Shown here: in pieces, positions 1 through 64,000 of the stretch | How positions within the stretch are numbered: the stretch's first letter is position 1 | Layout: each line of letters opens with the position of its first letter | From: Hyalangium minutum | GTDB taxonomy: Bacteria; Myxococcota; Myxococcia; Myxococcales; Myxococcaceae | DNA: 64,000 bases | Reading direction: 5' to 3' | Assembly: GCF_000737315.1 (NCBI RefSeq) | Contig: NZ_JMCB01000019.1 | Location: 62,001-126,000, forward strand | Notes under the pieces: model-generated | What the model was told of the DNA's origin: nothing | Databases searched by the model: none | The model's input: the letters and a program-made list of their open reading frames with translations, nothing else | Position numbers and translations under genes: made by a program

Positions 1-366
1 CGCGAGCACCTCTTCGGCCCCTGCCCCTACGCCGAGGTGCTGCTGGCCGAAGACGGTGGGCAGCTCGTGGGTTACGCGCTCTTCTTCCACACGTACTCGA
101 CATTCCTGGGCCAGCCGAGTCTGTATTTGGAGGACCTCTTCGTCCTGCCCTCGCACCGGGGGGGAGGGTTCGGCAAGGGACTGCTGGCGCGGCTGGCGCG
201 GCTGGCAGTGGAGCGGAACTGCGGGCGCTTCGAGTGGATGGTGCTCGACTGGAACACGCCCGCCATCCAGTTCTACGAGTCCCTGGGGGCGGCGCTGGCG
301 CCCGAGTGGAAGCTGTGCCGCATGACGGGCGAGGCGCTCCAGCGGTTCGCCGCGACGGCGCGCTAG
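1..366 (+). CDS. GNAT family N-acetyltransferase (SSAT-like), 5' end outside the window
   Basis: Frame open from base 1 (REHLFGPCPYAEVLL...). Motifs YSTFLG-x2-LYLEDLFV, acetyl-CoA motif RGGGFG, and LDWNTPAIQFY. Confidence 0.9.
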   Translation, partial: REHLFGPCPYAEVLLAEDGGQLVGYALFFHTYSTFLGQPSLYLEDLFVLPSHRGGGFGKGLLARLARLAVERNCGRFEWMVLDWNTPAIQFYESLGAALAPEWKLCRMTGEALQRFAATAR

Positions 367-381
367 CCCAGGAGAAGCGCG

Positions 382-879
382 ATGCTTGTCAGTGTCGATG
401 TGGATTACCGGCCGGATGCGACGGTGGCCGCGTGCGTCGCCTTCCGGGACTGGGGCGACGCGGCCGAGGCGGCGCACTACGTGGACCGGGGTCCCCCCGC
501 TGAGCCTTATGTCCCGGGCGAGTTCTACCGCCGGGAGCTGCCAGCGCTGCTGCGCGTGCTGGCGCTCGTGCCCGACCCTCTGACGACGGTCGTCATCGAT
601 GGCTATGTGTGGCTGGCGGGAGAGGAACGCCCGGGCCTGGGGGCCCACCTGTACGAGGCGCTCGGGCGAACCATCCCCGTCATCGGCGTGGCCAAGACGT
701 CGTTCCAGTCCAGCCGGGTCTCCGTCCCGGTCCTGCGAGGGGGCAGCCAGCGGCCCCTGCTCGTGACGGCCGTGGGGGTGGAGGTCCAGGACGCGGCGGC
801 GTGCATCCAGCGCATGCACGGGCCGTCTCGGCTGCCCACGCTGCTCAAGCGCGCGGACCGGCTGTGCCGGGACTCCTGA
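382..879 (+). CDS. Endonuclease V-like protein (short form)
   Basis: VDVDY, YVPGEFYRRELP, VIDGY and IGVAK motifs match the endonuclease V family, including the acidic D/E/D residues. GGAG upstream. Confidence 0.8.
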   Translation: MLVSVDVDYRPDATVAACVAFRDWGDAAEAAHYVDRGPPAEPYVPGEFYRRELPALLRVLALVPDPLTTVVIDGYVWLAGEERPGLGAHLYEALGRTIPVIGVAKTSFQSSRVSVPVLRGGSQRPLLVTAVGVEVQDAAACIQRMHGPSRLPTLLKRADRLCRDS

Positions 880-905
880 GGCCTGAGTGCCGGAGCGTGC
901 CCGGG

Positions 906-1613
906 CTACCGAGGCAGTCGGCAGATACCCGAGACAATCTGATCCTCGATCCGGTCGAGCCCCAGTTCCTGTCCGGGTTGTGACTCGGCAAAGAGGGCGC
1001 CCTTGTCTGGATCGATCTCGGGGTCTGTGTGGCTGTTGTGGAACAGCGCCAGCCCTGAGTGGACGAAGGCGGCCTCCACCTTCTCTCCCTCCTTCGGCAT
1101 GCTCCGCAGGCCCCGGAGGCTGCTCTGGGGGCAGGGCACTCCACATATCTCCCCCTTGCACAAGCCTTTCGGCGTCCAGCTCACAGTGCCCTTCCCCGCA
1201 TCCACTGCCACCGCGTCCTTCGCTGTGAAGCCGTACTTGCGGAGCAGTCTGGCCAGGCTCTTCGGGGGATCATCCCAGTTGAGAGGCCCTGTGAACTCCT
1301 GATCCAACTGGCGCTTCTCGTCCCAGGGGCCGTCTCCGCCGGCAGCGGGCACCAGCGTCCGGTGCGGAACCTCTTCCCATTGGCCGCGGACGTCCACCAC
1401 CAGCCACCCATACTCCGTGCGCATGAAGGCATGCGCTCCCTCGGGATTGAGCGACCACCGGGTCCGGAAGAGGACTGCGCCGTTCCGCGCGGCGAGGGGG
1501 TGGAGTTGGACGTTGATGGAGGAAGGTCCGGTCGCTTGGGCCGTGCCTGCGCCAAGCAGCAACAGCAGGGGGAGTGTCCGTGAGAGCCTCATGGAGGCTG
1601 AGCGTAGCGCCAC
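906..1613 (-). CDS. Hypothetical secreted protein
   Basis: 235-aa ORF with signal-peptide-like N-terminus (LPLLLLLGAGTAQA). No family recognised. Confidence 0.6.
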   Translation of the reverse strand: MALRSASMRLSRTLPLLLLLGAGTAQATGPSSINVQLHPLAARNGAVLFRTRWSLNPEGAHAFMRTEYGWLVVDVRGQWEEVPHRTLVPAAGGDGPWDEKRQLDQEFTGPLNWDDPPKSLARLLRKYGFTAKDAVAVDAGKGTVSWTPKGLCKGEICGVPCPQSSLRGLRSMPKEGEKVEAAFVHSGLALFHNSHTDPEIDPDKGALFAESQPGQELGLDRIEDQIVSGICRLPR

Positions 1614-1704
1614 AGCGGCGGATCTGCGCGATCGGCCTCGCGCCGATCCCCTTGGCTTTCTAAGATGGAGAGAAGATTCCCGTCCGCGCCAGGAGCCACC
1701 TCGG

Positions 1705-2631
1705 GTGAACCTGTCCTGTCAGTCCTGTGGCGCCCAGCTGGTGGTGGCCGGCAACCACCGCACCACGACGTGCCCGTACTGTGCTGCCCCATCCGTGGTG
1801 GAGCGGCCACCGACTCCAGACCGGCCCGCGCCGACGTTCGGGCTCGGCTTCGTGCAGACGCCGCAGAAAGCCCGCGAGCTGGCGCGGGAGAACCTGCTCC
1901 GCCGCAGCTTCTGGGCGCCCTCCAGCGTCCGCAACGCCTCCGTCGAGGAGCTGCGCGGCATCTACGTGCCCGCCTGGCTCTACAGCGGGCTCGCCGAGTC
2001 CGACTTCAGCGCCAGCATTGGCGAGAACTACACCGAGACCGAGACGTACACGACCACCGAGAACGGGAAGACCGTCACCAAGACACGGCAGGTGACGAAG
2101 ACGGAGTGGACCTCCCTCCACGGCCGCCACACGGAGTATGTCCCGGACGTGCTCGTCACCGCATCCTCGGGCCTGCCCAATGACGAGCTGGAGCAGATCG
2201 AGCCGTTCGATCTCCGCGCGCTGCGCCGCTACGACGATGCGCTCGTGGCCGGGTGGATCAGCGAGGACCCGTCCCTGCCCCAGGAGCAGTGCCTGCAACA
2301 GGCCCGAGCCGAGGTAACCACCCTGCTGCGCAAGCGGCTCTCGGCGTTCATGCCAGGAGACTCGCACCGGAACCTCGAATACTCGACCCGGTTCCATCAG
2401 GAGTCCCTGGTGGTCTGCCTGCTCCCCGTCTGGGTGCTGGCGCTGCGCCACGACCCTCAGTCCCCGCCCCTGCGCTTCCTCGTCAACGGACAGACGGGCA
2501 AGGTGCACGGCCGCGTGCCCACCTCTTGGGTGAAGGTGGCCATCGCCGTGCTGCTGGTGCTCCTCGTCCTCGGAGGCCTGTACCTCCTGCTGTTCCACGG
2601 GCAGACCCTGCCGCGCGGGAGGGGCCGCTGA
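1705..2631 (+). CDS. Zinc-ribbon membrane-anchored protein (paralog A)
   Basis: GTG at 1705 preceded by AGGAG (1691-1695). CQSCGA and CPYCAA ribbons, YVPAWLY and LLPVW motifs, VNGQTGKVHG, C-terminal TM helix. Confidence 0.75.
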   Translation: MNLSCQSCGAQLVVAGNHRTTTCPYCAAPSVVERPPTPDRPAPTFGLGFVQTPQKARELARENLLRRSFWAPSSVRNASVEELRGIYVPAWLYSGLAESDFSASIGENYTETETYTTTENGKTVTKTRQVTKTEWTSLHGRHTEYVPDVLVTASSGLPNDELEQIEPFDLRALRRYDDALVAGWISEDPSLPQEQCLQQARAEVTTLLRKRLSAFMPGDSHRNLEYSTRFHQESLVVCLLPVWVLALRHDPQSPPLRFLVNGQTGKVHGRVPTSWVKVAIAVLLVLLVLGGLYLLLFHGQTLPRGRGR

Positions 2632-3590
2632 TGTCCGTCATCGAAGCCCAGTGCCAGCGCTGCCACAGCCGGCTCGAGGCCGAAGACCTTCGCTGTCCCG
2701 TCTGCGCCCTGCCCACGCCGAGGCCCCCTCGCAGCGTGGACCGCGAGAGCGCTCGCATCATCCGCTGCAACACCTGTGGAGCGACGGTGGCGTACTCGGT
2801 GGAGGCGCAGGCGCCCAAGTGCGCCTTCTGCGCATCGGAGATGCACACCGAGACGCAGGAGGACCCCATTGACCAGGCGAAGCACTTCGTGCCCTTCCGG
2901 GTCGGCACCGATGAGGCGCACGAGGCGCTGAGAGCGTTCCTGGGCAAGGGCGGCTTCTTCCGGCCCAAGGATCTCGCGAGCCGCGCGGCAGTGGACTCGC
3001 TGAAGCCCTTGTGGTGGCCGGGCTGGAAGTTCGACGCGGCGGTGGAGGCCACCTGGACCGCCGACACGGACGCGGGGGCCCGCCGCAGCGACTGGGCACC
3101 GCACTCGGGCGCGACCCGCCTCGTGCTCCACAACATCCTCGTCTCCGCTTCGCGGGGGTTGACCCAAGCGGAGACCCAGAAGCTCACCCCTGCCTACGAG
3201 CTCACCCAGGCGAAGCCGCAGCCCGAGGGTCCCCCGGGCGCGCAGGTGGAACTCTTCGACGTCACGCGCTCGGGCGCGCGGCGGCAGATCCTCGCCGGGG
3301 TGGAGCACACGGCCCGCGAGTACATCACCCGCGCGGCGCTTCCCGGCCGCCGCCACCGCAACCTGCGCGTGGCCGTGGCGCTGTCAGGCCTGGGCACCGC
3401 GCACTACGCGCTGCCCGCCTACGTGCTCGCGTACCGCTACGGCAAGAAGCTGTACCGCGTCGTCGTGCATGGACAGGACCCGGGCTGCGTCCTCGGCGAG
3501 AAGCCCATCTCCTGGGCGAAGGTGGCGATGACTGTCCTCGCCGCCCTGGCGGTGCTGGTGCTCATGTTCCTGGTGCTCCGGAAGTCGTGA
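2631..3590 (+). CDS. Zinc-ribbon membrane-anchored protein (paralog B)
   Basis: ATG overlaps the upstream TGA (TGATG). CQRC, CPVC, CNTC and CAFC pairs, LPAYVLAYRY, VHGQ, C-terminal TM helix. Confidence 0.75.
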   Translation: MSVIEAQCQRCHSRLEAEDLRCPVCALPTPRPPRSVDRESARIIRCNTCGATVAYSVEAQAPKCAFCASEMHTETQEDPIDQAKHFVPFRVGTDEAHEALRAFLGKGGFFRPKDLASRAAVDSLKPLWWPGWKFDAAVEATWTADTDAGARRSDWAPHSGATRLVLHNILVSASRGLTQAETQKLTPAYELTQAKPQPEGPPGAQVELFDVTRSGARRQILAGVEHTAREYITRAALPGRRHRNLRVAVALSGLGTAHYALPAYVLAYRYGKKLYRVVVHGQDPGCVLGEKPISWAKVAMTVLAALAVLVLMFLVLRKS

Positions 3591-3602
3591 GCGGACAGGC
3601 GC

Positions 3603-5132
3603 TCACCGCCGCTCGTCGCGAGTGGCGGTGATGTGCCGGTAGGGGATGACGCGGACGAGCTCATCCACTGTCATCAGCCCCGCGGCGATCTTCTCCATGG
3701 CGTCATCCACCAGCGTCTTGAAGCCGCGCTCGCGGGCGTACTTCCGGAGCTGCGCGTTGTGGGCTCCCGCGACGATGAGGTCCTGCATGCCGGGATCCAC
3801 CAGGAGCAGCTCGTAGATGCCCACCCGCTTGCGGTAGCCGGTGTGGTGGCAGTGGTCGCAGCCCCGGCCCTTGCGCAGTTGGATGCCGTCCAACAAGCGG
3901 CCGAGCAGTATCTTCTGCTCCTCGGTGGGCGTATAGGGCTCCGAGCACTTCTCGCAGATGCGACGCGCGAGCCGCTGAGCCAGGACGGCCAACAGCGCGT
4001 CCGCGATGTCCGTGTTGTCCAGCTCGAGTCCTCGCAATCGGCCAATGGCCCCCACCGAGTCCGCCGTGTGGAGCGTGCCCAAGACGATGTGGCCTGTGCG
4101 GGCGGCGTTGAGCGCGGTGCTGCCCGTCTCCAGATCGCGAATCTCGCCCATCAGCAGGATGTTGGGATCCTGGCGCAGCAGGGCGCGCAGCAGCAGGGGG
4201 TACGGCATCTGCGGGCTGACCTGCTTCTGATTCACCTTGGGGACGAAATACTCGATGGGGTCCTCGGCAGTGATGATCTTCCGGCGGCCGTCATTGAGCT
4301 GGGCCAGCGCCGAGTAGAGCGTGGTGGTCTTCCCGCTGCCGGTGGGCCCGGTGACGAGCACCATGCCCTCGGGGTTGTTGAGGAGCTGGAGGAAGGTGCG
4401 CTGCAGTTCCTCGGACATGCCCAGCTGGACCACGGGGAGGAGCCCCGCCTGCGCATCGAGGATGCGGATGACGACATCCTCGCCTGCGGGGCTGGGCACT
4501 ACGCTCACGCGGTAGTCGATGACCTTGCGGTGGCCCTCGCCCCGCTCGATGACAGCGCGGATGCGCCCGTCCTGGGGCTTGCGGTGCTCGGTGATGTCCA
4601 ACTCCGCGAGGATCTTGATGCGGTTGATGACCTCACGAACCGACTCCGGATCCATGTCCGTGTACATCTGGTGGAGGATGCCATCGATGCGCAGGCGCAA
4701 GTCCACGTCGCCCGGGTAGCTCTCGATGTGGATATCCGAGGCCTTCTTCTCCACGCCCATGGCGAGGATGTTGTCCACGAGTTCCACGGCGGTGGGCTGG
4801 TGGCGCGACGGAGGACGCGGGCGGATGATGAGGTCCGCTTCGATGCGCTCTCCGGCGCCGAAGCCCGTCTCCAGGGCGGACTCCACCTCATAGCGGTTGA
4901 GCCGCACGGTACGGATGGGTCGCTCCAGCAGGTCGCCGATCCGCGAGAGGAGGTTGGGGTTGTCCGGATCCAGCATGCCCACGGTGACCGTGGCGTGAGG
5001 AGCGGCGGGGTCCACCTTGCCGAGCACCACCGCATGGTGACGGCGGCAGAAGGGCTCCGGCAGCAGCCGCATGGAGTTTCGATCGAGCGAGTGTTGGGAG
5101 AGTTCGGAGAAGACGTCGGAACCTTGCGACAT
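3603..5132 (-). CDS. GspE/PulE/PilB family secretion ATPase
   Basis: ASDIHIE, RKPQDGR, Walker A GPTGSGKTT, EDPIE Asp box, LRQDP..GEIRD, TLHT His box, CEKC...CDHC zinc site. Confidence 0.92.
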   Translation of the reverse strand: MSQGSDVFSELSQHSLDRNSMRLLPEPFCRRHHAVVLGKVDPAAPHATVTVGMLDPDNPNLLSRIGDLLERPIRTVRLNRYEVESALETGFGAGERIEADLIIRPRPPSRHQPTAVELVDNILAMGVEKKASDIHIESYPGDVDLRLRIDGILHQMYTDMDPESVREVINRIKILAELDITEHRKPQDGRIRAVIERGEGHRKVIDYRVSVVPSPAGEDVVIRILDAQAGLLPVVQLGMSEELQRTFLQLLNNPEGMVLVTGPTGSGKTTTLYSALAQLNDGRRKIITAEDPIEYFVPKVNQKQVSPQMPYPLLLRALLRQDPNILLMGEIRDLETGSTALNAARTGHIVLGTLHTADSVGAIGRLRGLELDNTDIADALLAVLAQRLARRICEKCSEPYTPTEEQKILLGRLLDGIQLRKGRGCDHCHHTGYRKRVGIYELLLVDPGMQDLIVAGAHNAQLRKYARERGFKTLVDDAMEKIAAGLMTVDELVRVIPYRHITATRDERR

Positions 5133-5207
5133 GCCCGGAAGGCTATACTGGGAAGCGCTCGGGCACAGGTCCTTCCTCGGGCCTCACTCGGCGTGCGCCC
5201 TTCGAGC

Positions 5208-5453
5208 TCAGTTGTTCAGCTGAAGGTCCGAGAGGTGCGACGCGCTCGAAGCCTGAACGAGCCATCGGTCGAGAATCGCCGAGTCCGTACAGGACAAAAT
5301 GAGATGCCGGGACTTCTCGTCTACTTCGACGCCCCTTGCAGCCAATACTTGCAGGACCGCGAGAGCCCGTCCCTGCGCTTGCCCCTCAGCCAGCCCCTTG
5401 AGCCAGCCTTGTTGATGCCCTTCCTCGCGAAGTTCGTCCGCATAGGACTTCAT
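5208..5453 (-). CDS. Putative nested small protein from an internal start in rpn (RpnS-like, 81 aa)
   Basis: In-frame ATG at 5453 preceded by GAGGAGG 5 nt upstream (minus strand GAGGAGGACTTG-ATG). Confidence 0.55.
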   Translation of the reverse strand: MKSYADELREEGHQQGWLKGLAEGQAQGRALAVLQVLAARGVEVDEKSRHLILSCTDSAILDRWLVQASSASHLSDLQLNN

Positions 5454-6218
5454 CAAGTCCTCCTCTCGCTCCTTACCTGCCACGGATTGTAACACTCGCC
5501 GGAGCGTCTTGCGTGCTGCTGGCGGCCCCACCTCGAACAGGTAGTGAACCACCGCACGCAACTCCTCCAGCCCCTCTGCCTCTGCATGAATCTCGGCCAC
5601 CAGCGCCTTCCATCCCTCCAGCCGCCAAGAGAGCCCTTCGTCACGCCCATGGCGCAAGAGGAGAAACGCCAATCGCGCCAACGGAGGCCCCGGGCGCGCT
5701 CGCAGCGTCTCCTCCCGCTCGGCCGTCAAGTCATCCAGCAGGTACTCGAAGCGCGGCACCAGGGCCCGCCATCGCTCCAACTCTCCTTCGTCACTGGGCA
5801 GTTGGAACAGAGCCTCCACCCGGCGTGGTGCCGTCCATCCCGCTTCTCCTCCGTGGTACATGACCAGTGGCACCACGACGGGCAGCACTTCGCTCGCCGG
5901 GTGCTCCTTGCGCCAGTGCTCCAGGTGACGCACCACGTACCGCAACATCCTCAACGCCATCCACCGATCGACCGAGGATTGGTGCTCCAGCAAGAGGTAG
6001 AGCAGGAGTGGCTGACCATCCTGGAGCTGAGCCGAGAACAACAAGTCGCTCTGGCTCTCTCTCAGTTCCGGGTCCACCACGCTGACGGGCTCACGGCGCA
6101 AGCTGGTCCAGTCCACCCGTGACACCACTTCCGGCGGCAGGACAGCGCGCAGCTCCGCAGCGGCCCGCTCGGGGTGGCTGAAGGTGAAGCGGGCGAACAG
6201 ATCGTGAGGACCCGGCAT
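5208..6218 (-). CDS. Rpn/YhgA-like recombination-promoting nuclease (PD-(D/E)xK-like)
   Basis: HDLFARFTFSHP, SDLLFS, LLLEHQS, PVVVPLVMYHG, EYLLDDL, and a C-terminal EG..QG/L.RW tail. Confidence 0.9.
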   Translation of the reverse strand: MPGPHDLFARFTFSHPERAAAELRAVLPPEVVSRVDWTSLRREPVSVVDPELRESQSDLLFSAQLQDGQPLLLYLLLEHQSSVDRWMALRMLRYVVRHLEHWRKEHPASEVLPVVVPLVMYHGGEAGWTAPRRVEALFQLPSDEGELERWRALVPRFEYLLDDLTAEREETLRARPGPPLARLAFLLLRHGRDEGLSWRLEGWKALVAEIHAEAEGLEELRAVVHYLFEVGPPAARKTLRRVLQSVAGKEREEDLMKSYADELREEGHQQGWLKGLAEGQAQGRALAVLQVLAARGVEVDEKSRHLILSCTDSAILDRWLVQASSASHLSDLQLNN

Positions 6219-6232
6219 GACGGGCCGTGATC

Positions 6233-6249
6233 AGCATGCTGCGTGCCAA
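6233..6249 (-). promoter_or_regulatory. Sigma54-type -24/-12 promoter upstream of rpn
   Basis: Minus strand TTGGCACGCAGCATGCT, with exact GG-N10-GC spacing. Confidence 0.55.
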
Positions 6250-6332
6250 CACAGCGGCTGAGGACCAAGTCCCTGCATTTCCTCGGCGCTTGTACTCCTG
6301 GAACGAAAATCCGAGCACGCCACGAGCGCAAG

Positions 6333-6352
6333 GAGTCCACGGCCGTGGACTC
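6333..6352. repeat. Perfect 20-bp palindrome GAGTCCACGGCCGTGGACTC
   Basis: Sequence equals its reverse complement. A partial third half-site GTCCACGGCCG follows. It lies between the kinase stop and the rpn promoter. Confidence 0.8.
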
Positions 6353-6375
6353 GCCGTCCACGGCCGGAGCCTGCA

Positions 6376-7779
6376 TTACTTCGGTTCCGAAGTAGGAGGT
6401 CGTCCTGCGGTCCACATGGGCCAGTAGCAACCGTCTCCCCATTCGTACGCTTCATCCCCACAGGGCGGTTTCGCGTCCGCGAAGCGACCCCAGCACCCAC
6501 CGTTGATCGCCACCGCTGGGTACTTGCAGGGAGGCTGACGCTGCCCCGGTAAGGGCTTCTTCGGCATCTCTAGGGCCACGCCCCCGGGTCTCGACCCGCC
6601 CATGTCTACCGTCGCCCGCGCCGAGATCGCCGTGTCCGCCAGTTCCGAGGTGCCTGCATCCACGCCCTCTTCGGCGCGTGGAGCCTGCGCCACGCGCTGC
6701 CGTGCCTCCCCTCGGGCGGGCAAATACCGATCCACATTCCACACCAGGAGCGTCACCCCCGCCCCCACCACAGCCGCCAGCCACTCTTGCCGCCACCGCC
6801 ACAGCTCGTTCAGGACCCGCTCTCGAAGCAGGTAGCGCACAGGAGGGGGCTCCTTCCATCCCCTCAGCAGCCGATCCGCACGGCGCCCCGCCTTCCTCTC
6901 CGCTCGCTTCAATGCCTTCACCGCCTGCGCCGCGCTGCCCCGGTCCTCAGGCCGCGACGACATCATCTTCAGAATGACCGCCTTCAGTTCCTCGCCCGCA
7001 CCCTCCAGCGCCTCGGGCGGCACTGCCACCCGGTGTTCGAGCCAGGCGCTGCCCTCCAGGTTATCCCAGTCCGGATCCGGCAGCGGCTCCGGGAAGCGGC
7101 CCACCACCACCCGCCATGCCGTCATCCCCAGCGCGTACACGTCATCCGCAGGAGTGGACTCGTAATGCGCCTGGCGCTCGTCGCGCTTCTTCCACTGAAA
7201 GCGCAGCGACTCCGGGCTCCAGTACTGCGGCGTCCCTGGCGGCTCCGGCGAGCGCGTCAGCCGTCTCGCGCCCCGGTAGTTTCCCGAGCCGAAGTCCAGC
7301 AGCACCGCGCTCCCATCCCTGCGCACCAGGATGTTCTCCCCCTTCACGTCCCGGTGCACTCCCTCCAGCGCGTGCAGTGCCGCCAATGCGCTGGCCACCT
7401 GCGCCAGCGCCCTCACCGCTTCCCTCCACGTCCGCTCCGGTCGCGCGGCCCACCAGTACAAGTCCTCCCCTTCGACCCAGCGCATCACCGCGTATGGGTA
7501 CTTCCTCCCTCCTGGTCCCCTCCACCATCCCCGGTCCAGCAGCTCCGGCACATGCGGGTGCTTCATCCGCGACAGCAGCTCCCACTCCCTCTCGAAGCGC
7601 GCATCCATCGGGTACATCGCCATCTTCAGCGCCACGGGCTCCCCGGATTCCCTCCCCACCCTCTTCGCCCGGTACACCGCGCCGTACGAGCCTCTCCCCC
7701 GGCCTCTCTCCACGCGCCACTTGCCTACCACCGTCCCCTCGGGCAACGCGTCCGGCTCGACCCAAGACTCTCGCTCCAC
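6376..7779 (-). CDS. Ser/Thr protein kinase with TM segment and Cys-containing C-terminal domain
   Basis: GRGSYGAVY, VALK, HRDVKGENI, DFG, DDVYALG. TM WLAAVVGAGVTLLVW, C-terminal PPCK..AINGGCW..CYWP. Confidence 0.9.
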   Translation of the reverse strand: MERESWVEPDALPEGTVVGKWRVERGRGRGSYGAVYRAKRVGRESGEPVALKMAMYPMDARFEREWELLSRMKHPHVPELLDRGWWRGPGGRKYPYAVMRWVEGEDLYWWAARPERTWREAVRALAQVASALAALHALEGVHRDVKGENILVRRDGSAVLLDFGSGNYRGARRLTRSPEPPGTPQYWSPESLRFQWKKRDERQAHYESTPADDVYALGMTAWRVVVGRFPEPLPDPDWDNLEGSAWLEHRVAVPPEALEGAGEELKAVILKMMSSRPEDRGSAAQAVKALKRAERKAGRRADRLLRGWKEPPPVRYLLRERVLNELWRWRQEWLAAVVGAGVTLLVWNVDRYLPARGEARQRVAQAPRAEEGVDAGTSELADTAISARATVDMGGSRPGGVALEMPKKPLPGQRQPPCKYPAVAINGGCWGRFADAKPPCGDEAYEWGDGCYWPMWTAGRPPTSEPK

Positions 7780-7959
7780 GGCTCAGCCTCCAGACGCGCG
7801 CCCGTAGGCGGCCATCCCTCGGGCCCCATCCTACCTCTTAGGTGGTCCGCCGCCTACCCTCCTCAAGAGTCGCTCCCGGTGCCCCCAAAAGCACTCGGCC
7901 CGCCCCGGACTCTTGCGAGCCAGGACGGGCCGAGCGAGACAGCGAGAGACCGGAGGTAC

Positions 7960-8694
7960 TTAGCGGCCGATGATCTTCTTCAACTCCTCCTTCTCCGCGG
8001 GGAAGGAGAAGGACTGGTAGAGCTGGTAGGAGTTCTCCCGGTCCAGCACGCGCGGCCAGAGCAGCCGCACCGCGTCCAGCTTGTCCTCGCCGAAGGAGAA
8101 CTTCTGGAGGACCTTCATCACCTGCGGCACCAGGAAGTACTGGGTGGGGGCGGCCGCCTCGAGCACCCGGAGCTTGCCGTCACCGAAGGACTCCTTCTGG
8201 ATGGCCTGCATCAGGTTCTGCAGCTGGGGCTCCGAGATGGGGCTCACCTGCGGCTGCGGAGGAGCCGGGGGCGCCGGAGGAGGCCCCTGGCGGCGGCGGA
8301 GGACGCGCAGATCCGGCGCGTTGTTCACGTCCGCGCGCAGGCCGTTCATCTCCTGCCGGATCTTGCTCAGTGCCTCACGGGCCCGGCGGTTGCCGCTCTC
8401 GTTGGACACCTGGGCCAGCAGTTCCTCCATACGGGCCAGCCGAGAGATGAGCTGGTCGCGCTCGACGATCACCAGGGCGCCCTGGCGGCGGAAGCCCTGG
8501 GGGAACTCGTAGTCGTCGTAGTCCCACTGCGGGTTGTTGTTGTAGCCGGGCACGGGAGCCGTGGGGGCGGGCTGGGTGTTGATGGGGCCGGTCGGCTGGC
8601 CCGGCGGGGGCGGACGGGCGAGGCCCTGAGCAGGGGTCTGGGCCGAAGCGACGGCGGACATCAACATGACAACGGAGAGTACGAAAGCCCTCAT
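7960..8694 (-). CDS. Secreted protein with a C-terminal DUF4476-like domain
   Basis: Signal peptide, Pro-rich linker, C-terminal SFGDGKL..F...QV...FSFGEDKL..LWPRVLDREN pattern. Confidence 0.75.
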   Translation of the reverse strand: MRAFVLSVVMLMSAVASAQTPAQGLARPPPPGQPTGPINTQPAPTAPVPGYNNNPQWDYDDYEFPQGFRRQGALVIVERDQLISRLARMEELLAQVSNESGNRRAREALSKIRQEMNGLRADVNNAPDLRVLRRRQGPPPAPPAPPQPQVSPISEPQLQNLMQAIQKESFGDGKLRVLEAAAPTQYFLVPQVMKVLQKFSFGEDKLDAVRLLWPRVLDRENSYQLYQSFSFPAEKEELKKIIGR

Positions 8695-8762
8695 GGCTAG
8701 CTAGGTCCTTGTTTTGGGGTATGCACACCTACTGACGCACAACCCTGCCCGGCATTCAATAT

Positions 8763-10835
8763 TCAGTACACGGTGAACTCGCGCGAGTACCCCGTGTACG
8801 GGCGGATGAGCCCGTCCCAGCCGGACTTCCAGTCTCCGTCGTGACGGATGCGGTAGGTGCCCGGCACCGTCGAGGAGGGGATCTTCCACTCGATGGTCAC
8901 GTGGGAGCAGGCCATCGTCGGGACACAATTGTTGCGATCCCAAAGATATTTCGTCTCCCAGTCCCAGTCGTAGGCAACGGTGATCCAGGACGTACCGGAC
9001 TTGCGCTGGACCTGAAGGAAGGAGCCCTGGCGGCGCAGGTTGTTCTTCGGGTGGCCGCCCCAGAACTTCACGGACACGGTCTGCCCGCGGTTGTACGAGG
9101 CGTTCGCGTTGGTGACGACGCTGCCGAAATCCACCCAGAGCAGCTTGTCGTCGAACACCACGCCGGTCTGCAGCGTGGTCTGGTCGTTGCGCAAGTCCCG
9201 AGGCGTGGGGCCCGCGGCCACGGAGGTGCCGTTGCGCAGGGCCACGGCCAGCTTCTCGGTCTCCTGCTGCACGGCGCCCAGCGTCCAGGGCCCAAAGTGG
9301 GTGGAGGCACCTTCGTAGTCCTGCTTGGTGTACTCCTCGCGCGTGGCGAGGTAGCCCGCGTAGGCGTTGGAGAGGCCGGCGATGACGACCTGATCCACGC
9401 CGATGGGCGCGAGCTGGTTGAGCACGGCCTGGCGCAGCCGGCGGCCGGTCATGGTGGTGGCCTCGAAGGGCACGGCCACCAGCGCGAGGTTGCCCAGCGT
9501 CACCACCTGCAGCGGGAGTACCTCGGGCGTCCACGGGTAGGGCGTCTGCGTTCCCATCTCGAGGACGACGGGCTTCTCGCCCTGGCAGGACGTGGTGGTC
9601 ACCGCGCAGCCGAACGCGCTCCAGATATCGTGGACGTCCGCGCAGGTGGCGCCCTCGCTGCCGAAGCCGGGGCCGTCCTCGGCGCCCGCGAGCATGGAGA
9701 GACCGATGGCCGCCTCGCACGTGGTGCGCGCCGTGCCACCGCCGTACTGCGGTGCCACTTGGACTTCGTCCATCTTCACGTGCGTGTGCCGGTAGTCCAC
9801 GGCGCCCGTGAGCAGCTGGGTGGCCCCATCGTAGAGGGACCTGGCCAGGGTGTACTGCTTGGAGCCGGAGAGTTCGGTGCTCTCGATGTCATTGGCGCCG
9901 CCGCCGTTGGTGCCGCCGTAGATGTTGGGGGTGACGTCGCCCTCGTTGCTCTGGGCGAAGGCGGCCACGAACGTCTTGGTGGCCAGAGGGTTGGAGCCCT
10001 TGGCCTTCTCGAAGAGGTAGGAGGCGTAGCCCTTGTTGTCGCCGCTGATGAGCCGGTTGTCGTTGCCCATCGAGGTGCCGTGAACGGCGAACCAGTTGAG
10101 GGCACCCACCTCCGTGCCATCCGAGCCCTGGAGCCGCAGCAGGGTCATCTTCTTGTCCGTGTCGTAGGCGTACTGGCTGCGCTCGGTGGCGGGGTTGTAG
10201 AGGTACGCCTCGGGCGAGCGGTTGGTGCTGGTGTTGAGCAGGTCCCCGGAGGCGATGCGGATGGAGCCCGAGGCCAGATTGCTGTGCGCCCGGACGATGG
10301 CCTGGACGATGCCGTCCACGATGGCCTCGAAGTTCTGCTGGTCGTAACCGAGGATCGTCAGGTTGTAGAGCGCGTAGTGCGAGAAGCCGCCCGGTCCGCT
10401 GTGGGTGTGCGTGGCGCTCAGCAGCACGTTCGCGTCCGAGTAGAGGGAGCCGTAGCGCGCCTGCAGCCGCTCCACCACCTGCTGCTTCACGCCCTGGAAG
10501 ATCTGCCCCAGATCCGCGCTGACGAAGGCCACGCGCTTGCCGTTGCACGGCGAGGCGATGACGAAGGCCCGGGCACGCAGGCGCTGGTGGATGCCGGCCG
10601 TCTTCTGGTCGAGCATCGCGTAGCCCATCATCCCCAGCTCAGCCGCCGGGCCGGTGACGTCGTAGATGCCCGAGCCCACCTGGAACGAGGTGTTACCCGC
10701 GCACGGGCCCGAGAGCGCCGCGCCCTCGTGCGTGGCGACGGGCCCTTCATCGGCGGACTCAGGTTCCAAGGGGGAACAAGCGCTCAGCACCAGAACCAGC
10801 ACTCCGAGGAGCAAGGAACGAGACGGCCTCAACAT
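8763..10835 (-). CDS. Neutral/alkaline ceramidase, predicted lipoprotein
   Basis: GIYDVTGPAAE.GMMGYA, ATHTHSGPGG, WFAVHGTSM, GDNKGYA, AEDGPG, YEGASTHFGP. Lipobox VLVLSAC after the ATG at 10835 (the ORF track starts at 10997). Confidence 0.92.
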   Translation of the reverse strand: MLRPSRSLLLGVLVLVLSACSPLEPESADEGPVATHEGAALSGPCAGNTSFQVGSGIYDVTGPAAELGMMGYAMLDQKTAGIHQRLRARAFVIASPCNGKRVAFVSADLGQIFQGVKQQVVERLQARYGSLYSDANVLLSATHTHSGPGGFSHYALYNLTILGYDQQNFEAIVDGIVQAIVRAHSNLASGSIRIASGDLLNTSTNRSPEAYLYNPATERSQYAYDTDKKMTLLRLQGSDGTEVGALNWFAVHGTSMGNDNRLISGDNKGYASYLFEKAKGSNPLATKTFVAAFAQSNEGDVTPNIYGGTNGGGANDIESTELSGSKQYTLARSLYDGATQLLTGAVDYRHTHVKMDEVQVAPQYGGGTARTTCEAAIGLSMLAGAEDGPGFGSEGATCADVHDIWSAFGCAVTTTSCQGEKPVVLEMGTQTPYPWTPEVLPLQVVTLGNLALVAVPFEATTMTGRRLRQAVLNQLAPIGVDQVVIAGLSNAYAGYLATREEYTKQDYEGASTHFGPWTLGAVQQETEKLAVALRNGTSVAAGPTPRDLRNDQTTLQTGVVFDDKLLWVDFGSVVTNANASYNRGQTVSVKFWGGHPKNNLRRQGSFLQVQRKSGTSWITVAYDWDWETKYLWDRNNCVPTMACSHVTIEWKIPSSTVPGTYRIRHDGDWKSGWDGLIRPYTGYSREFTVY

Positions 10836-11156
10836 CGTTGAACCCCCGCCGCGAACCCGCGGCCATGAAGCGTTTCCAGCCCGGAGCTCTCCCGAGGTCC
10901 GGACCCGTGATTGTCGGCCAAGACTCTCGGAAGTTGCCCACGCTGGCACGGTTTCCTGGGAAAACACCGTTAACTCCAGAGCGGAAAGCACGGGCACACA
11001 GTCCTGGAAGCACAGGTCGCGGGCCCCTCGTCTCGGCGCGGGTCCCCCCGTCAGCGGACGGGTCCTCCCGCGCCGGCCGTCCCGCTCTCCCTTGGCTCAC
11101 GTACCGTCTCTGTTGAACCGATTCGAGAGCGCTTCTCTTCGGTAGGATGGTCTCGG

Positions 11157-12725
11157 ATGCCGCACCCTCGCCCCGTGCCCCCCGTCCTCGACGAGGAGGC
11201 GCTCGTTCATCAGTTCCCAGGACTCGACAGGCTCGCGCTCGGTGCCTTCTATACACCTGCGCCCCTCGTGGAACGCACGTTGGAGCTCGCACTCGCACAG
11301 GTGCGCCAGGCTCCGTTGACCGTCGTAGACCCGGCCTGCGGCGCGGGCGCCTTCCTCACCGCCGCATCCCGCATGAGGCCCCGCGCCCAACTCTGCGGCC
11401 TGGAGCTGTTGCCCGAAGTGGCCCGCCTCTGCCAAGCCCGCGTTCCCACCGCGGAGATCCATGTCGGTGATGCACTGCGTGGGGGACTGGTACCCCTACT
11501 CAAGAACATCCCTCCTCCCCACCTCGAGCTCTGGGTCGGAAACCCGCCCTACAACGGCACCTCCGCCCTCCTGAAGGACCGCGCCGCCTGGTCCCACCTC
11601 CGCGCCCTCATGCCGCTCGCACTGCCTCCCGGGACGAGCCTGCGCGATGACTTCGCCTTCTTCCTCCTAGTCGCGGCGCATCGGCTCTCTACCCGTCCCG
11701 GAGTGCTCGCCTTCATCACCCCCTCCAGCCTCCTCGACGCCTTCCTCTACGCGCCGCTCCGGCAAGCCCTGCTGGGCACGCTGAAGCTCCGCTCGGTGGT
11801 AGACCTGGGCTCCGGTGCCTTCAGCGGGACCCAGGTGCGCACCTGCATCACCGTCTGGTCTTCCCTGCCCGGCCCCACCGAGCCTGTCTCCTTCGAGAGG
11901 GACGGCCAGCGCTCCACCTTCACCCCGTTGCCGCCCGAGTGGCGGCTCGCCCCCACGCCCACCGAAGCCGCGGCGCTCGACTCCCGCTGGCAAGCCGCAG
12001 GAGAGCCCCTCACGACGCTCGTCCCCATCAGCTTCCCCGGCGTGAAGACCCGCTTCGATGAGCTGCTCGTGGACGACGACCCGAAGCGCCTCCTCGAACG
12101 CCTGCGCCACTTCGCCCGGACTCCTGCGAGCCGGCTGCCCGCCTTCGCCCGAGCCCACGGCATTCCCTCCGCGCTCCTGCCCAAGCTCCGGGCTCTCAAG
12201 GATGGCCCCGCCCTCCGCGTGGACGCCGCGAACGTGCGCCCTTTCTTCCGCTACGCCGGCGCACGCCACCGAGGCGCCCTGCCCCCCGAGGCCCGCGCCT
12301 CCTGCTACCTCGACCGCCGGCTCATCCCTCGCGGCGATCACCGCCTGCGAGGCCCCTATGATCCGCACCTCGGCGCCGTGAAGCTCCTCTTCAACGTGCG
12401 GGAGCTGCCGCTCTCGGCCGCGCTCCTCGAAGAGGAAGGCTGTGTCCACGACCACCGCCATGCCCGCTTTGCGCCGCTCTTCGTGCCCCAACGGGTCCGC
12501 GATGAAGGGCTCTCCGTCACCCGCACCGCCCACACCGTGGAGGAGCTGGGACCCCTCGTTCCCAACCTCTCCCCCCGAGGGCTCGCCTGGGCCGCGCGCA
12601 TCGGAGGACCGCGCCAGGTCTTCCGCGAGCTCGTGCGCTTCCTCAACGGCCCCGATGTGCAGGAGCGCTGGGCCCCTGTCTTCGGCGCCTCCCGTGTCGT
12701 CCCCGTCCCACTGCCCTCGGACTGA
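11157..12725 (+). CDS. N6-adenine DNA methyltransferase (orphan)
   Basis: FYTP, motif I DPACGAGAFL, motif IV GNPPY, FITPSSLL. No nuclease or helicase motifs seen. Confidence 0.85.
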   Translation: MPHPRPVPPVLDEEALVHQFPGLDRLALGAFYTPAPLVERTLELALAQVRQAPLTVVDPACGAGAFLTAASRMRPRAQLCGLELLPEVARLCQARVPTAEIHVGDALRGGLVPLLKNIPPPHLELWVGNPPYNGTSALLKDRAAWSHLRALMPLALPPGTSLRDDFAFFLLVAAHRLSTRPGVLAFITPSSLLDAFLYAPLRQALLGTLKLRSVVDLGSGAFSGTQVRTCITVWSSLPGPTEPVSFERDGQRSTFTPLPPEWRLAPTPTEAAALDSRWQAAGEPLTTLVPISFPGVKTRFDELLVDDDPKRLLERLRHFARTPASRLPAFARAHGIPSALLPKLRALKDGPALRVDAANVRPFFRYAGARHRGALPPEARASCYLDRRLIPRGDHRLRGPYDPHLGAVKLLFNVRELPLSAALLEEEGCVHDHRHARFAPLFVPQRVRDEGLSVTRTAHTVEELGPLVPNLSPRGLAWAARIGGPRQVFRELVRFLNGPDVQERWAPVFGASRVVPVPLPSD

Positions 12726-12833
12726 GCACCTGTTGAGACCCGAGCAAGAGCCCACATCCAGTCGAGCATGGACACGTGTCCGTGGTTAGTGTGCGGCCGC
12801 TTCGCCACATTCATTCCAGGAGGAGACACCCTC

Positions 12834-13409
12834 ATGAAGACCCATGCCCTGCTGACCGCCGCCACCCTCGCCTTCGCCGCCCCCGCGCTCGCCCAGAGCC
12901 CCAAGGCCGCTCCGCCGGCCACGGCCAAGAAGGAGGAGAAGGCGGCCACGCCCCAGGATGTGAAGCCCTCGGAGACGGCCAAGGCCCCCCTCAAGGACGC
13001 CAAGGGTCAGACGGTGGGCGACGTCACGTTCGAGCAGTACCCGCACGGCCTGCTCATCAAGGGCAGCCTCTCCAACATCCCCGCGGGCGTGCACGCCATC
13101 CACATCCACGAGGTGGGCCTGTGCGAGGGCCCCGAGTTCAAGACCGCCGGCGGCCACTTCAACCCTCAAAAGAAGGCCCACGGCCTGATGGCCCCGGGCG
13201 GCAAGCACGAGGGAGATCTGCCCAACCTCACTGTGGGCCAGGACGGCAAGGTGCAGTTCGAGTTCTTCGGCGGCCCGAACCTCACCGTGAGGGCCCTGCA
13301 GGACACGGATGGCTCGGCGGTCGTGGTGCACGCCAAGGCCGATGACTACAAGACGGATCCCACCGGTGAGGCGGGCGGCCGCATCGCCTGCGGCGTCGTG
13401 TCCAAGTAG
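12834..13409 (+). CDS. sodC: Cu/Zn superoxide dismutase, exported
   Basis: AGGAG plus ATG at 12834 and a signal peptide. HAIHIH, GGHFNP, HG, HEGDLPNL, VVHAKADD and RIACGVV: full set of metal ligands. Confidence 0.93.
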   Translation: MKTHALLTAATLAFAAPALAQSPKAAPPATAKKEEKAATPQDVKPSETAKAPLKDAKGQTVGDVTFEQYPHGLLIKGSLSNIPAGVHAIHIHEVGLCEGPEFKTAGGHFNPQKKAHGLMAPGGKHEGDLPNLTVGQDGKVQFEFFGGPNLTVRALQDTDGSAVVVHAKADDYKTDPTGEAGGRIACGVVSK

Positions 13410-13445
13410 CTGCCCCGGCTCACTGCTCCTGAGCGGACTTGGGAC

Positions 13446-13478
13446 CGGTGAAGGGAGGCGCTCGCTTTCCCTTCGCCG
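13446..13478. terminator. Hairpin between convergent genes, possible bidirectional terminator
   Basis: CGGTGAAGGGA / TCCCTTCGCCG stem with one G-T pair. Confidence 0.5.
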
Positions 13479-13496
13479 AGCACTCGATCAGCTTGC

Positions 13497-15785
13497 TCAG
13501 ACGTAGCCGAACCGGCGGCGGCAGAACCACTCGGCGCCCAGCAGCGCCACCAGCACCACCAGGTAGTACCACCGGTCCCACAGCGGCTGGTCCTTCGCGC
13601 GGCCCACCTCCACCACCGGAGGATCCAACAGCGGCACCTCGGGCAGCGCGCTCTGCTCCTGCAGCCGGTACGCCTTACCACCCGTCACCTTGGCGATCTG
13701 CGCCATCAGCTCCGGCCGCACCGACGCATCCGACAGCTCGGGCCCCACCGCGCGCACTGCCACCGCGTCCTCGCCCTGGCCCAAGTCAGTCTCGCCCCGC
13801 TTCGCCGAGCCCAGCAGCTTGTACGGCCCCGGCGCCGGAGGCGGAAACTCCAGCCGCACCACCCCATCCGGCCCCGTCGTCCCCGTCTGCACCGCCACCG
13901 GCTTCTGCGTGGCCACCGAGAACAGCTCCACCCGCACCTGCGCGTCCTGCGCCGCCTGGTAGTCCGCCGTCCGCGCCGACACCACCACCCCCACCGGCTT
14001 GCCCGGCTCCACCGAGGGCGGATCCGCCGTCACCTTCAGCGTCGTCAGGTCCGGATCCCTCACCAGCCAGCGCAGCGCGTTGCTCCAGAAGCGGTCATAC
14101 GTGCGGTTCGGCGAGCCCTCCTTGTGAGAGGTGAACGCCCAGTACCAGCTCGCGTCCGTGGCCAGTGTCAGCGCCCGGCCCCGCCCGTAGTCCCACACCG
14201 CCACCAGCGGCGCGTTCTTCCCGTCCACCAGGTGGAACGGGTGGTCCACCAGCACCGTGGCCCCCGGCCGCGCCCGCGTCGAGTTGATGCCCGGAATCGA
14301 CGGCAGCTCCGCCCACGCGCTCTCCGTGCTCGACACGCCCGTGCCCAGCGCCGTCACCGGGTGCCGCGCGCCCTCGGGCGTCAGCCGGGCCTTGAAGGGC
14401 TCCACGTTCGCCGGGCCCGCCGCCTCCACCGGCAGCGCCTGCATCAGCGTGGGCATCACCGCGCGGCCCTCGCCCAGCACGCTGTCGCCACCGATCATCA
14501 CCAGCGCGCCACCCTTGAAGACGTACTGCTCCAGGTTGCGCTCATACTCGGCGATGGAGAGCTGCGGATCCGCGTAACCAAAGTTCTGGAAGATGACGAC
14601 GTCGAACGTGTGCAGCTTCGTGTCGAAGATCTCCTCCATGGGGAACGGAATGAGCGACAGCTCGCGCTCCTGGCTCACCACGCCCGGATCGTCCGACATC
14701 GTCCGCAGGATGTAGAAGGACACCAGGTCCACGTTCGCGTCCTGGCGCAGCAGGCCGCGCAGGAAGCGCTCGTCCCACGAGGGCCGCCCCACCACCAGCA
14801 GCACGCGCACGCGGTCCCGAATCACCTTCAGCGTGAACGAGCGCGAGTTGTTGTCGCTCACCGCCTCGTCCGGGAAGGTGGGCACCGTCACGGTGTAGAC
14901 GAAACGTCCCGTCTGGTCCGGCGTGAACGTGAAGGCCACCGGCTGCACGTCATCCGGCGAGCCCATGCGCACCGTCTTGCTCGCCACCGTCTTGCCTTCC
15001 TGGCTGAGCACCACGGGAATGTCCTTGCCGGAGAACCCTCGGCCGTGGATCTCCACCTCCACCGTGAGCGAGTTGCGCACGAAGGCGAAGTCATCGACCT
15101 TCAGGCCCTCCACCGCGAGGTCCTTGAGCGCTTCCTTGCCCACCAGGAACGTGGACACCGGCACGTTCATGTCGGCCAGCGCCGCGCGCGCCTTGCCCAC
15201 CGCCCCACCCGCCAGCTCCGCGTTGTCCGCGCCATCGCTGAAGAGCAACACGCCGGACAGCTTCCGAGAGCCCTGTGAGCCCGCACTCACGCTCCGCAGC
15301 GCCGCGAGGATGTCCGTGGTGCCCGACCGGGGCGGCTCGTTCTGCAGCGTGGCCGTCGTCACCGGCCCCAGCTCCGGATCGAACCCGTACATCTCCACCG
15401 TGAAGCGGTCCTGCAGCGCCGCCAGCGCGGGCGCGGACTTCTCCAGGAACTCGCCCACCTGCGCCGAGCGCGTGGGCCCGCCCGGCTCGCCCGGAAAGCT
15501 CATGGAGGCCGAGCGGTCCACCAGCACCGCCACCCGGTTCTTCATCCGAGCCACCTGCAGGTGGCGGATGCCCGGCTCCAGCAGGAAGAAGAGCGCGGCC
15601 ACACCGGCCGCCACCCTCAACACCCAGAGCACCACCTTGCGCCCGCGCGAGGGCTCGCGGCGCACGCCCCATGCCGCCAGGCCGATGCCCAGCACCAACC
15701 CCACCCCCAACAACACGAGCGCCCACACCGGCAAGGGCGAGAGGGTGACCAGCTTCCAGGCATTGAAGGGCTGAGAGTTCATCAA
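13497..15785 (-). CDS. Membrane protein with vWA-like and class I glutamine-amidotransferase-like domains
   Basis: N-terminal TMs, LVDRSASM and LFSDG (MIDAS-like), DVVIFQN..GGALVMIGG, YGRGRALTL, C-terminal TM. Next to DUF4159. Confidence 0.75.
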   Translation of the reverse strand: MMNSQPFNAWKLVTLSPLPVWALVLLGVGLVLGIGLAAWGVRREPSRGRKVVLWVLRVAAGVAALFFLLEPGIRHLQVARMKNRVAVLVDRSASMSFPGEPGGPTRSAQVGEFLEKSAPALAALQDRFTVEMYGFDPELGPVTTATLQNEPPRSGTTDILAALRSVSAGSQGSRKLSGVLLFSDGADNAELAGGAVGKARAALADMNVPVSTFLVGKEALKDLAVEGLKVDDFAFVRNSLTVEVEIHGRGFSGKDIPVVLSQEGKTVASKTVRMGSPDDVQPVAFTFTPDQTGRFVYTVTVPTFPDEAVSDNNSRSFTLKVIRDRVRVLLVVGRPSWDERFLRGLLRQDANVDLVSFYILRTMSDDPGVVSQERELSLIPFPMEEIFDTKLHTFDVVIFQNFGYADPQLSIAEYERNLEQYVFKGGALVMIGGDSVLGEGRAVMPTLMQALPVEAAGPANVEPFKARLTPEGARHPVTALGTGVSSTESAWAELPSIPGINSTRARPGATVLVDHPFHLVDGKNAPLVAVWDYGRGRALTLATDASWYWAFTSHKEGSPNRTYDRFWSNALRWLVRDPDLTTLKVTADPPSVEPGKPVGVVVSARTADYQAAQDAQVRVELFSVATQKPVAVQTGTTGPDGVVRLEFPPPAPGPYKLLGSAKRGETDLGQGEDAVAVRAVGPELSDASVRPELMAQIAKVTGGKAYRLQEQSALPEVPLLDPPVVEVGRAKDQPLWDRWYYLVVLVALLGAEWFCRRRFGYV

Positions 15786-15815
15786 TCGCGCTCGGCGGAG
15801 GGAAAGGCCCCGCGG

Positions 15816-16574
15816 TCAGCGCCGCTTTTCGAGGATGATGGGCAAGTGGACGGCGTCGTCCTTGTAATCCAGGCAGAGCGCATACATCAGCAGATTGATG
15901 CCCATCCGGATGGCCAGCTCGCGCTGAGGCTCGCCGCCCGGGGAGACGTCAAACTCGAAGTCCCCGGCCTCCGTGCGGCTCCACGCCCCGGCCAGGTCGT
16001 TCTGCGAGTACATCACCGCAGCGCGCTTACCCAGCGTACAGGCCTCCATCTGCGGCTTGTTCAAGAGCCGCCCCGGCGCCGCGTCCAGCAGGAAGAAGGA
16101 CTTGTAGATGACGTGCGTAGAGGGCACCGCCGTCAGCTTGCTCTGCGGCAACACCCGGGCGATCTCCCGGCGGAAGCTGGCGTCAAAGCCACTCCCGTCG
16201 CTGCCGTCATTGGCGTCCGCCAGCAGGAAGCCGCCGAAGGTGAGGTAGCGCCGGAGGTTCTCCACCTCCGCGTCCCTGAGCGCCGGGAAGTCCCCCTCGC
16301 CGCCGAAGTAGAGGAACGGGTACTCGAAGATCTCCGCGCTGTCGAGCAGGCACGGGCGGGCCTCGGGCAGTACCTCCACGGAGGTACGGCGCTGCAGCTC
16401 CCAGGCAATGCGGCGCAGGCCGTTGAGGCGCGCATCCCACCGGCCCCCGTGCTTGACGATGGCGGGGATGAGGCGGCTCTTCTCGCCGAACGCGGCGGCC
16501 TGCTGCGACAGCAGGGGGGCCAGCGCGGCGGTGCCGAGCAGGAGGTTTCGACGGGTGAGGCGCCGGGCACTCAT
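15816..16574 (-). CDS. DUF4159 domain protein with twin-arginine leader
   Basis: TRRNLL Tat motif, YPFLYFGG, LRRYLTFGGFLLAD, SQNDLAGAW, AIRMGINLLMYAL. Confidence 0.85.
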   Translation of the reverse strand: MSARRLTRRNLLLGTAALAPLLSQQAAAFGEKSRLIPAIVKHGGRWDARLNGLRRIAWELQRRTSVEVLPEARPCLLDSAEIFEYPFLYFGGEGDFPALRDAEVENLRRYLTFGGFLLADANDGSDGSGFDASFRREIARVLPQSKLTAVPSTHVIYKSFFLLDAAPGRLLNKPQMEACTLGKRAAVMYSQNDLAGAWSRTEAGDFEFDVSPGGEPQRELAIRMGINLLMYALCLDYKDDAVHLPIILEKRR

Positions 16575-16630
16575 ATAGCGGGCTGTATATACCGTCGACG
16601 CGTCCTTGCATTCCCCGGTATAGAGCCCCC

Positions 16631-16891
16631 ATGGCGAAAGGCGGACAAACGCCCCAGGACCCGGCCTCCCCGGAGATGCGCGCCGCCTGGCAGCGCATGG
16701 AGGAAGGCGATGTCGCGGGCGCGCGCCGGGAGGCCCGCCGCATCCTGGGCTCCAACCCCTCGCCCGAGGACCGTTCCCAGGCCGAGGAGCTGCTCCGGCG
16801 CACCCAGACGCCCCCCGCCGTCTATGGCTTCGCCGCGCTCGTGCTCCTCATCCTCGTGCTGCTCGTCGCGTTGGCGCTCTCTCGGTATTAA
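16631..16891 (+). CDS. Small membrane protein
   Basis: 86 aa with a C-terminal TM helix. First of a co-directional run. Confidence 0.65.
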   Translation: MAKGGQTPQDPASPEMRAAWQRMEEGDVAGARREARRILGSNPSPEDRSQAEELLRRTQTPPAVYGFAALVLLILVLLVALALSRY

Positions 16892-16900
16892 GGTGATGCA

Positions 16901-17614
16901 GTGGAAGCTTTCATCCAGGCGCTCAAGGCCTACCAGGACTTCAACCCCTCCGGCTGGGTCGGCATCTACCGGCTCCTCCCCATGTGGGGCGGAATCGTGC
17001 TCTGTGCGCTCGGCCTCATCATGCTGCTGGTGGGAGGCGGCCGCGCCTTCCGGCTGGTGGCCGGCCCCGTGGGTGCCCTCATCGGACTGACGTTCGTCCC
17101 CCTCGTCGCGACCAAGTTCGGCATCAACTTGTCGGACTACGACGCACGCCTGCCCTCCGCTGTGGCGGCCGTGCTGGCCGTCGTGGGCTTCCTCGCCCCG
17201 CCGGCCATCTCCTTCCTGGGCATCGGCCTGCCGCTGGGGGTGCTCGCCGGGACGCTCGCCGGGCCCCAGGACTTCCTGCTGGGCTTCATCCCCACCCTGC
17301 TCATCGGCGGGCTGGTGGCCGCCATCCTCCACCGGGTGGTGAGCTCCATCGTCTCGTCCACGGTGGGAGCCTGGCTCTTCGTCATTGGGGCCCTGGCGGC
17401 CCTGCACCAGTTCGGCGGGCTCGTCGCGGCGGTGGCCAACCAGCCTTGGGGCGTCATCATCGCCGCAGGCCTGTTTGCCCTGGCTGGCAGCGTCTACCAG
17501 ATCGCCGTGCGCCCCTCGCCCGAGGAGATGGACCGGATCCGGGCCGAGAAGGAGCGGCTGAAGCTGCGCAAGGCCGAGCAACGGGCGCTCGAAAAGCGTT
17601 GGGGCGTCAAGTAG
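16901..17614 (+). CDS. Polytopic membrane protein, hypothetical
   Basis: About 7 Gly-rich hydrophobic segments and a charged C-terminal tail. GC-rich third codon positions. Confidence 0.75.
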   Translation: MEAFIQALKAYQDFNPSGWVGIYRLLPMWGGIVLCALGLIMLLVGGGRAFRLVAGPVGALIGLTFVPLVATKFGINLSDYDARLPSAVAAVLAVVGFLAPPAISFLGIGLPLGVLAGTLAGPQDFLLGFIPTLLIGGLVAAILHRVVSSIVSSTVGAWLFVIGALAALHQFGGLVAAVANQPWGVIIAAGLFALAGSVYQIAVRPSPEEMDRIRAEKERLKLRKAEQRALEKRWGVK

Positions 17615-17715
17615 CCGGGAGGACACCCCTGCAAGCCCTGGCTGGCACGCTTTACCTGCCACGGCGCGGCGCGTAAAGTCCGCGCCCTTTCCCACCTCCA
17701 GGGATTACCGCAACG

Positions 17716-19281
17716 ATGGGTCAGGCCAAGCGCAAGGAGAAAGCCAAGGCGGAGGGGCTCGCCCGGAAGAGGGCCAAGGCTGTCGCCGCCCAGCAGGCGG
17801 ACGGCGGCACTCCGCAAAACAGCGCCGAGGCCCCTGCGCAGCCCCCCTCCGAGGCCGCAAGCACTCCCCCGGCCACTGCCGCCGAGGCGACTGCGGCTGC
17901 CGCCACGTTCACCCCCTGGGTCAAGCCCGAGGGCCTGTCCCGGCGCGGCTGGGCCGTGCTCGCCGTGGTGCTCGTGCTGTCGCAGTTCCCCCTGCTCCAC
18001 TACACCCTGCTGCGCGGCGAGCCCGAGGTGACGGTTCAGGTGCCCTACCAGCAGGACTTCTCGGATCCCTCCGTGGTGGACCGGGACTTCTACAGCCTGG
18101 GCGGGTACTGGCGCGTGGTGAATGGCCAGCTGCTGGCGCCACAGGTGAAGAACAACCCGCTCTGGCTCAAGGCCCGGCTTCCGGCGGATGTGGCGGTGGA
18201 GTTCGACGTGCGCTCGGAGTTCCCCGAGGGCGACATCCGCGTGGAGCTGTTCGGCGACGGCACCGACCCGGGCTCTGGGTACACGCTGGTGCATGGCGGA
18301 TGGAACAACACGTTGTCCGTGCTCTCGCGCAAGGACATCAACGCCCCGTCGCTGAAGCAGCTCCAGCAGAAGGCCTCTCTCGCGGCCGAGCGCCTGAAGC
18401 TGCCCAACGCGGACCTGGTCACCACCGGCGTCTTCAAGGCGGACACACGGGTGCGCGTGGAGTCCACCACCTTCCCCGTGCAGGTCGGTCGCAGCTACCA
18501 CTGGCGCATCGAGCGGCGCGGCACGCTGCTGCGCTGGAGCATCGACGGCCAGCCCTTCCTGGAGCTCACGGATCCGTTCCCGCTCCAGGGCCCTGGCCAG
18601 GACCGGCTCGGCCTGTCCGGCGCCGAGTCGCAGATCTTCTTCGACAACCTGCGCGTGCTGCCGGTGGACGCCTCGGTGCCGCTGGCGCCGCTGCCAGCTC
18701 CCGCCCCCACCCCGCCCCCTGGGCCCTTCTCGGACTCGTTCGACGAGCGCCAGACGCTGGGTGACGATTGGGTGGCCACCGACCCCTCGGCCGTGAAGCT
18801 GGAGAACGGGGCGCTGGTGGTGCAGACGGCGCACAACCGGCCGGTGTGGCTCAAGCGCCCCATCCCCACCGACGCCACCATCGAGTTCGATGCGTGGACG
18901 AACGATCCCGGCGGCGACATCAAGGTCGAGGCCTGGGGCGATGGCCGCTCCTTCTACGCCGGGGATCTGCGGATGCAGTACACGGCGAGCGGCTACGTCT
19001 TCATTTTCGGCGGCTGGCGCAACACCCAGTCCGTCATCGCTCGGCAGACCGAGCACACGCCGGACCGAGCGGTCCGGGACGGCCGGGCCGTGGAGCCTGG
19101 CAAGCGGTACCACTTCACCCTCACCCGCCGTGGGGCCACCATCGAGTGGCTCATCGACGGCGAGCCCTTCCTTTCGCTCCGGGATCCCTCACCGCTGGAA
19201 GGCCCTCGGAACCAGTACTTCGGGTTCTCGGGCTGGGAGACGAAGGTGTACTTCGACAATTTGAAGATCCGTCCGCTGTAG
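17716..19281 (+). CDS. Membrane-anchored protein with two tandem ConA/LamG-like beta domains
   Basis: Low-complexity N-terminus, one TM, then two homologous domains (NPLWLKARLP.DV.VEFD / NRPVWLKRPIP.DATIEFD; GGWNN / GGWRN; FDNLRV / FDNLKI). Confidence 0.7.
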   Translation: MGQAKRKEKAKAEGLARKRAKAVAAQQADGGTPQNSAEAPAQPPSEAASTPPATAAEATAAAATFTPWVKPEGLSRRGWAVLAVVLVLSQFPLLHYTLLRGEPEVTVQVPYQQDFSDPSVVDRDFYSLGGYWRVVNGQLLAPQVKNNPLWLKARLPADVAVEFDVRSEFPEGDIRVELFGDGTDPGSGYTLVHGGWNNTLSVLSRKDINAPSLKQLQQKASLAAERLKLPNADLVTTGVFKADTRVRVESTTFPVQVGRSYHWRIERRGTLLRWSIDGQPFLELTDPFPLQGPGQDRLGLSGAESQIFFDNLRVLPVDASVPLAPLPAPAPTPPPGPFSDSFDERQTLGDDWVATDPSAVKLENGALVVQTAHNRPVWLKRPIPTDATIEFDAWTNDPGGDIKVEAWGDGRSFYAGDLRMQYTASGYVFIFGGWRNTQSVIARQTEHTPDRAVRDGRAVEPGKRYHFTLTRRGATIEWLIDGEPFLSLRDPSPLEGPRNQYFGFSGWETKVYFDNLKIRPL

Positions 19282-19302
19282 ACGGGCCTCGAGGAAACAA
19301 AC

Positions 19303-20862
19303 GTGCGCAGAGTGGGAATCTTCGGTTGGGGTGTGGTGGCCCCGCGCTCCAAGGACATCGAAGCCTTCGAGCGGAACCTCGCCACCGCTGACAGCTGGCT
19401 GTCTCCCTTCAACGGCTTCGGTCCGGACAACTTCCTGGTGGGGATGCCGGACTTCGACTTCTCCGAGTACAAGCCGTGGGTGGACGCGCGCTTCCCGTCC
19501 AGCCGGTTTGCCCAGCTCGAGAAGAAGATGGGCAAGCCCACCCAGTACGCGATTGCCGCGTTCATCCAGGCGCTGCGGCAGAACCCGGGGCTGGAGCAGG
19601 AGCTGCAGGCGCTGGGCATCCGCTCGCACGTGTACGTGGGCACCGGCCTCGGCGACTTGCCGACCATCCATGACATTACGCTGGACCTGCACCGGGCCCA
19701 GCGGCGGTGGGATCGGTTCTGGGCGGACCCGTCGCGCAACGCAGCGCTGCGCCAGTGGCTGGAGACGCGCGAGCCCCGGCCGGGCCTGCCGCCCGCTCCG
19801 GAGACGGTGGACGAGCTGGAGCGCGATCAGGCCGAGGAGGCCTGGTGGCACTACTGGACGGAGCAGTCCCTGGAGCTGCGCGAGTACCTGAACGAGCTGC
19901 GGGACATTGAAGGGCTGGCGGTGGAAGGCGACGTGGAGTCCGCCAAGCTGGCCGTCATCAAGGAGAAGCGCACCCGCAACGCGAAGCTGCAGAAGAAGTG
20001 GGGCGCGCCCGAGCCGCCGTGGAACTCGGTGTCCTCCAACGTGCTGTGGAACATCCACAACGGCCCGGCGTCGCAGGTCTCCATGATGGGGAAGCTGACG
20101 GGGATGACGTTCGCGCCGGTGGCGGCGTGCTCCTCGTTTGGCTACGGGCTGAAGCTGGCGATGGATGCCATCCAGCGCGGCGACGCGAAGGCGGTGGTGC
20201 TGGGCATGACGGATCCACCGCCGCACCCGCTGGTGGTGGGCGGCTTCTACAACGCCCGGGTGATTGCCGCGGACCGCACGGTGTCCAAGCCGCTCACGGC
20301 GCTGCGGGGCACGCACATCGCGGGTGGCTCGGTGGTGTGGATCGTCGGGGACTGGGAGCACTTCACGGCCAAGGGCTTCAAGCCGCTGGGCATGGAGCCC
20401 ATGGCGGTGGGCGTCACTGCGGACGCGGACCACATCATCACCCCGTCCAAGGAGGGCCCCACGGCGGCCATCCACGCGGCGATGGCCCTGGCACAGTGCA
20501 AGCCGGACCAGATGGGCAGCTGGGACTTGCACGCCACGGCCACGCCGGGAGACTTCCTGGAGGTGGAGACGCTGCGGGGGCTGCTGCCCGAGTCCGTGCT
20601 CGTCACGGCGCGCAAGGGCACCTTTGGCCACGGCATGTCCGCGGGCGGAGGCTGGGAGCTGACGGCACAGTACCTGGGCTATGCCCGCGGCCACATCTTC
20701 CCCACGCCGCTGCAGGGCTCGGAGCTGAACCGGGAGATCGGCAAGGTGCACAGCCGGTTCGTCTACGATCAGGAGACTCCGGTGCCTCCTGGGCTGGCCG
20801 GCAAGCTCTCCATGGGCGTGGGCGGCATCAACGCCTGCGTCATCTCGCGTCCCTTGCGTTGA
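19303..20862 (+). CDS. Stand-alone beta-ketoacyl synthase (FabF-like) with a large insertion
   Basis: Catalytic Cys in VAACSS, His in HATAT and in KGTFGHGMSA, C-terminal MGVGGINA. Confidence 0.85.
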   Translation: MRRVGIFGWGVVAPRSKDIEAFERNLATADSWLSPFNGFGPDNFLVGMPDFDFSEYKPWVDARFPSSRFAQLEKKMGKPTQYAIAAFIQALRQNPGLEQELQALGIRSHVYVGTGLGDLPTIHDITLDLHRAQRRWDRFWADPSRNAALRQWLETREPRPGLPPAPETVDELERDQAEEAWWHYWTEQSLELREYLNELRDIEGLAVEGDVESAKLAVIKEKRTRNAKLQKKWGAPEPPWNSVSSNVLWNIHNGPASQVSMMGKLTGMTFAPVAACSSFGYGLKLAMDAIQRGDAKAVVLGMTDPPPHPLVVGGFYNARVIAADRTVSKPLTALRGTHIAGGSVVWIVGDWEHFTAKGFKPLGMEPMAVGVTADADHIITPSKEGPTAAIHAAMALAQCKPDQMGSWDLHATATPGDFLEVETLRGLLPESVLVTARKGTFGHGMSAGGGWELTAQYLGYARGHIFPTPLQGSELNREIGKVHSRFVYDQETPVPPGLAGKLSMGVGGINACVISRPLR

Positions 20863-20887
20863 GCGGAGCAGAAGACCGGGGCCTTGC

Positions 20888-21691
20888 TCAGGGGCCCTGG
20901 TCCTCCCGGACGAGGGGCAGCGCAAGCTCGAACTGCACCCCCTTGCCCGTCTGCGAGTGGACCTCGAGCGTGCCTCCGTGCGCGAGGGCGATCTGCCGCG
21001 CAAGGTAGAGGCCGAGCCCCAGCCCCTGTGAGCCTGAGCCGCGCACGAACCACTCGAAGAGCTGGGGCAGCAGGAGCGGCGGCACGCCTGGCCCCTGGTC
21101 CGTCACGGTGAGGAGCGCTCAGCACTCCAGCACGCCGCGCCGGACACCCTCCACCTCGAACGGGACGGCGATGTACGAGCGGATGCCCAGGCCATACTTG
21201 AGGCCCGGCAGCTCCTCGGGGTCCTCCTCCAAGTGCCCAGACAGGCCGGGCTGACCGGTCTCGAATACCTTCACGACGTTTCCGCGATTGGCGAGCTGAA
21301 GCCGGTCCAACCCCAGGCTCTTCTGCTTGCGCACCATGGGGGTGTCGCTGGTGCCGATGGCCACGAGCGTCTGGGTCTGCGGCTCCAGGAGAAAGGAGTC
21401 GACCTTTTCGGCGTGGAGCAAGTTGCCAATGAGCGCACTCGCGCGGTCCAGCGTCGCGCGAAGATCGGCCGCAGGCAGCTCGAGGATCTTCTCGAGGGCA
21501 TAGAGGAGCTCGTCTCTCCGCTCCTGCTCACTCTTAGGTCGTCCAGGTGACACGGAGAGGACGCTAAGCACCGGGAGATCCAGCGTGCATTGTCTCCAGG
21601 TCCCCCGCCTGCCCGGCTCCCTCCTGGGCAGCGCAGGAACGCCTGGGTGTACGCTCACCCTTCGTGCAAGCGCATCCAATGCGTGGAGCAC
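20888..21691 (-). pseudogene. Internally deleted GAF-histidine kinase
   Basis: The GAF N-terminal part ends GVLEC-TGA (stop 21119-21121). The same frame continues ALLTVTDQGPG..GLGLGLYLARQI..HGG.L (HATPase G1/G2 boxes). No HisKA H-box or N-box. Start uncertain. Confidence 0.75.
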
Positions 21692-21699
21692 CTGAAGGC

Positions 21700-22263
21700 T
21701 TACTTCTTCGGGTACTTCGCCAGCGCTTGAGCCTCCAGCGAGGCCGCGGCGTCTGGATCAATCACCTGGAGCAGTTCCAGCTCCAGTTCCAGGTCCCGGA
21801 AGGCGCGCTTCTGAAGAGGCGTCATGCCCGTGGTGTTGCTGTTGGAGGCGTTGACCATGGCCTCGTTGGCGGCCCGGGCGCTGCTCACAGGCCCCACGGT
21901 TCCCGCGTAGTGCACGGCCGTGGGCTGAGAGGAGGCGTCGTTGCGCATCACCCGCAGGACCGCGCCCCCTCCCCTCACGCGCATGCCTTCGATGAGGAAC
22001 CGGGTATACGAGTTGCCCAGCGTGCCGCCCCCGTTCTCCTTCCACTCGGTCTCCAGGATGAAGCGCTGGGGAATCTCCCGCCACGAGTACCCCTTGTCCT
22101 CCAGCACCGCCTTCACCTGCGGCCACATCTCCTCGAGCGGCTGCGCGTAGACATGCTCCGCGGCCCGGTCCCTCACGTAGTTCTCCCGTTGCTGGGCGGC
22201 ACAGCCCGCCAGCAAGGCCACGGCCAGGACCACGGAACCCCACGAAAACGCAGGACGCGACAT
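21700..22263 (-). CDS. Hypothetical lipoprotein
   Basis: ATG at 22263, lipobox LLAGC, ETEW motif as in outer-membrane-associated lipoproteins. Confidence 0.7.
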   Translation of the reverse strand: MSRPAFSWGSVVLAVALLAGCAAQQRENYVRDRAAEHVYAQPLEEMWPQVKAVLEDKGYSWREIPQRFILETEWKENGGGTLGNSYTRFLIEGMRVRGGGAVLRVMRNDASSQPTAVHYAGTVGPVSSARAANEAMVNASNSNTTGMTPLQKRAFRDLELELELLQVIDPDAAASLEAQALAKYPKK

Positions 22264-22283
22264 GCAGCCCTCCAGCGGAGCGC

Positions 22284-23135
22284 TCATTGGCAGGTGGCCG
22301 TCTCCAGCTTCACGCGGACCGTCTGCGTCCAAGAGGGCGACAGCAGGCCCGGCCTGCACTTCCAGTAGCCGTCATCCTGCGCACACGACAAGGCGCACGG
22401 CCCCAGCACCATGAGGCCGCACAGCGGCACGTCATCGCACAGCCGCTGCCCGAGCAGGGGCAACCCCAGGAAGCCGCAAGACTGGGGCAGCAGTCCCTCC
22501 CAGCACACGTACAGATTGAAGGCCGGCAGAATCCCCAGCAGCGGCGTGGTGGAAGAGAACAGGTCCCCGAACGCGGTCGACTCCATGATGGGATATTGCG
22601 AGCTGAACGTCGCGTTCCGCTCGATGGCCGGGTGACTGCCCTCGAGCAGGATGGGCACATGCGTCCCGTAGTAGTTCAGCCGCTGCACCATGCACCCTGT
22701 CACGTACCGGCGGCCATCCACATCCAGCGCCCCGCTCTGCCACGACGGCGCCAGCCCCCACCACCCCGTATAGAACTCACCCGTCACCGGATCCTGCACG
22801 GACTGATCCTGTGTGAGGGCACACTCGACCGCGGAGCGCAGCACCTCGCGGCAATCCTGAGAGACCTGCGTCAGCGGAATGCTGAGCAGCTGTCCTCCTC
22901 CCCGGTCGAGCGCGGCGCCGCCCATCGTCCGGAGGGCTTGCTGCACGCTGTGAGCCCAGAAGCACGCGGGGCGGGTGCCGTTCCTCCCATTGGGAGGAGG
23001 CCGCGGATCCAGCGCCGCCTGTTCCACCGTGGCGAGAGAGCTGCTCGTTTCAGGCATCTCCTCGACGCCTCCACAGCCGAAGACACCGGCCAGAAAGAAA
23101 ACCCATAGCACACGGAAACCAGCGGTCTGAAACAC
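22284..23135 (-). CDS. Cys-rich hypothetical lipoprotein
   Basis: GGAGG 8 nt upstream of GTG 23135, lipobox GVFGC, WGLAPSW and GCMVQRLNYYG.VPILLEG motifs, many Cys. Confidence 0.65.
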   Translation of the reverse strand: MFQTAGFRVLWVFFLAGVFGCGGVEEMPETSSSLATVEQAALDPRPPPNGRNGTRPACFWAHSVQQALRTMGGAALDRGGGQLLSIPLTQVSQDCREVLRSAVECALTQDQSVQDPVTGEFYTGWWGLAPSWQSGALDVDGRRYVTGCMVQRLNYYGTHVPILLEGSHPAIERNATFSSQYPIMESTAFGDLFSSTTPLLGILPAFNLYVCWEGLLPQSCGFLGLPLLGQRLCDDVPLCGLMVLGPCALSCAQDDGYWKCRPGLLSPSWTQTVRVKLETATCQ

Positions 23136-23254
23136 GGGGGTAACCTCCACACCTTTGTCTGTCTTTATTGCCGGGGGATTGTCTGCCCAAACTAGGTACG
23201 AACAAGCGTTTTCCAAGTGCTCTCAGGCAACCCCGAAGTTCGAGAAAGTGCACA

Positions 23255-26200
23255 CTAGCGAACAAGCCCCCTGGCCTCTGCCAAGAGGTGTGGGTGCGCT
23301 CGGGCCACCTGGTGATTCTCCTGAAGCGCGGCCTGGAAAGACTCCGTCGCGCGAAGGGCTTCCTCGGCACGAACCGTTGACGCGGAGACCAGCCGGGCCC
23401 GCTGCAGGTGGAGCCAGCCCTGCGCGAAGAGCGCCTCGGGGTTGTGGGGGTTCTTCGAGAGCGCCTGCTGAGCCTGGAACAGGCCGCTGCGCAGCGCCTC
23501 CTCGGCCCCGAGGCCCCGACGCGTCAGCACGGCCGCGCGCTCGGCGTAGAGCTCGGCGGCCACCTGATGAGGCCTGCTGTCCCAATTCGAAGTGGCAAGC
23601 AACGGACGCAGCGCCTCGAAGCCCGCCGCAAAGTGCGCCTCCGGGTCCTCCCCCCGGCGCACGGCCGCACGCAGAGCGGTGAGCTCCAGCTTCGCCGCGA
23701 TCAGAACAGTTGAGGTCCCTAGCACCGCACCTGGCTCGCCCGCCTTCCGCACCGCGGCACGCGCACGAGCCAGCACTGGCGAAGGATCCCGCCCCTCGTG
23801 CAGTTCGACCTCGGCCTCAAGCAGGTAGCACTGGGCCAATTCCGCCAACAGCCAGGGATCCTCGGGGAGCTCTCCCCCCGCCGCGCGAATCGCCTCGAAG
23901 GCAGCCGCCAGGGAGCCACGCGGATCCCGCTGCTGCACGAAATCATGATGGGCCTGGAGCCTGTGAGCGCGGGCCTTCCACAGCGCGACGACGGAGGGCT
24001 GCGAGCCTGTCTGCTCGAACTGGGACACTGCGCTGGAGAGCGTTCGCAGCGCCTCGGGGGCCTCGCGCCCATGGCCTATCTCCACCTCGAGCCGCAGCGT
24101 CGCGGCCTCCAGCTTGCCGCCCATCGGCAATAAGAACCGAGCATCAAGCGCCAGGGCCCGCTCGTACTGACGCAGCGCACTTTCCAAGTATGGCGCAGCC
24201 TCCTGGCCTCTCATGATGGCCTCTTTCCCCTCCTCGAGGTAGGCGTCCCCCAGTTCATTGACCGCCCAGGTAAAGAATGGATCCAGCGAGAGCACGCGCT
24301 GGTAGGCCTCGATCGCTGGCGCCATGGAGGACTCTCGGCCGAGTTGGTCCAGCAGCTGCGCCCGCAGCGAGAGGGACTGGGCGACCGCATAGTGCGCCAT
24401 GACCTCTCGCGGGAGCGCCCGGACGCCTTCCTCGGCGGCCGCCAGCGCCTCCTCCACCTGGAAAAGCGTGTCGGGCGAGGCGTTGTTCATGGCCACATGG
24501 GCGCGCGCCACGAGCACGAGCGCCCGCTGCATCCGGGCCGTGCCATCCCTCGAGCTGGCCTGCACCGCGCGGCCACAAGCCTGCTCGGCGGCCTGGAGCG
24601 GCGGGCCGGGCGGCACTCCTTGCGAGAACGCCGCCCACCCCAGCTTCTCCCAGAGCATGCACTGCGCCAGATAGAGCGAGGGATCGCTGCTGCCGATCTC
24701 CACCGCCACCTGGTACGCCTCAGCGGCCCGGTCGAAGTAGCCCTTCATCTTCTCGTAGTCGAACGCCGCGTCGTGCCGGTACTTGCTGCCCTCGGCGAAC
24801 AGCGCGTCCCCCTCGAGCTTCTTGGGCTCGTACATCCACGGCGCCTGGGCAAATGCCGCCCGCGCCTTCTCAATCGCCGCCTCATGGTCTCCCTGGTACA
24901 GGGCGATCAGTCCCTCCGCGTACGCGGGCACCTCCAGCGTGGCACCCACCGCCGAGCGCAGGTGCCGGAGCGCTGGATCCCTCAGCTCCTGGTGGAGCAG
25001 GGCCTCCTTCTTCTGGCGCTCCTGGACGTCGGTGATGCGCCGGGTGTCCTCCAGCGCGCGCCGGAAGAGCTCTCCCAGGGCCCGGCCCAGCGCGTACTCG
25101 AGGTTCGCGGACCGGTACCCCGCCGCCAGTGCCTTCTCCAGGTGCTCGCGCGCCCGCTCGGTGTCCCCGAGCGCCAGCTGCCCCACTCCAATCGCATAGT
25201 GCCCGGGCCCCACGCCGGCCTTCTCCAGTCCGCCCATGCGCCGTTCAATCTCTCCGAGCGTGGCGCGCACCACGTCCCGCTCCCGCTCCACGTCGTGGAG
25301 GGGCAGCCCATAGGCCGAGCGAAGAAACAGCTCCATCTCCTTCACGTGCTCGCCCAGCTCCTGCGCGAGCCGGGCCTGCTCCGCCGCGCGCCGCTGCGCA
25401 CTCACCCAGACGCCCCCCAGCGCCAGCGCTCCCACCCCCAGCGCCGCCAGGCTCACCGAGAGCAGCTTGTGCCGCACGGCCTTCTTCCAGAGCTGGCGCC
25501 CCCAGGAAGCCCTTCGCGCCTGCGTCTGCTCGCCAGCCAGGGCCCGCTGCAGATCCTCGGCGAGCGCCCGGGCGGAGTCGTACCGGCGCGCCGGATCGCG
25601 CTCCAGGCACTTCATGACGATCGTCTCGATGGCCTTCGGCACTCCCAGCTTCAGCCGGCTCAGCGGAAGCGGATCCTCCACCGCGGACATCACCAGCACC
25701 TTCCACGGGACATCCGCGACGAACGGCGGGCGCCCGGCGATGACGTCGTACAGCGTGGCGCCCAGCGAATAGACATCCGTGCGCCGATCCAACTGGTGCA
25801 CGTCTCCGTTGGCCTGCTCGGGAGACATATACGCGGGCGTCCCGAGCACCTCGCCCGTCTGGGTCTGCCCGTGCTCCTCCACCTGGCGCACCAGACCGAA
25901 GTCCACGACGTACGGCTTCCACGTGCCGTCCTCGCGCTGCTCCACGAGGATGTTCCCGGGCTTGAGGTCCCGGTGAATCATCCCCAGCCGGTGCGCCTCG
26001 TGCACAGCCCAGGCCACGTCCTGGATGAGCTTCACCTGCTGCTCGAGCGTCAGCCTGTCCCTCACACTCGCCAGCGGCTCCCCATCAATGAATTGCATGA
26101 CGATGTAGGGCTCACCCTCGGCCTCGCCCACTTCGTACACGCGGCACACGTGCTCGTGCTGGATGCGCGCCTGAGCCCGCGCCTCGGCGAGGAATCTCTT

Positions 26201-26440
26201 ACCGAGCGACGGCTCATTCCCTCTCAACAGCTTCAGCGCGACGATGCGACCCAGCCGGGGATCCACCGCCCGGTAGACGGTGCCCATGGCCCCTTCGCCC
26301 GCAAGCTGAAAGTCCTTGTAGCGAGCCGCCAGGGCGGGAGGAATTCGCGTCCGCGAAGGAGTCGCCTGTGGCGGCCGTGAGTCCCCAGGCCCGAGTGTCA
26401 GCTCGGGCTCCATCGCGCTATGGCGGTCCTCCTTCGACAT
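23255..26440 (-). CDS. Ser/Thr protein kinase with TM and TPR-like C-terminal region
   Basis: GEGAMGTVY, VALK, HRDLKPGN, DFG, GTPAYMSPEQ, DVYSLG. TM LLSVSLAALGVGALALGGVWV. Start chosen at MSKED (26440). Confidence 0.9.
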   Translation of the reverse strand: MSKEDRHSAMEPELTLGPGDSRPPQATPSRTRIPPALAARYKDFQLAGEGAMGTVYRAVDPRLGRIVALKLLRGNEPSLGKRFLAEARAQARIQHEHVCRVYEVGEAEGEPYIVMQFIDGEPLASVRDRLTLEQQVKLIQDVAWAVHEAHRLGMIHRDLKPGNILVEQREDGTWKPYVVDFGLVRQVEEHGQTQTGEVLGTPAYMSPEQANGDVHQLDRRTDVYSLGATLYDVIAGRPPFVADVPWKVLVMSAVEDPLPLSRLKLGVPKAIETIVMKCLERDPARRYDSARALAEDLQRALAGEQTQARRASWGRQLWKKAVRHKLLSVSLAALGVGALALGGVWVSAQRRAAEQARLAQELGEHVKEMELFLRSAYGLPLHDVERERDVVRATLGEIERRMGGLEKAGVGPGHYAIGVGQLALGDTERAREHLEKALAAGYRSANLEYALGRALGELFRRALEDTRRITDVQERQKKEALLHQELRDPALRHLRSAVGATLEVPAYAEGLIALYQGDHEAAIEKARAAFAQAPWMYEPKKLEGDALFAEGSKYRHDAAFDYEKMKGYFDRAAEAYQVAVEIGSSDPSLYLAQCMLWEKLGWAAFSQGVPPGPPLQAAEQACGRAVQASSRDGTARMQRALVLVARAHVAMNNASPDTLFQVEEALAAAEEGVRALPREVMAHYAVAQSLSLRAQLLDQLGRESSMAPAIEAYQRVLSLDPFFTWAVNELGDAYLEEGKEAIMRGQEAAPYLESALRQYERALALDARFLLPMGGKLEAATLRLEVEIGHGREAPEALRTLSSAVSQFEQTGSQPSVVALWKARAHRLQAHHDFVQQRDPRGSLAAAFEAIRAAGGELPEDPWLLAELAQCYLLEAEVELHEGRDPSPVLARARAAVRKAGEPGAVLGTSTVLIAAKLELTALRAAVRRGEDPEAHFAAGFEALRPLLATSNWDSRPHQVAAELYAERAAVLTRRGLGAEEALRSGLFQAQQALSKNPHNPEALFAQGWLHLQRARLVSASTVRAEEALRATESFQAALQENHQVARAHPHLLAEARGLVR

Positions 26441-26498
26441 GGACGTTCTCGGTAACAACGTACACCCGTCCATGCACTGGCTGTATGTAAGGAAAACC

Positions 26499-27593
26499 CT
26501 ATCCTTTTGGCACAGCCACCAAATCAAAGTCTGGGATTTGCTCGCGCATGTACTCGCGCATGCGGTTGATGAGCGCCGCCTCGATTTGCCGCGCCCGCTC
26601 CCGGCTTACCCCATACTTGTCGCCAATGTCTTGCAGGGTGAGGGGTTCGTCCGCTGTGAGACGGTTCTCGAAGATGAACCTCTCTTTGCCCTCCAACGAT
26701 TTGGCGAACTCCGTCAGCTTCTCGCGGAAGAGGGCTTTGAGTTCCTCGTTGCCCAGGTTCTCTTCGGCGCCCGCGGCGGACGAGGGCAGGAAGCGGTCAG
26801 CGCGCGTGTTCTTCGGGTCATCCCCGAACGGCGCGTCGATGGACAGCTCGTCATGCCCGAGCCGCTGGTCCATCTCCACCACGTCCTGCTCGGTGACGTT
26901 GAGCCGCTCGGCCAGCAGCTTGGGGTTGGGCTCGAAGCCCTGGGCCATGAGCTTGTCCTGCTCCTGGCGCAGCTTGAAGAAGAGCTTCCGCTGGGCCTCC
27001 GTCGTCCCCAGCTTCACCATCTTCCAGTTGTCCATGATGTAGCGGAGGATGTACGCCCGGATCCACCACGCGGCGTACGAGCTGAGCTTCACGCCCCGGT
27101 CCGGATCGTACTTCTTCACCGCCTGCATCAGGCCGATGTTGCCCTCCTGAATGAGGTCCAGCAGGGACAGCGGGTTGCGGTGGTACTCGTGGGCCAGCTT
27201 CACCACCAGCCGCAGGTTGGAGGCCACCAGCCGGTAGGCCGCCTGGACATCCCCCGTTTGCTGGTACTTCTTGGCGAGCGTGTGCTCCTCCTCCCGGGAG
27301 AGGAGGGCGTGGCGGGTCACCTCCGCCATGTAGGCCTGGAGGGGGTCCCTGCGCGTGAGCCCTGACTCGCCCGCCGGCACCAGGGCCACCGAGGGCTTCG
27401 CCTTCCCCTCCGGGACCTCGAGCTCGGCGTCCACCTCGGCCAGTTCCTCGGGCTCGGGCTCCAGGGCCTCGGGCTCTACCGCCTCGGCCTCCGCCTGCCC
27501 CTCGGGGGCCTCCGCCTCCGGGGACGGGGCCTCCGAGCGCTTCGCTCGGGGCCGGGAGGCCGTGATTTTGGTTCTCTTCCTCCCATTCGCCAT
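26499..27593 (-). CDS. RpoH-like (sigma32 family) RNA polymerase sigma factor
   Basis: DPLQAYM, SNLRLVVKLA, DLIQEGNIGLMQAV, SYAAWWIRAYI, RpoH-box-like QRKLFFKLR, TLQDIG..VSRERARQIE. Confidence 0.92.
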   Translation of the reverse strand: MANGRKRTKITASRPRAKRSEAPSPEAEAPEGQAEAEAVEPEALEPEPEELAEVDAELEVPEGKAKPSVALVPAGESGLTRRDPLQAYMAEVTRHALLSREEEHTLAKKYQQTGDVQAAYRLVASNLRLVVKLAHEYHRNPLSLLDLIQEGNIGLMQAVKKYDPDRGVKLSSYAAWWIRAYILRYIMDNWKMVKLGTTEAQRKLFFKLRQEQDKLMAQGFEPNPKLLAERLNVTEQDVVEMDQRLGHDELSIDAPFGDDPKNTRADRFLPSSAAGAEENLGNEELKALFREKLTEFAKSLEGKERFIFENRLTADEPLTLQDIGDKYGVSRERARQIEAALINRMREYMREQIPDFDLVAVPKG

Positions 27594-27661
27594 GGGTTCT
27601 CCATACAGCAGAGTACGGCTCTTGTTGCCAGAGGGTAATACAGGGGCTATGCCGCTGCCTG

Positions 27662-30106
27662 ATGAGCGACACTCCCCAAGACCCGACCCCTGCTTCGGGC
27701 ACTCCCGAGTCCCAAGCGCCGACCCGTCCCGCTGAGTACGTCGCGGACATCCGCTTCGAGGACATGAACCTCTCGGAGCCCATCCGGAAGGCCATTACCG
27801 AGCGCGGCTACACCAACCCCACCCCCGTCCAGGCCAAGGCCTTTCAGCCGGCCATGGAGGGCCGGGACCTGATTGTCCGCAGCAAGACGGGCACCGGTAA
27901 GACGGCCGCCTTCGGCCTGCCCTTGCTGGAGAAGATCTCCCCGGACGACAAGAGGGTCCGCGCCCTCATCCTCTGCCCCACCCGCGAGCTGGCGCTCCAG
28001 GTGGCCGAGGAGCTGCGTGCCCTGGGCAAGTACAAGGGCATCAAGGTGGCGGCCATCTATGGTGGCGCCTCCATGAAGCAGCAGGAGGATGCCCTGGAGG
28101 AGGGCACTCCCATCATCGTCGGCACCCCCGGCCGCGTGTTCGACCACATCAACCGCGGTAACCTGAAGCTCGAGGGCTGCGACCACGCGGTGCTGGATGA
28201 GGCCGACGAGATGCTCAACCAGGGCTTCTACGAGGAAGTCACGCGCATCCTCGACAGGCTCCCGAAGAACCGGCAGGTGCTGCTGTTCAGCGCCACGGTG
28301 CCCACGGACATCCAGAACCTGATTGCCCGGTACACGACGAACGCGGAGACGCTGCTGCTGTCCGGCGACGTCTTCACGGTGGAGCACATCCACCACATCC
28401 GCTACGACGTGTCGGACGCCTTCCCCAAGCCGCGCAACCTCATCTACGTGCTGGAGAAGGAGGAGCCGTCCAACGCCATCATCTTCTGCAACACGCGGGA
28501 TGACACGGCGCTGGTGACGGCGGTGCTCAACCGCAACGGCTTCGACGCGGAGCTGCTCAACGGGGACCTGCCGCAGAAGGAGCGCGAGCGGGTGATGGCC
28601 AAGGTGAAGCGCGGCGAGGTGGCCTTCATGGTCGCCACGGACATCGCGGCGCGCGGCATCGACATCTCCGGGCTGGAGTACGTCATCAACTACTCGCTGC
28701 CCGAGGACCCGGCCGTGTACCTGCACCGGGTGGGCCGCACCGGCCGCATCGGCAACAAGGGCACCGCCATCAACCTCTTCTCCGGCCGCGAGCTGGCCAC
28801 GTACACCACCCTGGAGAAGAAGTACGGCATCAAGTTCGAGAAGCGGGAGATGCCGGCCCCCGAGGAGGCCATGCACCTGTGGACCGAGCGCCACCTGCGG
28901 GAGATCCGCGATGGGGCCTCGGGCACCGTGTTCGAGGGCTTCCTGCCCCTGGCCACCCAGCTCAAGCAGCGCTCGGACTCCGATGACCTGATCGCCTTCC
29001 TGCTCAAGTACTTCTTCAGCCACCTGCGCATGGAGAAGGCCCAGGCCGCTCAGGAGACCGAGAAGCCCGCCGCCGCCGCCCCCGAGCGCAAATTCGAGGG
29101 CCGCCGCGAGAGCCGGGAAGGCCGCGAGGGCCGCAAGGAGCGCGGTGAGCGGAGTGAGCGCCCCGAGCGGGGTGAGCGCCGGGAGCGCGAGCGCGAGCGG
29201 GAGCGTCCCCCGCGCACCGAGCACGGCGAGCGCCAGCCTCGGCCGCCCCGCCGGGATGAGCCTCGGCGTGCCCCCGCGGCTCCGGCCATGGAGGCGGGCC
29301 CGGGTGAGGCCAAGCTGTGGGTGAACCTGGGCACCGCGGACGGCCTGGGGCCTGGCAGCGTGGCCACCGCGCTGGAGGATGCCGGTGCCCCCGTGGGCAA
29401 GGTGCTGCGCGCGGAGCTGCGCCCCACCTTCGGCTACGTCTTCGTCATCGAGGAGGATGTGGCGGCCTTCGAGACGCTCAACGGCAAGCAGCACGGCACC
29501 AAGACGTTGCGCGTCGAGAAGAGCAAGCCGCGCAGCGAGCGCACCGAGGACCGTCCCCGCCCCGCGCCATCGCCCGACGCCGCTCCCGGCGAGGTGAAGC
29601 TCTGGGTGAACCTGGGCATGGATGACGGCCTGGATGAGGGCAAGTTCATCTCCACGCTGGAGGCGCTGGGTGCGCCCCAGGGCAAGGTGCTCAAGGCCCT
29701 GCTGCGCCCCACCTACGGCTACGCCTACGTGGCCGAGGCCGAGGCTCCGGCCTTCGAGACACTCAACGGCAAGCCGCACGGCGAGAAGGCCCTGAAGCTC
29801 GAGCGCCACCGGCCCCGCGGCACCCGCGATGACCGCCGCCGCGAGCGCCGCGAGGAGCAGCCCGAGGTGCCGGGCCAGACCCGCATGTGGGTGGGCCTGG
29901 GCAAGTCGGACGGGCTCGATGACGCGGGGCTCACCTCTGCCCTCGAGGGCATGGGTGCCCCTGCCGGCAAGGTCGCCCGGATCGATCTGCGGCCTACCTA
30001 TGCCTACATCTTCGTGACCGATGAGGACGCCGCCGCCTTCGAGACGCTCAACGGCAAGCAGCACGGCGAGAAGACGCTGAAGATCGAGCGCGCCAAGCGC
30101 CGGTAG
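27662..30106 (+). CDS. deaD: DEAD-box RNA helicase with three C-terminal DbpA-like RNA-binding domains
   Basis: Q motif, TGTGKT, PTRELA, GTPGR, DEAD, SAT, ARGID, HRVGRTGR. Three repeats of LWVNLG..DG....LRPT.GY....E.LNGK.HG.K.L..E. Confidence 0.92.
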   Translation: MSDTPQDPTPASGTPESQAPTRPAEYVADIRFEDMNLSEPIRKAITERGYTNPTPVQAKAFQPAMEGRDLIVRSKTGTGKTAAFGLPLLEKISPDDKRVRALILCPTRELALQVAEELRALGKYKGIKVAAIYGGASMKQQEDALEEGTPIIVGTPGRVFDHINRGNLKLEGCDHAVLDEADEMLNQGFYEEVTRILDRLPKNRQVLLFSATVPTDIQNLIARYTTNAETLLLSGDVFTVEHIHHIRYDVSDAFPKPRNLIYVLEKEEPSNAIIFCNTRDDTALVTAVLNRNGFDAELLNGDLPQKERERVMAKVKRGEVAFMVATDIAARGIDISGLEYVINYSLPEDPAVYLHRVGRTGRIGNKGTAINLFSGRELATYTTLEKKYGIKFEKREMPAPEEAMHLWTERHLREIRDGASGTVFEGFLPLATQLKQRSDSDDLIAFLLKYFFSHLRMEKAQAAQETEKPAAAAPERKFEGRRESREGREGRKERGERSERPERGERRERERERERPPRTEHGERQPRPPRRDEPRRAPAAPAMEAGPGEAKLWVNLGTADGLGPGSVATALEDAGAPVGKVLRAELRPTFGYVFVIEEDVAAFETLNGKQHGTKTLRVEKSKPRSERTEDRPRPAPSPDAAPGEVKLWVNLGMDDGLDEGKFISTLEALGAPQGKVLKALLRPTYGYAYVAEAEAPAFETLNGKPHGEKALKLERHRPRGTRDDRRRERREEQPEVPGQTRMWVGLGKSDGLDDAGLTSALEGMGAPAGKVARIDLRPTYAYIFVTDEDAAAFETLNGKQHGEKTLKIERAKRR

Positions 30107-30110
30107 CAAC

Positions 30111-30264
30111 GCCCGGAGCTAACCCGTTAGCTCCGGCGATCGGTGGCAGCGCCTGGAGCTAACCAGTTAGCTCCGGCGATCGGTGGCAGCGCCCGGAGCT
30201 AACGGGTTAGCTCCGACGGCAGGTGGCAATCCTCAGGTCTAACCCGTTGGACCTCAGGGTTGCC
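30111..30264. repeat. Tandem 40-bp palindromic (REP-like) units, three near-identical plus one diverged
   Basis: Units start at 30111, 30151, 30191 and 30231. Unit 1 has the perfect stem CCGGAGCTAAC-CC-GTTAGCTCCGG (30113-30136). Confidence 0.85.
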
Positions 30265-30284
30265 TGCAGCACCCACATCGGCTT

Positions 30285-30779
30285 CTACGGAGTGGAGCCC
30301 TTGGCCCGGCGGGCCCGGTGGTAGTGGGCCACGCAGAGGCCTCGGGCCAGCACCGCCCGCCCACAGCCGGGCTCGGCACAGCGGGCAGGCTCCGGCGCTT
30401 TCTCCTCCCGGTCCTTCCGAGGGCCCGCCTCGGCAAACATCAGCTCCGCCACCGTCAGCAGCCGGTCCACGTCCTCGCGCGTGAGCTGGCGCTGCCGGAT
30501 GAGGTGCACCAGCCGGTCCGCGCCGGTGTCATCGTCCTCTTCGAGACGAAACAGCTCGGAGGGCGGCAGCCCGAGCGCCGCGGCCACCTGGAGCAGCGTC
30601 TCGTAGCTGGGGCTGCGTTCGCCCCGCTCCAGCAGCGAGGCAAAGCTCACGGAGATGCCGCACCGGGCGGCGAAGTCCTCCTGCGTTAACCCCCGGCGCT
30701 CGCGCAGCGCGCGGATCCGCCGCGCCAGTCCTTGGAGGTGAACATGAATGTCGGGGGTATGCGGCGGGCCGGGTCGCAT
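30285..30779 (-). CDS. XRE-family HTH regulator with a C-terminal C-x4-C-x9-C-x2-H motif
   Basis: RIRALRERRGLTQEDFA..GISVSFASLLERGERSPS..L..VA.AL, and CAEPGCGRAVLARGLCVAHY. Start uncertain. Confidence 0.85.
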   Translation of the reverse strand: MRPGPPHTPDIHVHLQGLARRIRALRERRGLTQEDFAARCGISVSFASLLERGERSPSYETLLQVAAALGLPPSELFRLEEDDDTGADRLVHLIRQRQLTREDVDRLLTVAELMFAEAGPRKDREEKAPEPARCAEPGCGRAVLARGLCVAHYHRARRAKGSTP

Positions 30780-30822
30780 CCGTTTCCTATGGTAGCGCAC
30801 CCCTTCTGTTAAGGTCGCGCGC

Positions 30823-32052
30823 ATGAACGCCGTTGAGGAGACCAACTACTATTTCCACAAGGCCGCGCGCATCATGGATGTGGGCACTCCCATCCAGGCG
30901 CTGCTGGCCACACCGCTGCGCGAGCTCACGGTGCAGGTCTCCATCGAGATGGACTCCGGGGAGATCCGCACTTTCACGGGCTACCGGGTTCAGCACGACA
31001 ACAGCCGGGGCCCCATGAAGGGAGGCCTGCGCTACCACCCCAAGCTGGACCACGCCGAGTGCGCCTCGCTGGCCTCGCTGATGACGTGGAAGACGGCGGT
31101 GGCCAACCTGCCCTATGGCGGCGCCAAGGGCGGCATCATGTGCGACCCCAGCCAGCTCAGCCTCAAGGAGCTGGAGCGCCTGACGCGCAAGTACGTGGAC
31201 CAGGTGCAGGACATGATCGGTCCCACCCAGGACATCCTCGCGCCGGACGTCAACACCAACCCCCAGGTGATGGCGTGGATCATGGACCAGTACTCGCGCT
31301 ACCACGGGCACTCGCCCGCGGTAGTGACGGGCAAGCCGCTGGACTTGTACGGCTCCAAGGGCCGCGAGGCAGCCACCGGACGCGGGCTGCTCTACATCTG
31401 CCGCGAGATTCTGCGGGACGTGCACCTGCCCATGAAGGGCTCGCGCTTCGCGATCCAGGGCTTCGGCAACGTGGGCAGCCACATCGCCCGGCTGCTCTGG
31501 GAGGATGGGGCCACGGTGGTGGCGGTGTCGGACGTGCTCGGCGGGGTGCGCAACCCGCAGGGCCTGGACATCCCCAGCCTCTTCGAGCACGTGCAGCGCA
31601 CCGGCACCGTCACGGGCTACGCCGGCGGCCAGCCCTGCACCAATGAGGATGTGCTGACGGCGGACTGCGATGTGCTCATCCCCGCGGCGCTCGGCCATGT
31701 CATCACCAAGGAGAACGCGGGCACGCTGCGCGCGCGGCTCATCATCGAGGGCGCCAATGGCCCCACCACTCCCGAGGGAGACGAGCTGCTGGAGAAGCGG
31801 GGCATCCTCGTGGTGCCGGACATCCTCGCCAGCGCGGGGGGCGTCACCGTCAGCTACTTCGAGTGGGTGCAGAACCTCCAGCACCTGGCGTGGGAGGAGG
31901 AGCGCGTCAACGCGGAGCTGGAGCGCACCATCAAGGAGTCCTACGAGCGGGTGACGCAGATTGCCCGCTCGCGCAAGGTGCCGCTGCGCACCGCGGCCTT
32001 CATCCTGGCCATCGGCCGGGTGGGCAAGGCCACGGTGATGCGCGGCATCTGA
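30823..32052 (+). CDS. gdhA: Glu/Leu/Phe/Val dehydrogenase (glutamate dehydrogenase)
   Basis: RVQHDNSRGPMKGGLRY, MTWK, GGAKGG, APDVNT, GREAATGRG, QGFGNVG, EGANGP, GGVTVSYFEWVQN. Confidence 0.95.
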   Translation: MNAVEETNYYFHKAARIMDVGTPIQALLATPLRELTVQVSIEMDSGEIRTFTGYRVQHDNSRGPMKGGLRYHPKLDHAECASLASLMTWKTAVANLPYGGAKGGIMCDPSQLSLKELERLTRKYVDQVQDMIGPTQDILAPDVNTNPQVMAWIMDQYSRYHGHSPAVVTGKPLDLYGSKGREAATGRGLLYICREILRDVHLPMKGSRFAIQGFGNVGSHIARLLWEDGATVVAVSDVLGGVRNPQGLDIPSLFEHVQRTGTVTGYAGGQPCTNEDVLTADCDVLIPAALGHVITKENAGTLRARLIIEGANGPTTPEGDELLEKRGILVVPDILASAGGVTVSYFEWVQNLQHLAWEEERVNAELERTIKESYERVTQIARSRKVPLRTAAFILAIGRVGKATVMRGI

Positions 32053-32127
32053 GTGGAGAGTTGGGGACCTGAGGCTTCGTCCCCTCCCCCCTTCCTCATC
32101 CGCCCCACATCCGCTATGGGGCGCGCC

Positions 32128-33348
32128 ATGGTGAACCTCCAGGACATCCTCGCCGCGCGGGAGCGCATCCGCGGCGCCATCCGTCCCACGCCTTGCCCTG
32201 CTTCGGACTACTTCACGGAGCGGACGGGCTGCGCGTCCGTGTGGTTCAAGATGGAGAACCTGCAGCGCACCGGTGCCTTCAAGGAGCGCGGTGCGCTCAA
32301 CAAGCTGCTCACATTGAGCTCCGACGAGAAGGCGCGGGGTGTCATCGCCGCCTCGGCCGGCAACCACGCCCAGGGGCTCGCCTACCACGCGCGCAAGCTG
32401 GGCGTGAAGGCCACCATCGTCATGCCGGAGCGCACCCCGCTCATCAAGGTGTCGCGCACGCGGGACGAGTACGGCGCGCGCGTGGTGCTCAAGGGCACCA
32501 ACTTCGACGAGGCCTACGCGGAGGCCGTGCGCCTGCAGCAGGAGCAGAACCTGGTCTTCGTGCACCCGTTCAATGATCCGCACGTCATCGCCGGGCAGGG
32601 CACCATCGGGCTGGAGCTGATGGAGCAGACGCCCTTCGTGGACATGGTGGTGGTGCCCATTGGCGGCGGCGGGCTCATCTCGGGCATCGCCTGCGCGCTC
32701 AAGGAGACCAACCCACGCATCCAGGTGGTGGGCGTGCAGACGGCGGCGCTGGCCAGCATGAAGGCGTCGCTGGAGGCGGGCTGCGTGGTGGAGCTGCCCG
32801 CGGGGGCCACCATCGCGGACGGAATTGCAGTGCGGCGGCCCGGCGAGCTCACCTACGCCATGGTGCGCAAGTACGTGGACGAGGTGGTGACGGTGGACGA
32901 GGAGGAGATCGCCAACGCCATCCTCGTCATGCTGGAGCAGGAGAAGAGCGTGGTGGAGGGCGCCGGTGCCGTGGGCGTGGCCGCGCTCATCAACAACCAC
33001 ATCCCCAAGGCCAACGACAAGAAGGTCGTCATCCTGCTGGGCGGCGGCAACATCGACATGAACGTCATCAGCCGCATCATCGAGCGCGGCCTGGTGAAGG
33101 CCGGGCGCCTGGTGCGGCTGGAGGTGAGCATGCCGGACCGGCCGGGCATGCTGGCGCGGCTGACGACACAGATCGCCGAGCAGCGCGCCAACGTGGTGGA
33201 GATTCACCACAACCGCGCCTTCTCGAAGAAGGCGGGGCTGGGCGAGGTGATGGTGGAGGTGACGCTGGAGACCACGGGCCGCCCCCACATCCAAGAGCTG
33301 ATGGACGCGCTGGCCCGCCAGGGCTGGCAGGTCTCCGAGGAGACCTGA
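32128..33348 (+). CDS. ilvA: Threonine ammonia-lyase (PLP) with C-terminal ACT domain
   Basis: KMENLQRTGAFKERGA, ASAGNHAQG, PFND..VIAGQGT, IGGGGL, GGGNID, PDRPGML. Confidence 0.93.
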   Translation: MVNLQDILAARERIRGAIRPTPCPASDYFTERTGCASVWFKMENLQRTGAFKERGALNKLLTLSSDEKARGVIAASAGNHAQGLAYHARKLGVKATIVMPERTPLIKVSRTRDEYGARVVLKGTNFDEAYAEAVRLQQEQNLVFVHPFNDPHVIAGQGTIGLELMEQTPFVDMVVVPIGGGGLISGIACALKETNPRIQVVGVQTAALASMKASLEAGCVVELPAGATIADGIAVRRPGELTYAMVRKYVDEVVTVDEEEIANAILVMLEQEKSVVEGAGAVGVAALINNHIPKANDKKVVILLGGGNIDMNVISRIIERGLVKAGRLVRLEVSMPDRPGMLARLTTQIAEQRANVVEIHHNRAFSKKAGLGEVMVEVTLETTGRPHIQELMDALARQGWQVSEET

Positions 33349-33375
33349 CAGGCCCGGTGCGGGTCAGAGGTTGGC

Positions 33376-33762
33376 TCAGTTGGTGGCCCGGCAGTTGCCG
33401 GTGGCCTTGTCGCAGTGGCGCCCCAGGCTGCAGTCCACGTCACTGGTGCACTTGGGCGCGCAGATCTTCTCCTCGTCCGTGCAGATGACGTCGTCGCCGC
33501 CATCGCACAGGTCCGTGGACTGGCACTGGCAGAACATCCGGGCGCCGCTCACGCCCGTGCAGGACTTGGCCGTCGTGGGGCAGTCCGTGGGGGACTCACA
33601 GGCCTTCACGCACACCTTGGCCAGCGGGTGGCAGACAGAGTCATCGTCGCAGAACTCGTCCACGGTGCAGCTCTTGAGCTCGTCGGACGACACCAGGCCG
33701 CAGCCAGTCAGGGCAAACCCACTCACGAGGGCCGCCAGGAAGAACAGCTTCTTCAGACGCAT
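33376..33762 (-). CDS. Cys-rich lipoprotein
   Basis: Lipobox ALTGC and 16 further Cys in C-x5-C type modules. Confidence 0.75.
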   Translation of the reverse strand: MRLKKLFFLAALVSGFALTGCGLVSSDELKSCTVDEFCDDDSVCHPLAKVCVKACESPTDCPTTAKSCTGVSGARMFCQCQSTDLCDGGDDVICTDEEKICAPKCTSDVDCSLGRHCDKATGNCRATN

Positions 33763-33786
33763 GGATTTTCCTTCCTTGGGTATCGG

Positions 33787-34281
33787 CTACTGGGAGTTGG
33801 GACAGCCCAGGTAGTAGTCGCGCATCGGCTTGCAGAACTCGGCGGTGAACTCACCCTGCACCTGCCCCAGCGGGAGCGTCAGGTTGAAGATGCCGCCAAA
33901 CTCCTTGTCCTCGGTGGACTGATCCACCTCGAGCGTTCCGGCGGTGGCGTCGCCTCGCAGGGTCTTCACGCCCTGGAAGTCGAGCCAGCGCGCGGACAGA
34001 TCTCCCGGCAGCGTCCGCGTCCCCTTGTCGAAGGAGGCGGCGCGGAACAACAGCGAGGTCCCCAGCTGCGGCTGCGCCAGACACCCCAGCCCGTCGAACT
34101 GCTTGCAGGCGTCGCCTCGGTCGCTGATCAGGGCGATGGTGTACTCGCCCGCCGGATCCGGCACGCGTGCGAAGAGGATGGACTTCGGCTCGAGCTCGTG
34201 ACCGTCGTAGGTCAGCGTCTCGGTGGAGTGGCCTCCGCAGGCCACGAGCCCCAGCGGGGCAAGCAACAGAAGACGTTTCAT
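33787..34281 (-). CDS. Hypothetical lipoprotein
   Basis: GAGG plus ATG at 34281 (MKRLLLLAPLGLVAC), lipobox LVAC. Confidence 0.7.
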   Translation of the reverse strand: MKRLLLLAPLGLVACGGHSTETLTYDGHELEPKSILFARVPDPAGEYTIALISDRGDACKQFDGLGCLAQPQLGTSLLFRAASFDKGTRTLPGDLSARWLDFQGVKTLRGDATAGTLEVDQSTEDKEFGGIFNLTLPLGQVQGEFTAEFCKPMRDYYLGCPNSQ

Positions 34282-34315
34282 CGGCGTTTCCTCAAACACA
34301 AAGGGTGAATGCCAC

Positions 34316-34567
34316 TCACGAGCCCTGGACGGTGGAGCAGGAGCCCGCGCTGGAGCCCGTCCGGCTGTCGCCAGTCCCGGTGCCCGCCGTGCCGCCGAGG
34401 TCCTCGATGTACTCGCCCTCGTCGACGCACAGCCCCTGACGGACGTCACACTTCTGGTCCTCGAGGCAGTTGTCGTCCGTCTCGCAACGGATGGGTGGAG
34501 GGCTGCAAGCAGCCAGGGTCAGTGAGGCCACGGCGGCGCCGAGGCCAAGAACAGTGCGCAGAGTCAT
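34316..34567 (-). CDS. Small Cys-containing lipoprotein
   Basis: Lipobox LAAC, module CETDDNC...KCDVRQGLCV, Gly/Thr-rich tail. Confidence 0.65.
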   Translation of the reverse strand: MTLRTVLGLGAAVASLTLAACSPPPIRCETDDNCLEDQKCDVRQGLCVDEGEYIEDLGGTAGTGTGDSRTGSSAGSCSTVQGS

Positions 34568-34587
34568 GGGGTAGCTCGAAGCGAGGG

Positions 34588-35358
34588 TTAGAACCGCACG
34601 GAAAGGGAGAGCGACGCATCGCCCGAAGGACTCACGAAGACGCCCGCCTGCACCGGCGGAGGCTCGGGGAGCACCCCCTGAATCTCCGTGCTCAGCTCGC
34701 CCGGCGGCACGAGCAGGGCGTTGGTCACCTCGGCGGCCTTCTTCTCCGAGGGGCTCGTGGCCTCGGCCAGCCGCTGATCCGCGGCCTGCTGCAGCGAGGC
34801 CATCCGCGCCTTGGCGGCGAGGTACTGGCGCACGGAGCTCTGGGTCTTGTACGCCGCGTAGGCGCCCATCGTCCCCGACAGGCCGTAGAAGCCCCGGGAG
34901 ACAAGCCCGCCGTAGTACGCCCGGCGGTAGATGGACTTCGTCTTGTCCGAGGTGGGGTGCTTGGCGGGGTCGCGCAGATCCTTCTCGGGCTTGGCCGAGA
35001 GGAAGCCCGTGGCGTACCCCAGTCCGCTCAGCAACGCGGTGTAGACGTAGTAGCGGATGGGCAGGTTGAGCTCGGGCTCGGGGCCCGAGGGCTTCTTCTC
35101 CTCCTGCAGTGCGGCCTGGGCCTGCTTCTCGGCGGCCTCGCGCTCGGCCTGCATGCGCTTCTCCATCTCCGCCTGGGCCTGCTTCTTCAGCTCCTCGGCC
35201 TGGCGCTCCTCCTCGCGCTTGCGCTCCTCCTCGCGCTTGCGCTCCTCCTCGCGCTCTTTTTCCTGCTGAGAAGCGCTCTTCGTCTGTGCCGCCGCGCTCA
35301 TCTGCGGGGCTGCCATCGACAAAAGAAGCGTCACTGCCAAGACTTTTGACTGCTGCAC
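34588..35358 (-). CDS. Secreted/membrane coiled-coil protein
   Basis: GAGGAGG upstream of GTG 35358, signal peptide, 18-bp EEERKR repeats (35204-35255), two hydrophobic segments, ends SLSVRF. Confidence 0.65.
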   Translation of the reverse strand: MQQSKVLAVTLLLSMAAPQMSAAAQTKSASQQEKEREEERKREEERKREEERQAEELKKQAQAEMEKRMQAEREAAEKQAQAALQEEKKPSGPEPELNLPIRYYVYTALLSGLGYATGFLSAKPEKDLRDPAKHPTSDKTKSIYRRAYYGGLVSRGFYGLSGTMGAYAAYKTQSSVRQYLAAKARMASLQQAADQRLAEATSPSEKKAAEVTNALLVPPGELSTEIQGVLPEPPPVQAGVFVSPSGDASLSLSVRF

Positions 35359-35491
35359 GTGTCCCTCCTCCCCCATGCGGTTTTTCCGCAAGGTCGTGTT
35401 GTGTCCCTGTTTATTTGTACGAGGGAGGAACGTTGGATCGTGGACAGTGGATAATCCGTGCAGCTGCGACTCAGCGTGCTTGCGCTCTACG

Positions 35492-36832
35492 TCAACTCTC
35501 CGTGGAGCCCACACTGCGGGTCGTGGACTGCATCCCCGAGGCCACTTCCGGAATGATTCCGAGCCGCTGGTAGATGGGCCGCACCTGCTCTCGCAGCCTG
35601 GGCAGCTTCAGGCGGACCCACACCGCGCCCAACAAGCACGCCACCCCGCCGATGGCGATGGTCGCCGGGGCGCCGACACGAGCCGCCATCGCTCCGGCGA
35701 GCAAGCTCCCGAAGGGCGCGGTGCCCATGAATGCCATCGCGTAGAAGCTCATCAGCCGTCCGCGCATGCGCTCCTCGACGATGGTCTGCAGCACGGTGTT
35801 GCTGGCCGCCATCGTCACCATCATCCCGAAGCCGCAGAGCGCCATCGTCACGAGCGACAGCGGCACGTTGCGGGAGAGGGCGAACGCCACGAGCCCCAGA
35901 CCGAACGTCGCCGCCGTGGAGACGATGACGGTGCCGAACCCTCGCACCGTCCGCCGCGACGCCAGGAACACCGCGCCCCCGAGCGCTCCCAGCCCCGAGG
36001 CCGCCATCAGGAAGCCCAGGGTGTGGGGGCCGCCGTGCAGCACCTGCGAGGCCATCACCGGCATCAGCACCGTGAAGGGCATGCCCATCAGGCTGACCAG
36101 CGCCAGCAGCCCCAGCACCGCGCGGATCGGCGCGAAACGGAAGGCGTAGTTGAAGCCCTCCTTCAGCTCGGTGAGCACATGCTGGGAGCGCTGCGCGCGG
36201 GGGCGCACCGTGAGCCTCATGGCGAGCAGGGAGGCAATCACCGCCAGGTAGCTGAAGCCGTCGATGAGGAAGCAGCCGCCCTCCCCCACCCACGCGATGA
36301 GGGCGCCCGCCACCGAGGGCCCCAGCAGCCGCGCGCCGTTGAACATAGACGAGTTGAGCGCGATGGCGTTCGGCAGGTCCGCACGGTCCTCGATCATCTC
36401 CACCACGAAGGACTGCCGAGCCGGCATGTCGAAGGCGTTGATGAGCCCCTGGACGACGCTGAGCCAGGCGACGTGAAAGACGGTGATGTGGCCCGTGAGG
36501 GCGAGCACGGCCAGCGCGAACGACTGGAGCATCGCGAGCACCTGGGTGACGACCAGCAAGCGGTGCCGGTTCCAGCGGTCCACCCACACCCCTGCGATGG
36601 GGCCGAGGAGGAACGTCGGCAGCTGCCCGCAGAACCCGATAATGCCCAGCATCAGCGCCGAGCCGGAGAGGCGGTACACCAGCCAGCTCGTCGCCACGCG
36701 CGTGAGCCACGTGCCAATCAGCGACACGCTCTGCCCGGCGAAGAAGAGCCGGTAGTTGCGATGTCCCAGCGCCCGGAGCAGGAACCGCCACCCACCGCGC
36801 GCCTGCTGCGACCCGGAGCCCTGTGCCTCCAT
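35492..36832 (-). CDS. MFS transporter (H+ antiporter/DHA3-like)
   Basis: RNYRLFFAGQSVSLIGTW, GVWVDRWNR, AFDMPARQS, ARLLGPSVAG, MRGRLMSFY. About 12 TMs. Confidence 0.92.
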   Translation of the reverse strand: MEAQGSGSQQARGGWRFLLRALGHRNYRLFFAGQSVSLIGTWLTRVATSWLVYRLSGSALMLGIIGFCGQLPTFLLGPIAGVWVDRWNRHRLLVVTQVLAMLQSFALAVLALTGHITVFHVAWLSVVQGLINAFDMPARQSFVVEMIEDRADLPNAIALNSSMFNGARLLGPSVAGALIAWVGEGGCFLIDGFSYLAVIASLLAMRLTVRPRAQRSQHVLTELKEGFNYAFRFAPIRAVLGLLALVSLMGMPFTVLMPVMASQVLHGGPHTLGFLMAASGLGALGGAVFLASRRTVRGFGTVIVSTAATFGLGLVAFALSRNVPLSLVTMALCGFGMMVTMAASNTVLQTIVEERMRGRLMSFYAMAFMGTAPFGSLLAGAMAARVGAPATIAIGGVACLLGAVWVRLKLPRLREQVRPIYQRLGIIPEVASGMQSTTRSVGSTES

Positions 36833-37105
36833 CTCGTGCCTGCTCCTTCCCCTGTCACGCAGGATGCTCGGCCTCCCACGAGGCTCCCGCTCGCGGCGCA
36901 CCTCCGGAAAACCTAGTGCGCCGCCTCGAGGCAGGATGGATGCCGCTCTCCCTCCAGGCGGGCGGCCTGCAACCGCTCACGTTCCGGCTGCGGCGCCGGC
37001 ATCCACAACACCATTCCCGAGACCTCTGGATTTCACTATTTGTGATATTTTGCCACTCTGTTTGTGTTAAAAAGAGCGCTCCCCCAAACATCAGCGGAGC
37101 GCCCC

Positions 37106-38908
37106 ATGAAGCGGTCTCATCGGAGAATCGCCCTCAGAGCAGGCTCGGTCTTGTCCACGCTGTGCCTGCTGGCCGGTTGCGGCACGGAGTCCGCGCAACC
37201 CGAGGCCCCGTCCGCGGTGGAGCAGGTGTCTCAGAACGCCGAGTCCTCCGCGCGCCCGCCCAAGCTGGCCAGCCTGGAGGCCGTGCCTCTGGCTGCGCTG
37301 GGCAGCGCCACCCCCAGCCTGGTGCGCGCCACGCTGGCGCCGGGCGAGTCCGCCACCACGCTGTCGCTCACCGGTGACGACGACAAGCCCTTCACGCTGA
37401 GCGACACCGGCACCGGGGGCGATGAGAAGGCGGGGGACGGCATCTTCTCCGGCCAGGGTGTGATCAACTTCGATCTGCACCGCAGCACCCAGGAGCGCAT
37501 CGCCGCGCTGACCCAGCAGTATGGCCCGCTCACCTACACCAAGTTTGATGATCGCGAGGTGGTGGGCGAGGAGCGGCTGGAGCCCCAGCCTCTGGGCGCG
37601 TTCTCCCCGACCGCGGCCGCCGCCATTCCGCTCAGGGCGCAGGGCGTGGCCGCGGCCATCAACCCGGCGCGCTCCCTCATCATCACCGACCCGGCCGTCA
37701 TCAATGATCCGACGCGGACCTACAATCCGTGCACCGGCGCGGGCAACCCCGCGGGCAAGTGGACGTTCAACCACCTGATGACGGAGATGGCCAACCAGCC
37801 GCTCACCGGCATCGCTCCCTCGGCGTTCGTCCTCAAGTGGCTCCAGCAGTGGTCGTACAACTACCCCGTCAATGGCTGGACGGTGCCGGCTCGGCCGAAC
37901 ATCAACCCGATGCTGCTCAACCTGTGGCCCAAGCTGAGCAACGGCCAGCTGGATTTGACGCGCTCGCCGTTCAAGCTGGTGGCCATCGTCAACCGGCCGG
38001 ACCTGGCCAGCTCGCGGGGCAATGGCGGTGGCTATGGCGGCGGCATGGTGGGCGAGCTGCGCTTCGTCTTCGCGGCGGTGGATCGCAGCTACTCGCGGTG
38101 CACCGTGCCCTTCCTGGTCATCCTCGAGTACCAGGTGCCGGTGACGACGTGCACGCAGGCGCGCACCTGGGGTCAGAAGTGGGTGAGCCTCACCTCGCAG
38201 GTGCCGGGCTCCAGCGCGTACAACTCTCTGCTGGAGTCGCTCACGCAGCAGGTGGTGTTGCGCAACGCCATGCCCTCGCGGCCCAACGGGAGTGCCATCA
38301 ACCAGGTGCGCAGCAACGAGAACTGGCTGTCTCCCATCTGGGAGGAGCGCGAGTTCCAGCTCTACTTCAGCGGCGCGAACCCGTCCGAGTTCTTCACGGG
38401 CCTGGCGCCGGGCAACCTGGCGGGGCACACGACGGCGCAGACGCCGCATGACTCGCTCAACGCTCTGCCGGTGCTGGACAGCTACGTGAACGCCGCGACC
38501 TGCCCGAACGTGGCCGCCAGCAACTTCACCATTCCCCTGCAGTGGCCCGCGAGCACCCACTTCAAGGGCGCCAACCCACAGATTCCTTCGGTCTCCACCA
38601 CCTTCTGGCAGCTGAACAACCCGGCCTCCATCACTCCGGCGGGCTGCGGCACGCCTGCGCGCTACCGGCTGTCGCTCAACACCTGCAATGGGTGCCACGC
38701 GCGGGAGACGAACACCCCGTTTACGCACATCAACCAGTTCGGTGGACTCTCGCCGCTGCTCACGTCCAGCCCGCTGGTGGTCAACGAGCCGCTCACGGGC
38801 ATTCCCCACACGTACAACGAGCCGGTGCGGCGCGCCCAGGTGCTGGATCAGCTCGCCAATCAGGTCTGCCCCACGTTCAGCCTGAACATCCCGCCCTTCA
38901 GCCACTGA
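37106..38908 (+). CDS. Lipoprotein with an EF-hand-like 'choice-of-anchor' motif and one CxxCH
   Basis: Lipobox LLAGC, LSDTGTGGDEKAGDGIFSG, GELRFVF, C-terminal CNGCH. Confidence 0.75.
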   Translation: MKRSHRRIALRAGSVLSTLCLLAGCGTESAQPEAPSAVEQVSQNAESSARPPKLASLEAVPLAALGSATPSLVRATLAPGESATTLSLTGDDDKPFTLSDTGTGGDEKAGDGIFSGQGVINFDLHRSTQERIAALTQQYGPLTYTKFDDREVVGEERLEPQPLGAFSPTAAAAIPLRAQGVAAAINPARSLIITDPAVINDPTRTYNPCTGAGNPAGKWTFNHLMTEMANQPLTGIAPSAFVLKWLQQWSYNYPVNGWTVPARPNINPMLLNLWPKLSNGQLDLTRSPFKLVAIVNRPDLASSRGNGGGYGGGMVGELRFVFAAVDRSYSRCTVPFLVILEYQVPVTTCTQARTWGQKWVSLTSQVPGSSAYNSLLESLTQQVVLRNAMPSRPNGSAINQVRSNENWLSPIWEEREFQLYFSGANPSEFFTGLAPGNLAGHTTAQTPHDSLNALPVLDSYVNAATCPNVAASNFTIPLQWPASTHFKGANPQIPSVSTTFWQLNNPASITPAGCGTPARYRLSLNTCNGCHARETNTPFTHINQFGGLSPLLTSSPLVVNEPLTGIPHTYNEPVRRAQVLDQLANQVCPTFSLNIPPFSH

Positions 38909-38924
38909 GCCCCGGAGAAATCGA

Positions 38925-38952
38925 GGCCTACCTCTCGCCCCAGAGGTAGGCC
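38925..38952. terminator. Perfect 11-bp stem hairpin between convergent genes
   Basis: GGCCTACCTCT-CGCCCC-AGAGGTAGGCC. Overlaps the Uma2 stop codon. Confidence 0.55.
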
Positions 38953-39482
38953 AAATCCAGCTCCAGAGCCTCGAAGGGCTCCGCACGTACACGGGCCAGC
39001 CCCGTGTGCGTGACGAGCAGCACGTAGCGCGTGCCCTCCAAGCGGAACACCTCCAGCGTGCGCGCTTCCGGGTCCATCAACCAGACGTGCCGCACGCCCT
39101 GGCGTGCGTAGAGGGGAAGCTTGAGTCCTCGGTCCAGGGCGGAGGTGGACGGGGAGAGCACTTCGCACACCCAGTCCGGAGCCAGAGTGAGCGCGGCGGT
39201 GCGCGGGGGCCGAGACAGGCGCTCCCGGCGCCAGCCCGCGAGTTCGGATACCAGGACGTCCTCACCGAAGTGCGGCTCGGGCTTAAAGAGGATGATCCAT
39301 CCTCCCGGCCCGCGACTGCCCTCATCGAACGCCACCACAAGCTTGGCGCCCACACGCGAGGCCGCGACCGTATGAGGCGTGGCGGGCCGGGGGCTGACGT
39401 GCAGTTCCCCATTGATGAGTTCCCCCATCACGTTCTCGGGCAACGCCTCCAGATCCGCGTAGGTGGCCGGCTTCTTTCCCAT
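38928..39482 (-). CDS. Uma2 family endonuclease-like protein
   Basis: ATY.DL, ELINGEL.VSPRP..PH, LAGWRRER, APDWVCEVLSPST..DRGLK..YA..GV..WL.DP. Start uncertain. Confidence 0.9.
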   Translation of the reverse strand: MGKKPATYADLEALPENVMGELINGELHVSPRPATPHTVAASRVGAKLVVAFDEGSRGPGGWIILFKPEPHFGEDVLVSELAGWRRERLSRPPRTAALTLAPDWVCEVLSPSTSALDRGLKLPLYARQGVRHVWLMDPEARTLEVFRLEGTRYVLLVTHTGLARVRAEPFEALELDLAYLWGER

Positions 39483-39636
39483 GACTTCCCCATGTTCCTC
39501 GACGCCCATCCCTGTTTCCATGGGAGGAGGACATAGCAACCCGGTCTGACGCTCCAGGTCTCCAGCCATGAACCTACCCTATCAGGTTGGCTGGGGGAAC
39601 GTGCCCCCAAAGCCACGGAGTGGGTAAAGTCATGGA

Positions 39637-40320
39637 ATGAGCATGACCCCGGTGGCATCACAAGCATTGGCCATGATTCTTGCCACCTTGCTCGTCTCCT
39701 GCAGCGTGACGCGCTCCGCAGAGATTGGCCCCTTGAGTCCACGGGAGCTGACGAAGTACGCGCTCGTTGTCGAGCAGCGCCCGGACGGGCAAGTCGCCTC
39801 CGCCTGGATCCCACTGAAGGAACTCGATCTGCCGAAGTACGCCCTGACCTCGAACAGGCTCGACACTTACCGGGAGATCGTACGGGTCTCCTCTTCGGGG
39901 TTGGGCGAGTATTGCGAGGGTCGGCACGATCAATGTCTGGAGGACTGTCTCAGCAGCCCCAAGCCCTTCGTGATTGGAGGCCGCAAGTACATGGACACCC
40001 AAGCTCAGCCATGGCGCAACGCCCGGGGATGGTGGTGCTCGAGCAACTGCCTGGAGGAGATGATCCGGTGCAAAAAGGGCCGCGGTGAATGGGCGGACCA
40101 GTATGCCCGGTTCGATGCGATCGACCCGGCCATCGACTGGATCAAGCGGCATCGTGAGGAACTCGCCGTGGGCACCGCCGTGGTCATTGCCGGCGTGACT
40201 TTCGCCGTCGTCGCTGTGGGTACAGGAGGAGCGGCCCTCGTGCTGATACCGCTGTTGATCCTGGCCGAAAGTTCCTCGGAGCCCCCGGCCGACGCTCGGC
40301 TCGCGGAGGCGTGGCGGTGA
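39637..40320 (+). CDS. Lipoprotein with Cys-rich core and hydrophobic C-terminal hairpin
   Basis: Lipobox LLVSC, C-x6-C-x3-C and WWC-x3-C-x6-C motifs, long hydrophobic C-terminal stretch. Confidence 0.7.
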   Translation: MSMTPVASQALAMILATLLVSCSVTRSAEIGPLSPRELTKYALVVEQRPDGQVASAWIPLKELDLPKYALTSNRLDTYREIVRVSSSGLGEYCEGRHDQCLEDCLSSPKPFVIGGRKYMDTQAQPWRNARGWWCSSNCLEEMIRCKKGRGEWADQYARFDAIDPAIDWIKRHREELAVGTAVVIAGVTFAVVAVGTGGAALVLIPLLILAESSSEPPADARLAEAWR

Positions 40321-41153
40321 ACGCCTTTGAAGCGCTCACCCAGGCCGAGGCCTTCATCGCGCTCGGGCGGCAAGCCGCGCACGTGAACGGCCAGGAAGCG
40401 GAAGAGCAGCTCTGGCTCTACCTGCGCGCGCTCTGCCACTTCATCCGTGTGACAGGTCAGGTCTACCGGTTCGAGGATGCCCTCGCCGCTGCCACTCCGG
40501 GGGAGCCGCTGCACCTCGGTGCACACCTCGGCTTGCAAGAAGGCTCTTTCGCGCAGCGGGCGGCGGAGCTGCTGCTCCGCAGGGTGTACACACCCGCAGA
40601 ACCTCAGCAGCCCATCCGCCTGCTCATCACCCTCCTCCACTTCCTCTCGGAGACCGGACAGCTCGGTGATGCCGAGGACTTCTTTCTCCACCATCTGGAA
40701 GCCCCCCCCATGGCCATCGCGCAGTTCCGCAGCCTTGAGGAGGCCGAAGGATGGCTGAAAGGCGTCGCAGACCCTCCCAGCCCGGCCTACATCCTCATCG
40801 GCGATGAGTATTACCAATTCTGGTATCGGCGCGAGGACCAGACGCGAGGCCTGTACCGCGACTACCCCATCGCGGCGGAGCTGGAGGCCTTGACCGCTGG
40901 AGGGATTCCGCCTCACACGCCTTCCTTCGCGACCCGCCCCGAGGCGGAGGATTGGTTGAAGAACCACCCCACCCAGCCCTACACCTTTGTCTCGATCGCA
41001 GGTGAGCACTACCTCGCGGTCAACCACCAGAGGCTGAAGCGCCACTCTCTCCACCATGTCGCGTCGGCCTTGAAGCTCTGGGAGGAGCACAAGCGGGCCT
41101 TGGAACGTGAGTCAGGCTCGGCCCCGGGGGAGCCCCCCTTCAACCCCCAGTAG
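40317..41153 (+). CDS. Cytoplasmic partner protein with an internal duplication
   Basis: GTG overlaps the upstream TGA (GTGA 40317-40320). No signal peptide. Two F....EA..WLK..P....I.G/D.Y modules. Confidence 0.7.
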   Translation: MNAFEALTQAEAFIALGRQAAHVNGQEAEEQLWLYLRALCHFIRVTGQVYRFEDALAAATPGEPLHLGAHLGLQEGSFAQRAAELLLRRVYTPAEPQQPIRLLITLLHFLSETGQLGDAEDFFLHHLEAPPMAIAQFRSLEEAEGWLKGVADPPSPAYILIGDEYYQFWYRREDQTRGLYRDYPIAAELEALTAGGIPPHTPSFATRPEAEDWLKNHPTQPYTFVSIAGEHYLAVNHQRLKRHSLHHVASALKLWEEHKRALERESGSAPGEPPFNPQ

Positions 41154-41176
41154 AGGCTCGGCCATACTGGAGGCCC

Positions 41177-42553
41177 ATGAGCCCCCTCTTCCTCTCCCTC
41201 CTCCTCGCCGCGGCGCCCTCGGCCCAACAGGCCCAGAAGCTCGCCCAGAGCAAGTCCTGGGAGGATCTCTACCTCGCCTACTCCGCCGCCGATCCCAAGG
41301 GCTACTCGGAGGCCGATCGCAAGGCCATCGCCGCTCCCCTCCTCAAGGGCTGCGAGGCGCTCGTCGCTGGTGACGCCGTCATGGCCTACTCCCTGGGCGA
41401 GCGCTCCGTCGCCTTCGAGGAGTCCCCCGGCGGCCTGCGCTGCCTCGCCCGCGCCGCCCTCAGCACGGATCAGCGCGGCACCGCCGAGGAGGCCCTCCGC
41501 AAGGGGCTCGCCAACTACCCCAAGGAGGGCGCCTTCGGCCTCGAGCTCGGCAAGCTCCTCATCGGCGACAAGGACGGCCCCGGCGCCATCGCCGCCCTCG
41601 AGAAGGTCCCCCCCCGCTCCCCCCAGGCCGCCGAGGCCAAGAAGCTCCTCCAGAAGGCCCGCAGCCTCTCCGCCGAGCAGTCCCAGGCCCGCGCCGAGGC
41701 CGAGCAGCTCGAGCGCCGCCTCAATGGCGGCGAAGGGCCCTCCCGCGGCAAGACGAAGCCCGCCGTCGCCCAGGCTCCCGATGACGGCGACACCCGCCCC
41801 GCCAGCCTCACCTACGAGTCCGGCGTCGGCGAGGACGGCATGCGCACCCGCTCCAACCGTCGCTTCGTCATGAAGTACTTCAACAACAACCGCGACTTCG
41901 GCCAGCGCGCCGAGTACGAGGGCCGCGTCGTCGCCGCCCTCGAAGCGGCCTACGAGCACACCCTCGGCATCCTCGGCGAGGCCCGCGAAACCCCCGTGGA
42001 CGTCATCCTCTACACCCGCGAGGAGTTCCGCACCCACCAGGGCGCCTCGCTGGCCCGCTCCGCCGCCGGCCTGTACTCGGACGGCGCCATCCGCATCAAC
42101 GGCGGCGCCGAGCTCACCGAGCAGACCCAGGCCACCCTCGTCCACGAGTACGTCCACGCCGCCGTGGACGAGCTGTGCGGCGGCAGCCACCAGCTGCCTA
42201 CCTGGCTCAACGAGGGCCTCGCCGAGTACATCGAGTGGCGCTACCTCGGCGGCGATGGCCCCCCCATCGTCGTCGGCAACGCGCTCCGGGGTGCCGCCCG
42301 AAGCGGCCGGCTCCCCAGCCTCAGCGCCCTGGCCCAGGGCATGCTCATCCAGACGGCCGACCCGGGCCTGGCCTATGCGACCTCGGCGGTAGCCGTCCGG
42401 GAGCTGATGCGGCGCGGGGGGGCCCCTCGCCTGCTCACCCTCCTGCGCGAGGTAGGCCAGGGCACCCCCTTCGAGCAGGCCCTCCGGGCCCACTACGGGA
42501 TGGACGTGGCAAAGCTGGACGAGGACCTCAAAGCGGCCCTCTCCCAGAGGTAG
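41177..42553 (+). CDS. Secreted TPR plus zinc metallopeptidase (MA/gluzincin-like)
   Basis: Signal peptide LLLAAAP, TPR-like helices, HEYVH followed by WLNEGLAEY. Confidence 0.85.
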   Translation: MSPLFLSLLLAAAPSAQQAQKLAQSKSWEDLYLAYSAADPKGYSEADRKAIAAPLLKGCEALVAGDAVMAYSLGERSVAFEESPGGLRCLARAALSTDQRGTAEEALRKGLANYPKEGAFGLELGKLLIGDKDGPGAIAALEKVPPRSPQAAEAKKLLQKARSLSAEQSQARAEAEQLERRLNGGEGPSRGKTKPAVAQAPDDGDTRPASLTYESGVGEDGMRTRSNRRFVMKYFNNNRDFGQRAEYEGRVVAALEAAYEHTLGILGEARETPVDVILYTREEFRTHQGASLARSAAGLYSDGAIRINGGAELTEQTQATLVHEYVHAAVDELCGGSHQLPTWLNEGLAEYIEWRYLGGDGPPIVVGNALRGAARSGRLPSLSALAQGMLIQTADPGLAYATSAVAVRELMRRGGAPRLLTLLREVGQGTPFEQALRAHYGMDVAKLDEDLKAALSQR

Positions 42554-42686
42554 CGGCCGATCGAGCCAATCTGGTCCGTTTACCGGTTGCCGAGACTCTC
42601 CTACACTCTTCGCCTTCAAATTTGCGCTTCAGGCGTTCTGGCGGGAACCTCCCCCTGCCACGCCATACCCGTAGCCAGGTGGACGG

Positions 42687-45600
42687 ATGTCCGACACGCG
42701 CGCGTCGATGAGAGAGTTTCGCTTCCTCGACGAGAAGCGAAAGATGGGGAGCCTTTCCCCCACAGAGGAGGCTCGCTGGACCGAGCTGCGTGGACTCCTG
42801 GGAGTCCAGGACGCGCCGGTGCAGGAGCCAGCCGCGGCAGCGCCATACGCGCAGCCCCAGGGCTACTACGGCGCCGACGGCCAGTGGTACGCCGCTCCCG
42901 CCGAGGCCCAGCCTCAGGGCTACTACGGCGCCGATGGCCAGTGGTACGCCGCCCCGGCCCCGTATCCGCAGCCGCAGGGCTACTACGGCCAGGACGGCCA
43001 GTGGTACCCCTACCCCGCGCCCGCGTATCCGCAGCAGGGCTACGATCCGAACCAGGCCTACGCCGCTGCCTACCCGCAGCAGGGCTACGATCCGAACCAG
43101 GCCTACGCCGCTGCCTACCCGCAGCAGGGCTATCCGCAGCAGGGCTACCCGCAGCAGGGCTACGACCCGAACCAGGCCTACGCCGCCTACCCGCAGCAGG
43201 GTTATCCGCAGCAGGCCTACGATCCGAACCAGGCCTACGCCGCCTATCCGCAGCAGGGTTATCCGCAGCAGGCATACGATCCGAACCAGGCCTACGCTGC
43301 CGCCTACCCGCAGCAGGGCTACGATCCCAACGCCGCGGCCTACGATCCGAACCAGGGCTACGTAGCCCCGGCCGAGGCGCCGCAGGCCTACGACGCCCAG
43401 GCCTATGCCGCTCCGGGCTACGCCACGCAGGGCCAGTACCCGGCGGATCCGCAGCAGGCTTACGCCGCTGACTACGCGCAGCCGTATGACCCGGCGCAAG
43501 CCCAGGTCCAGGAAGCCTGGACCACCACTGCAGAGCCCACTTACGAGCCGGCCGCTTCCGAGCCGGCGGCGCCCCTTGCTGGTGCGGAAGAGGTCGATTT
43601 CACCGCGCTAAGCACGCCCACGTCCTGGAGCCCTCCCGAGGAGCCCGCTCCGGCTGCGGCAGAGCCGGAGGCCCCTCAGGCGGTGGAGGCGGATGACTTC
43701 GTCGAGGTGTCCGCCGATGAGGTGACGTCGGTGGAAGAGGCGCCGGAGCCGGTGGCCTCCTTCGAGGAGCCAGCCCCCGAGCTCTCGGCAGTATCTGCAC
43801 AGCCAGTTCCGGAACCCACTCCCGAGCCCTCCTTCGCGTCGCTCAGTGGCGGCTTCGAGGCCGAGCCCACTCCCGTGAGCGAGGAGGCCGCAACCCCCGT
43901 TGAGGAGGCTGTGGAGGCTGTGGAGGCTGTGGAGGCTGTGGAGGCTGTGGAGGCCGCGGAGCCCATTGAACTGGGCTCGGATGATGTCTCGCTGATCGAT
44001 AGCGAGGTGGAGCAAGTCGAGCCCGAGCCTGAGCCCGTGGCGCCGTTCGCCGCAGAGGCTGCTCTCGAAGCGCCTGCGCCTCAGCCCACCTCTGAGGTGG
44101 TGCTGGAGACCTCCTTCGCCGATGTCGCCGTCGAAGAGGCCGCGCCCCTGCCCGAGCCTCAAGCCACGTTCCAGACGGAGCCTCAGCCCACATTCGAGCT
44201 TCCGCCGGAGCCAGAGCCGCAGCCAACGTTCGAGCTTCAGCCCGAGCCGGAGCCGCAGCCAACGTTCGAGCTTCAGCCCGAGCCAGAGCCGCAGCCAACG
44301 TTCGAGCTTCCACCGGAGCCGGAGCCGCAGCCGACGTTCGAGGCTCAGCCAGAGCCCGAGCCACAGCCGACCTTCGAGGCTCAGCCAGAGCCGGAGCCGC
44401 AGCCGACGTTCGAGCTTCCGCCGGAGCCAGAGCCCCTCGCCGCCATGCCGGTCGAGGAGCTGTCGATCGACGATGTGCAGCCGGAGCCTCCGGCCGTCCC
44501 TCTGCCCCCGTCCATGGACGCCGCGGCCGATGCCATTCCGGAAGCGGAGATCTCGCTCACGTCTTCGGACATGTTCGAGGAGGCGCCCGCGGCTCCTGTG
44601 CTCGAAGCCGCGCCCATCGAGACCGCACCTCAAGAGCCCGCCAGTGCTGACGTGCCCACCTTCGAGGCTTCCGAGCTCTCGATGGAGCCGGCGGCCCCCG
44701 AGGACTCCGTGGCCTCGGCGCCTGCCGCCGCCGAAGAGCCCACGTTCGACGTGGCGGATCTCGGTGCCGAGATCGAGCCTCCCGCTCCGGCCATGGCCAT
44801 CAGCATCGAGCCCCCATCGCTCGAGCTGCGCTCCGTGCAGGTCGGGCCGGACCTGCAGGCGGATACCATCGAGCTCACCGAGGACGCCATCGAGTCCTCT
44901 CCCCAGGCGGCCGCCCCCGCCGCACTCACTGTGCCCTGGGAGACCGAGACCACCGACTCTCCTTCGCCCGAGTTCCAGGCGCCCCACGCTCCCGCCAACG
45001 TCGAGGACGTCGATCTATCGGGCAACCCCGAGGAGTCCGTTCCGCTCGCGACCAACGCGGACTTCGTGCCCGGCATGACGGACAGCGCGGCCTGGCAGTC
45101 GGACCGGTCCATCGAGCTCTCCTCGGAGGCCGCGCCCGAGACGGGCAGTGACGTCATCGAGCTGACCGAGGCGTCCATCGAGCCGCCGCCCGCTGCCATT
45201 CCCGCGCAGGACGGCTGGAGCGCCGAGCTGACGGCCCAGGAGGCTGTTCCCTCCACGTCGGCGGACGGGTGGAGCGAGCAGGCTCCCCAGGACAGCTCCT
45301 GGTCCGAGGCCCCGGCCCAGCAGGCCCTGTCCTCCGAGTGGAACGCCACGCCCGAGAACACCGAGAGCGCGCCGCCCGCCTGGAGCGCGCCGGAACAGGC
45401 GCAGGACGACCAGCCCGTTCTCGAAGCCACGCCCGCGGATCAGGATCAGCCCTGGTCTGCCCAGCCCGAACCCGCCGCTCAAGGCGAGTGGTCCCCCAGC
45501 ACGCCGCAGGACACGGGCTGGCAGGAGCAGGCCCCCGCCGCCGAGACGCCGGGCTGGGAGGCCCTGCCCGTGGACTCCGCGCAGGAGTTCGACGCCGTCC

Positions 45601-47135
45601 CGCAGCCAGAGGCCGCACAGGCCCCAGCGCCCGCGCAGGAACTGCAGCCGGTCGAAGAGCTTCAGCCTGCCGAGGAGCTTCAGCCTGCCGAGGAGCTTCA
45701 GCCTGCCGAGGAGCTTCAGCCCATCCAGGAGCTTCAGCCTGCCGAGGAGCTTCAGCCCATCCAGGAGGCGGAGCCCGCCCAGGAGTGGACGGAGCAAGTG
45801 CCTCCTGCTCCCCCGCAGCAGCCCGAGCGCGCCGAGTGGGCCGAGCCCGAGCCCGAGTGGATCAATGATCCGCCGCAGCGCGACGTGTTCGGAGAGACCA
45901 CCGAGATCAGCAAGCTCTCCGGTGAGCAGGATGAGTACGCGCCTCGGGAGCAGTGGCCCGAGGGGCCCAGCCCCTTCGCCAGGTCCATGGATGATATGGG
46001 CACGGGTCACGTGCAACAGCGGCCCTACCCGGCGGACTCGACGGCCTTCGACGCTCCGATGCAAGAGCTCTCCGGCGAGCCGGACTTCGCCGCGGACACC
46101 CACGCCCCGCCGCCTCCGCCCGTCGCGGCCACCGAGGCCGAGCCCATCGACGTCTCCTTCGATGACGCTCCGCCGCCCCCGCCCGTAGCGGCCACTGAAG
46201 CCGAGCCCATCGACGTCTCTTTCGACGACGCTCCGCCGCCTCCGCCCGTCGCGGCCACCGAGGCCGAGCCCATCGACGTCTCCTTCGACGACGTGCCGCC
46301 GCCTCCGCCGGCCGCGGCCGCGGAGATGCCCGTGGTGGAGCTCGGCGAGGTCGAGTTCAGCGAGGAGCCTGCCCCGGCGCCTGCCGCCGCCATTCCTCTG
46401 CCGCCGCCTCCGCCTGCCGCCGCCATTGCCCTGCCGCCGCCTGCTCCAGCAGCAGCTCGCGCCGCTCCGGCTCCTGCGCCCCGGGTGGCAGCTCCTCCTC
46501 CGCCCCCTGCGGCGGCCCGCGCCACTCCGCTCCCGGCCATGCCGGCGCCGGGCGTGGCACGTCCCTCGGCTGCGGGCATGCAGGCCATGAACGCGGCCTC
46601 CCTGCCTCCGGCCGCGCCCGCACGGGCCCCTGCCATGGCGATGGCGCCGCCGCCGCCGCCCCGCGCCGCGGCTCAGGCCGACAGCGCCGTGGCCCACGAG
46701 GAGATTCCGCTCTTCGAGCCCCTGGGAGTGCCGCTCTCGCCCAACACCTCCGCACAGGCCTCATGCTTCGTGGAGGGTGAGCACCGCGTCATCATCCACA
46801 CCATCGAAGGCCAGGTGAAGCGCGGCATCATCCGCGACGTGGACTTGCTGGACGAGACGATCGCGCTCGAGCAGCAGACCGGCTTCGCCCCCGAGCGCAT
46901 CCCTGGCAAGCGCGTGAAGGCCATCTTCTTCATGCTCCCGGCCGGCGCGCGCCAGCCGCAGGCCGAGGGCCAGAAGGTCCGCGTCACCTTCAGCGACGGC
47001 CGGCAGATGGCGGGCTTCTCGCGCGACTTCAGCGGGGGCGCTCAGGGCTTCTTCTTCACCCCGGCCGACAACCGCACCAACACGGCGCGCATCTTCGTCT
47101 ACCGCTCCAACGTGCAGGCCGTCGCCGAGGGCTAG
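42687..47135 (+). CDS. 1482-aa repeat-rich disordered protein with conserved globular termini
   Basis: N-terminal helix [11 protein letters not shown]...EEARW.EL, QGY repeats, Pro/Glu/Ala repeats, and a C-terminal two-part beta domain ([14 protein letters not shown]...VKAIFF; [20 protein letters not shown]; DUF6982-like from recall). Confidence 0.85.
43905..43949 (+). repeat. 5 x 9-bp GAGGCTGTG (EAV) tandem repeat
   Basis: Five perfect copies read directly. Confidence 0.9.
44176..44433 (+). repeat. About 7 x 36-bp coding repeat ([12 protein letters not shown])
   Basis: Seven QPTFE units in the translation. Confidence 0.85.
45637..45765 (+). repeat. About 7 x 18-bp coding repeat (ELQPAE)
   Basis: GAGGAGCTTCAGCCTGCC units. 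Confidence 0.85.
46104..46292 (+). repeat. 3 x 63-bp coding repeat ([21 protein letters not shown])
   Basis: Units start at 46104, 46167 and 46230. Confidence 0.9.
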
Positions 47136-47168
47136 CCCGCCGCACCGGAGCTCCCGCCCGCAACGACA

Positions 47169-47195
47169 GAGGGGCCTCGAACTCCGAGGCCCCTC
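47169..47195. terminator. Perfect 11-bp stem hairpin between convergent genes
   Basis: GAGGGGCCTCG-AACTC-CGAGGCCCCTC. Confidence 0.65.
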
Positions 47196-47224
47196 CGGGA
47201 ACAGCTCTGCGCAGCGAACCGGTG

Positions 47225-47860
47225 TTACTTGGTCGGCTTGGCGACCGGGGCCACGGCCGGGGCGGCGTCCTTCTTCACGAGCTCCAGCTCGATGCCGATG
47301 TTCACGTCGTCACCCACCAGCACGCCGCCCGTCTCCAGGCTCTTGTTCCAGTTCAGGCCGAAGTCCTTGCGGTTGACCTTGGTGGTCGCCGTCAGGCCGG
47401 AGATAGAGGCGCCGGAGAACGGGTTCTTGCTCTCCTTGAAGCTGGCGTCCACGTCCAGCACGGTCTCCTTGGTGATGCCGTGCATGGTCAGGTCGCCGGT
47501 GACCTTGTACTTGCCCTCGCCGGCCTTCTCGACCTTCTTGGACTTGAAGGTGATGGCCGGGAACTTCGCCACGTCAAAGAAGTCCGGGCTCTTCAGGTGG
47601 TTATCGCGCGGCTCGTTGCGCGTGTCGATGGTGGACGCGTCGATGCTGGCGTTGACGGAGGACTTGGAGGGGTCCTTCTCGTCGAACGTCACCGTGCCGG
47701 TGACCTTGCTGAACTCACCCTTCACGTTGGTCACCATCATGTGCTTCACGGTGAAGTTGGCGCTCGAGTGGCCCGGATCAATCTCCCAGTTGGCGGCCAG
47801 GGCGAGCGAGGGAACAACGAAGGCGGCAGCGGCGACGACAGACTGGATCAGGTTCTTCAT
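47225..47860 (-). CDS. yceI: YceI family lipid/polyisoprenoid-binding periplasmic protein
   Basis: Signal peptide, WEIDPGHS..F.VKHM, RDNHLKSPDFFDV.KFP.ITF, GDLTMHG.TK, RKDFGL.W. Confidence 0.93.
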   Translation of the reverse strand: MKNLIQSVVAAAAFVVPSLALAANWEIDPGHSSANFTVKHMMVTNVKGEFSKVTGTVTFDEKDPSKSSVNASIDASTIDTRNEPRDNHLKSPDFFDVAKFPAITFKSKKVEKAGEGKYKVTGDLTMHGITKETVLDVDASFKESKNPFSGASISGLTATTKVNRKDFGLNWNKSLETGGVLVGDDVNIGIELELVKKDAAPAVAPVAKPTK

Positions 47861-47879
47861 GACTTCCTCTGACTAGGGT

Positions 47880-48764
47880 TCAGCTGTGCAGCGCGAAGCT
47901 GCGCATGGACAGCGTTCCGTGATGAAAGCCCTCGAATACGGGGGTAACCCGGTCCTCGGCGAGGGCAGCGCCCAGGACGAAATACAGCGGAAACAAGTGC
48001 TCGGTGCTTGGATGCGCCAGGCGCGCATTCGGTGCGGTGGACCAAGCACGAAGGCCGGTGAAGTCCCGAGACGACAGCCCCTGCGCCACCCAGCCATCGA
48101 AGGCCTGGGCCCAGGGCTCGGCGGGGGCGTACTTGTCCTGGAACACCACGCGGCGGAGGTTGTGGGTGATGCCACCGCTGCCCATGAGCATGACGCCCTG
48201 GGAGCGCAGCGGGCGCAGCGCCTCGCCCATGCGCGCCACGTCCTCGGCCGTGGCACCGCGAGGCATGGACAACTGCACCACCGGAAGCCGCGCCGCCGGC
48301 AGCGCCAGCCGCAGCGGCACCCACGTGCCGTGGTCCAGCCCGCGCGCAGGATCCTCCACCGCCGGAAAGCCCGCGGACACCAGCCGGGAGGCCACCTCGC
48401 GCGCGAGCACGGGCTCGCCGGGGCACGGGTAGGTCAGCTGGTAGAGGGGCTCGGGGAAGCCACCGAAGTCATAGATGAGCGGCGGGGCCTCGCTCGCGGT
48501 GACGCGCACACCGCCCGCCGTCTCCCAGTGCGCGGAGACGACCACGAGGGCCCGCACCTCCTGGAGCCCGTCGGCGAAGGACTTCAGCGCCTGGGGGTAG
48601 GCGTCCGAGTCGAGCGCCACCATGGGCGAGCCATGCGAGACGAAGAACGCCGGGGCCACGGAGCGACCTGCCACCTTCTTGCCTCCTGCGGCCTCCGCGA
48701 CACCCGCCACGCCCACAGCGGCGGCGGCCTGCAGAACCTCGCGTCTATGGAGTTCGGAGCTCAC
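47880..48764 (-). CDS. DODA/YgiD-type extradiol ring-cleavage dioxygenase (LigB-like)
   Basis: FVSHGSP, VSAHW, YDFGGFP..LY.L.YP, LDHG.WVPL, GSGGITHNL, AHPSTEHLFPL. The start is either GTG 48764 or a later GTG (VAGRS) behind AGGAGG. Confidence 0.92.
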   Translation of the reverse strand: MSSELHRREVLQAAAAVGVAGVAEAAGGKKVAGRSVAPAFFVSHGSPMVALDSDAYPQALKSFADGLQEVRALVVVSAHWETAGGVRVTASEAPPLIYDFGGFPEPLYQLTYPCPGEPVLAREVASRLVSAGFPAVEDPARGLDHGTWVPLRLALPAARLPVVQLSMPRGATAEDVARMGEALRPLRSQGVMLMGSGGITHNLRRVVFQDKYAPAEPWAQAFDGWVAQGLSSRDFTGLRAWSTAPNARLAHPSTEHLFPLYFVLGAALAEDRVTPVFEGFHHGTLSMRSFALHS

Positions 48765-48778
48765 GAGAGAGGCTCCAT

Positions 48779-48794
48779 AGCAACCCTCGCGCCA
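48779..48794 (-). promoter_or_regulatory. Sigma54 -24/-12 promoter for the dioxygenase-yceI operon
   Basis: Minus strand TGGCGCGAGGGTTGCT, exact GG-N10-GC. Divergent from a sigma54 activator. Confidence 0.8.
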
Positions 48795-48906
48795 GGCTTC
48801 CAGACACTCCAAGTCCTTGAATTCTCTTGCAGGAGAACTTGACGGCATGCGAGGAGGCTCTCAGATTGATAGTGTTCTGCATCGTTCTGGAAGGAGCCAA
48901 GGGCCC

Positions 48907-50547
48907 ATGGCCGAGGGACTGCAGCTGGACTTACGGGAGTTGCTGAGCTTCGAGCCGGAGGGTGGGCTCATCCACTTTGCCGGGCAGCGAGCGCTGCTGA
49001 TGGACGCGGTGGTGTTGGGGCTGCTGCGCAAGGAGCTGATTGGGACGGTGGGGATGACGGCGGCGCGGGGGATTCTCACGCGGCTGGGCTTCGCTCACGG
49101 GTGGCGCACGGCGGAGGCGATGAAGACGGCGTTCCCGTGGCCGAACGAGGCGTCATGGAGGCGGGCGGGCGGCCGGCTGCACACCCTGCAAGGGCAGGTG
49201 CTCTTCGAGCCGGTGGAGCGCAGGCCGGAGGACGGGCCGGAACCGTTCGCGGAAGCGCTGTGGCGCGAGTCGTACGAGGCCGAGCAGCACCTGCTGCACG
49301 TGGGGCGAGCGGATCAGCCGGTGTGCTGGAGCCTGACGGGATTTGCCAGCGGGTACATGAGCTACTGCCACGGCAAGGCCATCTACTGCCTGGAGACGAA
49401 GTGCGTGGGGAAGGGAGACGCGGTGTGCCAGATCCTCGGCAAGCCGGGCGAGGAGTGGGGGCCGGAGTGCGTGGAGGCGCTGCGCTTCTACGAGACGCAG
49501 TGCATGGAGGGCACGCTGGGGCAGGTGACGGAGGCGCTCAAGCAGGCGGAGCAGAAGCTGCGGGTGAAGCGGCGGACGCTGGCGCGGGTGACAGGGGATA
49601 CGGAGGACCCGTCGGGGATGGTGTCTCGGACGGAGGAGATGAAGCGGGTGCTGGGGCTGGCGCGGCGGGCGGCGAAGGTGGACTCGACGGTGCTGATTAC
49701 CGGCGAGAGCGGCGTGGGCAAGGAGCGGATTGCGCGGCTCATCCATGATGAGTCGGGCCGGGCGCCCAAGGCCTTCGTGGCGGTGAACTGCGCGGCGGTG
49801 ACGGAGAGCCTGCTGGAGAGCGAGCTGTTCGGACACACGAAGGGCGCGTTCACGGGGGCGACGCACGATCGGCCGGGCCTGTTCGAGGCGGCGAGCGGCG
49901 GCACGTTGTTCCTGGACGAGGTGGGCGAGGTGCCTCCGGCGATGCAGGCCAAGCTGCTGCGGGCGCTGCAGGAGAAGGAGGTGCGGCGGGTGGGCGAGAA
50001 CCAGAGCCGCAAGGTGGACGTGCGGGTGGTGGCGGCGACGAACCGGCACCTGCTGGAGGAGGTGAACGCGGGACGGTTCCGGCAGGATCTGTACTACCGG
50101 CTGCGGGTCATCGAGCTGCGCATCCCTCCGCTGCGCGAGCGGCGCGATGACATCCTCCCGCTGGCGCGGCTGCTGCTGGCGGAGGCGACAGAGCGGCTGG
50201 GGCGGCGGGTGTCCTCATTCTCGCCGCAGGCGACGGACCAGCTGTTGCGCTACCCCTGGCCAGGAAACGTGCGCGAGCTGGGGAACGCCATCGAGCGCGC
50301 GGTGGCGCTGTGCGAAGGCGCACGGGTGGAGCAGGAAGACTTGCCCGAGGAGGTGCGCGCGGCGCCGCCCACGTTCTTGCCAGGGGCCACACCCCGGACG
50401 TTGGAGGACATGGAGCGCGAGTACATCCTCGCGGTGTTGGCGCGGAACGACGGCAACCGCTCGCGCACGGCGGAGCAGTTGGACATCGGTCTCGCGACGC
50501 TCTACCGCAAGCTCAAGCAGTACGGGCACCCAGAGGCACCGAACTGA
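48907..50547 (+). CDS. XylR/DmpR-type sigma54 activator (XylR_N-V4R-AAA+-Fis HTH)
   Basis: [16 protein letters not shown]4R Cys cluster, [55 protein letters not shown]. Confidence 0.95.
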
Positions 50548-50580
50548 GCCTGGAGACTCTGTCCCCAGGCGCCCACTCGC

Positions 50581-51318
50581 TCAGTTGAGGTACCGGTCGT
50601 CGCTCGGCCGGTCATGGGAGACAACGCGCAGGTTGCGCGCCCGGCCCCTCAGCTGGCGCTGCAGCCGCCAGTGCTGGAAGTGCAGCCACAGCCGCCGCGG
50701 GTTCGCTCCCTTCATGTAGATGAACACGAACAGCAACCCCAGCACATCCGGGAGCTGGCCCAGAAATCCGAGGAAGAGGTTCCCCGCCGTCAGGATCCCC
50801 AGCAACACGAACCCCGCGCCAATCCCCGCGAACGCGTTGCCCGACAGCGGAATCCCCCAGAAGTTCGTCTGCCCCCGCCCAATCGTCAGCCCGTACGCCA
50901 CCCAGAGGATGGACGCCATGACCGTCCCGCCCGCGTACAGCGGCGTTCCACTCAGAATCAGCGGAATGATCAGCGACGTGGCGAGGCCCGCCAGCACCGT
51001 GCAGCCCAGCGTCACCAGCAGCATTCGCCGCGCGCCCCATACCCCCTCGAGCCAGCCGCCAATGCTCCAGATGATGATGGCCCCGAAGATGATGCCCAGC
51101 GGGCTCATCTCGATGAACGCGTACGAGAACGGCTGCCAGAGGTAGCTGCCCAGCGTCCCTGGGGTGAGCAGCAGCAGCCCACCGCCGGTGCTCTTGGTCA
51201 GCAGGAACAGCACCGAGCCCGCCACCAAGCCCACCGCCAGCTTGGCCGACATGGACTCCAGGCCCGGGAAGCCTCCCCCGAACCCTCCGCCAAACCTGCT
51301 GCCGCGCATCGGTCGCAT
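50581..51318 (-). CDS. Rhomboid-like membrane protein (probably a pseudoprotease)
   Basis: WQPFSY.F, G..LE..WG.RR and about 6 TMs. No GxSG catalytic motif seen (AGGT instead). Confidence 0.75.
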   Translation of the reverse strand: MRPMRGSRFGGGFGGGFPGLESMSAKLAVGLVAGSVLFLLTKSTGGGLLLLTPGTLGSYLWQPFSYAFIEMSPLGIIFGAIIIWSIGGWLEGVWGARRMLLVTLGCTVLAGLATSLIIPLILSGTPLYAGGTVMASILWVAYGLTIGRGQTNFWGIPLSGNAFAGIGAGFVLLGILTAGNLFLGFLGQLPDVLGLLFVFIYMKGANPRRLWLHFQHWRLQRQLRGRARNLRVVSHDRPSDDRYLN

Positions 51319-51487
51319 CCACACTCCTCCGCGCTCGAACCGCCGAGCCGTCCAAAGGTGGTGGAAGACCCGCCACTTCGCAACCACTTCGTCATCCAGT
51401 GGCCGCTTTCAACGAAGAAGGGCGCCCATCCCCTCTGTGGGGAGAGCGCCCTCCAAGTGTCTCCTGCTTGTCAGCTGACCCGCCGGC

Positions 51488-51682
51488 TCAGCTCTTCACA
51501 CGGTAGAACAGTGTGATCGTCAAGCAGTGGAACTCTTTGTCCGAGGACTGCGTCACCACCTTGTCCACCACCTCGAAGTTGGAGTTTTCCTTCAGCCACT
51601 TCGTGATGTTCTCACCCATGTTCTCGCGGTCGCGCGCGAGCGTGGTGGAGAACACCCTCACTCCCGTGAAGTTAACGGCCAT
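51488..51682 (-). CDS. Small hypothetical protein (64 aa)
   Basis: MAVNFTGVRVFSTTLARDRENMGENITKWL..VTQSSD.EFHCLTITLFY. Strong C/G third-position bias. Confidence 0.75.
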   Translation of the reverse strand: MAVNFTGVRVFSTTLARDRENMGENITKWLKENSNFEVVDKVVTQSSDKEFHCLTITLFYRVKS

Positions 51683-51769
51683 CACCGACCCTCGTTGAAA
51701 ACCAGAGATTCCGCAGGTTTACCCTGAGTCCAGGCGCCCCGCAAGAAAGGGCGTGGGAAATTTGCCCTG

Positions 51770-51803
51770 CCCTGTCCCCTCGAGGGTTCCCGAGAGGACA
51801 GGG
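51770..51803 (-). terminator. Hairpin downstream of the 71-aa gene
   Basis: CCCTGTCC-C-CTCG ... CGAG-A-GGACAGGG stem. Confidence 0.45.
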
Positions 51804-51810
51804 GTTGGCT

Positions 51811-52026
51811 TCAACGGCCCGTGGCCGCGCGGCGCTGCTGGCAGGAGACCTCGTCCTTGCACGAGGGCCCGATGCCGTCCGGGTGGGGCCCCAGCGGCGT
51901 CTTGTCGCTCTCCTCCACGCCACACACCACACACTTGCGCTTGCGGTTGCGGCGCTCGGCCCGGCGCTGCTCGGCGATCTGCTTGGCCCGCTCGCGAGCC
52001 GTCTTCGCGTCCACCTCGTTGCTCAT
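51811..52026 (-). CDS. Small basic protein with four Cys (possible zinc finger)
   Basis: Arg-rich helix, then CVVC...SCKDEVSC. Confidence 0.7.
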   Translation of the reverse strand: MSNEVDAKTARERAKQIAEQRRAERRNRKRKCVVCGVEESDKTPLGPHPDGIGPSCKDEVSCQQRRAATGR

Positions 52027-52053
52027 CTCAAATCCCGGTAGGAAGTCCGTTGC

Positions 52054-53250
52054 TCAGAGCGCCTCGACCAGGACCGCGATCCCCTGGCCGCCGCCGATGC
52101 ACGCCGATCCGATACCATACCGGGCACCCCGGCGCTTCAGTTCATAAATGAGGCTCATGGTGATGCGCGCCCCCGAGGCGCCCAGCGGGTGGCCCACCGC
52201 GATGGCCCCACCGTTGACGTTGGTGCGCTCGCGTGGCAGCCCCAGCTCCTTCTCCACCGCCAGGTACTGCGGCGCGAAGGCCTCGTTTACCTCGAACAGC
52301 TCCACGTCGCCCAGCTTGATCTCGGCGCGCTCCAGCAGCCGCCGGATGGCCGGCGCCGGGCCAATGCCCATCACCTTGGGATCGCACCCGGAGATGCCCC
52401 AGTTCACCAGCCGCCCGATGGGCTTCAAGCCGTGCTTGTCCACGAAGGAGCGCGTGGCCATCACCATGGAGCCCGCGCCGTCGCAGATGCCACTGGCCGC
52501 GCCCGCGTGCACCACGCCGTCCTTCTTGAACACCTTGGGCAGCTTCTTCAGCCCCTCCACCGTGGTCTCCGGGCGGTTGTGCTCATCCTTCGCGAACACC
52601 GTGTCGCCCTTCTTGCCCTTCAACGTGACGGACGAAATCTCATCCTGCAGCCGGCCCGCCTCCTGCGCGGCGGCGAAGCGCTTCTGCGTGAGCACCGCGT
52701 ACTCGTCCACCTGCTCCTGGGTGAGCCCGTAGTCCACCGCGAGCTGCTCGGCCGTCAGCGCCATGGCCTGGCCCGTGTAGCTGTCCGTCAGGGCGCTCCA
52801 CAGCATGTCCTCCAGCCCGCCCTTGCCCAGCGGAATGCCCCAGCGCGCGCCGCGGATGACGTGGGGCGCCTGGCTCATGGACTCGGTGCCGCCGGCCAGC
52901 ACACACGAGGCCTGCTCGGTGAGCATCTGCTCCGCCGCCGTGACGAACGCCTGGAAGCCCGAGCCGCACAGCCGGTTCACGCCCAGCGCCGGCACCGGAA
53001 TGGGCACGCCCGTGCGCAGGCCCACGTGCCGAGGCAGGTAGATGGCGTCCGAGCTCGTCTGCACGACGTTGCCGTACACCACGTGCTGGATCTGCTCGGG
53101 GGACACCTTGGCCTGGGCCAGCGCCGCCTTCGCGGACTCCACCGCCAGCTCCGTGGCGCTCACGTCCTTGAGGGCTCCTCCGTACGTGCCGAACGGGGTG
53201 CGCTTACCGGACAGAAAGTAGATCTCTTCGCTCTTCGAAACGCTCTTCAT
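52054..53250 (-). CDS. Acetyl-CoA C-acyltransferase (thiolase)
   Basis: RTPFG, NRLCGSG, GGTESMS, EVNEAFA, GHPLGASG, CIGGGQG. Confidence 0.95.
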   Translation of the reverse strand: MKSVSKSEEIYFLSGKRTPFGTYGGALKDVSATELAVESAKAALAQAKVSPEQIQHVVYGNVVQTSSDAIYLPRHVGLRTGVPIPVPALGVNRLCGSGFQAFVTAAEQMLTEQASCVLAGGTESMSQAPHVIRGARWGIPLGKGGLEDMLWSALTDSYTGQAMALTAEQLAVDYGLTQEQVDEYAVLTQKRFAAAQEAGRLQDEISSVTLKGKKGDTVFAKDEHNRPETTVEGLKKLPKVFKKDGVVHAGAASGICDGAGSMVMATRSFVDKHGLKPIGRLVNWGISGCDPKVMGIGPAPAIRRLLERAEIKLGDVELFEVNEAFAPQYLAVEKELGLPRERTNVNGGAIAVGHPLGASGARITMSLIYELKRRGARYGIGSACIGGGQGIAVLVEAL

Positions 53251-53308
53251 GCGTGCGCTGCTCCTCAGGCCTGGGCCTCAGGCTCCTTAACGAAACCGCC
53301 CCGCCCCT

Positions 53309-53956
53309 TCAACGGCCACGCCCACCCAGGAAGGCGCTGGCGACAATCGCGAGCGCCGCCACCGTCCACAACAACCCCGTGAGGTTCTGCCGGCGGATCT
53401 CCTTCTGCCCGAGCCCTCGGTACCATGAACGCCCGGCCTCCACCCGGCCTTCCCAGGTGAAGTCCCCTGTGGGACTCACACCTTCCAGGCGCTTGAGGTG
53501 GGCGCGGAAGAGCCGCTCGGGGGTGGCCTCCTCCAAGCCCCCCGAGCGGTACTTCCCGGGAATGTCCAGCGCCGGACGCCGATAGCCCGCGGTGATGACG
53601 AAGCCCTCGGGCGCCAGCGGCGTGAGGAAGTAGAGGCGCGGGGTGCCCTGCGCCCCCTCGTGGAGCGTGGCGAAGACGCGCTCACCGGGGTGGGCATAGT
53701 CATAGGAGAGCGCGGCCCGGCGCAGAGGCGTCTTCTCCTCGTGGCTGCCCAGCGCAACGAAGCCCAGCGCCTTCAGCTGCGCCTCCAGCGGGGCCAGCAC
53801 CTCCGGCAGGTTCATCTGATCCCCGGGCGCATCCGGCTCCACGCGCACTCGAGAGGGAAAGAGGAACAGGGTGGCACGCCACAGGTTGAGCACCAGGAGC
53901 GTCACGGCGAGCCCCAGGCCCGCAAGCGCGGTGGCCAGCTGGGCAAGGACGTTCAT
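53309..53956 (-). CDS. Hypothetical membrane protein (N- and C-terminal TM)
   Basis: 215 aa, two hydrophobic termini, myxobacterial codon pattern. Confidence 0.7.
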   Translation of the reverse strand: MNVLAQLATALAGLGLAVTLLVLNLWRATLFLFPSRVRVEPDAPGDQMNLPEVLAPLEAQLKALGFVALGSHEEKTPLRRAALSYDYAHPGERVFATLHEGAQGTPRLYFLTPLAPEGFVITAGYRRPALDIPGKYRSGGLEEATPERLFRAHLKRLEGVSPTGDFTWEGRVEAGRSWYRGLGQKEIRRQNLTGLLWTVAALAIVASAFLGGRGR

Positions 53957-54098
53957 GGGCGGGCTCCGGGGGGCGAGGCCATCCCTCGCACCGTAGCCAC
54001 GAGGGGCCGCCGCCGTCCATGACTGGACGCCCCCTCACCTGCCCCTCAGGCCGGGCTGCAATTCGCGCGCAGGCCATGTATGACGCCGGGCCCTCGAC

Positions 54099-54566
54099 GT
54101 GCGCCATGCCTCACCTCATCGCCTCCTCTCCTTCGAAAAGCCTCCGTCCGTGACCCATCGCTCCCCTCCCTCCGAGCCCCTCGTGCTCCGCAAGGGCGAG
54201 CTCGAGTTCCGCGCCTCCCCGCCGGAGTTGGAGGTCCAGGTGTGGGACTACCACGCGGACCCTGTGCACCTGTCCGCGCAGGACCTCGCTCAGCTGGGCC
54301 TCATCGCCACCGAGCAGCGAGGGACCCTTCCCCGCAGCCTCGTGGGCCCCTGGCGCGAAGCCCTCCGGCAGGGCGTCGCGGGCCGGGATCACCCCGCTCC
54401 CTCGCTCAGCGACGAGACCAGTTCGCGGGCCCTGCACCTGGGCGGCCTCGCCTTCCTCCCTGTCGTCGAGGGGCTGGACGTGTACGTGATCAGCTACGAC
54501 TCGGTGCCAGCGCGGCTGGGGCTCCACCACCTGACCCGGCTCGGCCTGCGCTACCGGGACGCCTGA
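54099..54566 (+). CDS. Hypothetical protein with an internal repeat
   Basis: LEVQVWDYHADPVHL..DLAQLGL versus LDVYVISYDSVPARL..HLTRLGL. The start may be GTG 54150. Confidence 0.6.
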   Translation: MRHASPHRLLSFEKPPSVTHRSPPSEPLVLRKGELEFRASPPELEVQVWDYHADPVHLSAQDLAQLGLIATEQRGTLPRSLVGPWREALRQGVAGRDHPAPSLSDETSSRALHLGGLAFLPVVEGLDVYVISYDSVPARLGLHHLTRLGLRYRDA

Positions 54567-54588
54567 CAGCAGAGGGCGGTGAGCGCCC

Positions 54589-57500
54589 CTACCCCGTCTT
54601 CAGCCCCAGCTGGCTCAGCACGTCCTCGCGCAGGGTCGCCACCCGCGTCAGCCAGAAGGGTGAGCGCGCCGCCTGAAAGGCCTTCTCCGCCGCATCCAGC
54701 GCGCGGGAGGCCTCGAGCGAGGAGCGCGCGAACCACAGCTCCGCCAGCGCGAAGTGCACCAGCCCGACCTGCAGCACGTTGCGCGTCTCCTCCGCCCGCG
54801 CGAGCGCCTGCGCCAAGTGGGCCAGGCCCTCGTCCACCGGCACCAGCGGCGCCAGCGCCCGGCGAGCGAGGATTTCATCGAAGGGGTTCTCCAGCACCGG
54901 ATCCAACGCCCGAGTCAGCGCGGCCTCGGCGGCTTCCCGGGCGACGGCCTCGTTCCCCTGCGAGCGCTCGAAACGGGACTGGTAGACGCGCACCAGCGTC
55001 TCCATGCGGAACTCGTCCGTGCGCGCCACCTCCAGCGCTCGCGGGAGTGACTCGCGCGCGGCGGCCACGTCGTTGGCCAGCACGTCCCGGCACGCCTGGT
55101 ACACCTGCACGTAGCGCTGCAGCCACAAGTCCCCGGGCAGCACCTCGGCCAGCGTCTGCCCGCGGGCCAGCACCGCCTCCACCTGCTCCAGCTCGCCACG
55201 CTCCAGGTAGTACGGAGGCGTGTAGATGGCGAGGTTGCGCTCGGGCAGGCGCGGGTTGCCCAGGCGGCGGATCAGCTCCTGCTTCTCGATGAGCACGGGG
55301 ATGAGCGCCACCGCGTCGCCCGTGAAGGAGGCGCGGACGATCTGCGTGAACAGGTGGTAGATGCGGATGTCCGTGAAGCCGAACGTCTCCGCCACCTCGA
55401 ACCCGTCGCGGGTGGCGTCCGCGTCCAGCGGCTCGCCACGCAGGCCCCGGAGCATGTTGAGGAAATAGCACCCCATGCCCAACGCCCAGGCCAGCCGGGG
55501 CGAGGGCCGCTCCACCGAGGCCCGGAACGCACGCAGCCGCTCCACCTGCTCGCGCTGGGCCTTGAGCACGCCCGCGAAGTGCCCGGTGTGCGAGCTGAGC
55601 GCGCCCCGCCCGATGAACACGCCGGCCCGGAAGGGCGAGTCCACCGGGTGCTCGCGCTCCACGCGCTCCAGCAGCAGCTGGAAGTCCCCAGTGCGGCCCA
55701 TGATGGCCATGGCGATGCCTTGCAGAATCTGCAGCTCCGCCTTCTTCCAGAACACCTCCACCGGCGTCATGTGCGCGGAGATGGGAATCTCGCGGAACAC
55801 CTGGCGCAGGGCCTCGGCGTGCTCGGCGGGAGGCGCGGTGCGCGCCGCGTCCAGCTGCTCGAGCGCCTCCTGGCGGCCCGCCTCCAGGTCCACCGTGTCC
55901 GCCCAGTGCTGAAAGAGCTTATGCGCGTACACCAGCGCGGTGGGTGGATCGCTCGTGTAGCCCACCTCGATGAGCGTGGCCCACGTGCGGATGATCTGCC
56001 CCACTCGCTCAGGGGTGCGCGGCTCCTGCTCCAGCAGCTCCGCCGCCTCCTTCAACAGGAGCGTGGCATCCAGCAGCGCCTGCGAGCCGATGGCCGCCTG
56101 CCCCGCGCGCATCAGCGGCTCGATGGCGCGCCGAGGCTGCGTGGAGCGGGCGAAGTGGTAGCCCACCATCCGGTCCATGTTCGGGTTGTCGTGCCGGAAG
56201 CCCTGGAGCACCTCGGCCACGCGCCCGTGGTACGCGCGGCGCATCTGCTCTGGGGTGCTGTCGTAGATGGCCTGGTGGACGGTGTCGTGGGTGAAGACGT
56301 AGCGGCCTTCGATGAGCTGGAGGAACTGCCGCGCGACGATGTCGTCCAGCGCCTGGAACAGATCCACCTCGATCATGCCCGCCAGCGCGCGGACCATGGG
56401 CAGCTCCAGGCTGCGGCCCGCGGGAGCCAGCCGGCGCAGCAGCGACACCCGGTCCGGCGGGGCCGCCTTGAGCCGGGCCAGCACGGTGTCCTCGATGGTC
56501 ACGGGCAGCTTGCGCTTGGCCAGGTTCCCATCGGCCATCCACCGGCCGCCCAAGCGGCGCAGGGCGCCCTCCTCCACCAGAGCGCGCAGGCACTCGGTGG
56601 CGAAGAAGGCGTTGCCCTCGGTGATGGAGTGCAGGCCGGTGACGAAGCCCTCGGGGACCTGCAGGCCGGGGAGCGCCAGCTGCACCAGCGTCTGCACGTG
56701 CTCGGAGGTGAGTGGGGCCAGGTCCATGCGGTGGGACAGACCCTCGTCCACCGTCTGGAAGGCGAGGCTCAGCCGGCTCAGCGCGTCCGAGCGATACGAG
56801 CCGACCACCATGCCGCGCGAGCGGGACAGGGCGCGGATGATGACGTTGAGCACCTCGAGCGAGGAGGAGTCCGCCCACTGCAGATCCTCGAAGCACAGGA
56901 CGAAGGTGTGGCGATCGGCCAGAGCCTGGAGCCACTCGGTGAGCGCGCCGAAGATGGCGATGCGCTCGGCGCCCGCGTCCGAGAAGGTGGGCACCGGCGC
57001 CGTCTTCGAGGACAGGGCGGGCACCAGGCGGCCCAGCAGGGGCGCCACGCGCTCGGCCAGCTCGGGGGGCGTCAGCGGCACGAGGCTGCGCAGGGCCTGG
57101 GTGAGCGGGGCCAGCGGGGCGAGGCCCTCGGCGCGGCACTGGCCCATGCCGAAGACGATCTCCGCCAGCTTGGCCTGCAGCTCGAACTCCTGGAGCAGCC
57201 GGGACTTGCCCACGCCGGCGGGGGCGCCGATGAGCACCGCCTGGGACTGGCCCCAGTCCGCCTCGGCCAGCGAGTTCATCAGATGCTCCAGCTCCGCCTC
57301 GCGGCCTACCACCTCGGGCACGTGGAGGTAGCTGGCGCGCGCGGACAGGGGCTCCTCGGGCAGCGGCTCGCCGCTGGCCTGGCAGAGCGCCTCGAGCAGC
57401 TCGCCCGCGTTCTGGTACCTGTCGCGCGGGTCCTTGGCCATCAGCAGGAGGATGATCTCCTCTAGCGCCGGATCCACGGGGCAGATGGTGGAGGGCTTGG

Positions 57501-58308
57501 GCGGCGGCCGGGTCAGGTGGTCCGCCAGAAGGGCGGCGGGGCTCTGGCGCTTGAAGGGCAGCCGGCGCGTGGCGAGGAAGTAGGCCATCACGCCCAACGA
57601 GTACAGGTCCGCGCGCCCGTCGATGTTGGCGCCGCGCTGCCACTCGGGGGCCATGTACTCCAGCGTGCCCTTGAGCTTGCCAGGGCTCGGCGTGCCCAGC
57701 TGGTGCATCACGCCGAAGTCCATCAACTTGATGGTGCCATCCTCCATGAAGCGCACGTTGCTGGCCTTGATGTCGCAGTGGACGTAGAGGCGCGCATGGA
57801 TGAAGGCCAGCACCTGGGCCATCTGGATCAGGATGCGGTAGAGCGTCAGTGTGTCGAGCGGCTGCCCCCGGGCCACCGAGCTCAAGTCCTGCCCACCCAC
57901 CACCTCCATGGTGATGAAGCGGTTACCGGCCTCGGTCATCCCGCAGTCGAAGACCTTGAGGGTGCCGGGGTGCTGCAGCTTCGTCATGGCGTAGAACTCG
58001 TGCCGGAACATCAGCACCAGCTCCTCCACCTTGGACGGGCTGAGGCCCTCGGGGACCTGCATCTCCTTGAGGGCCACCTGGCGCAGTTCCTGGAGGTCCT
58101 CCGCGAGCCAGATGCGGCCCATACCGCCCTCGCCCAGCACCCGCTCGATCTGGTAGCGGCCCTGGACCAGGGTGCCCGGCAGCAGCGAGCGGCGATCCGT
58201 CTGGCGCAGGTTCGGCACCGACACCGGCGTACGCGGCTCCTCCATCAGTGCGCTCGACGACGGGCGGCTGCGCTCGTCGAGGACTGAAGTCTTGTCTTCG
58301 TCGCTCAT
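54589..58308 (-). CDS. Ser/Thr kinase fused to an AAA/NTPase domain and helical repeats
   Basis: GEGGMG, VALK, HCDIKASN, DFG, GTLEYMAPE. VVGRE..L, Walker A GAPAGVGKS, Walker B CFEDLQWAD, GNAFF. No TM seen. Confidence 0.92.
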   Translation of the reverse strand: MSDEDKTSVLDERSRPSSSALMEEPRTPVSVPNLRQTDRRSLLPGTLVQGRYQIERVLGEGGMGRIWLAEDLQELRQVALKEMQVPEGLSPSKVEELVLMFRHEFYAMTKLQHPGTLKVFDCGMTEAGNRFITMEVVGGQDLSSVARGQPLDTLTLYRILIQMAQVLAFIHARLYVHCDIKASNVRFMEDGTIKLMDFGVMHQLGTPSPGKLKGTLEYMAPEWQRGANIDGRADLYSLGVMAYFLATRRLPFKRQSPAALLADHLTRPPPKPSTICPVDPALEEIILLLMAKDPRDRYQNAGELLEALCQASGEPLPEEPLSARASYLHVPEVVGREAELEHLMNSLAEADWGQSQAVLIGAPAGVGKSRLLQEFELQAKLAEIVFGMGQCRAEGLAPLAPLTQALRSLVPLTPPELAERVAPLLGRLVPALSSKTAPVPTFSDAGAERIAIFGALTEWLQALADRHTFVLCFEDLQWADSSSLEVLNVIIRALSRSRGMVVGSYRSDALSRLSLAFQTVDEGLSHRMDLAPLTSEHVQTLVQLALPGLQVPEGFVTGLHSITEGNAFFATECLRALVEEGALRRLGGRWMADGNLAKRKLPVTIEDTVLARLKAAPPDRVSLLRRLAPAGRSLELPMVRALAGMIEVDLFQALDDIVARQFLQLIEGRYVFTHDTVHQAIYDSTPEQMRRAYHGRVAEVLQGFRHDNPNMDRMVGYHFARSTQPRRAIEPLMRAGQAAIGSQALLDATLLLKEAAELLEQEPRTPERVGQIIRTWATLIEVGYTSDPPTALVYAHKLFQHWADTVDLEAGRQEALEQLDAARTAPPAEHAEALRQVFREIPISAHMTPVEVFWKKAELQILQGIAMAIMGRTGDFQLLLERVEREHPVDSPFRAGVFIGRGALSSHTGHFAGVLKAQREQVERLRAFRASVERPSPRLAWALGMGCYFLNMLRGLRGEPLDADATRDGFEVAETFGFTDIRIYHLFTQIVRASFTGDAVALIPVLIEKQELIRRLGNPRLPERNLAIYTPPYYLERGELEQVEAVLARGQTLAEVLPGDLWLQRYVQVYQACRDVLANDVAAARESLPRALEVARTDEFRMETLVRVYQSRFERSQGNEAVAREAAEAALTRALDPVLENPFDEILARRALAPLVPVDEGLAHLAQALARAEETRNVLQVGLVHFALAELWFARSSLEASRALDAAEKAFQAARSPFWLTRVATLREDVLSQLGLKTG

Positions 58309-58728
58309 CGGGAGCCGTGGCGTAGGGACAGGCACGGAGGGGGGCGTCGGACAGGGGGCAGTAGTCGCTTTCAGTGTATCCTACACATTCTGCTCAAGCG
58401 GGCTTTGCGGATCCAGTCCTACCTGGTGTGTAGGGTCGAGGGAGGACGGGGGAGATCCACTGAAGCCCCATTGACAGCCCCGCAGCTTCCTTGAGTCGGC
58501 GTGGTTGGCGCAAGCACCCCCGTCCGCCCTCCTGGGTCAGCCCCGGCGCCTCAGGCGGCCGCTGCGCAGGGAGCCCTGCTGCCAGGGGAGGAGGCGTAGC
58601 TCCGGCCTTCTTCCCTGGGGCCTGACGTGAACACCGGTCTCCTCCCAGCCTGCGTCGCTCCTGGGGAAGCTCCCGTTCGCGATGTGTGCCTCGATGGGAG
58701 GGCTCCCCACGGCCAGGCCGCTGGCCTC

Positions 58729-58784
58729 CTGTTCGGAAATGTCGGGGGTTTTGAGCTCGAAAAAGTCCCGACATTTCCGAACAG
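58729..58784. repeat. Long inverted repeat with perfect 18-bp arms
   Basis: CTGTTCGGAAATGTCGGG (58729-58746) / CCCGACATTTCCGAACAG (58767-58784). Inner TTTT-GAGCTC-GAAAAA. Confidence 0.85.
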
Positions 58785-58833
58785 TCATACACGCGGGGCG
58801 TCTCTCGCCTCGCCTGCCCCAGCGGCCTCCGCT

Positions 58834-59895
58834 TCAGTGCTGGTGCCGGTGGTGGAGATCCGACACGTGCGGATGATCATGGGTGATGGGCACGTGCCGA
58901 TGCGGGTGGCTGTGGGGCTCGGAGACCCGAGTCATTCCCGGATGCTCGTGCTGGTGGTGCGCGTCGTGGACGTGCAGGTGCTCGTGCTCCAGGGCCGTGT
59001 GCGTGTGGACGTGGACGTGGCGCTCGCGCAGGAGCAGGAGGACACCCGCAGCCATCAGCGCGCCCGCGACCCACTCCAGGACTTGGAACCGCTCGTCCAG
59101 CAAGGGCACGGCCACCAGGGCCCCAACAAAAGGAGCCGTAGCGAAGTAGGCGGCCTCGCGCGCGGCTCCGAGCAGGCGCAGGGCGTGAGTGTCGAGCACG
59201 ATGCTCAGGCCATAACTGCCCAGGCCCAGAACGAGCGCGGCGGCGATCACCGGTGCGGGAGGCCAGGATTGTCCGGTCAGCAAGGCAAGAACGAGCGTGC
59301 ACGCGCCAGCGCCCAGTGCTTTCACCCGTACGAGCGCCACCGGATCCTTGAGGGAAAGCCGCTGGGTCAGGTTGTTGTCCACGGCCCAGGCCAGACACGC
59401 ACCCGCCAGGCACAGCGCCCCGAGCGCATCCCCATGAACCTCTCCCGCCTCGACGCCCAGCACCACCGCCCCGCTGAAGATGAAGCCTGCGGCGAGCAGG
59501 CCCGAGCGCCCCAGGTGCTCGCCGAAGACGAGGAGCGCCAGCAACAGCGTGAGCGGCCCCTCCAGGTTGAGCATCAGTGATGCCGCCACTCCAGACAGCC
59601 GTCCGAGCCCCGTCAGCATCAGCACCGGCCCCAGCACTCCGCCGCACAGGATGATGCCCGCCAGCAGTGGCACGTCCTTGCGCCCCAACGGGGCCTCACG
59701 GCTCGAAGTGCCGGACCGCCGCCGGAGCAAGCCCAGAGCGGAGAGCCCCAGCCCACTGCCCAAGTAGAGGAGCGACGCCAGCACCAGGGGCCCGCTGGAC
59801 GGAAGGAGCCGCTTGGCCACGGGAGCGCTGACACCGAAAAGCGCAGCTGCTCCCAGCCCCATGAGCGCCCCTCTCACGCGTGGCGACACCGCCAT
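58834..59895 (-). CDS. EamA/DMT transporter with a His-rich C-terminal tail
   Basis: About 10 TMs, ASL.LNLEG, WAVDNNLTQ, GAAREAAYFATAPFVG. 23 His in the last 61 residues. Confidence 0.9.
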   Translation of the reverse strand: MAVSPRVRGALMGLGAAALFGVSAPVAKRLLPSSGPLVLASLLYLGSGLGLSALGLLRRRSGTSSREAPLGRKDVPLLAGIILCGGVLGPVLMLTGLGRLSGVAASLMLNLEGPLTLLLALLVFGEHLGRSGLLAAGFIFSGAVVLGVEAGEVHGDALGALCLAGACLAWAVDNNLTQRLSLKDPVALVRVKALGAGACTLVLALLTGQSWPPAPVIAAALVLGLGSYGLSIVLDTHALRLLGAAREAAYFATAPFVGALVAVPLLDERFQVLEWVAGALMAAGVLLLLRERHVHVHTHTALEHEHLHVHDAHHQHEHPGMTRVSEPHSHPHRHVPITHDHPHVSDLHHRHQH

Positions 59896-60009
59896 CGTTC
59901 CCTCCTGTCGGGGTGGTGGGCAGCCCGCTCCACCCCACGGTCATGAAGCAGTCTAAGCCGCGAACTTGAAGCGAGTGGGCTCAGCCCTGCACCTCACGGA
60001 GACAGCGCC

Positions 60010-60336
60010 ATGGCCAACAACAAGAAGGACACCCCTCGGGACATCGGAGACGACCAGCAGGCCGCCATGCTGCCCAGGGAGAACTTCCAGCCGCGCAAGC
60101 GAGGCGAAGTGGCGAATGCGCTGGATGAAGGCGCCCGGCAGGTGAGCCGCCGGCTCGCGTCGGATGACGACACCGTCTCGACAGACCCCATCAAGCAGAC
60201 TTCCTGGGAAGACCGCGTCGAGCGCGGCAAGGAATGGACCGAAGAGCACGTCCCCGAGCGCGAGGCCCGAGGCGACGAAGAGCCGAACTCCGAGGTTTCC
60301 CGCCGAGGTCTGGTGAATCCGCCCCCTGAGGAGTGA
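60010..60336 (+). CDS. Small acidic hypothetical protein
   Basis: GGAG plus ATG, 108 aa, hydrophilic. Confidence 0.65.
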   Translation: MANNKKDTPRDIGDDQQAAMLPRENFQPRKRGEVANALDEGARQVSRRLASDDDTVSTDPIKQTSWEDRVERGKEWTEEHVPEREARGDEEPNSEVSRRGLVNPPPEE

Positions 60337-60515
60337 CGCACTCCGAGACCTACATGGGACAGCGCTCAGTGTCCCCACCACGGCTCAGTATGGGTCTGGG
60401 TGGACCCGAGCCTTCCCATCCTGCGCGGGGAGTGCTTTTGTCCTCCAGTGCACACCGTGCTGGGTTGCGGTCTCCTAGCGCGTGCTGTGTGGCCGTTCGA
60501 GGGAGAGCCATCGCC

Positions 60516-60920
60516 GTGAAGCCTCAGCTGCTCATCGTAGAGAACACCCGGACCATGCGCGAGACGCTGCGCCTGCTGTTGTCCGGAGAGTTCGACTGCA
60601 CCGTGGCCGAGAGCGGCGAGGCTGGACTGGCGAAGATGCTGGAGCGCCCGCCGGACCTGCTGCTGTCGGACGTGAACATGGACGGCATGGACGGCTACGC
60701 ACTGTGCCATCGGGTCCGCACCGAGCCTCGGCTGAAGCACATCCAGGTGGCCTTCCTCAGCGGCTATCCGCCCCGGCTGGGGGAGCCCGCCCTGGCGCAG
60801 CCGGACATCTACCTGCTGAAGCCGGCCAAGCCCCCCGAGCTCATCGCCAAGCTCCACGCGCTGCTGCGGCAGCGTCCTCCGGCGGACAGCTCGCTGGTCG
60901 AGCTCACCCCCGAGGGCTGA
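60516..60920 (+). CDS. Single-domain response regulator (REC)
   Basis: LLIVEN, LLLSDVNMDGMDG, FLSG, LLKP. GTG 60516 after GGGAGAG. Confidence 0.88.
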   Translation: MKPQLLIVENTRTMRETLRLLLSGEFDCTVAESGEAGLAKMLERPPDLLLSDVNMDGMDGYALCHRVRTEPRLKHIQVAFLSGYPPRLGEPALAQPDIYLLKPAKPPELIAKLHALLRQRPPADSSLVELTPEG

Positions 60921-61033
60921 CGCACCCGGTCAACGGGCTGTCACGCAGGGAAAACCGAGGCCACTTCCGCGGGCCAGCTTGGGGATAAAGGGCTATATGC
61001 TCCGCGGCCCTTTTCCCGAACCCGAGGTCCCGC

Positions 61034-62671
<1,638 letters not shown>

Positions 62672-62683
62672 GAGGTCCACGCC

Positions 62684-63526
62684 ATGCCGTTCCAGGGACT
62701 CGGAGGGCTGGAGACATACGTGCTCGAGGATGGGGAGGCCCGGGTGGAGGTCATCCCCAGCCGAGGGGCGCTCGTCACGCGCATGAACGTGGGCGGGGAC
62801 GAGCTGCTCTACCTGGACGAGAGCACGGTGGTGGACCTGTCGAAGAACGTGCGCGGGGGGATTCCGGTGCTGTTCCCCATCGCGGGGAAGCTGCCGGGGG
62901 ACACGTACCCGGTGGGACGGCAGGCGTACTCGATGACGCAGCACGGGTTCGCCCGGAGGCTGCCGTGGACGGTGCGGCAGGCGGAGCGGGAGATGTTGGT
63001 GCTGGGGCTGAGCGCCACGGAGGAGACGCTGCGACAGTTCCCGTGGCGCTTCGACGCGCAGCTCACGCTGTCGCTAGACGGACCGCAGCTCACGTTGGAC
63101 TTCGACGTGGAGAACCGGGACGAGCGCCCGCTGCCGGTGCACCTGGGGTTCCACCCGTACTTCCACGTGCTGGACATGGTGAAAGCCGCGGCGAGCGTGG
63201 CCACGGATGCGACGAAGGCGTGGGACAACCGTCAAGGGAAGGTGGTGCCCTTCAGAGGGCTGAACCTGACGGCGCCCGAGGTGGACTTGCACCTGCTGGA
63301 CCACTCGGAGGCAGGGACGACACTGCACCGAGGCTTGGGACGGAGGCCGGTGAAGCTCACGTGGAGCATCGAGTTCCAGCGGATGGTGGTGTGGACACTG
63401 CAGGGGAAGGACTTCGTCTGCGTGGAGCCGTGGACGGCGTCCGCAGGAGCTCTGGCCACGGGCGAGGGACTGCTCCACGTGGCCCCGGGCGAGCGCTTCT
63501 CGCTCATCTTCGGCATCGGCGCCTGA
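62684..63526 (+). CDS. Aldose 1-epimerase/galactose mutarotase-like protein
   Basis: RGGIPVLFP, QHGFAR, GFHPYF, FVCVEPWT. Confidence 0.9.
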   Translation: MPFQGLGGLETYVLEDGEARVEVIPSRGALVTRMNVGGDELLYLDESTVVDLSKNVRGGIPVLFPIAGKLPGDTYPVGRQAYSMTQHGFARRLPWTVRQAEREMLVLGLSATEETLRQFPWRFDAQLTLSLDGPQLTLDFDVENRDERPLPVHLGFHPYFHVLDMVKAAASVATDATKAWDNRQGKVVPFRGLNLTAPEVDLHLLDHSEAGTTLHRGLGRRPVKLTWSIEFQRMVVWTLQGKDFVCVEPWTASAGALATGEGLLHVAPGERFSLIFGIGA

Positions 63527-63543
63527 GCAAGAAAGGGTACCCT

Positions 63544-63858
63544 ATGGGCAACTGGCTCCCCCAGCTCACCTTCATTGAGGATCCGATCGCCGACGACTTC
63601 TGGTCGTACGAGAACGACGATGGGGTTCAGCATATTGCGAGAGTGACGATCGGCCGCCCCGCCCCCATCCCCAACGATCCACAGGGCAACTGGTACTGCC
63701 CCCTGTGCATCCAGCACAGGGAGACTCAGTCGGAGATCCTGTGCCGGGTGGGCGTCGGGCCCGTCGATGCCCTGGTGAACGCCACGCGGGTCGCGTCGGA
63801 CCACTTCCACGAGCTGCGCAAGGTCAGCCCTCGCGCGCAACCTGTCAAACGCCCATGA
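63544..63858 (+). CDS. Small hypothetical protein (DUF6968-like from recall)
   Basis: ATG 63544. VTIGRP.P..GNWYCP..I..GVGPVDAL..A pattern. Confidence 0.65.
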   Translation: MGNWLPQLTFIEDPIADDFWSYENDDGVQHIARVTIGRPAPIPNDPQGNWYCPLCIQHRETQSEILCRVGVGPVDALVNATRVASDHFHELRKVSPRAQPVKRP

Positions 63859-63867
63859 AGGTGGTTC

Positions 63868-64000
63868 CTACGACGCCCCCTCCATCTTCTCGAGTTCGCC
63901 TTCGGCAATCTCTCGATACAAGGGGACGACCTCCACACTCAGCAGGTCGCGCATCTGCTGGCGCGCCTCATCGAGCTTCCCTTGCTCCTGAAGGCGGTAC
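63868..64000 (-). CDS. DUSAM-like myxobacterial paralog family protein, 3' end only
   Basis: Translated by hand: YRLQEQGKLDEARQQMRDLLSVEVVPLYREIAEGELEKMEGAS* (TAG at 63868-63870). Not in the ORF track. Confidence 0.75.
   Translation of the reverse strand, partial: YRLQEQGKLDEARQQMRDLLSVEVVPLYREIAEGELEKMEGAS

Follow-up and report, generated by a model that had tools for sequence, protein, structure and literature searches.

Rpn genes of Escherichia coli encode two proteins in a single reading frame, a full-length nuclease (RpnL) and a separate C-terminal product (RpnS) that is made from an internal start, acts as an antitoxin and belongs to a system of phage defence (Zhong et al., 2023, PNAS; PMC10400941). 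RpnS prevents growth inhibition, induction of the SOS response and cleavage of DNA, and repeat number serves as a specificity mechanism; a small product has been shown for a Clostridioides difficile Rpn gene as well (PMC10400941). Mutation of D11, D63, E82, Q84 or R94 abolishes the activity of E. coli RpnA (PMC5350276), while mutation of its residues M244 and E241 removed the small product RpnAS (PMC10400941). The same authors found no defined transposon ends for Rpn genes, reported an HHpred likeness of RpnS to helix-turn-helix motifs and cited Cas10d/Cas11d as a precedent (PMC10400941). The first-pass annotation of the DNA treated here had taken the RpnL nuclease, the RpnS inhibitor and phage defence as established for enterobacteria, an accurate rendering of that work, and had proposed that the same logic operates in a myxobacterial copy.

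This copy resides on the minus strand of a 64,000-nucleotide stretch of the Hyalangium minutum genome (contig NZ_JMCB01000019.1), in the following termed the window; its features are collected in Table 1. The ATG of rpnL is the first start past an in-frame stop, and the 336-residue protein matches Pfam family PF04754 with E=5.2e-43 and 147 bits (cutoff 21). BLASTP aligns it with E. coli RpnA over the full length (27% identity, E=2e-24) and places RpnA residues D11, D63, E82, Q84 and R94 opposite D6, D58, E78, Q80 and R90, all of which are invariant or nearly so in 36 homologues. A Foldseek search with the AlphaFold model of the full-length protein returned weak matches, exclusively to PD-(D/E)XK endonucleases (best E=0.02), and a phmmer search of the PDB with the 336-residue sequence gave a chance match only. 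The open reading frame encodes a Rpn nuclease and adds a further gene to the RpnL/RpnS system described earlier (Zhong et al., 2023). It shares with E. coli RpnA-E and RpnP2 the Pfam family, the catalytic residues, the internal start (Met256, equivalent to M244 of RpnA) and a Shine-Dalgarno sequence that lies over the same glutamate codon. It differs from RpnA by the low overall identity given above and by a predicted small product of 81 residues as compared to 49 for RpnAS.

Table 1. Features predicted or read at the rpn locus, in window coordinates
Feature	Position	Strand	Details	Basis
rpnL, full-length Rpn (YhgA-like, PD-(D/E)XK) nuclease gene	5208..6218	-	336 aa, stop included	ORF listing and translation
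Nuclease (Transposase_31) domain	5577..6209	-	residues 4-214	Pfam match
Equivalents of catalytic residues	D58 6047..6045; E78 5987..5985; Q80 5981..5979	-	also D6 and R90	alignment to RpnA
rpnS, nested in-frame gene (predicted antitoxin)	5208..5453	-	81-aa C-terminal protein, stop included	ATG, conservation, RpnA alignment
Shine-Dalgarno GAGGAGG for rpnS	5459..5465	-	GGAGG core 5463..5459; 5-nt spacer ACTTG before ATG	
Extended -10 promoter-like element TGTTACAAT (TGn + TACAAT)	5486..5494	-	rpnS transcript start predicted near 5479	
Four-residue repeat tract GHQQ GWLK GLAE GQAQ GRAL	5361..5420	-	residues 267-286 of RpnL, 12-31 of RpnS; in long first helix	
Sigma-54-type -24/-12 element TGGCACG-CAGC-ATGCT	6233..6248	-	predicted transcription start near 6222; ~4-nt leader without Shine-Dalgarno	
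Perfect 10-bp hairpin GGCCGTGGAC-GGCGA-GTCCACGGCC	6341..6365	-	10 nt past stop of upstream kinase gene	read from sequence, motif positions

The nested frame starts at Met256 (A of the ATG at 5453) and reads MKSYADELREEG... over 81 residues. The first-pass annotation had placed the ATG, the GAGGAGG 5 nt ahead of it and the length of the product correctly. It had also let the internal start coincide with the head of the variable tail, which agrees with the end of the Pfam nuclease domain at residue 214 and with length-variable repeats that begin 11-12 residues past Met256. Met256 aligns with the validated internal start M244 of RpnA and the GAG of the Shine-Dalgarno sequence with RpnA E241. The 41 coding-like open reading frames of the window contain 273 in-frame ATGs in their interior, 4 of which (1.5%) are preceded by a motif of the GGAGG/GAGGAG class 3-10 nt upstream; as rpnL contains four internal ATGs, such a combination arises there by chance in about 6% of cases and is only suggestive when seen in one sequence.

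Comparison between genes is far more telling. The window gene and its 80 best related loci from myxobacterial genomes have a median nucleotide identity of 76%, and third codon positions are unsaturated (median identity 63%), so that counts over the 81 genes overstate the number of independent events. The internal ATG is kept in 80 of the 81 genes and has moved by one codon in the remaining one; the methionine is likewise retained, with few exceptions, by 120 homologues from the database. GGAGG is found at -10 to -6 of the ATG in 79 genes. Codon -4 ends in G wherever it is four-fold degenerate (78/78, as opposed to a background of 40-42%), ranking first among 191 such columns, and codon -3 is GAG throughout (81/81). 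Codon -2 may encode E, D, A or V, yet its first base is G in 80 of 81 cases. When the set is reduced to 14 cluster representatives, the ATG is present in 14, the Shine-Dalgarno sequence in 13 and the extended -10 element treated below in 13. Conservation of the internal ATG and GGAGG thus far exceeds that of the surrounding synonymous sites, which indicates selection on both at the level of the sequence. The conservation of the internal Shine-Dalgarno sequence across paralogs, which had been put forward as a check, accordingly holds, and it is the nucleotides, not the amino acids, that are conserved. Predicted mRNA folding is weakest at the internal start, where it reaches the minimum for the whole gene (-10.2 versus about -16.7 kcal/mol). 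A regulatory hairpin that would pair the Shine-Dalgarno sequence with codons 2-4 is present in the window copy and was rejected: it is not conserved in homologues, and nowhere in the gene is there less structure than in this region.

Upstream of the nested start, at -41 from the internal ATG, TGnTAnnnT occurs in 78 of the 81 genes, with a single further match in the 82.8 kb that these genes comprise. The leucine codon within this extended -10 element is TTA or CTA in all 81 genes, while these triplets account for 1.9% of the leucine codons elsewhere, and a Val to Met substitution at residue 242 preserves the TG. Control by a fixed rare TTA codon in the manner of bldA was considered and rejected, because TTA and CTA alternate and only the dinucleotide TA is fixed, along with the flanking TG and T. 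A two-hexamer promoter scan yielded no -35 hexamer to go with the element, and the silence of that scan is explained by its requirement for such a hexamer. Its conservation indicates selection on the extended -10 element as well, and the motif would place the start of rpnS transcription at the position listed in Table 1. In E. coli Rpn genes an internal promoter that yields a short transcript has been measured; the motif of the window copy would be its counterpart.

The tail of the protein carries glycine at every fourth position of its repeat tract. In 201 homologues the internal methionine and a conserved leucine are 24 to 64 residues apart, and for 194 of these the difference from the window copy is a multiple of four. 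E. coli Rpn proteins also contain four-residue repeats, located 8-20 residues after the internal methionine. Modelled alone, the 81-residue protein reaches a pLDDT of 88.8 with predicted helices at 4-39, 46-54 and 58-69, and the full-length model has a long helix (249-294) followed by two short ones. E. coli RpnS is a three-helix bundle with a long first helix that dimerises, and the window copy resembles it in predicted secondary structure, with one long helix and two short ones. Neither phmmer against the PDB nor Foldseek gave a significant match to solved structures; the crystal structure of RpnAS was not among the Foldseek matches of the 81-residue model. Searches of this part against Pfam and NCBIfam gave nothing meaningful, and no Pfam model, DUF4351 included, was reached.

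The gene has numerous relatives. At least 141 confirmed rpn copies are present in a collection with one genome per species, and 603 database proteins match. A search with the 81-residue protein retrieved three short proteins only. In one relative (locus L082) the small gene also occurs as a free-standing copy that follows an rpn gene, with GGAGG-ACGTG-ATG kept and fewer repeats. It resembles the rpnE-ypaA pair, in which the free-standing RpnS (DUF4351, PF14261, e.g. E. coli YpaA) is of this kind: the L082 gene adjoins rpn on its downstream side, begins at the same methionine, has the same Shine-Dalgarno sequence and a different repeat number. The window itself differs from rpnE-ypaA as it lacks a free-standing copy. 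One of the three short proteins, P0122 (locus L081), was rejected as a free-standing gene, since it derives from the end of an rpn gene with a frameshift. The neighbours of rpnL in the window encode a T2SS/T4P-type ATPase, a Ser/Thr kinase, a DUF4476 protein and a ceramidase and do not form a defence island, and no PADLOC model matches the locus. This sets the window gene apart from the E. coli Rpn systems. Distant homologues are found on plasmids and in a few phages.

The region ahead of the full-length start features an arrangement of its own. The sigma-54 consensus is quoted as TGGCACG-N4-TTGCW (PMC9765219). The window element matches it at 11 of 12 positions, and TGG-N9-TGC is located 14-20 nt from the full-length ATG in all 81 genes, each with a consensus score of at least 9/12 (30 out of 1163 random 60-nt windows in the background) and with the exact GG-N10-GC spacing. 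Of 73 occurrences of the strict 16-mer in loci that total 1.08 Mb, 66 are at the position preceding rpnL. The element fits the consensus as well as or better than promoters published for Myxococcus xanthus genes dependent on sigma-54 and enhancer-binding proteins, such as the Nla28 targets (PMC9765219), and differs from the latter in lying unusually near the start codon. Upstream similarity among the 81 copies ends at the -24/-12 motif, and none of them has a Shine-Dalgarno sequence before the full-length ATG; E. coli rpnA, in contrast, has the Shine-Dalgarno sequence GAAGGA and no such motif. The conserved element together with the missing Shine-Dalgarno sequence suggests that the toxin message depends on an activator and has almost no leader, and that the antitoxin is transcribed separately. 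This would be a new feature of these systems; our literature searches turned up no work that connects sigma-54 with Rpn genes.

Whether the element is indeed a sigma-54 promoter can be argued in both directions. TGGCNCG-N5-TGCT might instead be a repressor operator or a 5' RNA element, with transcription arriving from further upstream, which we regard as a fair possibility, though less likely than not. A leader of ~4-6 nt is unusual, the GCATGC part is palindromic in many copies, and a search for enriched 8-mers and dyads revealed no site for an activator that every copy shares, only motifs in subsets, none of which is present in the window copy. In 14 of the 81 copies the inverted repeat CGTCTC-N6-GRGACG sits at a fixed -68 to -71 from the TGG of the -24 block, where activator sites are usually located, which argues against this alternative, as do the match of both blocks to the consensus, their invariant spacing, the lack of a Shine-Dalgarno sequence between motif and ATG and the absence of an Rfam match above chance. 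It is conceivable, with confidence somewhat short of even, that the Rpn paralogs of Archangiaceae and Myxococcaceae make up a sigma-54 regulon in which each toxin is silent until an enhancer-binding protein fires its -24/-12 promoter and a near-leaderless rpnL message is made, while the antitoxin is produced continuously from its own sigma-70-type promoter and strong Shine-Dalgarno sequence.

Taken as a whole, the locus is probably a one-gene, two-product RpnL/RpnS module with a sigma-54-type toxin promoter, and we infer transcription starts, RpnS synthesis, toxicity, neutralisation, sigma-54 dependence and a part in phage defence from its sequence. The 336-residue RpnL would be a DNA endonuclease of the PD-(D/E)XK type whose active site is preserved, and toxicity is to be expected of it. 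Its message would start at the sigma-54-type promoter close to the ATG, with a leader of ~4-6 nt and no Shine-Dalgarno sequence, such that toxin would be made only upon firing of an enhancer-binding activator, and then inefficiently. A short second message would begin inside the gene at the extended -10 element (5494..5486) and, with GGAGG as ribosome-binding site and the ATG at 5453 as start codon, yield the helical RpnS, which has the same sequence as the C-terminal part of RpnL; the antitoxin would thus be made independently. By homology with E. coli RpnA, the long first helix of RpnS may pair with its counterpart in RpnL and thereby inhibit the nuclease, and the number of four-residue repeats may decide which RpnS fits which RpnL. 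Such specificity would be relevant in genomes that carry five to nine or more paralogs. The proposal of the first-pass annotation that the RpnL/RpnS logic applies here is in line with every available sequence test, namely Pfam family, catalytic residues, equivalence of Met256 and M244, conserved Shine-Dalgarno sequence, promoter-like element, repeats and free-standing duplicate.

Other explanations of the locus have to be considered. The nested protein could be real and yet serve another purpose than that of an antitoxin, either as a partner that the nuclease requires or as its regulator, comparable to Cas11d, which arises from an internal start in cas10d and is needed for Cascade, or as a DNA-binding autoregulator. 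The sequence evidence points to selection for a separate product and is silent on its role, and both the helix-turn-helix likeness of RpnS and the Cas10d/Cas11d precedent are in keeping with this idea; still, homology to E. coli Rpn proteins with an internal start at the same position, the established blocking activities of E. coli RpnS and a variation in repeat number that fits the E. coli specificity mechanism render it unlikely. That no separate product exists at all, Met256 and the acidic residues being kept for the sake of the protein and the Shine-Dalgarno-like string resulting from GAG-rich codon use and high GC content, appears very improbable. GAG does account for 79% of the glutamate codons in these genes and about 1.5% of the internal ATGs in the window are preceded by a comparable motif by chance, but codon usage of this kind is at odds with conservation at the nucleotide level (the G ending codon -4, and codon -2 with its four residues and near-constant first base), with the rare leucine codon present in every gene, with the TG that survives the exchange at residue 242, with an RNA structure that is lowest precisely at the internal start and with a free-standing copy that begins at the same methionine. 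The idea that the gene is an insertion-sequence transposase multiplied by transposition is scarcely credible. It draws on names in the source records (homologues are called 'predicted transposase YdaD' or 'putative transposase', so the labelling that the first-pass annotation had described as usual for Rpn paralogs does exist), on several Archangium genomes with five to nine copies each among the 80 best loci and on a GC3 of 0.76 that is below the 0.80-0.95 of the neighbouring genes. Against it stand the absence of flanking inverted or direct repeats and transposon ends within 4700-6900, the abrupt end of upstream conservation at the -24/-12 motif and the failure of Zhong et al. to find defined ends (PMC10400941); numerous paralogs without transposon ends are a trait shared with E. 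coli Rpn genes. We know of no autonomous transposase with a Rpn fold.

Read as an RpnL/RpnS module, the locus would correct how a large set of myxobacterial genes is annotated: the genes now labelled 'transposase' would be two-product nuclease/inhibitor modules. The gene within the gene is supported by comparison, through constraint on synonymous sites, a rare codon retained in every gene and a local drop in RNA structure, and the same approach could locate nested genes where ribosome profiling is absent. A sigma-54-type element for the toxin, as opposed to a separate promoter and a strong Shine-Dalgarno sequence for the antitoxin, provides a testable hypothesis for what sets the toxin-to-antitoxin ratio, a question left by Zhong et al. 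If the sigma-54 regulon is real, release of the nuclease would be controlled by transcription and translation initiation and not solely by dissociation of a complex, which would answer, in one clade, how RpnL is unleashed.

The perfect hairpin between the upstream kinase gene and rpnL (Table 1) lacks a T-run and for that reason escaped the terminator scan; its role may be that of a terminator, an insulator or a site for a regulator.

The 336-aa product of rpnL, the full-length gene, matches PF04754 (Transposase_31, YhgA-like) over residues 4-214 in a Pfam search (E=5e-43), Rpn models are its top NCBIfam matches, and RpnA, the Rpn nuclease of E. coli K-12, aligns with it over the full length (27% identity, E=2e-24). 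Mutation of D11, D63, E82 or Q84 in RpnA abolishes all phenotypes and R94A eliminates the recombination phenotype alone (Kingston et al., PMC5350276). The equivalents in the window protein, D6, D58, E78, Q80 and R90, are invariant or nearly so among 36 homologues. The AlphaFold model of full-length RpnL (pLDDT 74.5) yielded weak Foldseek matches only, the best ones being PD-(D/E)XK endonucleases. By homology, the window gene encodes an Rpn nuclease whose active site is intact. Neither inverted nor direct repeats were found flanking it, and an Rfam search gave no family match.

Features of the rpn locus in the window and of the related metagenomic locus L082
Feature	Position	Strand	Remark
Ser/Thr kinase gene	6376..7779	(-)	adjoins rpnL
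Perfect 10-bp hairpin GGCCGTGGAC GGCGA GTCCACGGCC	6341-6365	(-)	begins 10 nt past kinase stop
Sigma-54-type -24/-12 element TGGCACG-CAGC-ATGCT	6248..6233	(-)	11/12 to M. xanthus consensus
rpnL ORF	ATG 6218 to stop 5208	(-)	336 aa; ATG is first start past in-frame stop
Extended -10 promoter-like element TGTTACAAT	5494..5486	(-)	inside rpnL coding sequence
T2SS/T4P-type ATPase gene	3603..5132	(-)	adjoins rpnL, other side
L082 (metagenome contig)	2-439 and 656-895		rpn gene, then separate small-gene copy

The Rpn family of E. coli produces small C-terminal proteins, RpnS; RpnL by itself cuts DNA and is toxic, and is bound and blocked by RpnS; mutation of K240/E241/M244 in RpnA leads to the loss of the small product RpnAS (Zhong et al. 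2023, PMC10400941). In RpnAS, three helices form a bundle, and dimers assemble through the long first helix, in which four-residue repeats start 8-20 residues past the internal Met and set specificity by their variable number (PMC10400941). Free-standing RpnS copies, protection against some phages by plasmid-borne Rpn and a small product of a C. difficile gene have also been described, and Zhong et al. argue for broad conservation of RpnL and RpnS co-expression (PMC10400941). The first-pass annotation, which had taken a full-length nuclease, a separately translated C-terminal inhibitor and a role in phage defence as established for enterobacteria, is accurate on this point and agrees with Zhong et al. 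2023 and the accompanying commentary.

It had also pointed out an in-frame ATG within rpnL, preceded at a distance of 5 nt by GAGGAGG and opening an 81-aa frame. Reading and translating the sequence confirmed this: the A of the ATG (Met256) lies at 5453 (-), GAGGAGG at 5465..5459 (-) with ACTTG in between, and the product begins MKSYADELREEG. Taken alone, an SD and an ATG from a single sequence are weak evidence. In the window, with a GC content of 68.5%, 4 of the 273 internal in-frame ATGs of 41 coding-like ORFs carry an SD-class motif (GGAGG/GAGGAG) 3-10 nt upstream, and because rpnL contains four internal ATGs, the chance of an SD match in this gene is roughly 6%.

A homologue search found 603 sequences, the best 120 of which (61-74% identity) stem from Archangium, Cystobacter, Hyalangium, Vitiosangium and unnamed Myxococcaceae; most of these 120 are called 'predicted transposase YdaD' or 'Rpn family ... 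putative transposase', just as had been remarked for Rpn paralogs, and an E-E-L-M motif is almost invariant in their alignment. A one-genome-per-species scan resulted in 141 confirmed loci, and the DNA of the best 80 was compared together with the window copy (81 genes; median nucleotide identity 76%, third-position identity 63%). The internal ATG occupies the aligned position in 80 of the 81 genes, lying one codon later in L080, and GGAGG is present at -10..-6 in 79. When the set is reduced to a single member of each cluster at 80% identity, the ATG is found in 14/14 and GGAGG in 13/14, such that the SD, on whose conservation among paralogs the proposal had been made to depend, is kept. Codon -4 (Ala, Thr, Val or Ser) has a final G in 78/78 four-fold codons, against a background of 40% GCG among Ala and 42% ACG among Thr codons in the same genes, and ranks first among 191 four-fold columns. 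Codon -3 is GAG in all 81 genes (79% elsewhere), and codon -2 varies among Glu, Asp, Ala and Val with G as the first base in 80/81. The constraint therefore acts on the GGAGG nucleotides, the protein sequence not being what is kept. Met256 aligns exactly with M244 of RpnA and the GAG of the SD with its E241; at the internal start, E. coli rpnA reads AAGGAG-AGTTTA-ATG and the window gene GAGGAGG-ACTTG-ATG.

At the internal start, predicted mRNA structure is the weakest of the whole gene (mean -10.2 kcal/mol in 50-nt windows vs about -16.7 elsewhere), a typical feature of genuine initiation regions, and the GC content of the gene also reaches its minimum there. A hairpin at 5440-5461 (-), in which part of the SD (AGGACUU) can pair with codons 2-4 (AAGUCCU) of the nested gene, rpnS, and the AUG lies in the loop, is confined to the window copy; as homologues do not conserve the pairing, a regulatory role was discarded. 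The extended -10 pattern TGnTAnnnT lies 41 nt upstream of the internal ATG in 78/81 genes and has only one further occurrence in their 82.8 kb. Its TA stems from a Leu codon TTA or CTA in 81/81 genes (1.9% of Leu codons elsewhere), its TG from Val GTG or Met ATG and its last T from a Ser TCN codon, before which CAT, AAT, CGT or GAT is preferred over C-ending synonyms. No -35 hexamer was evident in a promoter scan; extended -10 promoters usually do without one. An rpnS transcript starting ~7 nt downstream of the element, near 5479, would possess an SD-bearing leader of ~26 nt. Across the 81 genes, the internal ATG, SD and -10 element are kept by selection.

Between the internal Met and a conserved Leu (L292), homologues have 24-64 residues and the window protein 36; the length differs from 36 by a multiple of four in 194/201 homologues. 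The helix that RpnL and RpnS have in common thus changes length in units of four residues. The window repeats, GHQQ-GWLK-GLAE-GQAQ-GRAL, start at residue 12 of RpnS. In the models, a long helix (249-294) is followed by two short ones, and the 81-aa RpnS modelled alone has a pLDDT of 88.8; neither Foldseek nor phmmer gave a significant PDB match, and the likeness to the RpnAS fold is a predicted one. The conserved ATG and SD, the alignment with M244 and the repeats support, as far as sequence reaches, the earlier suggestion that RpnL/RpnS logic operates in this myxobacterial copy. The small-gene copy in L082 opens with the same GGAGG-ACGTG-ATG and contains fewer 12-nt repeats, and the duplication begins merely ~8 nt upstream of GGAGG. 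It corresponds to the RpnSs layout described for rpnE-ypaA, with a free-standing small gene downstream of rpn. In a further locus, L081, a frameshift splits the rpn gene (3312-4330) into ORFs of 232 and 109 aa with a 10-nt overlap; the locus is a pseudogene unless the split stems from faulty assembly.

A convincing SD upstream of the first ATG is present in none of the 81 genes, and all contain TGG-N9-TGC 14-20 nt from this ATG (family consensus TGGCCCG-N4-(A/G)TGCT). In E. coli, rpnA is preceded by an ordinary SD and lacks the -24/-12 motif. Measured against TGGCACG-N4-TTGC(T/A), the sigma-54 consensus given for promoters of M. xanthus in PMC9765219, 81/81 genes score >= 9/12 compared with 30/1163 60-nt windows drawn at random from these loci. 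Of the 73 occurrences of the strict 16-mer in 1.08 Mb, 66 are at the rpn upstream position, and the flanking bases are not conserved. Conservation of a sigma-54-type motif at the full-length start is thereby demonstrated in sequence terms, and we lean towards regarding it as a sigma-54 promoter. If the C of GC is taken as -12, transcription would start some 4-6 nt ahead of the ATG (in the window copy, near 6222), resulting in a nearly leaderless rpnL message. The literature searches made found no paper that connects Rpn genes with sigma-54 or with myxobacteria.

An activator site common to all 81 copies was not found. Fourteen genes (L002, L004, L006, L016, L017, L037, L054, L060, L066, L069, L071, L072, L075, L080) carry an inverted repeat, CGTCTC-N6-GRGACG, at a fixed position of -68 to -71 relative to the -24 TGG and roughly -100 relative to the rpn ATG. 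Its background is 0.007 per 400 nt, and it is a candidate enhancer-binding-protein site. Another motif, GAAGGTGTCAGAGGAYTCGT, precedes about 16 rpn paralogs (among them L008, L014, L020, L021, L023, L027, L031, L050, L054, L056, L069, L071, L078, L079), frequently as a tandem of two or three copies (background 0-1), and may represent a small repeat element or the binding site of a regulator. The upstream region in the window has neither; CGGATTTTCGTTCC at about 6312-6299 is loosely similar to GAAGGTGTCAGAGGAYTCGT. Elsewhere in the window, the strict sigma-54-type pattern is found at 50162-50177 (+) and 48779-48794 (-); the latter (TGGCGCG-AGGG-TTGCT, 11/12) is situated close to the 5' end of ORF 47880-48860 (-), for which it could be a genuine promoter.

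By homology with E. coli, RpnS is most likely produced in excess from a message of its own and pairs with the C-terminal helix of RpnL, holding the nuclease inactive; repeat number would prevent cross-neutralisation among 5-9 or more paralogs per genome, and the system would limit phage. The motifs suggest that the toxin message would require an enhancer-binding activator and be poorly translated, the toxin-to-antitoxin ratio then being set at initiation. This analysis adds comparative proof from a myxobacterial clade, an extended -10 element conserved within the gene, and a toxin-gene start of sigma-54 type that lacks an SD.

The rpn neighbourhood, which also comprises genes for DUF4476, ceramidase, an N6-methylase-like protein and Cu/Zn superoxide dismutase, is no defence island; the N6 DNA methylase-like ORF resides at 10974-12722 (+), ~5 kb from rpn. 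The hairpin downstream of the kinase gene, directly followed by a repeat of its arm CCGTGGAC, may be a terminator lacking a T-tract that insulates rpn, or a regulator site. The rpn gene has a GC content of 64%, and its GC3 of 0.76 (0.68 in the nested part) falls below that of every neighbouring gene, the 41 coding-like ORFs of the window having values of 0.80-0.95; this is compatible with foreign origin as well as with the nucleotide-level constraints set out above. Distant homologues (27-33% identity) occur in Leptospira and Serratia plasmids and a few phages. Several Archangium genomes contribute 5-9 copies each to the best 80 loci, and paralogs are both scattered and locally clustered, with L031 and L050 about 4.3 kb apart on the same contig and L024 and L034 separated by about 10 kb.

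Follow-up and report, generated by a model that had tools for sequence, protein, structure and literature searches.

In the window, by which we mean the whole 64,000-nucleotide stretch of DNA that was analysed, a lipoprotein gene (P1) and the gene of a soluble cytoplasmic partner (P2) lie directly one after the other. Our data support an obligate, translationally coupled and co-diverging two-gene cassette that is present in multiple copies. Judged by their sequences, both genes are real and conserved and are confined to Cystobacterineae myxobacteria. They represent a previously unannotated protein family pair, both members of which are called 'hypothetical' by annotation pipelines. We tentatively favour, with a probability of about 0.4, that the pair is a self-contained effector/protector cassette of these bacteria, similar to a toxin and its antidote. 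The positions of all features are collected in Table 1.

Table 1. Features of the P1/P2 locus in window coordinates.
Feature	Position	Strand	Remarks
Uma2 gene	38928-39569	-	Pfam PF05685, E = 5.7e-26
P1 gene, lipoprotein, 227 aa	39637..40320	+	ORF; 225 aa if started at the alternative ATG 39643, the length found in relative P0001
P1 type II signal peptide and lipobox LLVSC	39637..39702	+	lipobox residues 18-22; Cys22 codon 39700-39702
P1 small N-terminal periplasmic domain (predicted), residues 31-66, helix and beta-hairpin	39727..39834	+	AF2 pLDDT 81-87
P1 helical hairpin with six invariant Cys	39901..40074	+	AF2 helices 89-106 and 126-146, pLDDT 81-94
P1 conserved juxtamembrane helix DPAIDWIKRHREE	40120..40161	+	invariant A165, W168, K170
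P1 35-residue hydrophobic segment LAVGTAVVIAGVTFAVVAVGTGGAALVLIPLLILA with central G-x-G-G turn	40162..40266	+	residues 176-210; KD-19 1.8-2.5
P1 C-terminal end, short acidic tail and stop codon	40267..40320	+	includes P2 Shine-Dalgarno GGAGG 40305-40309
GTGA start/stop overlap of P1 and P2	40317..40320	+	translational coupling; NTGA conserved in ~40 related pairs
P2 gene, soluble cytoplasmic partner	40317..41153	+	278 aa from GTG 40317; 280 aa from GTG 40311 (first start codon)
P2 N-terminal helical half, two helix-helix-TGQ-helix units	40311..40691	+	TGQ at 40452-40460 and 40653-40661; AF2 helices
P2 C-terminal half, two beta-alpha-beta-beta-beta units (residues 133-196 and 204-250)	40707..41060	+	AF2 secondary structure

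The reading frame of P2 contains two GTG codons at which translation could begin. The true start is most likely the one at 40317 and not the one at 40311. This is indicated by the conserved NTGA overlap, by the Shine-Dalgarno sequence spaced 7 nt 5' of GTG 40317 and by the length of 278 aa in the 94% relative P0070. The GTGA stop/start overlap that the first-pass annotation had pointed out is present, and the same type of overlap (GTGA, ATGA or TTGA) is kept in the ~40 related pairs. The lower GC3 that had been seen by eye is borne out as well. In the window, GC3 amounts to 0.78 for P1 and 0.82 for P2, while the flanking MFS, 614-aa and peptidase genes reach 0.91-0.95, and in the related loci the mean of the pair (0.73) lies below the neighbour median (0.88), with lower values for the pair in 31 of 31 loci. 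In the upstream regions of 33 copies, no common promoter motif is visible by eye; conservation there is restricted to ~25 nt of Shine-Dalgarno and start context within subfamilies. Scanning for sigma-70 promoters and terminators gave nothing informative.

P1 starts with the lipobox that had been noted earlier, and across 32 P1 copies this motif reads L-V-S-C. The residue at position +2 is Ser in 24, Gly in 7 and Glu in one of these copies, and Lys in none. In M. xanthus, Lys at +2 is the inner-membrane retention signal of lipoprotein sorting (PMC3222651, PMC5562445), and by this rule the P1 lipobox is of the outer-membrane type. L38, Y41, G51, W57 and P59 are invariant in the small N-terminal domain, which is missing from the 'mini' P1 of locus L045. 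The Cys-rich core described before resolves into six residues, C93, C100, C104, C134, C138 and C145, which are invariant across 21 homologues. Their spacing is mirror-symmetric (CX6CX3C...CX3CX6C), and the pattern is retained in divergent and mini P1 members. The six Cys probably form three disulfides.

The juxtamembrane helix, whose sequence served as a search pattern, additionally contains the near-invariant residues P164, D167, H172, R173 and E175. It is followed by the long hydrophobic stretch that had been recognized at the C-terminus, which is 35 residues long in nearly all full-length P1 copies and in which G179, I184, A185, G186, F189, G198, L201, L203 and P205 are invariant. This segment would anchor P1 in a membrane or form a helical hairpin. 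With its TM-grade hydrophobicity and with a nuclease domain being absent, the C-terminus is of membrane type rather than a nuclease, as proposed earlier. The acidic tail has a length of 4-20 aa in relatives and is absent from mini P1. Also when distant and 'mini' members are considered, conservation in P1 is highest in the hydrophobic segment and the Cys hairpin, and all 98 representative clusters share a single fixed architecture of at most 290 aa.

P2 contains no signal peptide and no TM segment (maximum KD-19 0.81, pI 5.6), in agreement with its first description as a signal-less partner, and its single Cys is non-conserved. The AF2 model (pLDDT 80.6) divides into the two halves listed in Table 1. 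Residues T48, G49, Q50, Y52, F54 and E55 as well as T115, G116 and Q117 are invariant, and each unit of the C-terminal half carries an F-x-(S/T)-x-x-E-A-E-x-W-L helix. The internal repeat is detected by BLASTP with E = 2e-4, and the mini P2 of L045 consists of just one beta-alpha-beta-beta-beta unit.

Neither P1 nor P2 has a significant match in Pfam, NCBIfam, PADLOC or PHROGs, and the same holds for the divergent, mini and intermediate members; the sole PHROGs match is insignificant (E = 0.058). A toxin domain or catalytic motif was not found in P1 by Pfam, either for the window protein or for divergent homologues, and P2 shows no similarity to an Imm family in Pfam. Weak recurrent Pfam matches of P2 to Arm-DNA-bind_4, Cauli_VI, SPOR and MerB are uninformative, as all of them fall on one 13-residue F-x-T-x-x-EAE-x-WL motif, and PDB sequence-profile matches to designed PPR proteins and to HA2 reflect chance only. 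At E <= 0.001, Foldseek searches with the AF2 models found nothing in PDB for either protein and nothing in BFVD for P2; whole chains served as queries, from which single-domain matches may escape. Since neither protein has a structural match in PDB or among viral proteins, the pair would supply two new protein folds.

All 69 homologues of P1 found at E <= 4e-32 and all of the more than 166 homologues of P2 belong to Myxococcota. The only named member in the clusters of divergent forms is from Hyalangium. Counting the paralogous pairs across genomes gives at least five copies in Archangium lansingense and in the MAG SMAG_U1589 and four copies each in C. fuscus Cbf10, A. violaceum and A. gephyra PVMSAZ, numbers that are lower bounds as the scan is confined to matches of its search patterns. 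Copies stand in tandem in L008 and form an array in L032. The two genes diverge together: the identity matrices of P1 and P2 correlate with r = 0.93, a value that none of 2000 Mantel permutations reaches.

The cassette is autonomous. Its 56 loci fall into ~34 context groups, and it is scattered over ~30 unrelated chromosomal contexts. The 145 non-redundant neighbours contain 169 Pfam families, none of which recurs in more than 3 neighbours, which argues against a third partner. An Uma2 gene does lie next door, as the first-pass annotation had observed, but its adjacency is incidental: just 3 of 56 contexts have such a gene within ~4 kb of the pair, and we rejected it as a third component. The Peptidase_MA_2/TPR gene located 24 nt downstream is not part of the cassette either; this arrangement is shared only with the 94% relative. 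Across Archangium and Cystobacter species, paralogues hold stable syntenic positions among housekeeping genes, which suggests vertical inheritance rather than mobility. With P2 as query, plasmids, phages and IMG/VR viral contigs gave no match, and no link to Mx-alpha-like elements was found in the neighbour contexts or with the P2 query.

A defence function would be conceivable for two genes that encode one membrane and one cytoplasmic protein. RexA/RexB, a sensor with its TM effector, is such a pair. In an abortive-infection module of this kind, P2 would act as cytoplasmic sensor and P1 as membrane-disrupting effector that is released upon phage attack. Apart from the two-gene architecture and the low GC3, two neighbourhoods point in this direction: the Uma2 neighbour in the window matches the PADLOC candidate PDC-S03 (6e-18), and in Myxococcus sp. 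AM011 the pair adjoins an Lhr-type helicase and a BrxC/BrxD-like ATPase. Defence genes are neighbours in only 2-3 of ~30 contexts, however, and P1 and P2 themselves have no match in PADLOC. At least five paralogues at fixed syntenic sites would be unusual for a defence system, and it is not obvious what a lipidated periplasmic domain rich in disulfides would do in an abortive-infection effector. We consider a defence module highly improbable.

The P1 and P2 genes are not lost with equal frequency. P1 patterns retrieved 26 loci, of which 25 are evaluable; the 26th matches the hydrophobic segment only and was set aside. The first-pass annotation had named rare co-occurrence of the two genes as a point against a toxin-immunity pair, and we observe the opposite, with a P2-like gene directly downstream of P1 in 25 of the 25 loci and full-length in 24. 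In L065, P2 is cut down to its last 112 residues beside a P1 fragment, which is a possible counter-example to the asymmetry. Seen from P2, intact P1 is missing from 11 of 55 seeded loci; it is cleanly absent from L034 and L053 and present only as remnants in L017, L037, L041, L047 and L048. The difference between P1-seeded and P2-seeded loci is significant (Fisher p = 0.014). The orphan P2 genes are full-length and under purifying selection (dN/dS 0.23), and the overall dN/dS of 0.13-0.5 does not point to diversifying selection. Pseudogenes and remnants occur often among related loci, with some of the frameshifts possibly being long-read assembly errors. Loss of P1 with retention of P2 is the pattern expected of a toxin/immunity pair.

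Known toxin cassettes are found beside the pair in several loci. An AHH+Imm11 cassette lies 105 nt upstream of it in Stigmatella, SitA5+Imm52 follow directly downstream in L005, and SitA6+SitI6 are located near it in L024, L026, L028 and L006. In total, toxin cassettes adjoin the pair in ~4-5 of ~30 contexts, a modest enrichment over a chance expectation of ~7%, which is our own estimate based on the 25-80 sitAI loci that PMC8546572 reports for a genome.

For the effector/protector cassette, we propose the following mechanism. Sec would export P1, which would carry its lipid at Cys22. The portion of P1 in the periplasm would consist of the small domain and the helical hairpin stapled by three disulfides, and the conserved 35-residue hydrophobic segment with its Gly turn would sit in the membrane. 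The N-terminus probably goes to the outer membrane, as the lipid anchor carries no Lys(+2) retention signal, and the C-terminus would stay in the inner membrane. The GTGA overlap would tie the amount of P2 to that of P1 in a fixed ratio, and P2 would remain in the cytoplasm as a soluble protein of duplicated helical and alpha/beta units. The hydrophobic segment would be the active, membrane-perturbing part of P1, and P2 its cognate protector that spares cells carrying P1. Our data show the anatomy, coupling, copy number, dispersal and co-divergence of the pair and the loss of P1 with retention of P2; the toxicity of P1, the membrane as its target, the protective role of P2 and the topology are inferred. 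P1 may work in cis, making the pair an addiction or abortive module, or it may be delivered to neighbouring cells.

This reading is favoured by the autonomy of the pair, its copy number and arrays, the NTGA coupling and the co-divergence of both genes. It is further favoured by the loss asymmetry, by the orphan P2 genes under purifying selection, by the low GC3, by the true toxin-immunity cassettes adjoining the pair and by the fact that the segment and the Cys hairpin are conserved best. Against it stand the missing toxin domain or motif, the stable syntenic contexts, the lack of phage, plasmid and viral copies, the dN/dS values without diversifying selection, L065 and the modest size of the toxin-cassette enrichment. 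A contact between P2 and P1 is also hard to explain, since the cytoplasmic tail of P1 comprises 0-20 aa and is dispensable, and the rest of the protein would be periplasmic or in the membrane. Moreover, a soluble P2 is atypical compared to the membrane proteins that normally confer immunity to membrane-acting toxins.

A benign envelope module is a serious rival and quite possible. P1 would then be a structural or sensory envelope protein, either a periplasm-spanning tether or a disulfide-dependent sensor, held in the inner membrane by its anchor and in the outer membrane by its lipid, P2 a cytoplasmic assembly factor or signal transducer, and the copies the result of gene-family expansion as is typical of large myxobacterial genomes. 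RcsF and NlpE, which are Cys-rich lipoprotein stress sensors, provide a precedent. The housekeeping positions shared across Archangium and Cystobacter, the purifying selection and the lack of a toxin motif and of a mobile-element link all fit such a module. The strongly conserved intramembrane sequence suggests specific helix packing, and the translational coupling suggests a fixed stoichiometry. What a benign module accounts for less well is the occurrence in ~30 unrelated contexts without functional partners, the selective maintenance of P2 after loss of P1 while P1 without an adjacent P2 was not found, the frequent pseudogenes and remnants, and the persistently atypical GC3. In addition, P1 offers almost no cytoplasmic surface for signalling.

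Myxobacteria possess large repertoires of lipoprotein toxins that serve as barcodes of self-identity. If the pair is a further, unrelated cassette with a membrane-type active end and a new cytoplasmic partner fold, it would add to the mechanisms by which social bacteria are known to achieve kin discrimination or self-addiction. The strongest form of the effector/protector reading would make it the first lipoprotein toxin family in myxobacterial kin discrimination that targets the membrane. The disulfide-stapled stalk of the lipid-anchored P1 would carry the 35-residue hairpin into the inner membrane, that of a neighbour or its own, so that a spanin-like bridge is used as a weapon, and P2 would be a new, internally duplicated immunity fold neutralising it from the cytoplasmic side. 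We regard this form as unlikely. Even if benign, the pair defines an unannotated protein family pair, with ~100 clusters at 50% identity for P1.

The comparison with known systems starts with SitA/SitI, as the first-pass annotation had taken the pair for a new Sit-like toxin-immunity family. The Sit-like organisation stands, with a lipoprotein, a coupled downstream partner and multiple copies. Likewise, coupling, co-divergence and the P1-lost/P2-kept asymmetry agree with a toxin-immunity pair. Membership in Sit is not supported, as no SitA or SitI model matches and a polymorphic CTD is absent. In NCBIfam, P1 has no match at E <= 0.1 and the divergent member P0223 none at E <= 0.01, whereas neighbouring genes in related loci scored with SitA5_escort (1.4e-100) and SitA6 (7.8e-58) in the same search and SitI6 also fires; these three are the Sit models shown to fire here. 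In hhalign, the signal peptide alone aligns between P1 and SitA6 (probability 5%), and the profile comparison of P2 with SitI6 reveals no relation. On the basis of these comparisons, the pair falls outside the known SitA families.

The earlier reading was that P1 is a new SitA-like outer-membrane lipoprotein toxin that is passed on by TraAB exchange and inserts its hairpin into the inner membrane of the recipient, with P2 as non-transferred SitI-like immunity. The pair shares with SitA/SitI a cytoplasmic partner gene that is immediately downstream, coupled and co-transcribed, several paralogous pairs per genome that diverge together, orphan partners that resemble orphan immunity genes, and the taxonomic range, being limited to Cystobacterineae genera that presumably carry traAB. 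The closest family in size is SitA6/SitI6, with toxins of ~230 aa and immunity partners of ~240 aa in related loci, and true sitAI cassettes adjoin the pair in some loci. Outer-membrane exchange carries outer-membrane lipoproteins and lipids, not inner-membrane proteins. The TM-grade segment should act as a Sec stop-transfer sequence and fix P1 in the inner membrane of the producer; because of this anchoring, delivery by TraAB exchange is doubtful and the route that fits the hydrophobic anchor least. The lipobox with its outer-membrane-type +2 residue (PMC3222651) is again SitA-like. The six described SitA families (SitA1/2, 3, 4, 5, 6 and 7) share no homology with one another and are defined by their architecture, so that a further family is conceivable, but their CTDs target the cytoplasm, mostly as nucleases (PMC8546572). 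Unlike SitA, P1 does not show the organisation of an escort domain plus a polymorphic, modular CTD, has no nuclease, is conserved as a whole and ends in the TM-grade hydrophobic segment. Unlike sitAI, the pair resides in stable syntenic contexts and not in mobile elements, and with ~5 loci per genome it stays far below the 25-80 sitAI loci (PMC8546572). As a cytoplasmic immunity protein would also be atypical for a membrane-acting toxin, we judge the SitA-like reading decidedly unlikely.

Further systems each share part of the architecture. In the pore-forming colicins E1 and A, helices 8-9 form an uncharged, hydrophobic, hairpin-like segment, and the best-conserved element of P1 is a segment of this type with ~35 residues. 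Pfam gives no match of P1 to a colicin pore domain, and unlike colicins P1 would be Sec-exported and lipidated. The immunity proteins of pore-formers and other membrane-acting toxins are normally integral inner-membrane proteins, whereas P2 is predicted to be soluble and cytoplasmic without a TM segment. With chromosomal type II/IV toxin-antitoxin systems the pair has in common a two-gene operon with a 4-nt overlap, many dispersed copies, low GC3 and the frequent decay of one gene while the other stays. Homology to any toxin-antitoxin family was not found, and the putative toxin P1 would be an exported, lipidated and disulfide-bonded envelope protein instead of a cytoplasmic enzyme. Similar to the glycine-zipper 2TM lipoproteins (SlyB/PCP, PF05433), P1 is a small lipoprotein with a Gly-containing hydrophobic hairpin. 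It has no PF05433 match at E <= 0.1 for the window protein and at E <= 5 for 10 divergent homologues, its segment is far more hydrophobic with fewer glycines, and it differs from SlyB/PCP by the Cys-rich domain and the obligate cytoplasmic partner.

The unimolecular spanins of the phage T1 gp11 type combine an N-terminal outer-membrane lipoprotein signal with a C-terminal TMD and thereby link both membranes; their periplasmic domain is beta-rich, and 0 of 58 contain a periplasmic Cys (PMC6139136). P1 likewise has an outer-membrane lipoprotein signal together with a TM-type segment at the C-terminus in one chain. In contrast to spanins, its periplasmic part is mainly alpha-helical with six invariant Cys, the pair is located among housekeeping neighbours outside of lysis cassettes and prophages with no phage copies matched, and P1 comes with an obligate cytoplasmic partner. 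The topology of a lipobox with a C-terminal TM segment is known mainly from these phage proteins, and P1 would be a new, cellular example of it.

Two ORFs on the same strand occupy 39637-41153, the lipoprotein gene P1 and its coupled cytoplasmic partner P2. P2 most likely starts at its second in-frame GTG (40317) rather than at 40311, because P0070, a relative of 94% identity, has 278 aa and begins at the equivalent codon. P1 and P2 have values of 0.78 and 0.82 for GC at third codon positions (GC3), compared to 0.91-0.95 for the flanking genes. All sequence features named in the first-pass annotation were borne out, namely the LLVSC lipobox, the Cys-rich core, the hydrophobic end, the GTGA overlap, the signal-less partner, the lower GC3 and the Uma2 neighbour. 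The Uma2 gene also matches PDC-S03, a candidate defence family in PADLOC (6e-18), and its GC3 of 0.80 is lowered like that of the pair, yet it lies near the pair in just 3 of 56 contexts. Downstream, the TPR/Peptidase_MA_2 gene may be co-transcribed with P2; this arrangement is repeated at the locus of the 94% relative (L082) and in none of the other loci. The long ORF that follows consists nearly entirely of Pro/Gln/Glu/Ala-rich tandem repeats with a non-repetitive C-terminal domain of ~130 aa. The predicted lipoprotein at 37064-38908 has no Pfam family, its sole match being a weak one to a choice-of-anchor X domain (E = 3e-4).

Coordinates of features in the window (nucleotides), in P1 (residues) and in L-numbered loci of relatives carrying P1 and/or P2 (locus positions)
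Feature	Position	Strand	Details
Predicted lipoprotein	37064-38908	+	LLAGC; 614 aa
Uma2 PD-(D/E)XK gene	38928-39569	-	Pfam E = 5.7e-26; upstream of P1, divergently transcribed
P1	39637-40320	+	ORF, 227 aa
GGAGG	40305-40309	+	7 nt 5' of GTG 40317
P2	GTG 40311 to 41153	+	ORF as listed, 280 aa
GTGA overlap	GTG 40317; TGA 40318-40320	+	in-frame second GTG of P2 overlapping P1 TGA
TPR + Peptidase_MA_2 protein	41177-42553	+	secreted; starts 24 nt past P2 stop
Repeat-rich ORF	42687-47135	+	1482 aa
P1 small helix + beta-hairpin domain	residues 31-66		5' of Cys hairpin
P1 conserved helix DPAIDWIKRHREE			between Cys hairpin and hydrophobic segment
P1 hydrophobic segment	residues 176-210		35 uncharged residues; 19-residue Kyte-Doolittle hydropathy (KD-19) 1.8-2.5
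Polymorphic toxin cassettes near pair	L005 8976-11152 and 13100-14742; L028 11664-16080; L006 9845-10588; L085 3961-5896
Tandem array, C. fuscus Cbf10	L032 5493-8846
ORF of no known family	L032 5165-5737		190 aa; just 5' of array
Mini cassette	L045 6603-7497
Pair and surroundings, Myxococcus sp. AM011	L083 1347-6486		contig 6.7 kb

Both genes behave as one unit. Scanning species-representative genomes with a P2 profile gave 55 loci, in most of which the end of a P1 homologue meets the P2 start, as an NTGA overlap (GTGA, ATGA or TTGA) in ~40 pairs. For 29 intact pairs, mean identities are almost equal (54% and 55%) and the pairwise identity matrices of P1 and P2 correlate with r = 0.93, a value reached by 0 of 2000 permutations. 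In the reverse direction, a P1-seeded metagenome scan (26 loci) returned a P2-like gene directly downstream in 25 of 25 evaluable loci, full-length in 24. The proposed count of paralogous pairs yielded at least five co-diverging copies per genome in Archangium lansingense and MAG SMAG_U1589, and at least four in C. fuscus Cbf10, A. violaceum, A. gephyra PVMSAZ and MAG SMAG_U10759; these numbers are lower bounds, since the scan depends on pattern matches. Paralogues inside one genome share 39-84% identity.

The lipoprotein signal at the start of P1 ends in LLVSC, whose Cys22 is the predicted site of lipidation. Six further cysteines are invariant and mirror-symmetric (C93-X6-C100-X3-C104 ... 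C134-X3-C138-X6-C145). In the AlphaFold2 (AF2) model (mean pLDDT 67.7, core 81-94), they lie on two antiparallel helices, 89-106 and 126-146; we infer a helical hairpin that three disulfides staple together, in keeping with an exported protein. The hydrophobic segment, 35 residues long in nearly all full-length copies, ranks with the most strongly conserved regions of P1: G179, I184, A185, G186, F189, G198, L201, L203 and P205 are invariant, and a G-x-G-G lies at its centre. AF2 renders it as low-confidence strands; it could be either a short hairpin or a single long helix with a kink. The tail behind it is acidic and 17 residues long in the window and 4 to 20 residues long among relatives, and one 'mini' relative ends immediately after the segment. 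For the A-E-A conserved in this tail, the GGAGG ribosome-binding site of P2 is a better explanation than a role in the protein. In M. xanthus, Lys at position +2, right after the lipidated Cys, retains lipoproteins in the inner membrane, and lipoproteins lacking it are sorted to the outer membrane (PMC3222651). Among 32 P1 copies, this residue is typically Ser or Gly and never Lys. The predicted topology thus has the N-terminal lipid in the outer membrane and the C-terminus held in the inner membrane by a segment of stop-transfer grade.

P2 has no hydrophobic segment (maximum KD-19 0.81), a pI of 5.6 and a single non-conserved Cys, and its AF2 model is confident (pLDDT 80.6, pTM 0.69). The N-terminal half repeats a helix-helix-TGQ-helix unit with the invariant motifs TGQvYrFED and DTGQl; the C-terminal half repeats a beta-alpha-beta-beta-beta unit, each copy with an F-x-S/T-x-x-EAE-x-WL helix, and these two units align with each other (E = 2e-4). 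With duplicated units in both halves, P2 is an internally duplicated, pseudo-dimeric protein. Smaller versions exist. Hyalangium rubrum pairs a 290-aa P1 with a 190-aa P2. In the mini cassette, a 160-aa P1 of lipobox, Cys hairpin, MDEAIDWL and hydrophobic end, devoid of the N-terminal domain, accompanies a 140-aa P2 with a single helical and a single alpha/beta unit (hhalign probabilities 98.6% and 89.6%). The mini form thus reduces the system to its core of lipobox, disulfide hairpin, hydrophobic segment and half a P2, and it suggests internal duplication as the origin of the 280-aa P2.

The two genes differ in how they are lost. Intact P1 is missing from 11 of the 55 P2-seeded loci, whereas none of 25 P1-seeded loci lacks the partner (Fisher p = 0.014; a possible exception is L065, where only the last 112 residues of P2 remain). 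This count leaves out frameshifts in long-read assemblies (L009, L030, L038, L042, L054), which may be errors. In L034 (compared to L033 and L036) and L053 (compared to L050), the flanking genes are unchanged and P1 is missing cleanly from between them. Remnants persist as the 3' end only in L017 and L037 and, in L041, L047 and L048, as the signal peptide, alone or together with the hydrophobic end; in L001, L004, L028 and L044, a lone P2 sits in unrelated context. Orphan P2 genes are full-length, with dN/dS of 0.23 for the pair L034/L037. The C. fuscus array carries a divergent P1 remnant and an intact divergent P2' (270 aa), followed by an intact P1-P2.

A harmful gene paired with its antidote would show just this pattern, in which P1 is lost and P2 selectively kept. 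The best-supported reading, to which we assign a probability of roughly 40%, takes the pair as a new family of autonomous effector/protector cassettes: P1 would be an envelope lipoprotein that acts on membranes, and P2, in the cytoplasm, would be its cognate protector. The principal puzzle for the protector role is that P2 is cytoplasmic whereas P1 would expose almost nothing to the cytoplasm. The main rival, which we hold to be somewhat less probable, is a harmless envelope protein, either a tether or a sensor, that works with a cytoplasmic partner. A narrower form of the effector/protector reading, abortive infection, is not required by the data and appears very improbable.

The genomic setting is ordinary. 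The 56 loci fall into ~34 context groups, several of them syntenic between species, which implies that many duplications are old and vertically inherited. Neighbours include 3-hydroxyacyl-CoA dehydrogenase, GST, M1 peptidase, OPT transporter, PLD, RtcA/RtcB, kinases and TonB receptors. Among 145 non-redundant neighbours, 169 Pfam families occur, each in at most three, so the cassette has no third conserved component. Transposases lie near the pair in just 2-3 loci, and searches of plasmids, phages and IMG/VR with P2 as the query returned no copies. In all 31 loci compared, both genes have a GC3 under the median of their neighbours (0.73 against 0.88, where neighbour calls had to have GC3 >= 0.72). 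dN/dS is 0.13-0.5 throughout. In one synteny group, A (L018, L021, L022, L029), the pair shares 74-77% amino-acid identity against 89-97% for the flanks, and dS is 0.47-0.69 for the pair and 0.11-0.23 for flanking genes, an excess for which weak codon bias or the replacement of alleles among paralogues could account. In the remaining groups, pair and flanks diverge similarly. In Myxococcus sp. AM011, the pair comes after pheT-ihf, with an Lhr-type DEAD helicase and a BrxC/BrxD-like ATPase beside it, a setting that resembles a small island of accessory or defence genes.

A collection of 5.8 billion proteins holds 69 homologues of P1 and more than 166 of P2, all annotated as 'hypothetical' and, where named, all from Myxococcota (Archangium, Cystobacter, Hyalangium, Stigmatella, Vitiosangium, few Myxococcus and Pyxidicoccus). 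A word-index-free profile search of 1.84 billion representatives with the mature P1 domain gave 98 clusters at E <= 1e-3. Credible matches all measure <=290 aa and share a single architecture of lipobox, Cys region and hydrophobic end, so none of them joins the Cys-rich domain to Rhs, PAAR, CDI or any other delivery module; the one long match was dismissed as a low-complexity artefact. Neither protein matches a family in Pfam, NCBIfam, PADLOC or PHROGs, or a PDB entry by sequence profile. Foldseek with the whole-chain AF2 models (E <= 0.001) found no match for P2 in PDB or BFVD and none for P1 in PDB. The weak Pfam matches that recur for P2 (Arm-DNA-bind_4, Cauli_VI, SPOR, MerB) each map to the 13-residue EAE-WL motif and were given no weight. 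The literature searched describes neither a further SitA family nor this pair.

SitA proteins are outer-membrane lipoproteins of six mutually non-homologous families, each set by its N-terminal escort domain, with C-terminal toxin domains, mostly nuclease, and a downstream sitI gene; delivery is TraAB-dependent, and loci are often on mobile elements, 25-80 per genome (PMC5562445, PMC8546572). The Sit-like organisation proposed in the first-pass annotation holds in outline: lipoprotein, coupled cytoplasmic partner, several copies and orphan partners are common to both. Sit cassettes differ by their escort domain, to which P1 shows no homology with the NCBIfam Sit models, by a polymorphic toxin C-terminal domain, absent in P1, and by a mobile context not seen for P1-P2. 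True toxin loci occasionally adjoin the pair, lying 0.1-8 kb away in several genomes (SitA5 escort with Imm52, twice; SitA6 with SitI6; AHH with Imm11), with modest enrichment over chance. The NCBIfam Sit models, our positive controls, matched genes in these loci: SitA5_escort scored 1.4e-100 on the L005 gene directly 3' of P2, with Imm52 next, and SitA6 and SitI6 scored 7.8e-58 and 1e-90 at L028 and L006. In Stigmatella, the AHH toxin and Imm11 lie 105 nt upstream of the pair. The same models did not match P1, P2 or divergent relatives, and profile-profile comparison of the pair with SitA6 and SitI6 was negative. With its hydrophobic C-terminus, P1 is unlikely to diffuse freely in the outer membrane, as transfer by outer-membrane exchange requires. 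The reading as a pore-former delivered by this route, as first proposed, is a narrower form that the data do not require, and we consider it improbable. Phage unimolecular spanins, defined by the combination of a lipid signal and a C-terminal membrane segment, carry a signal combination identical to that predicted for P1 (PMC6139136).
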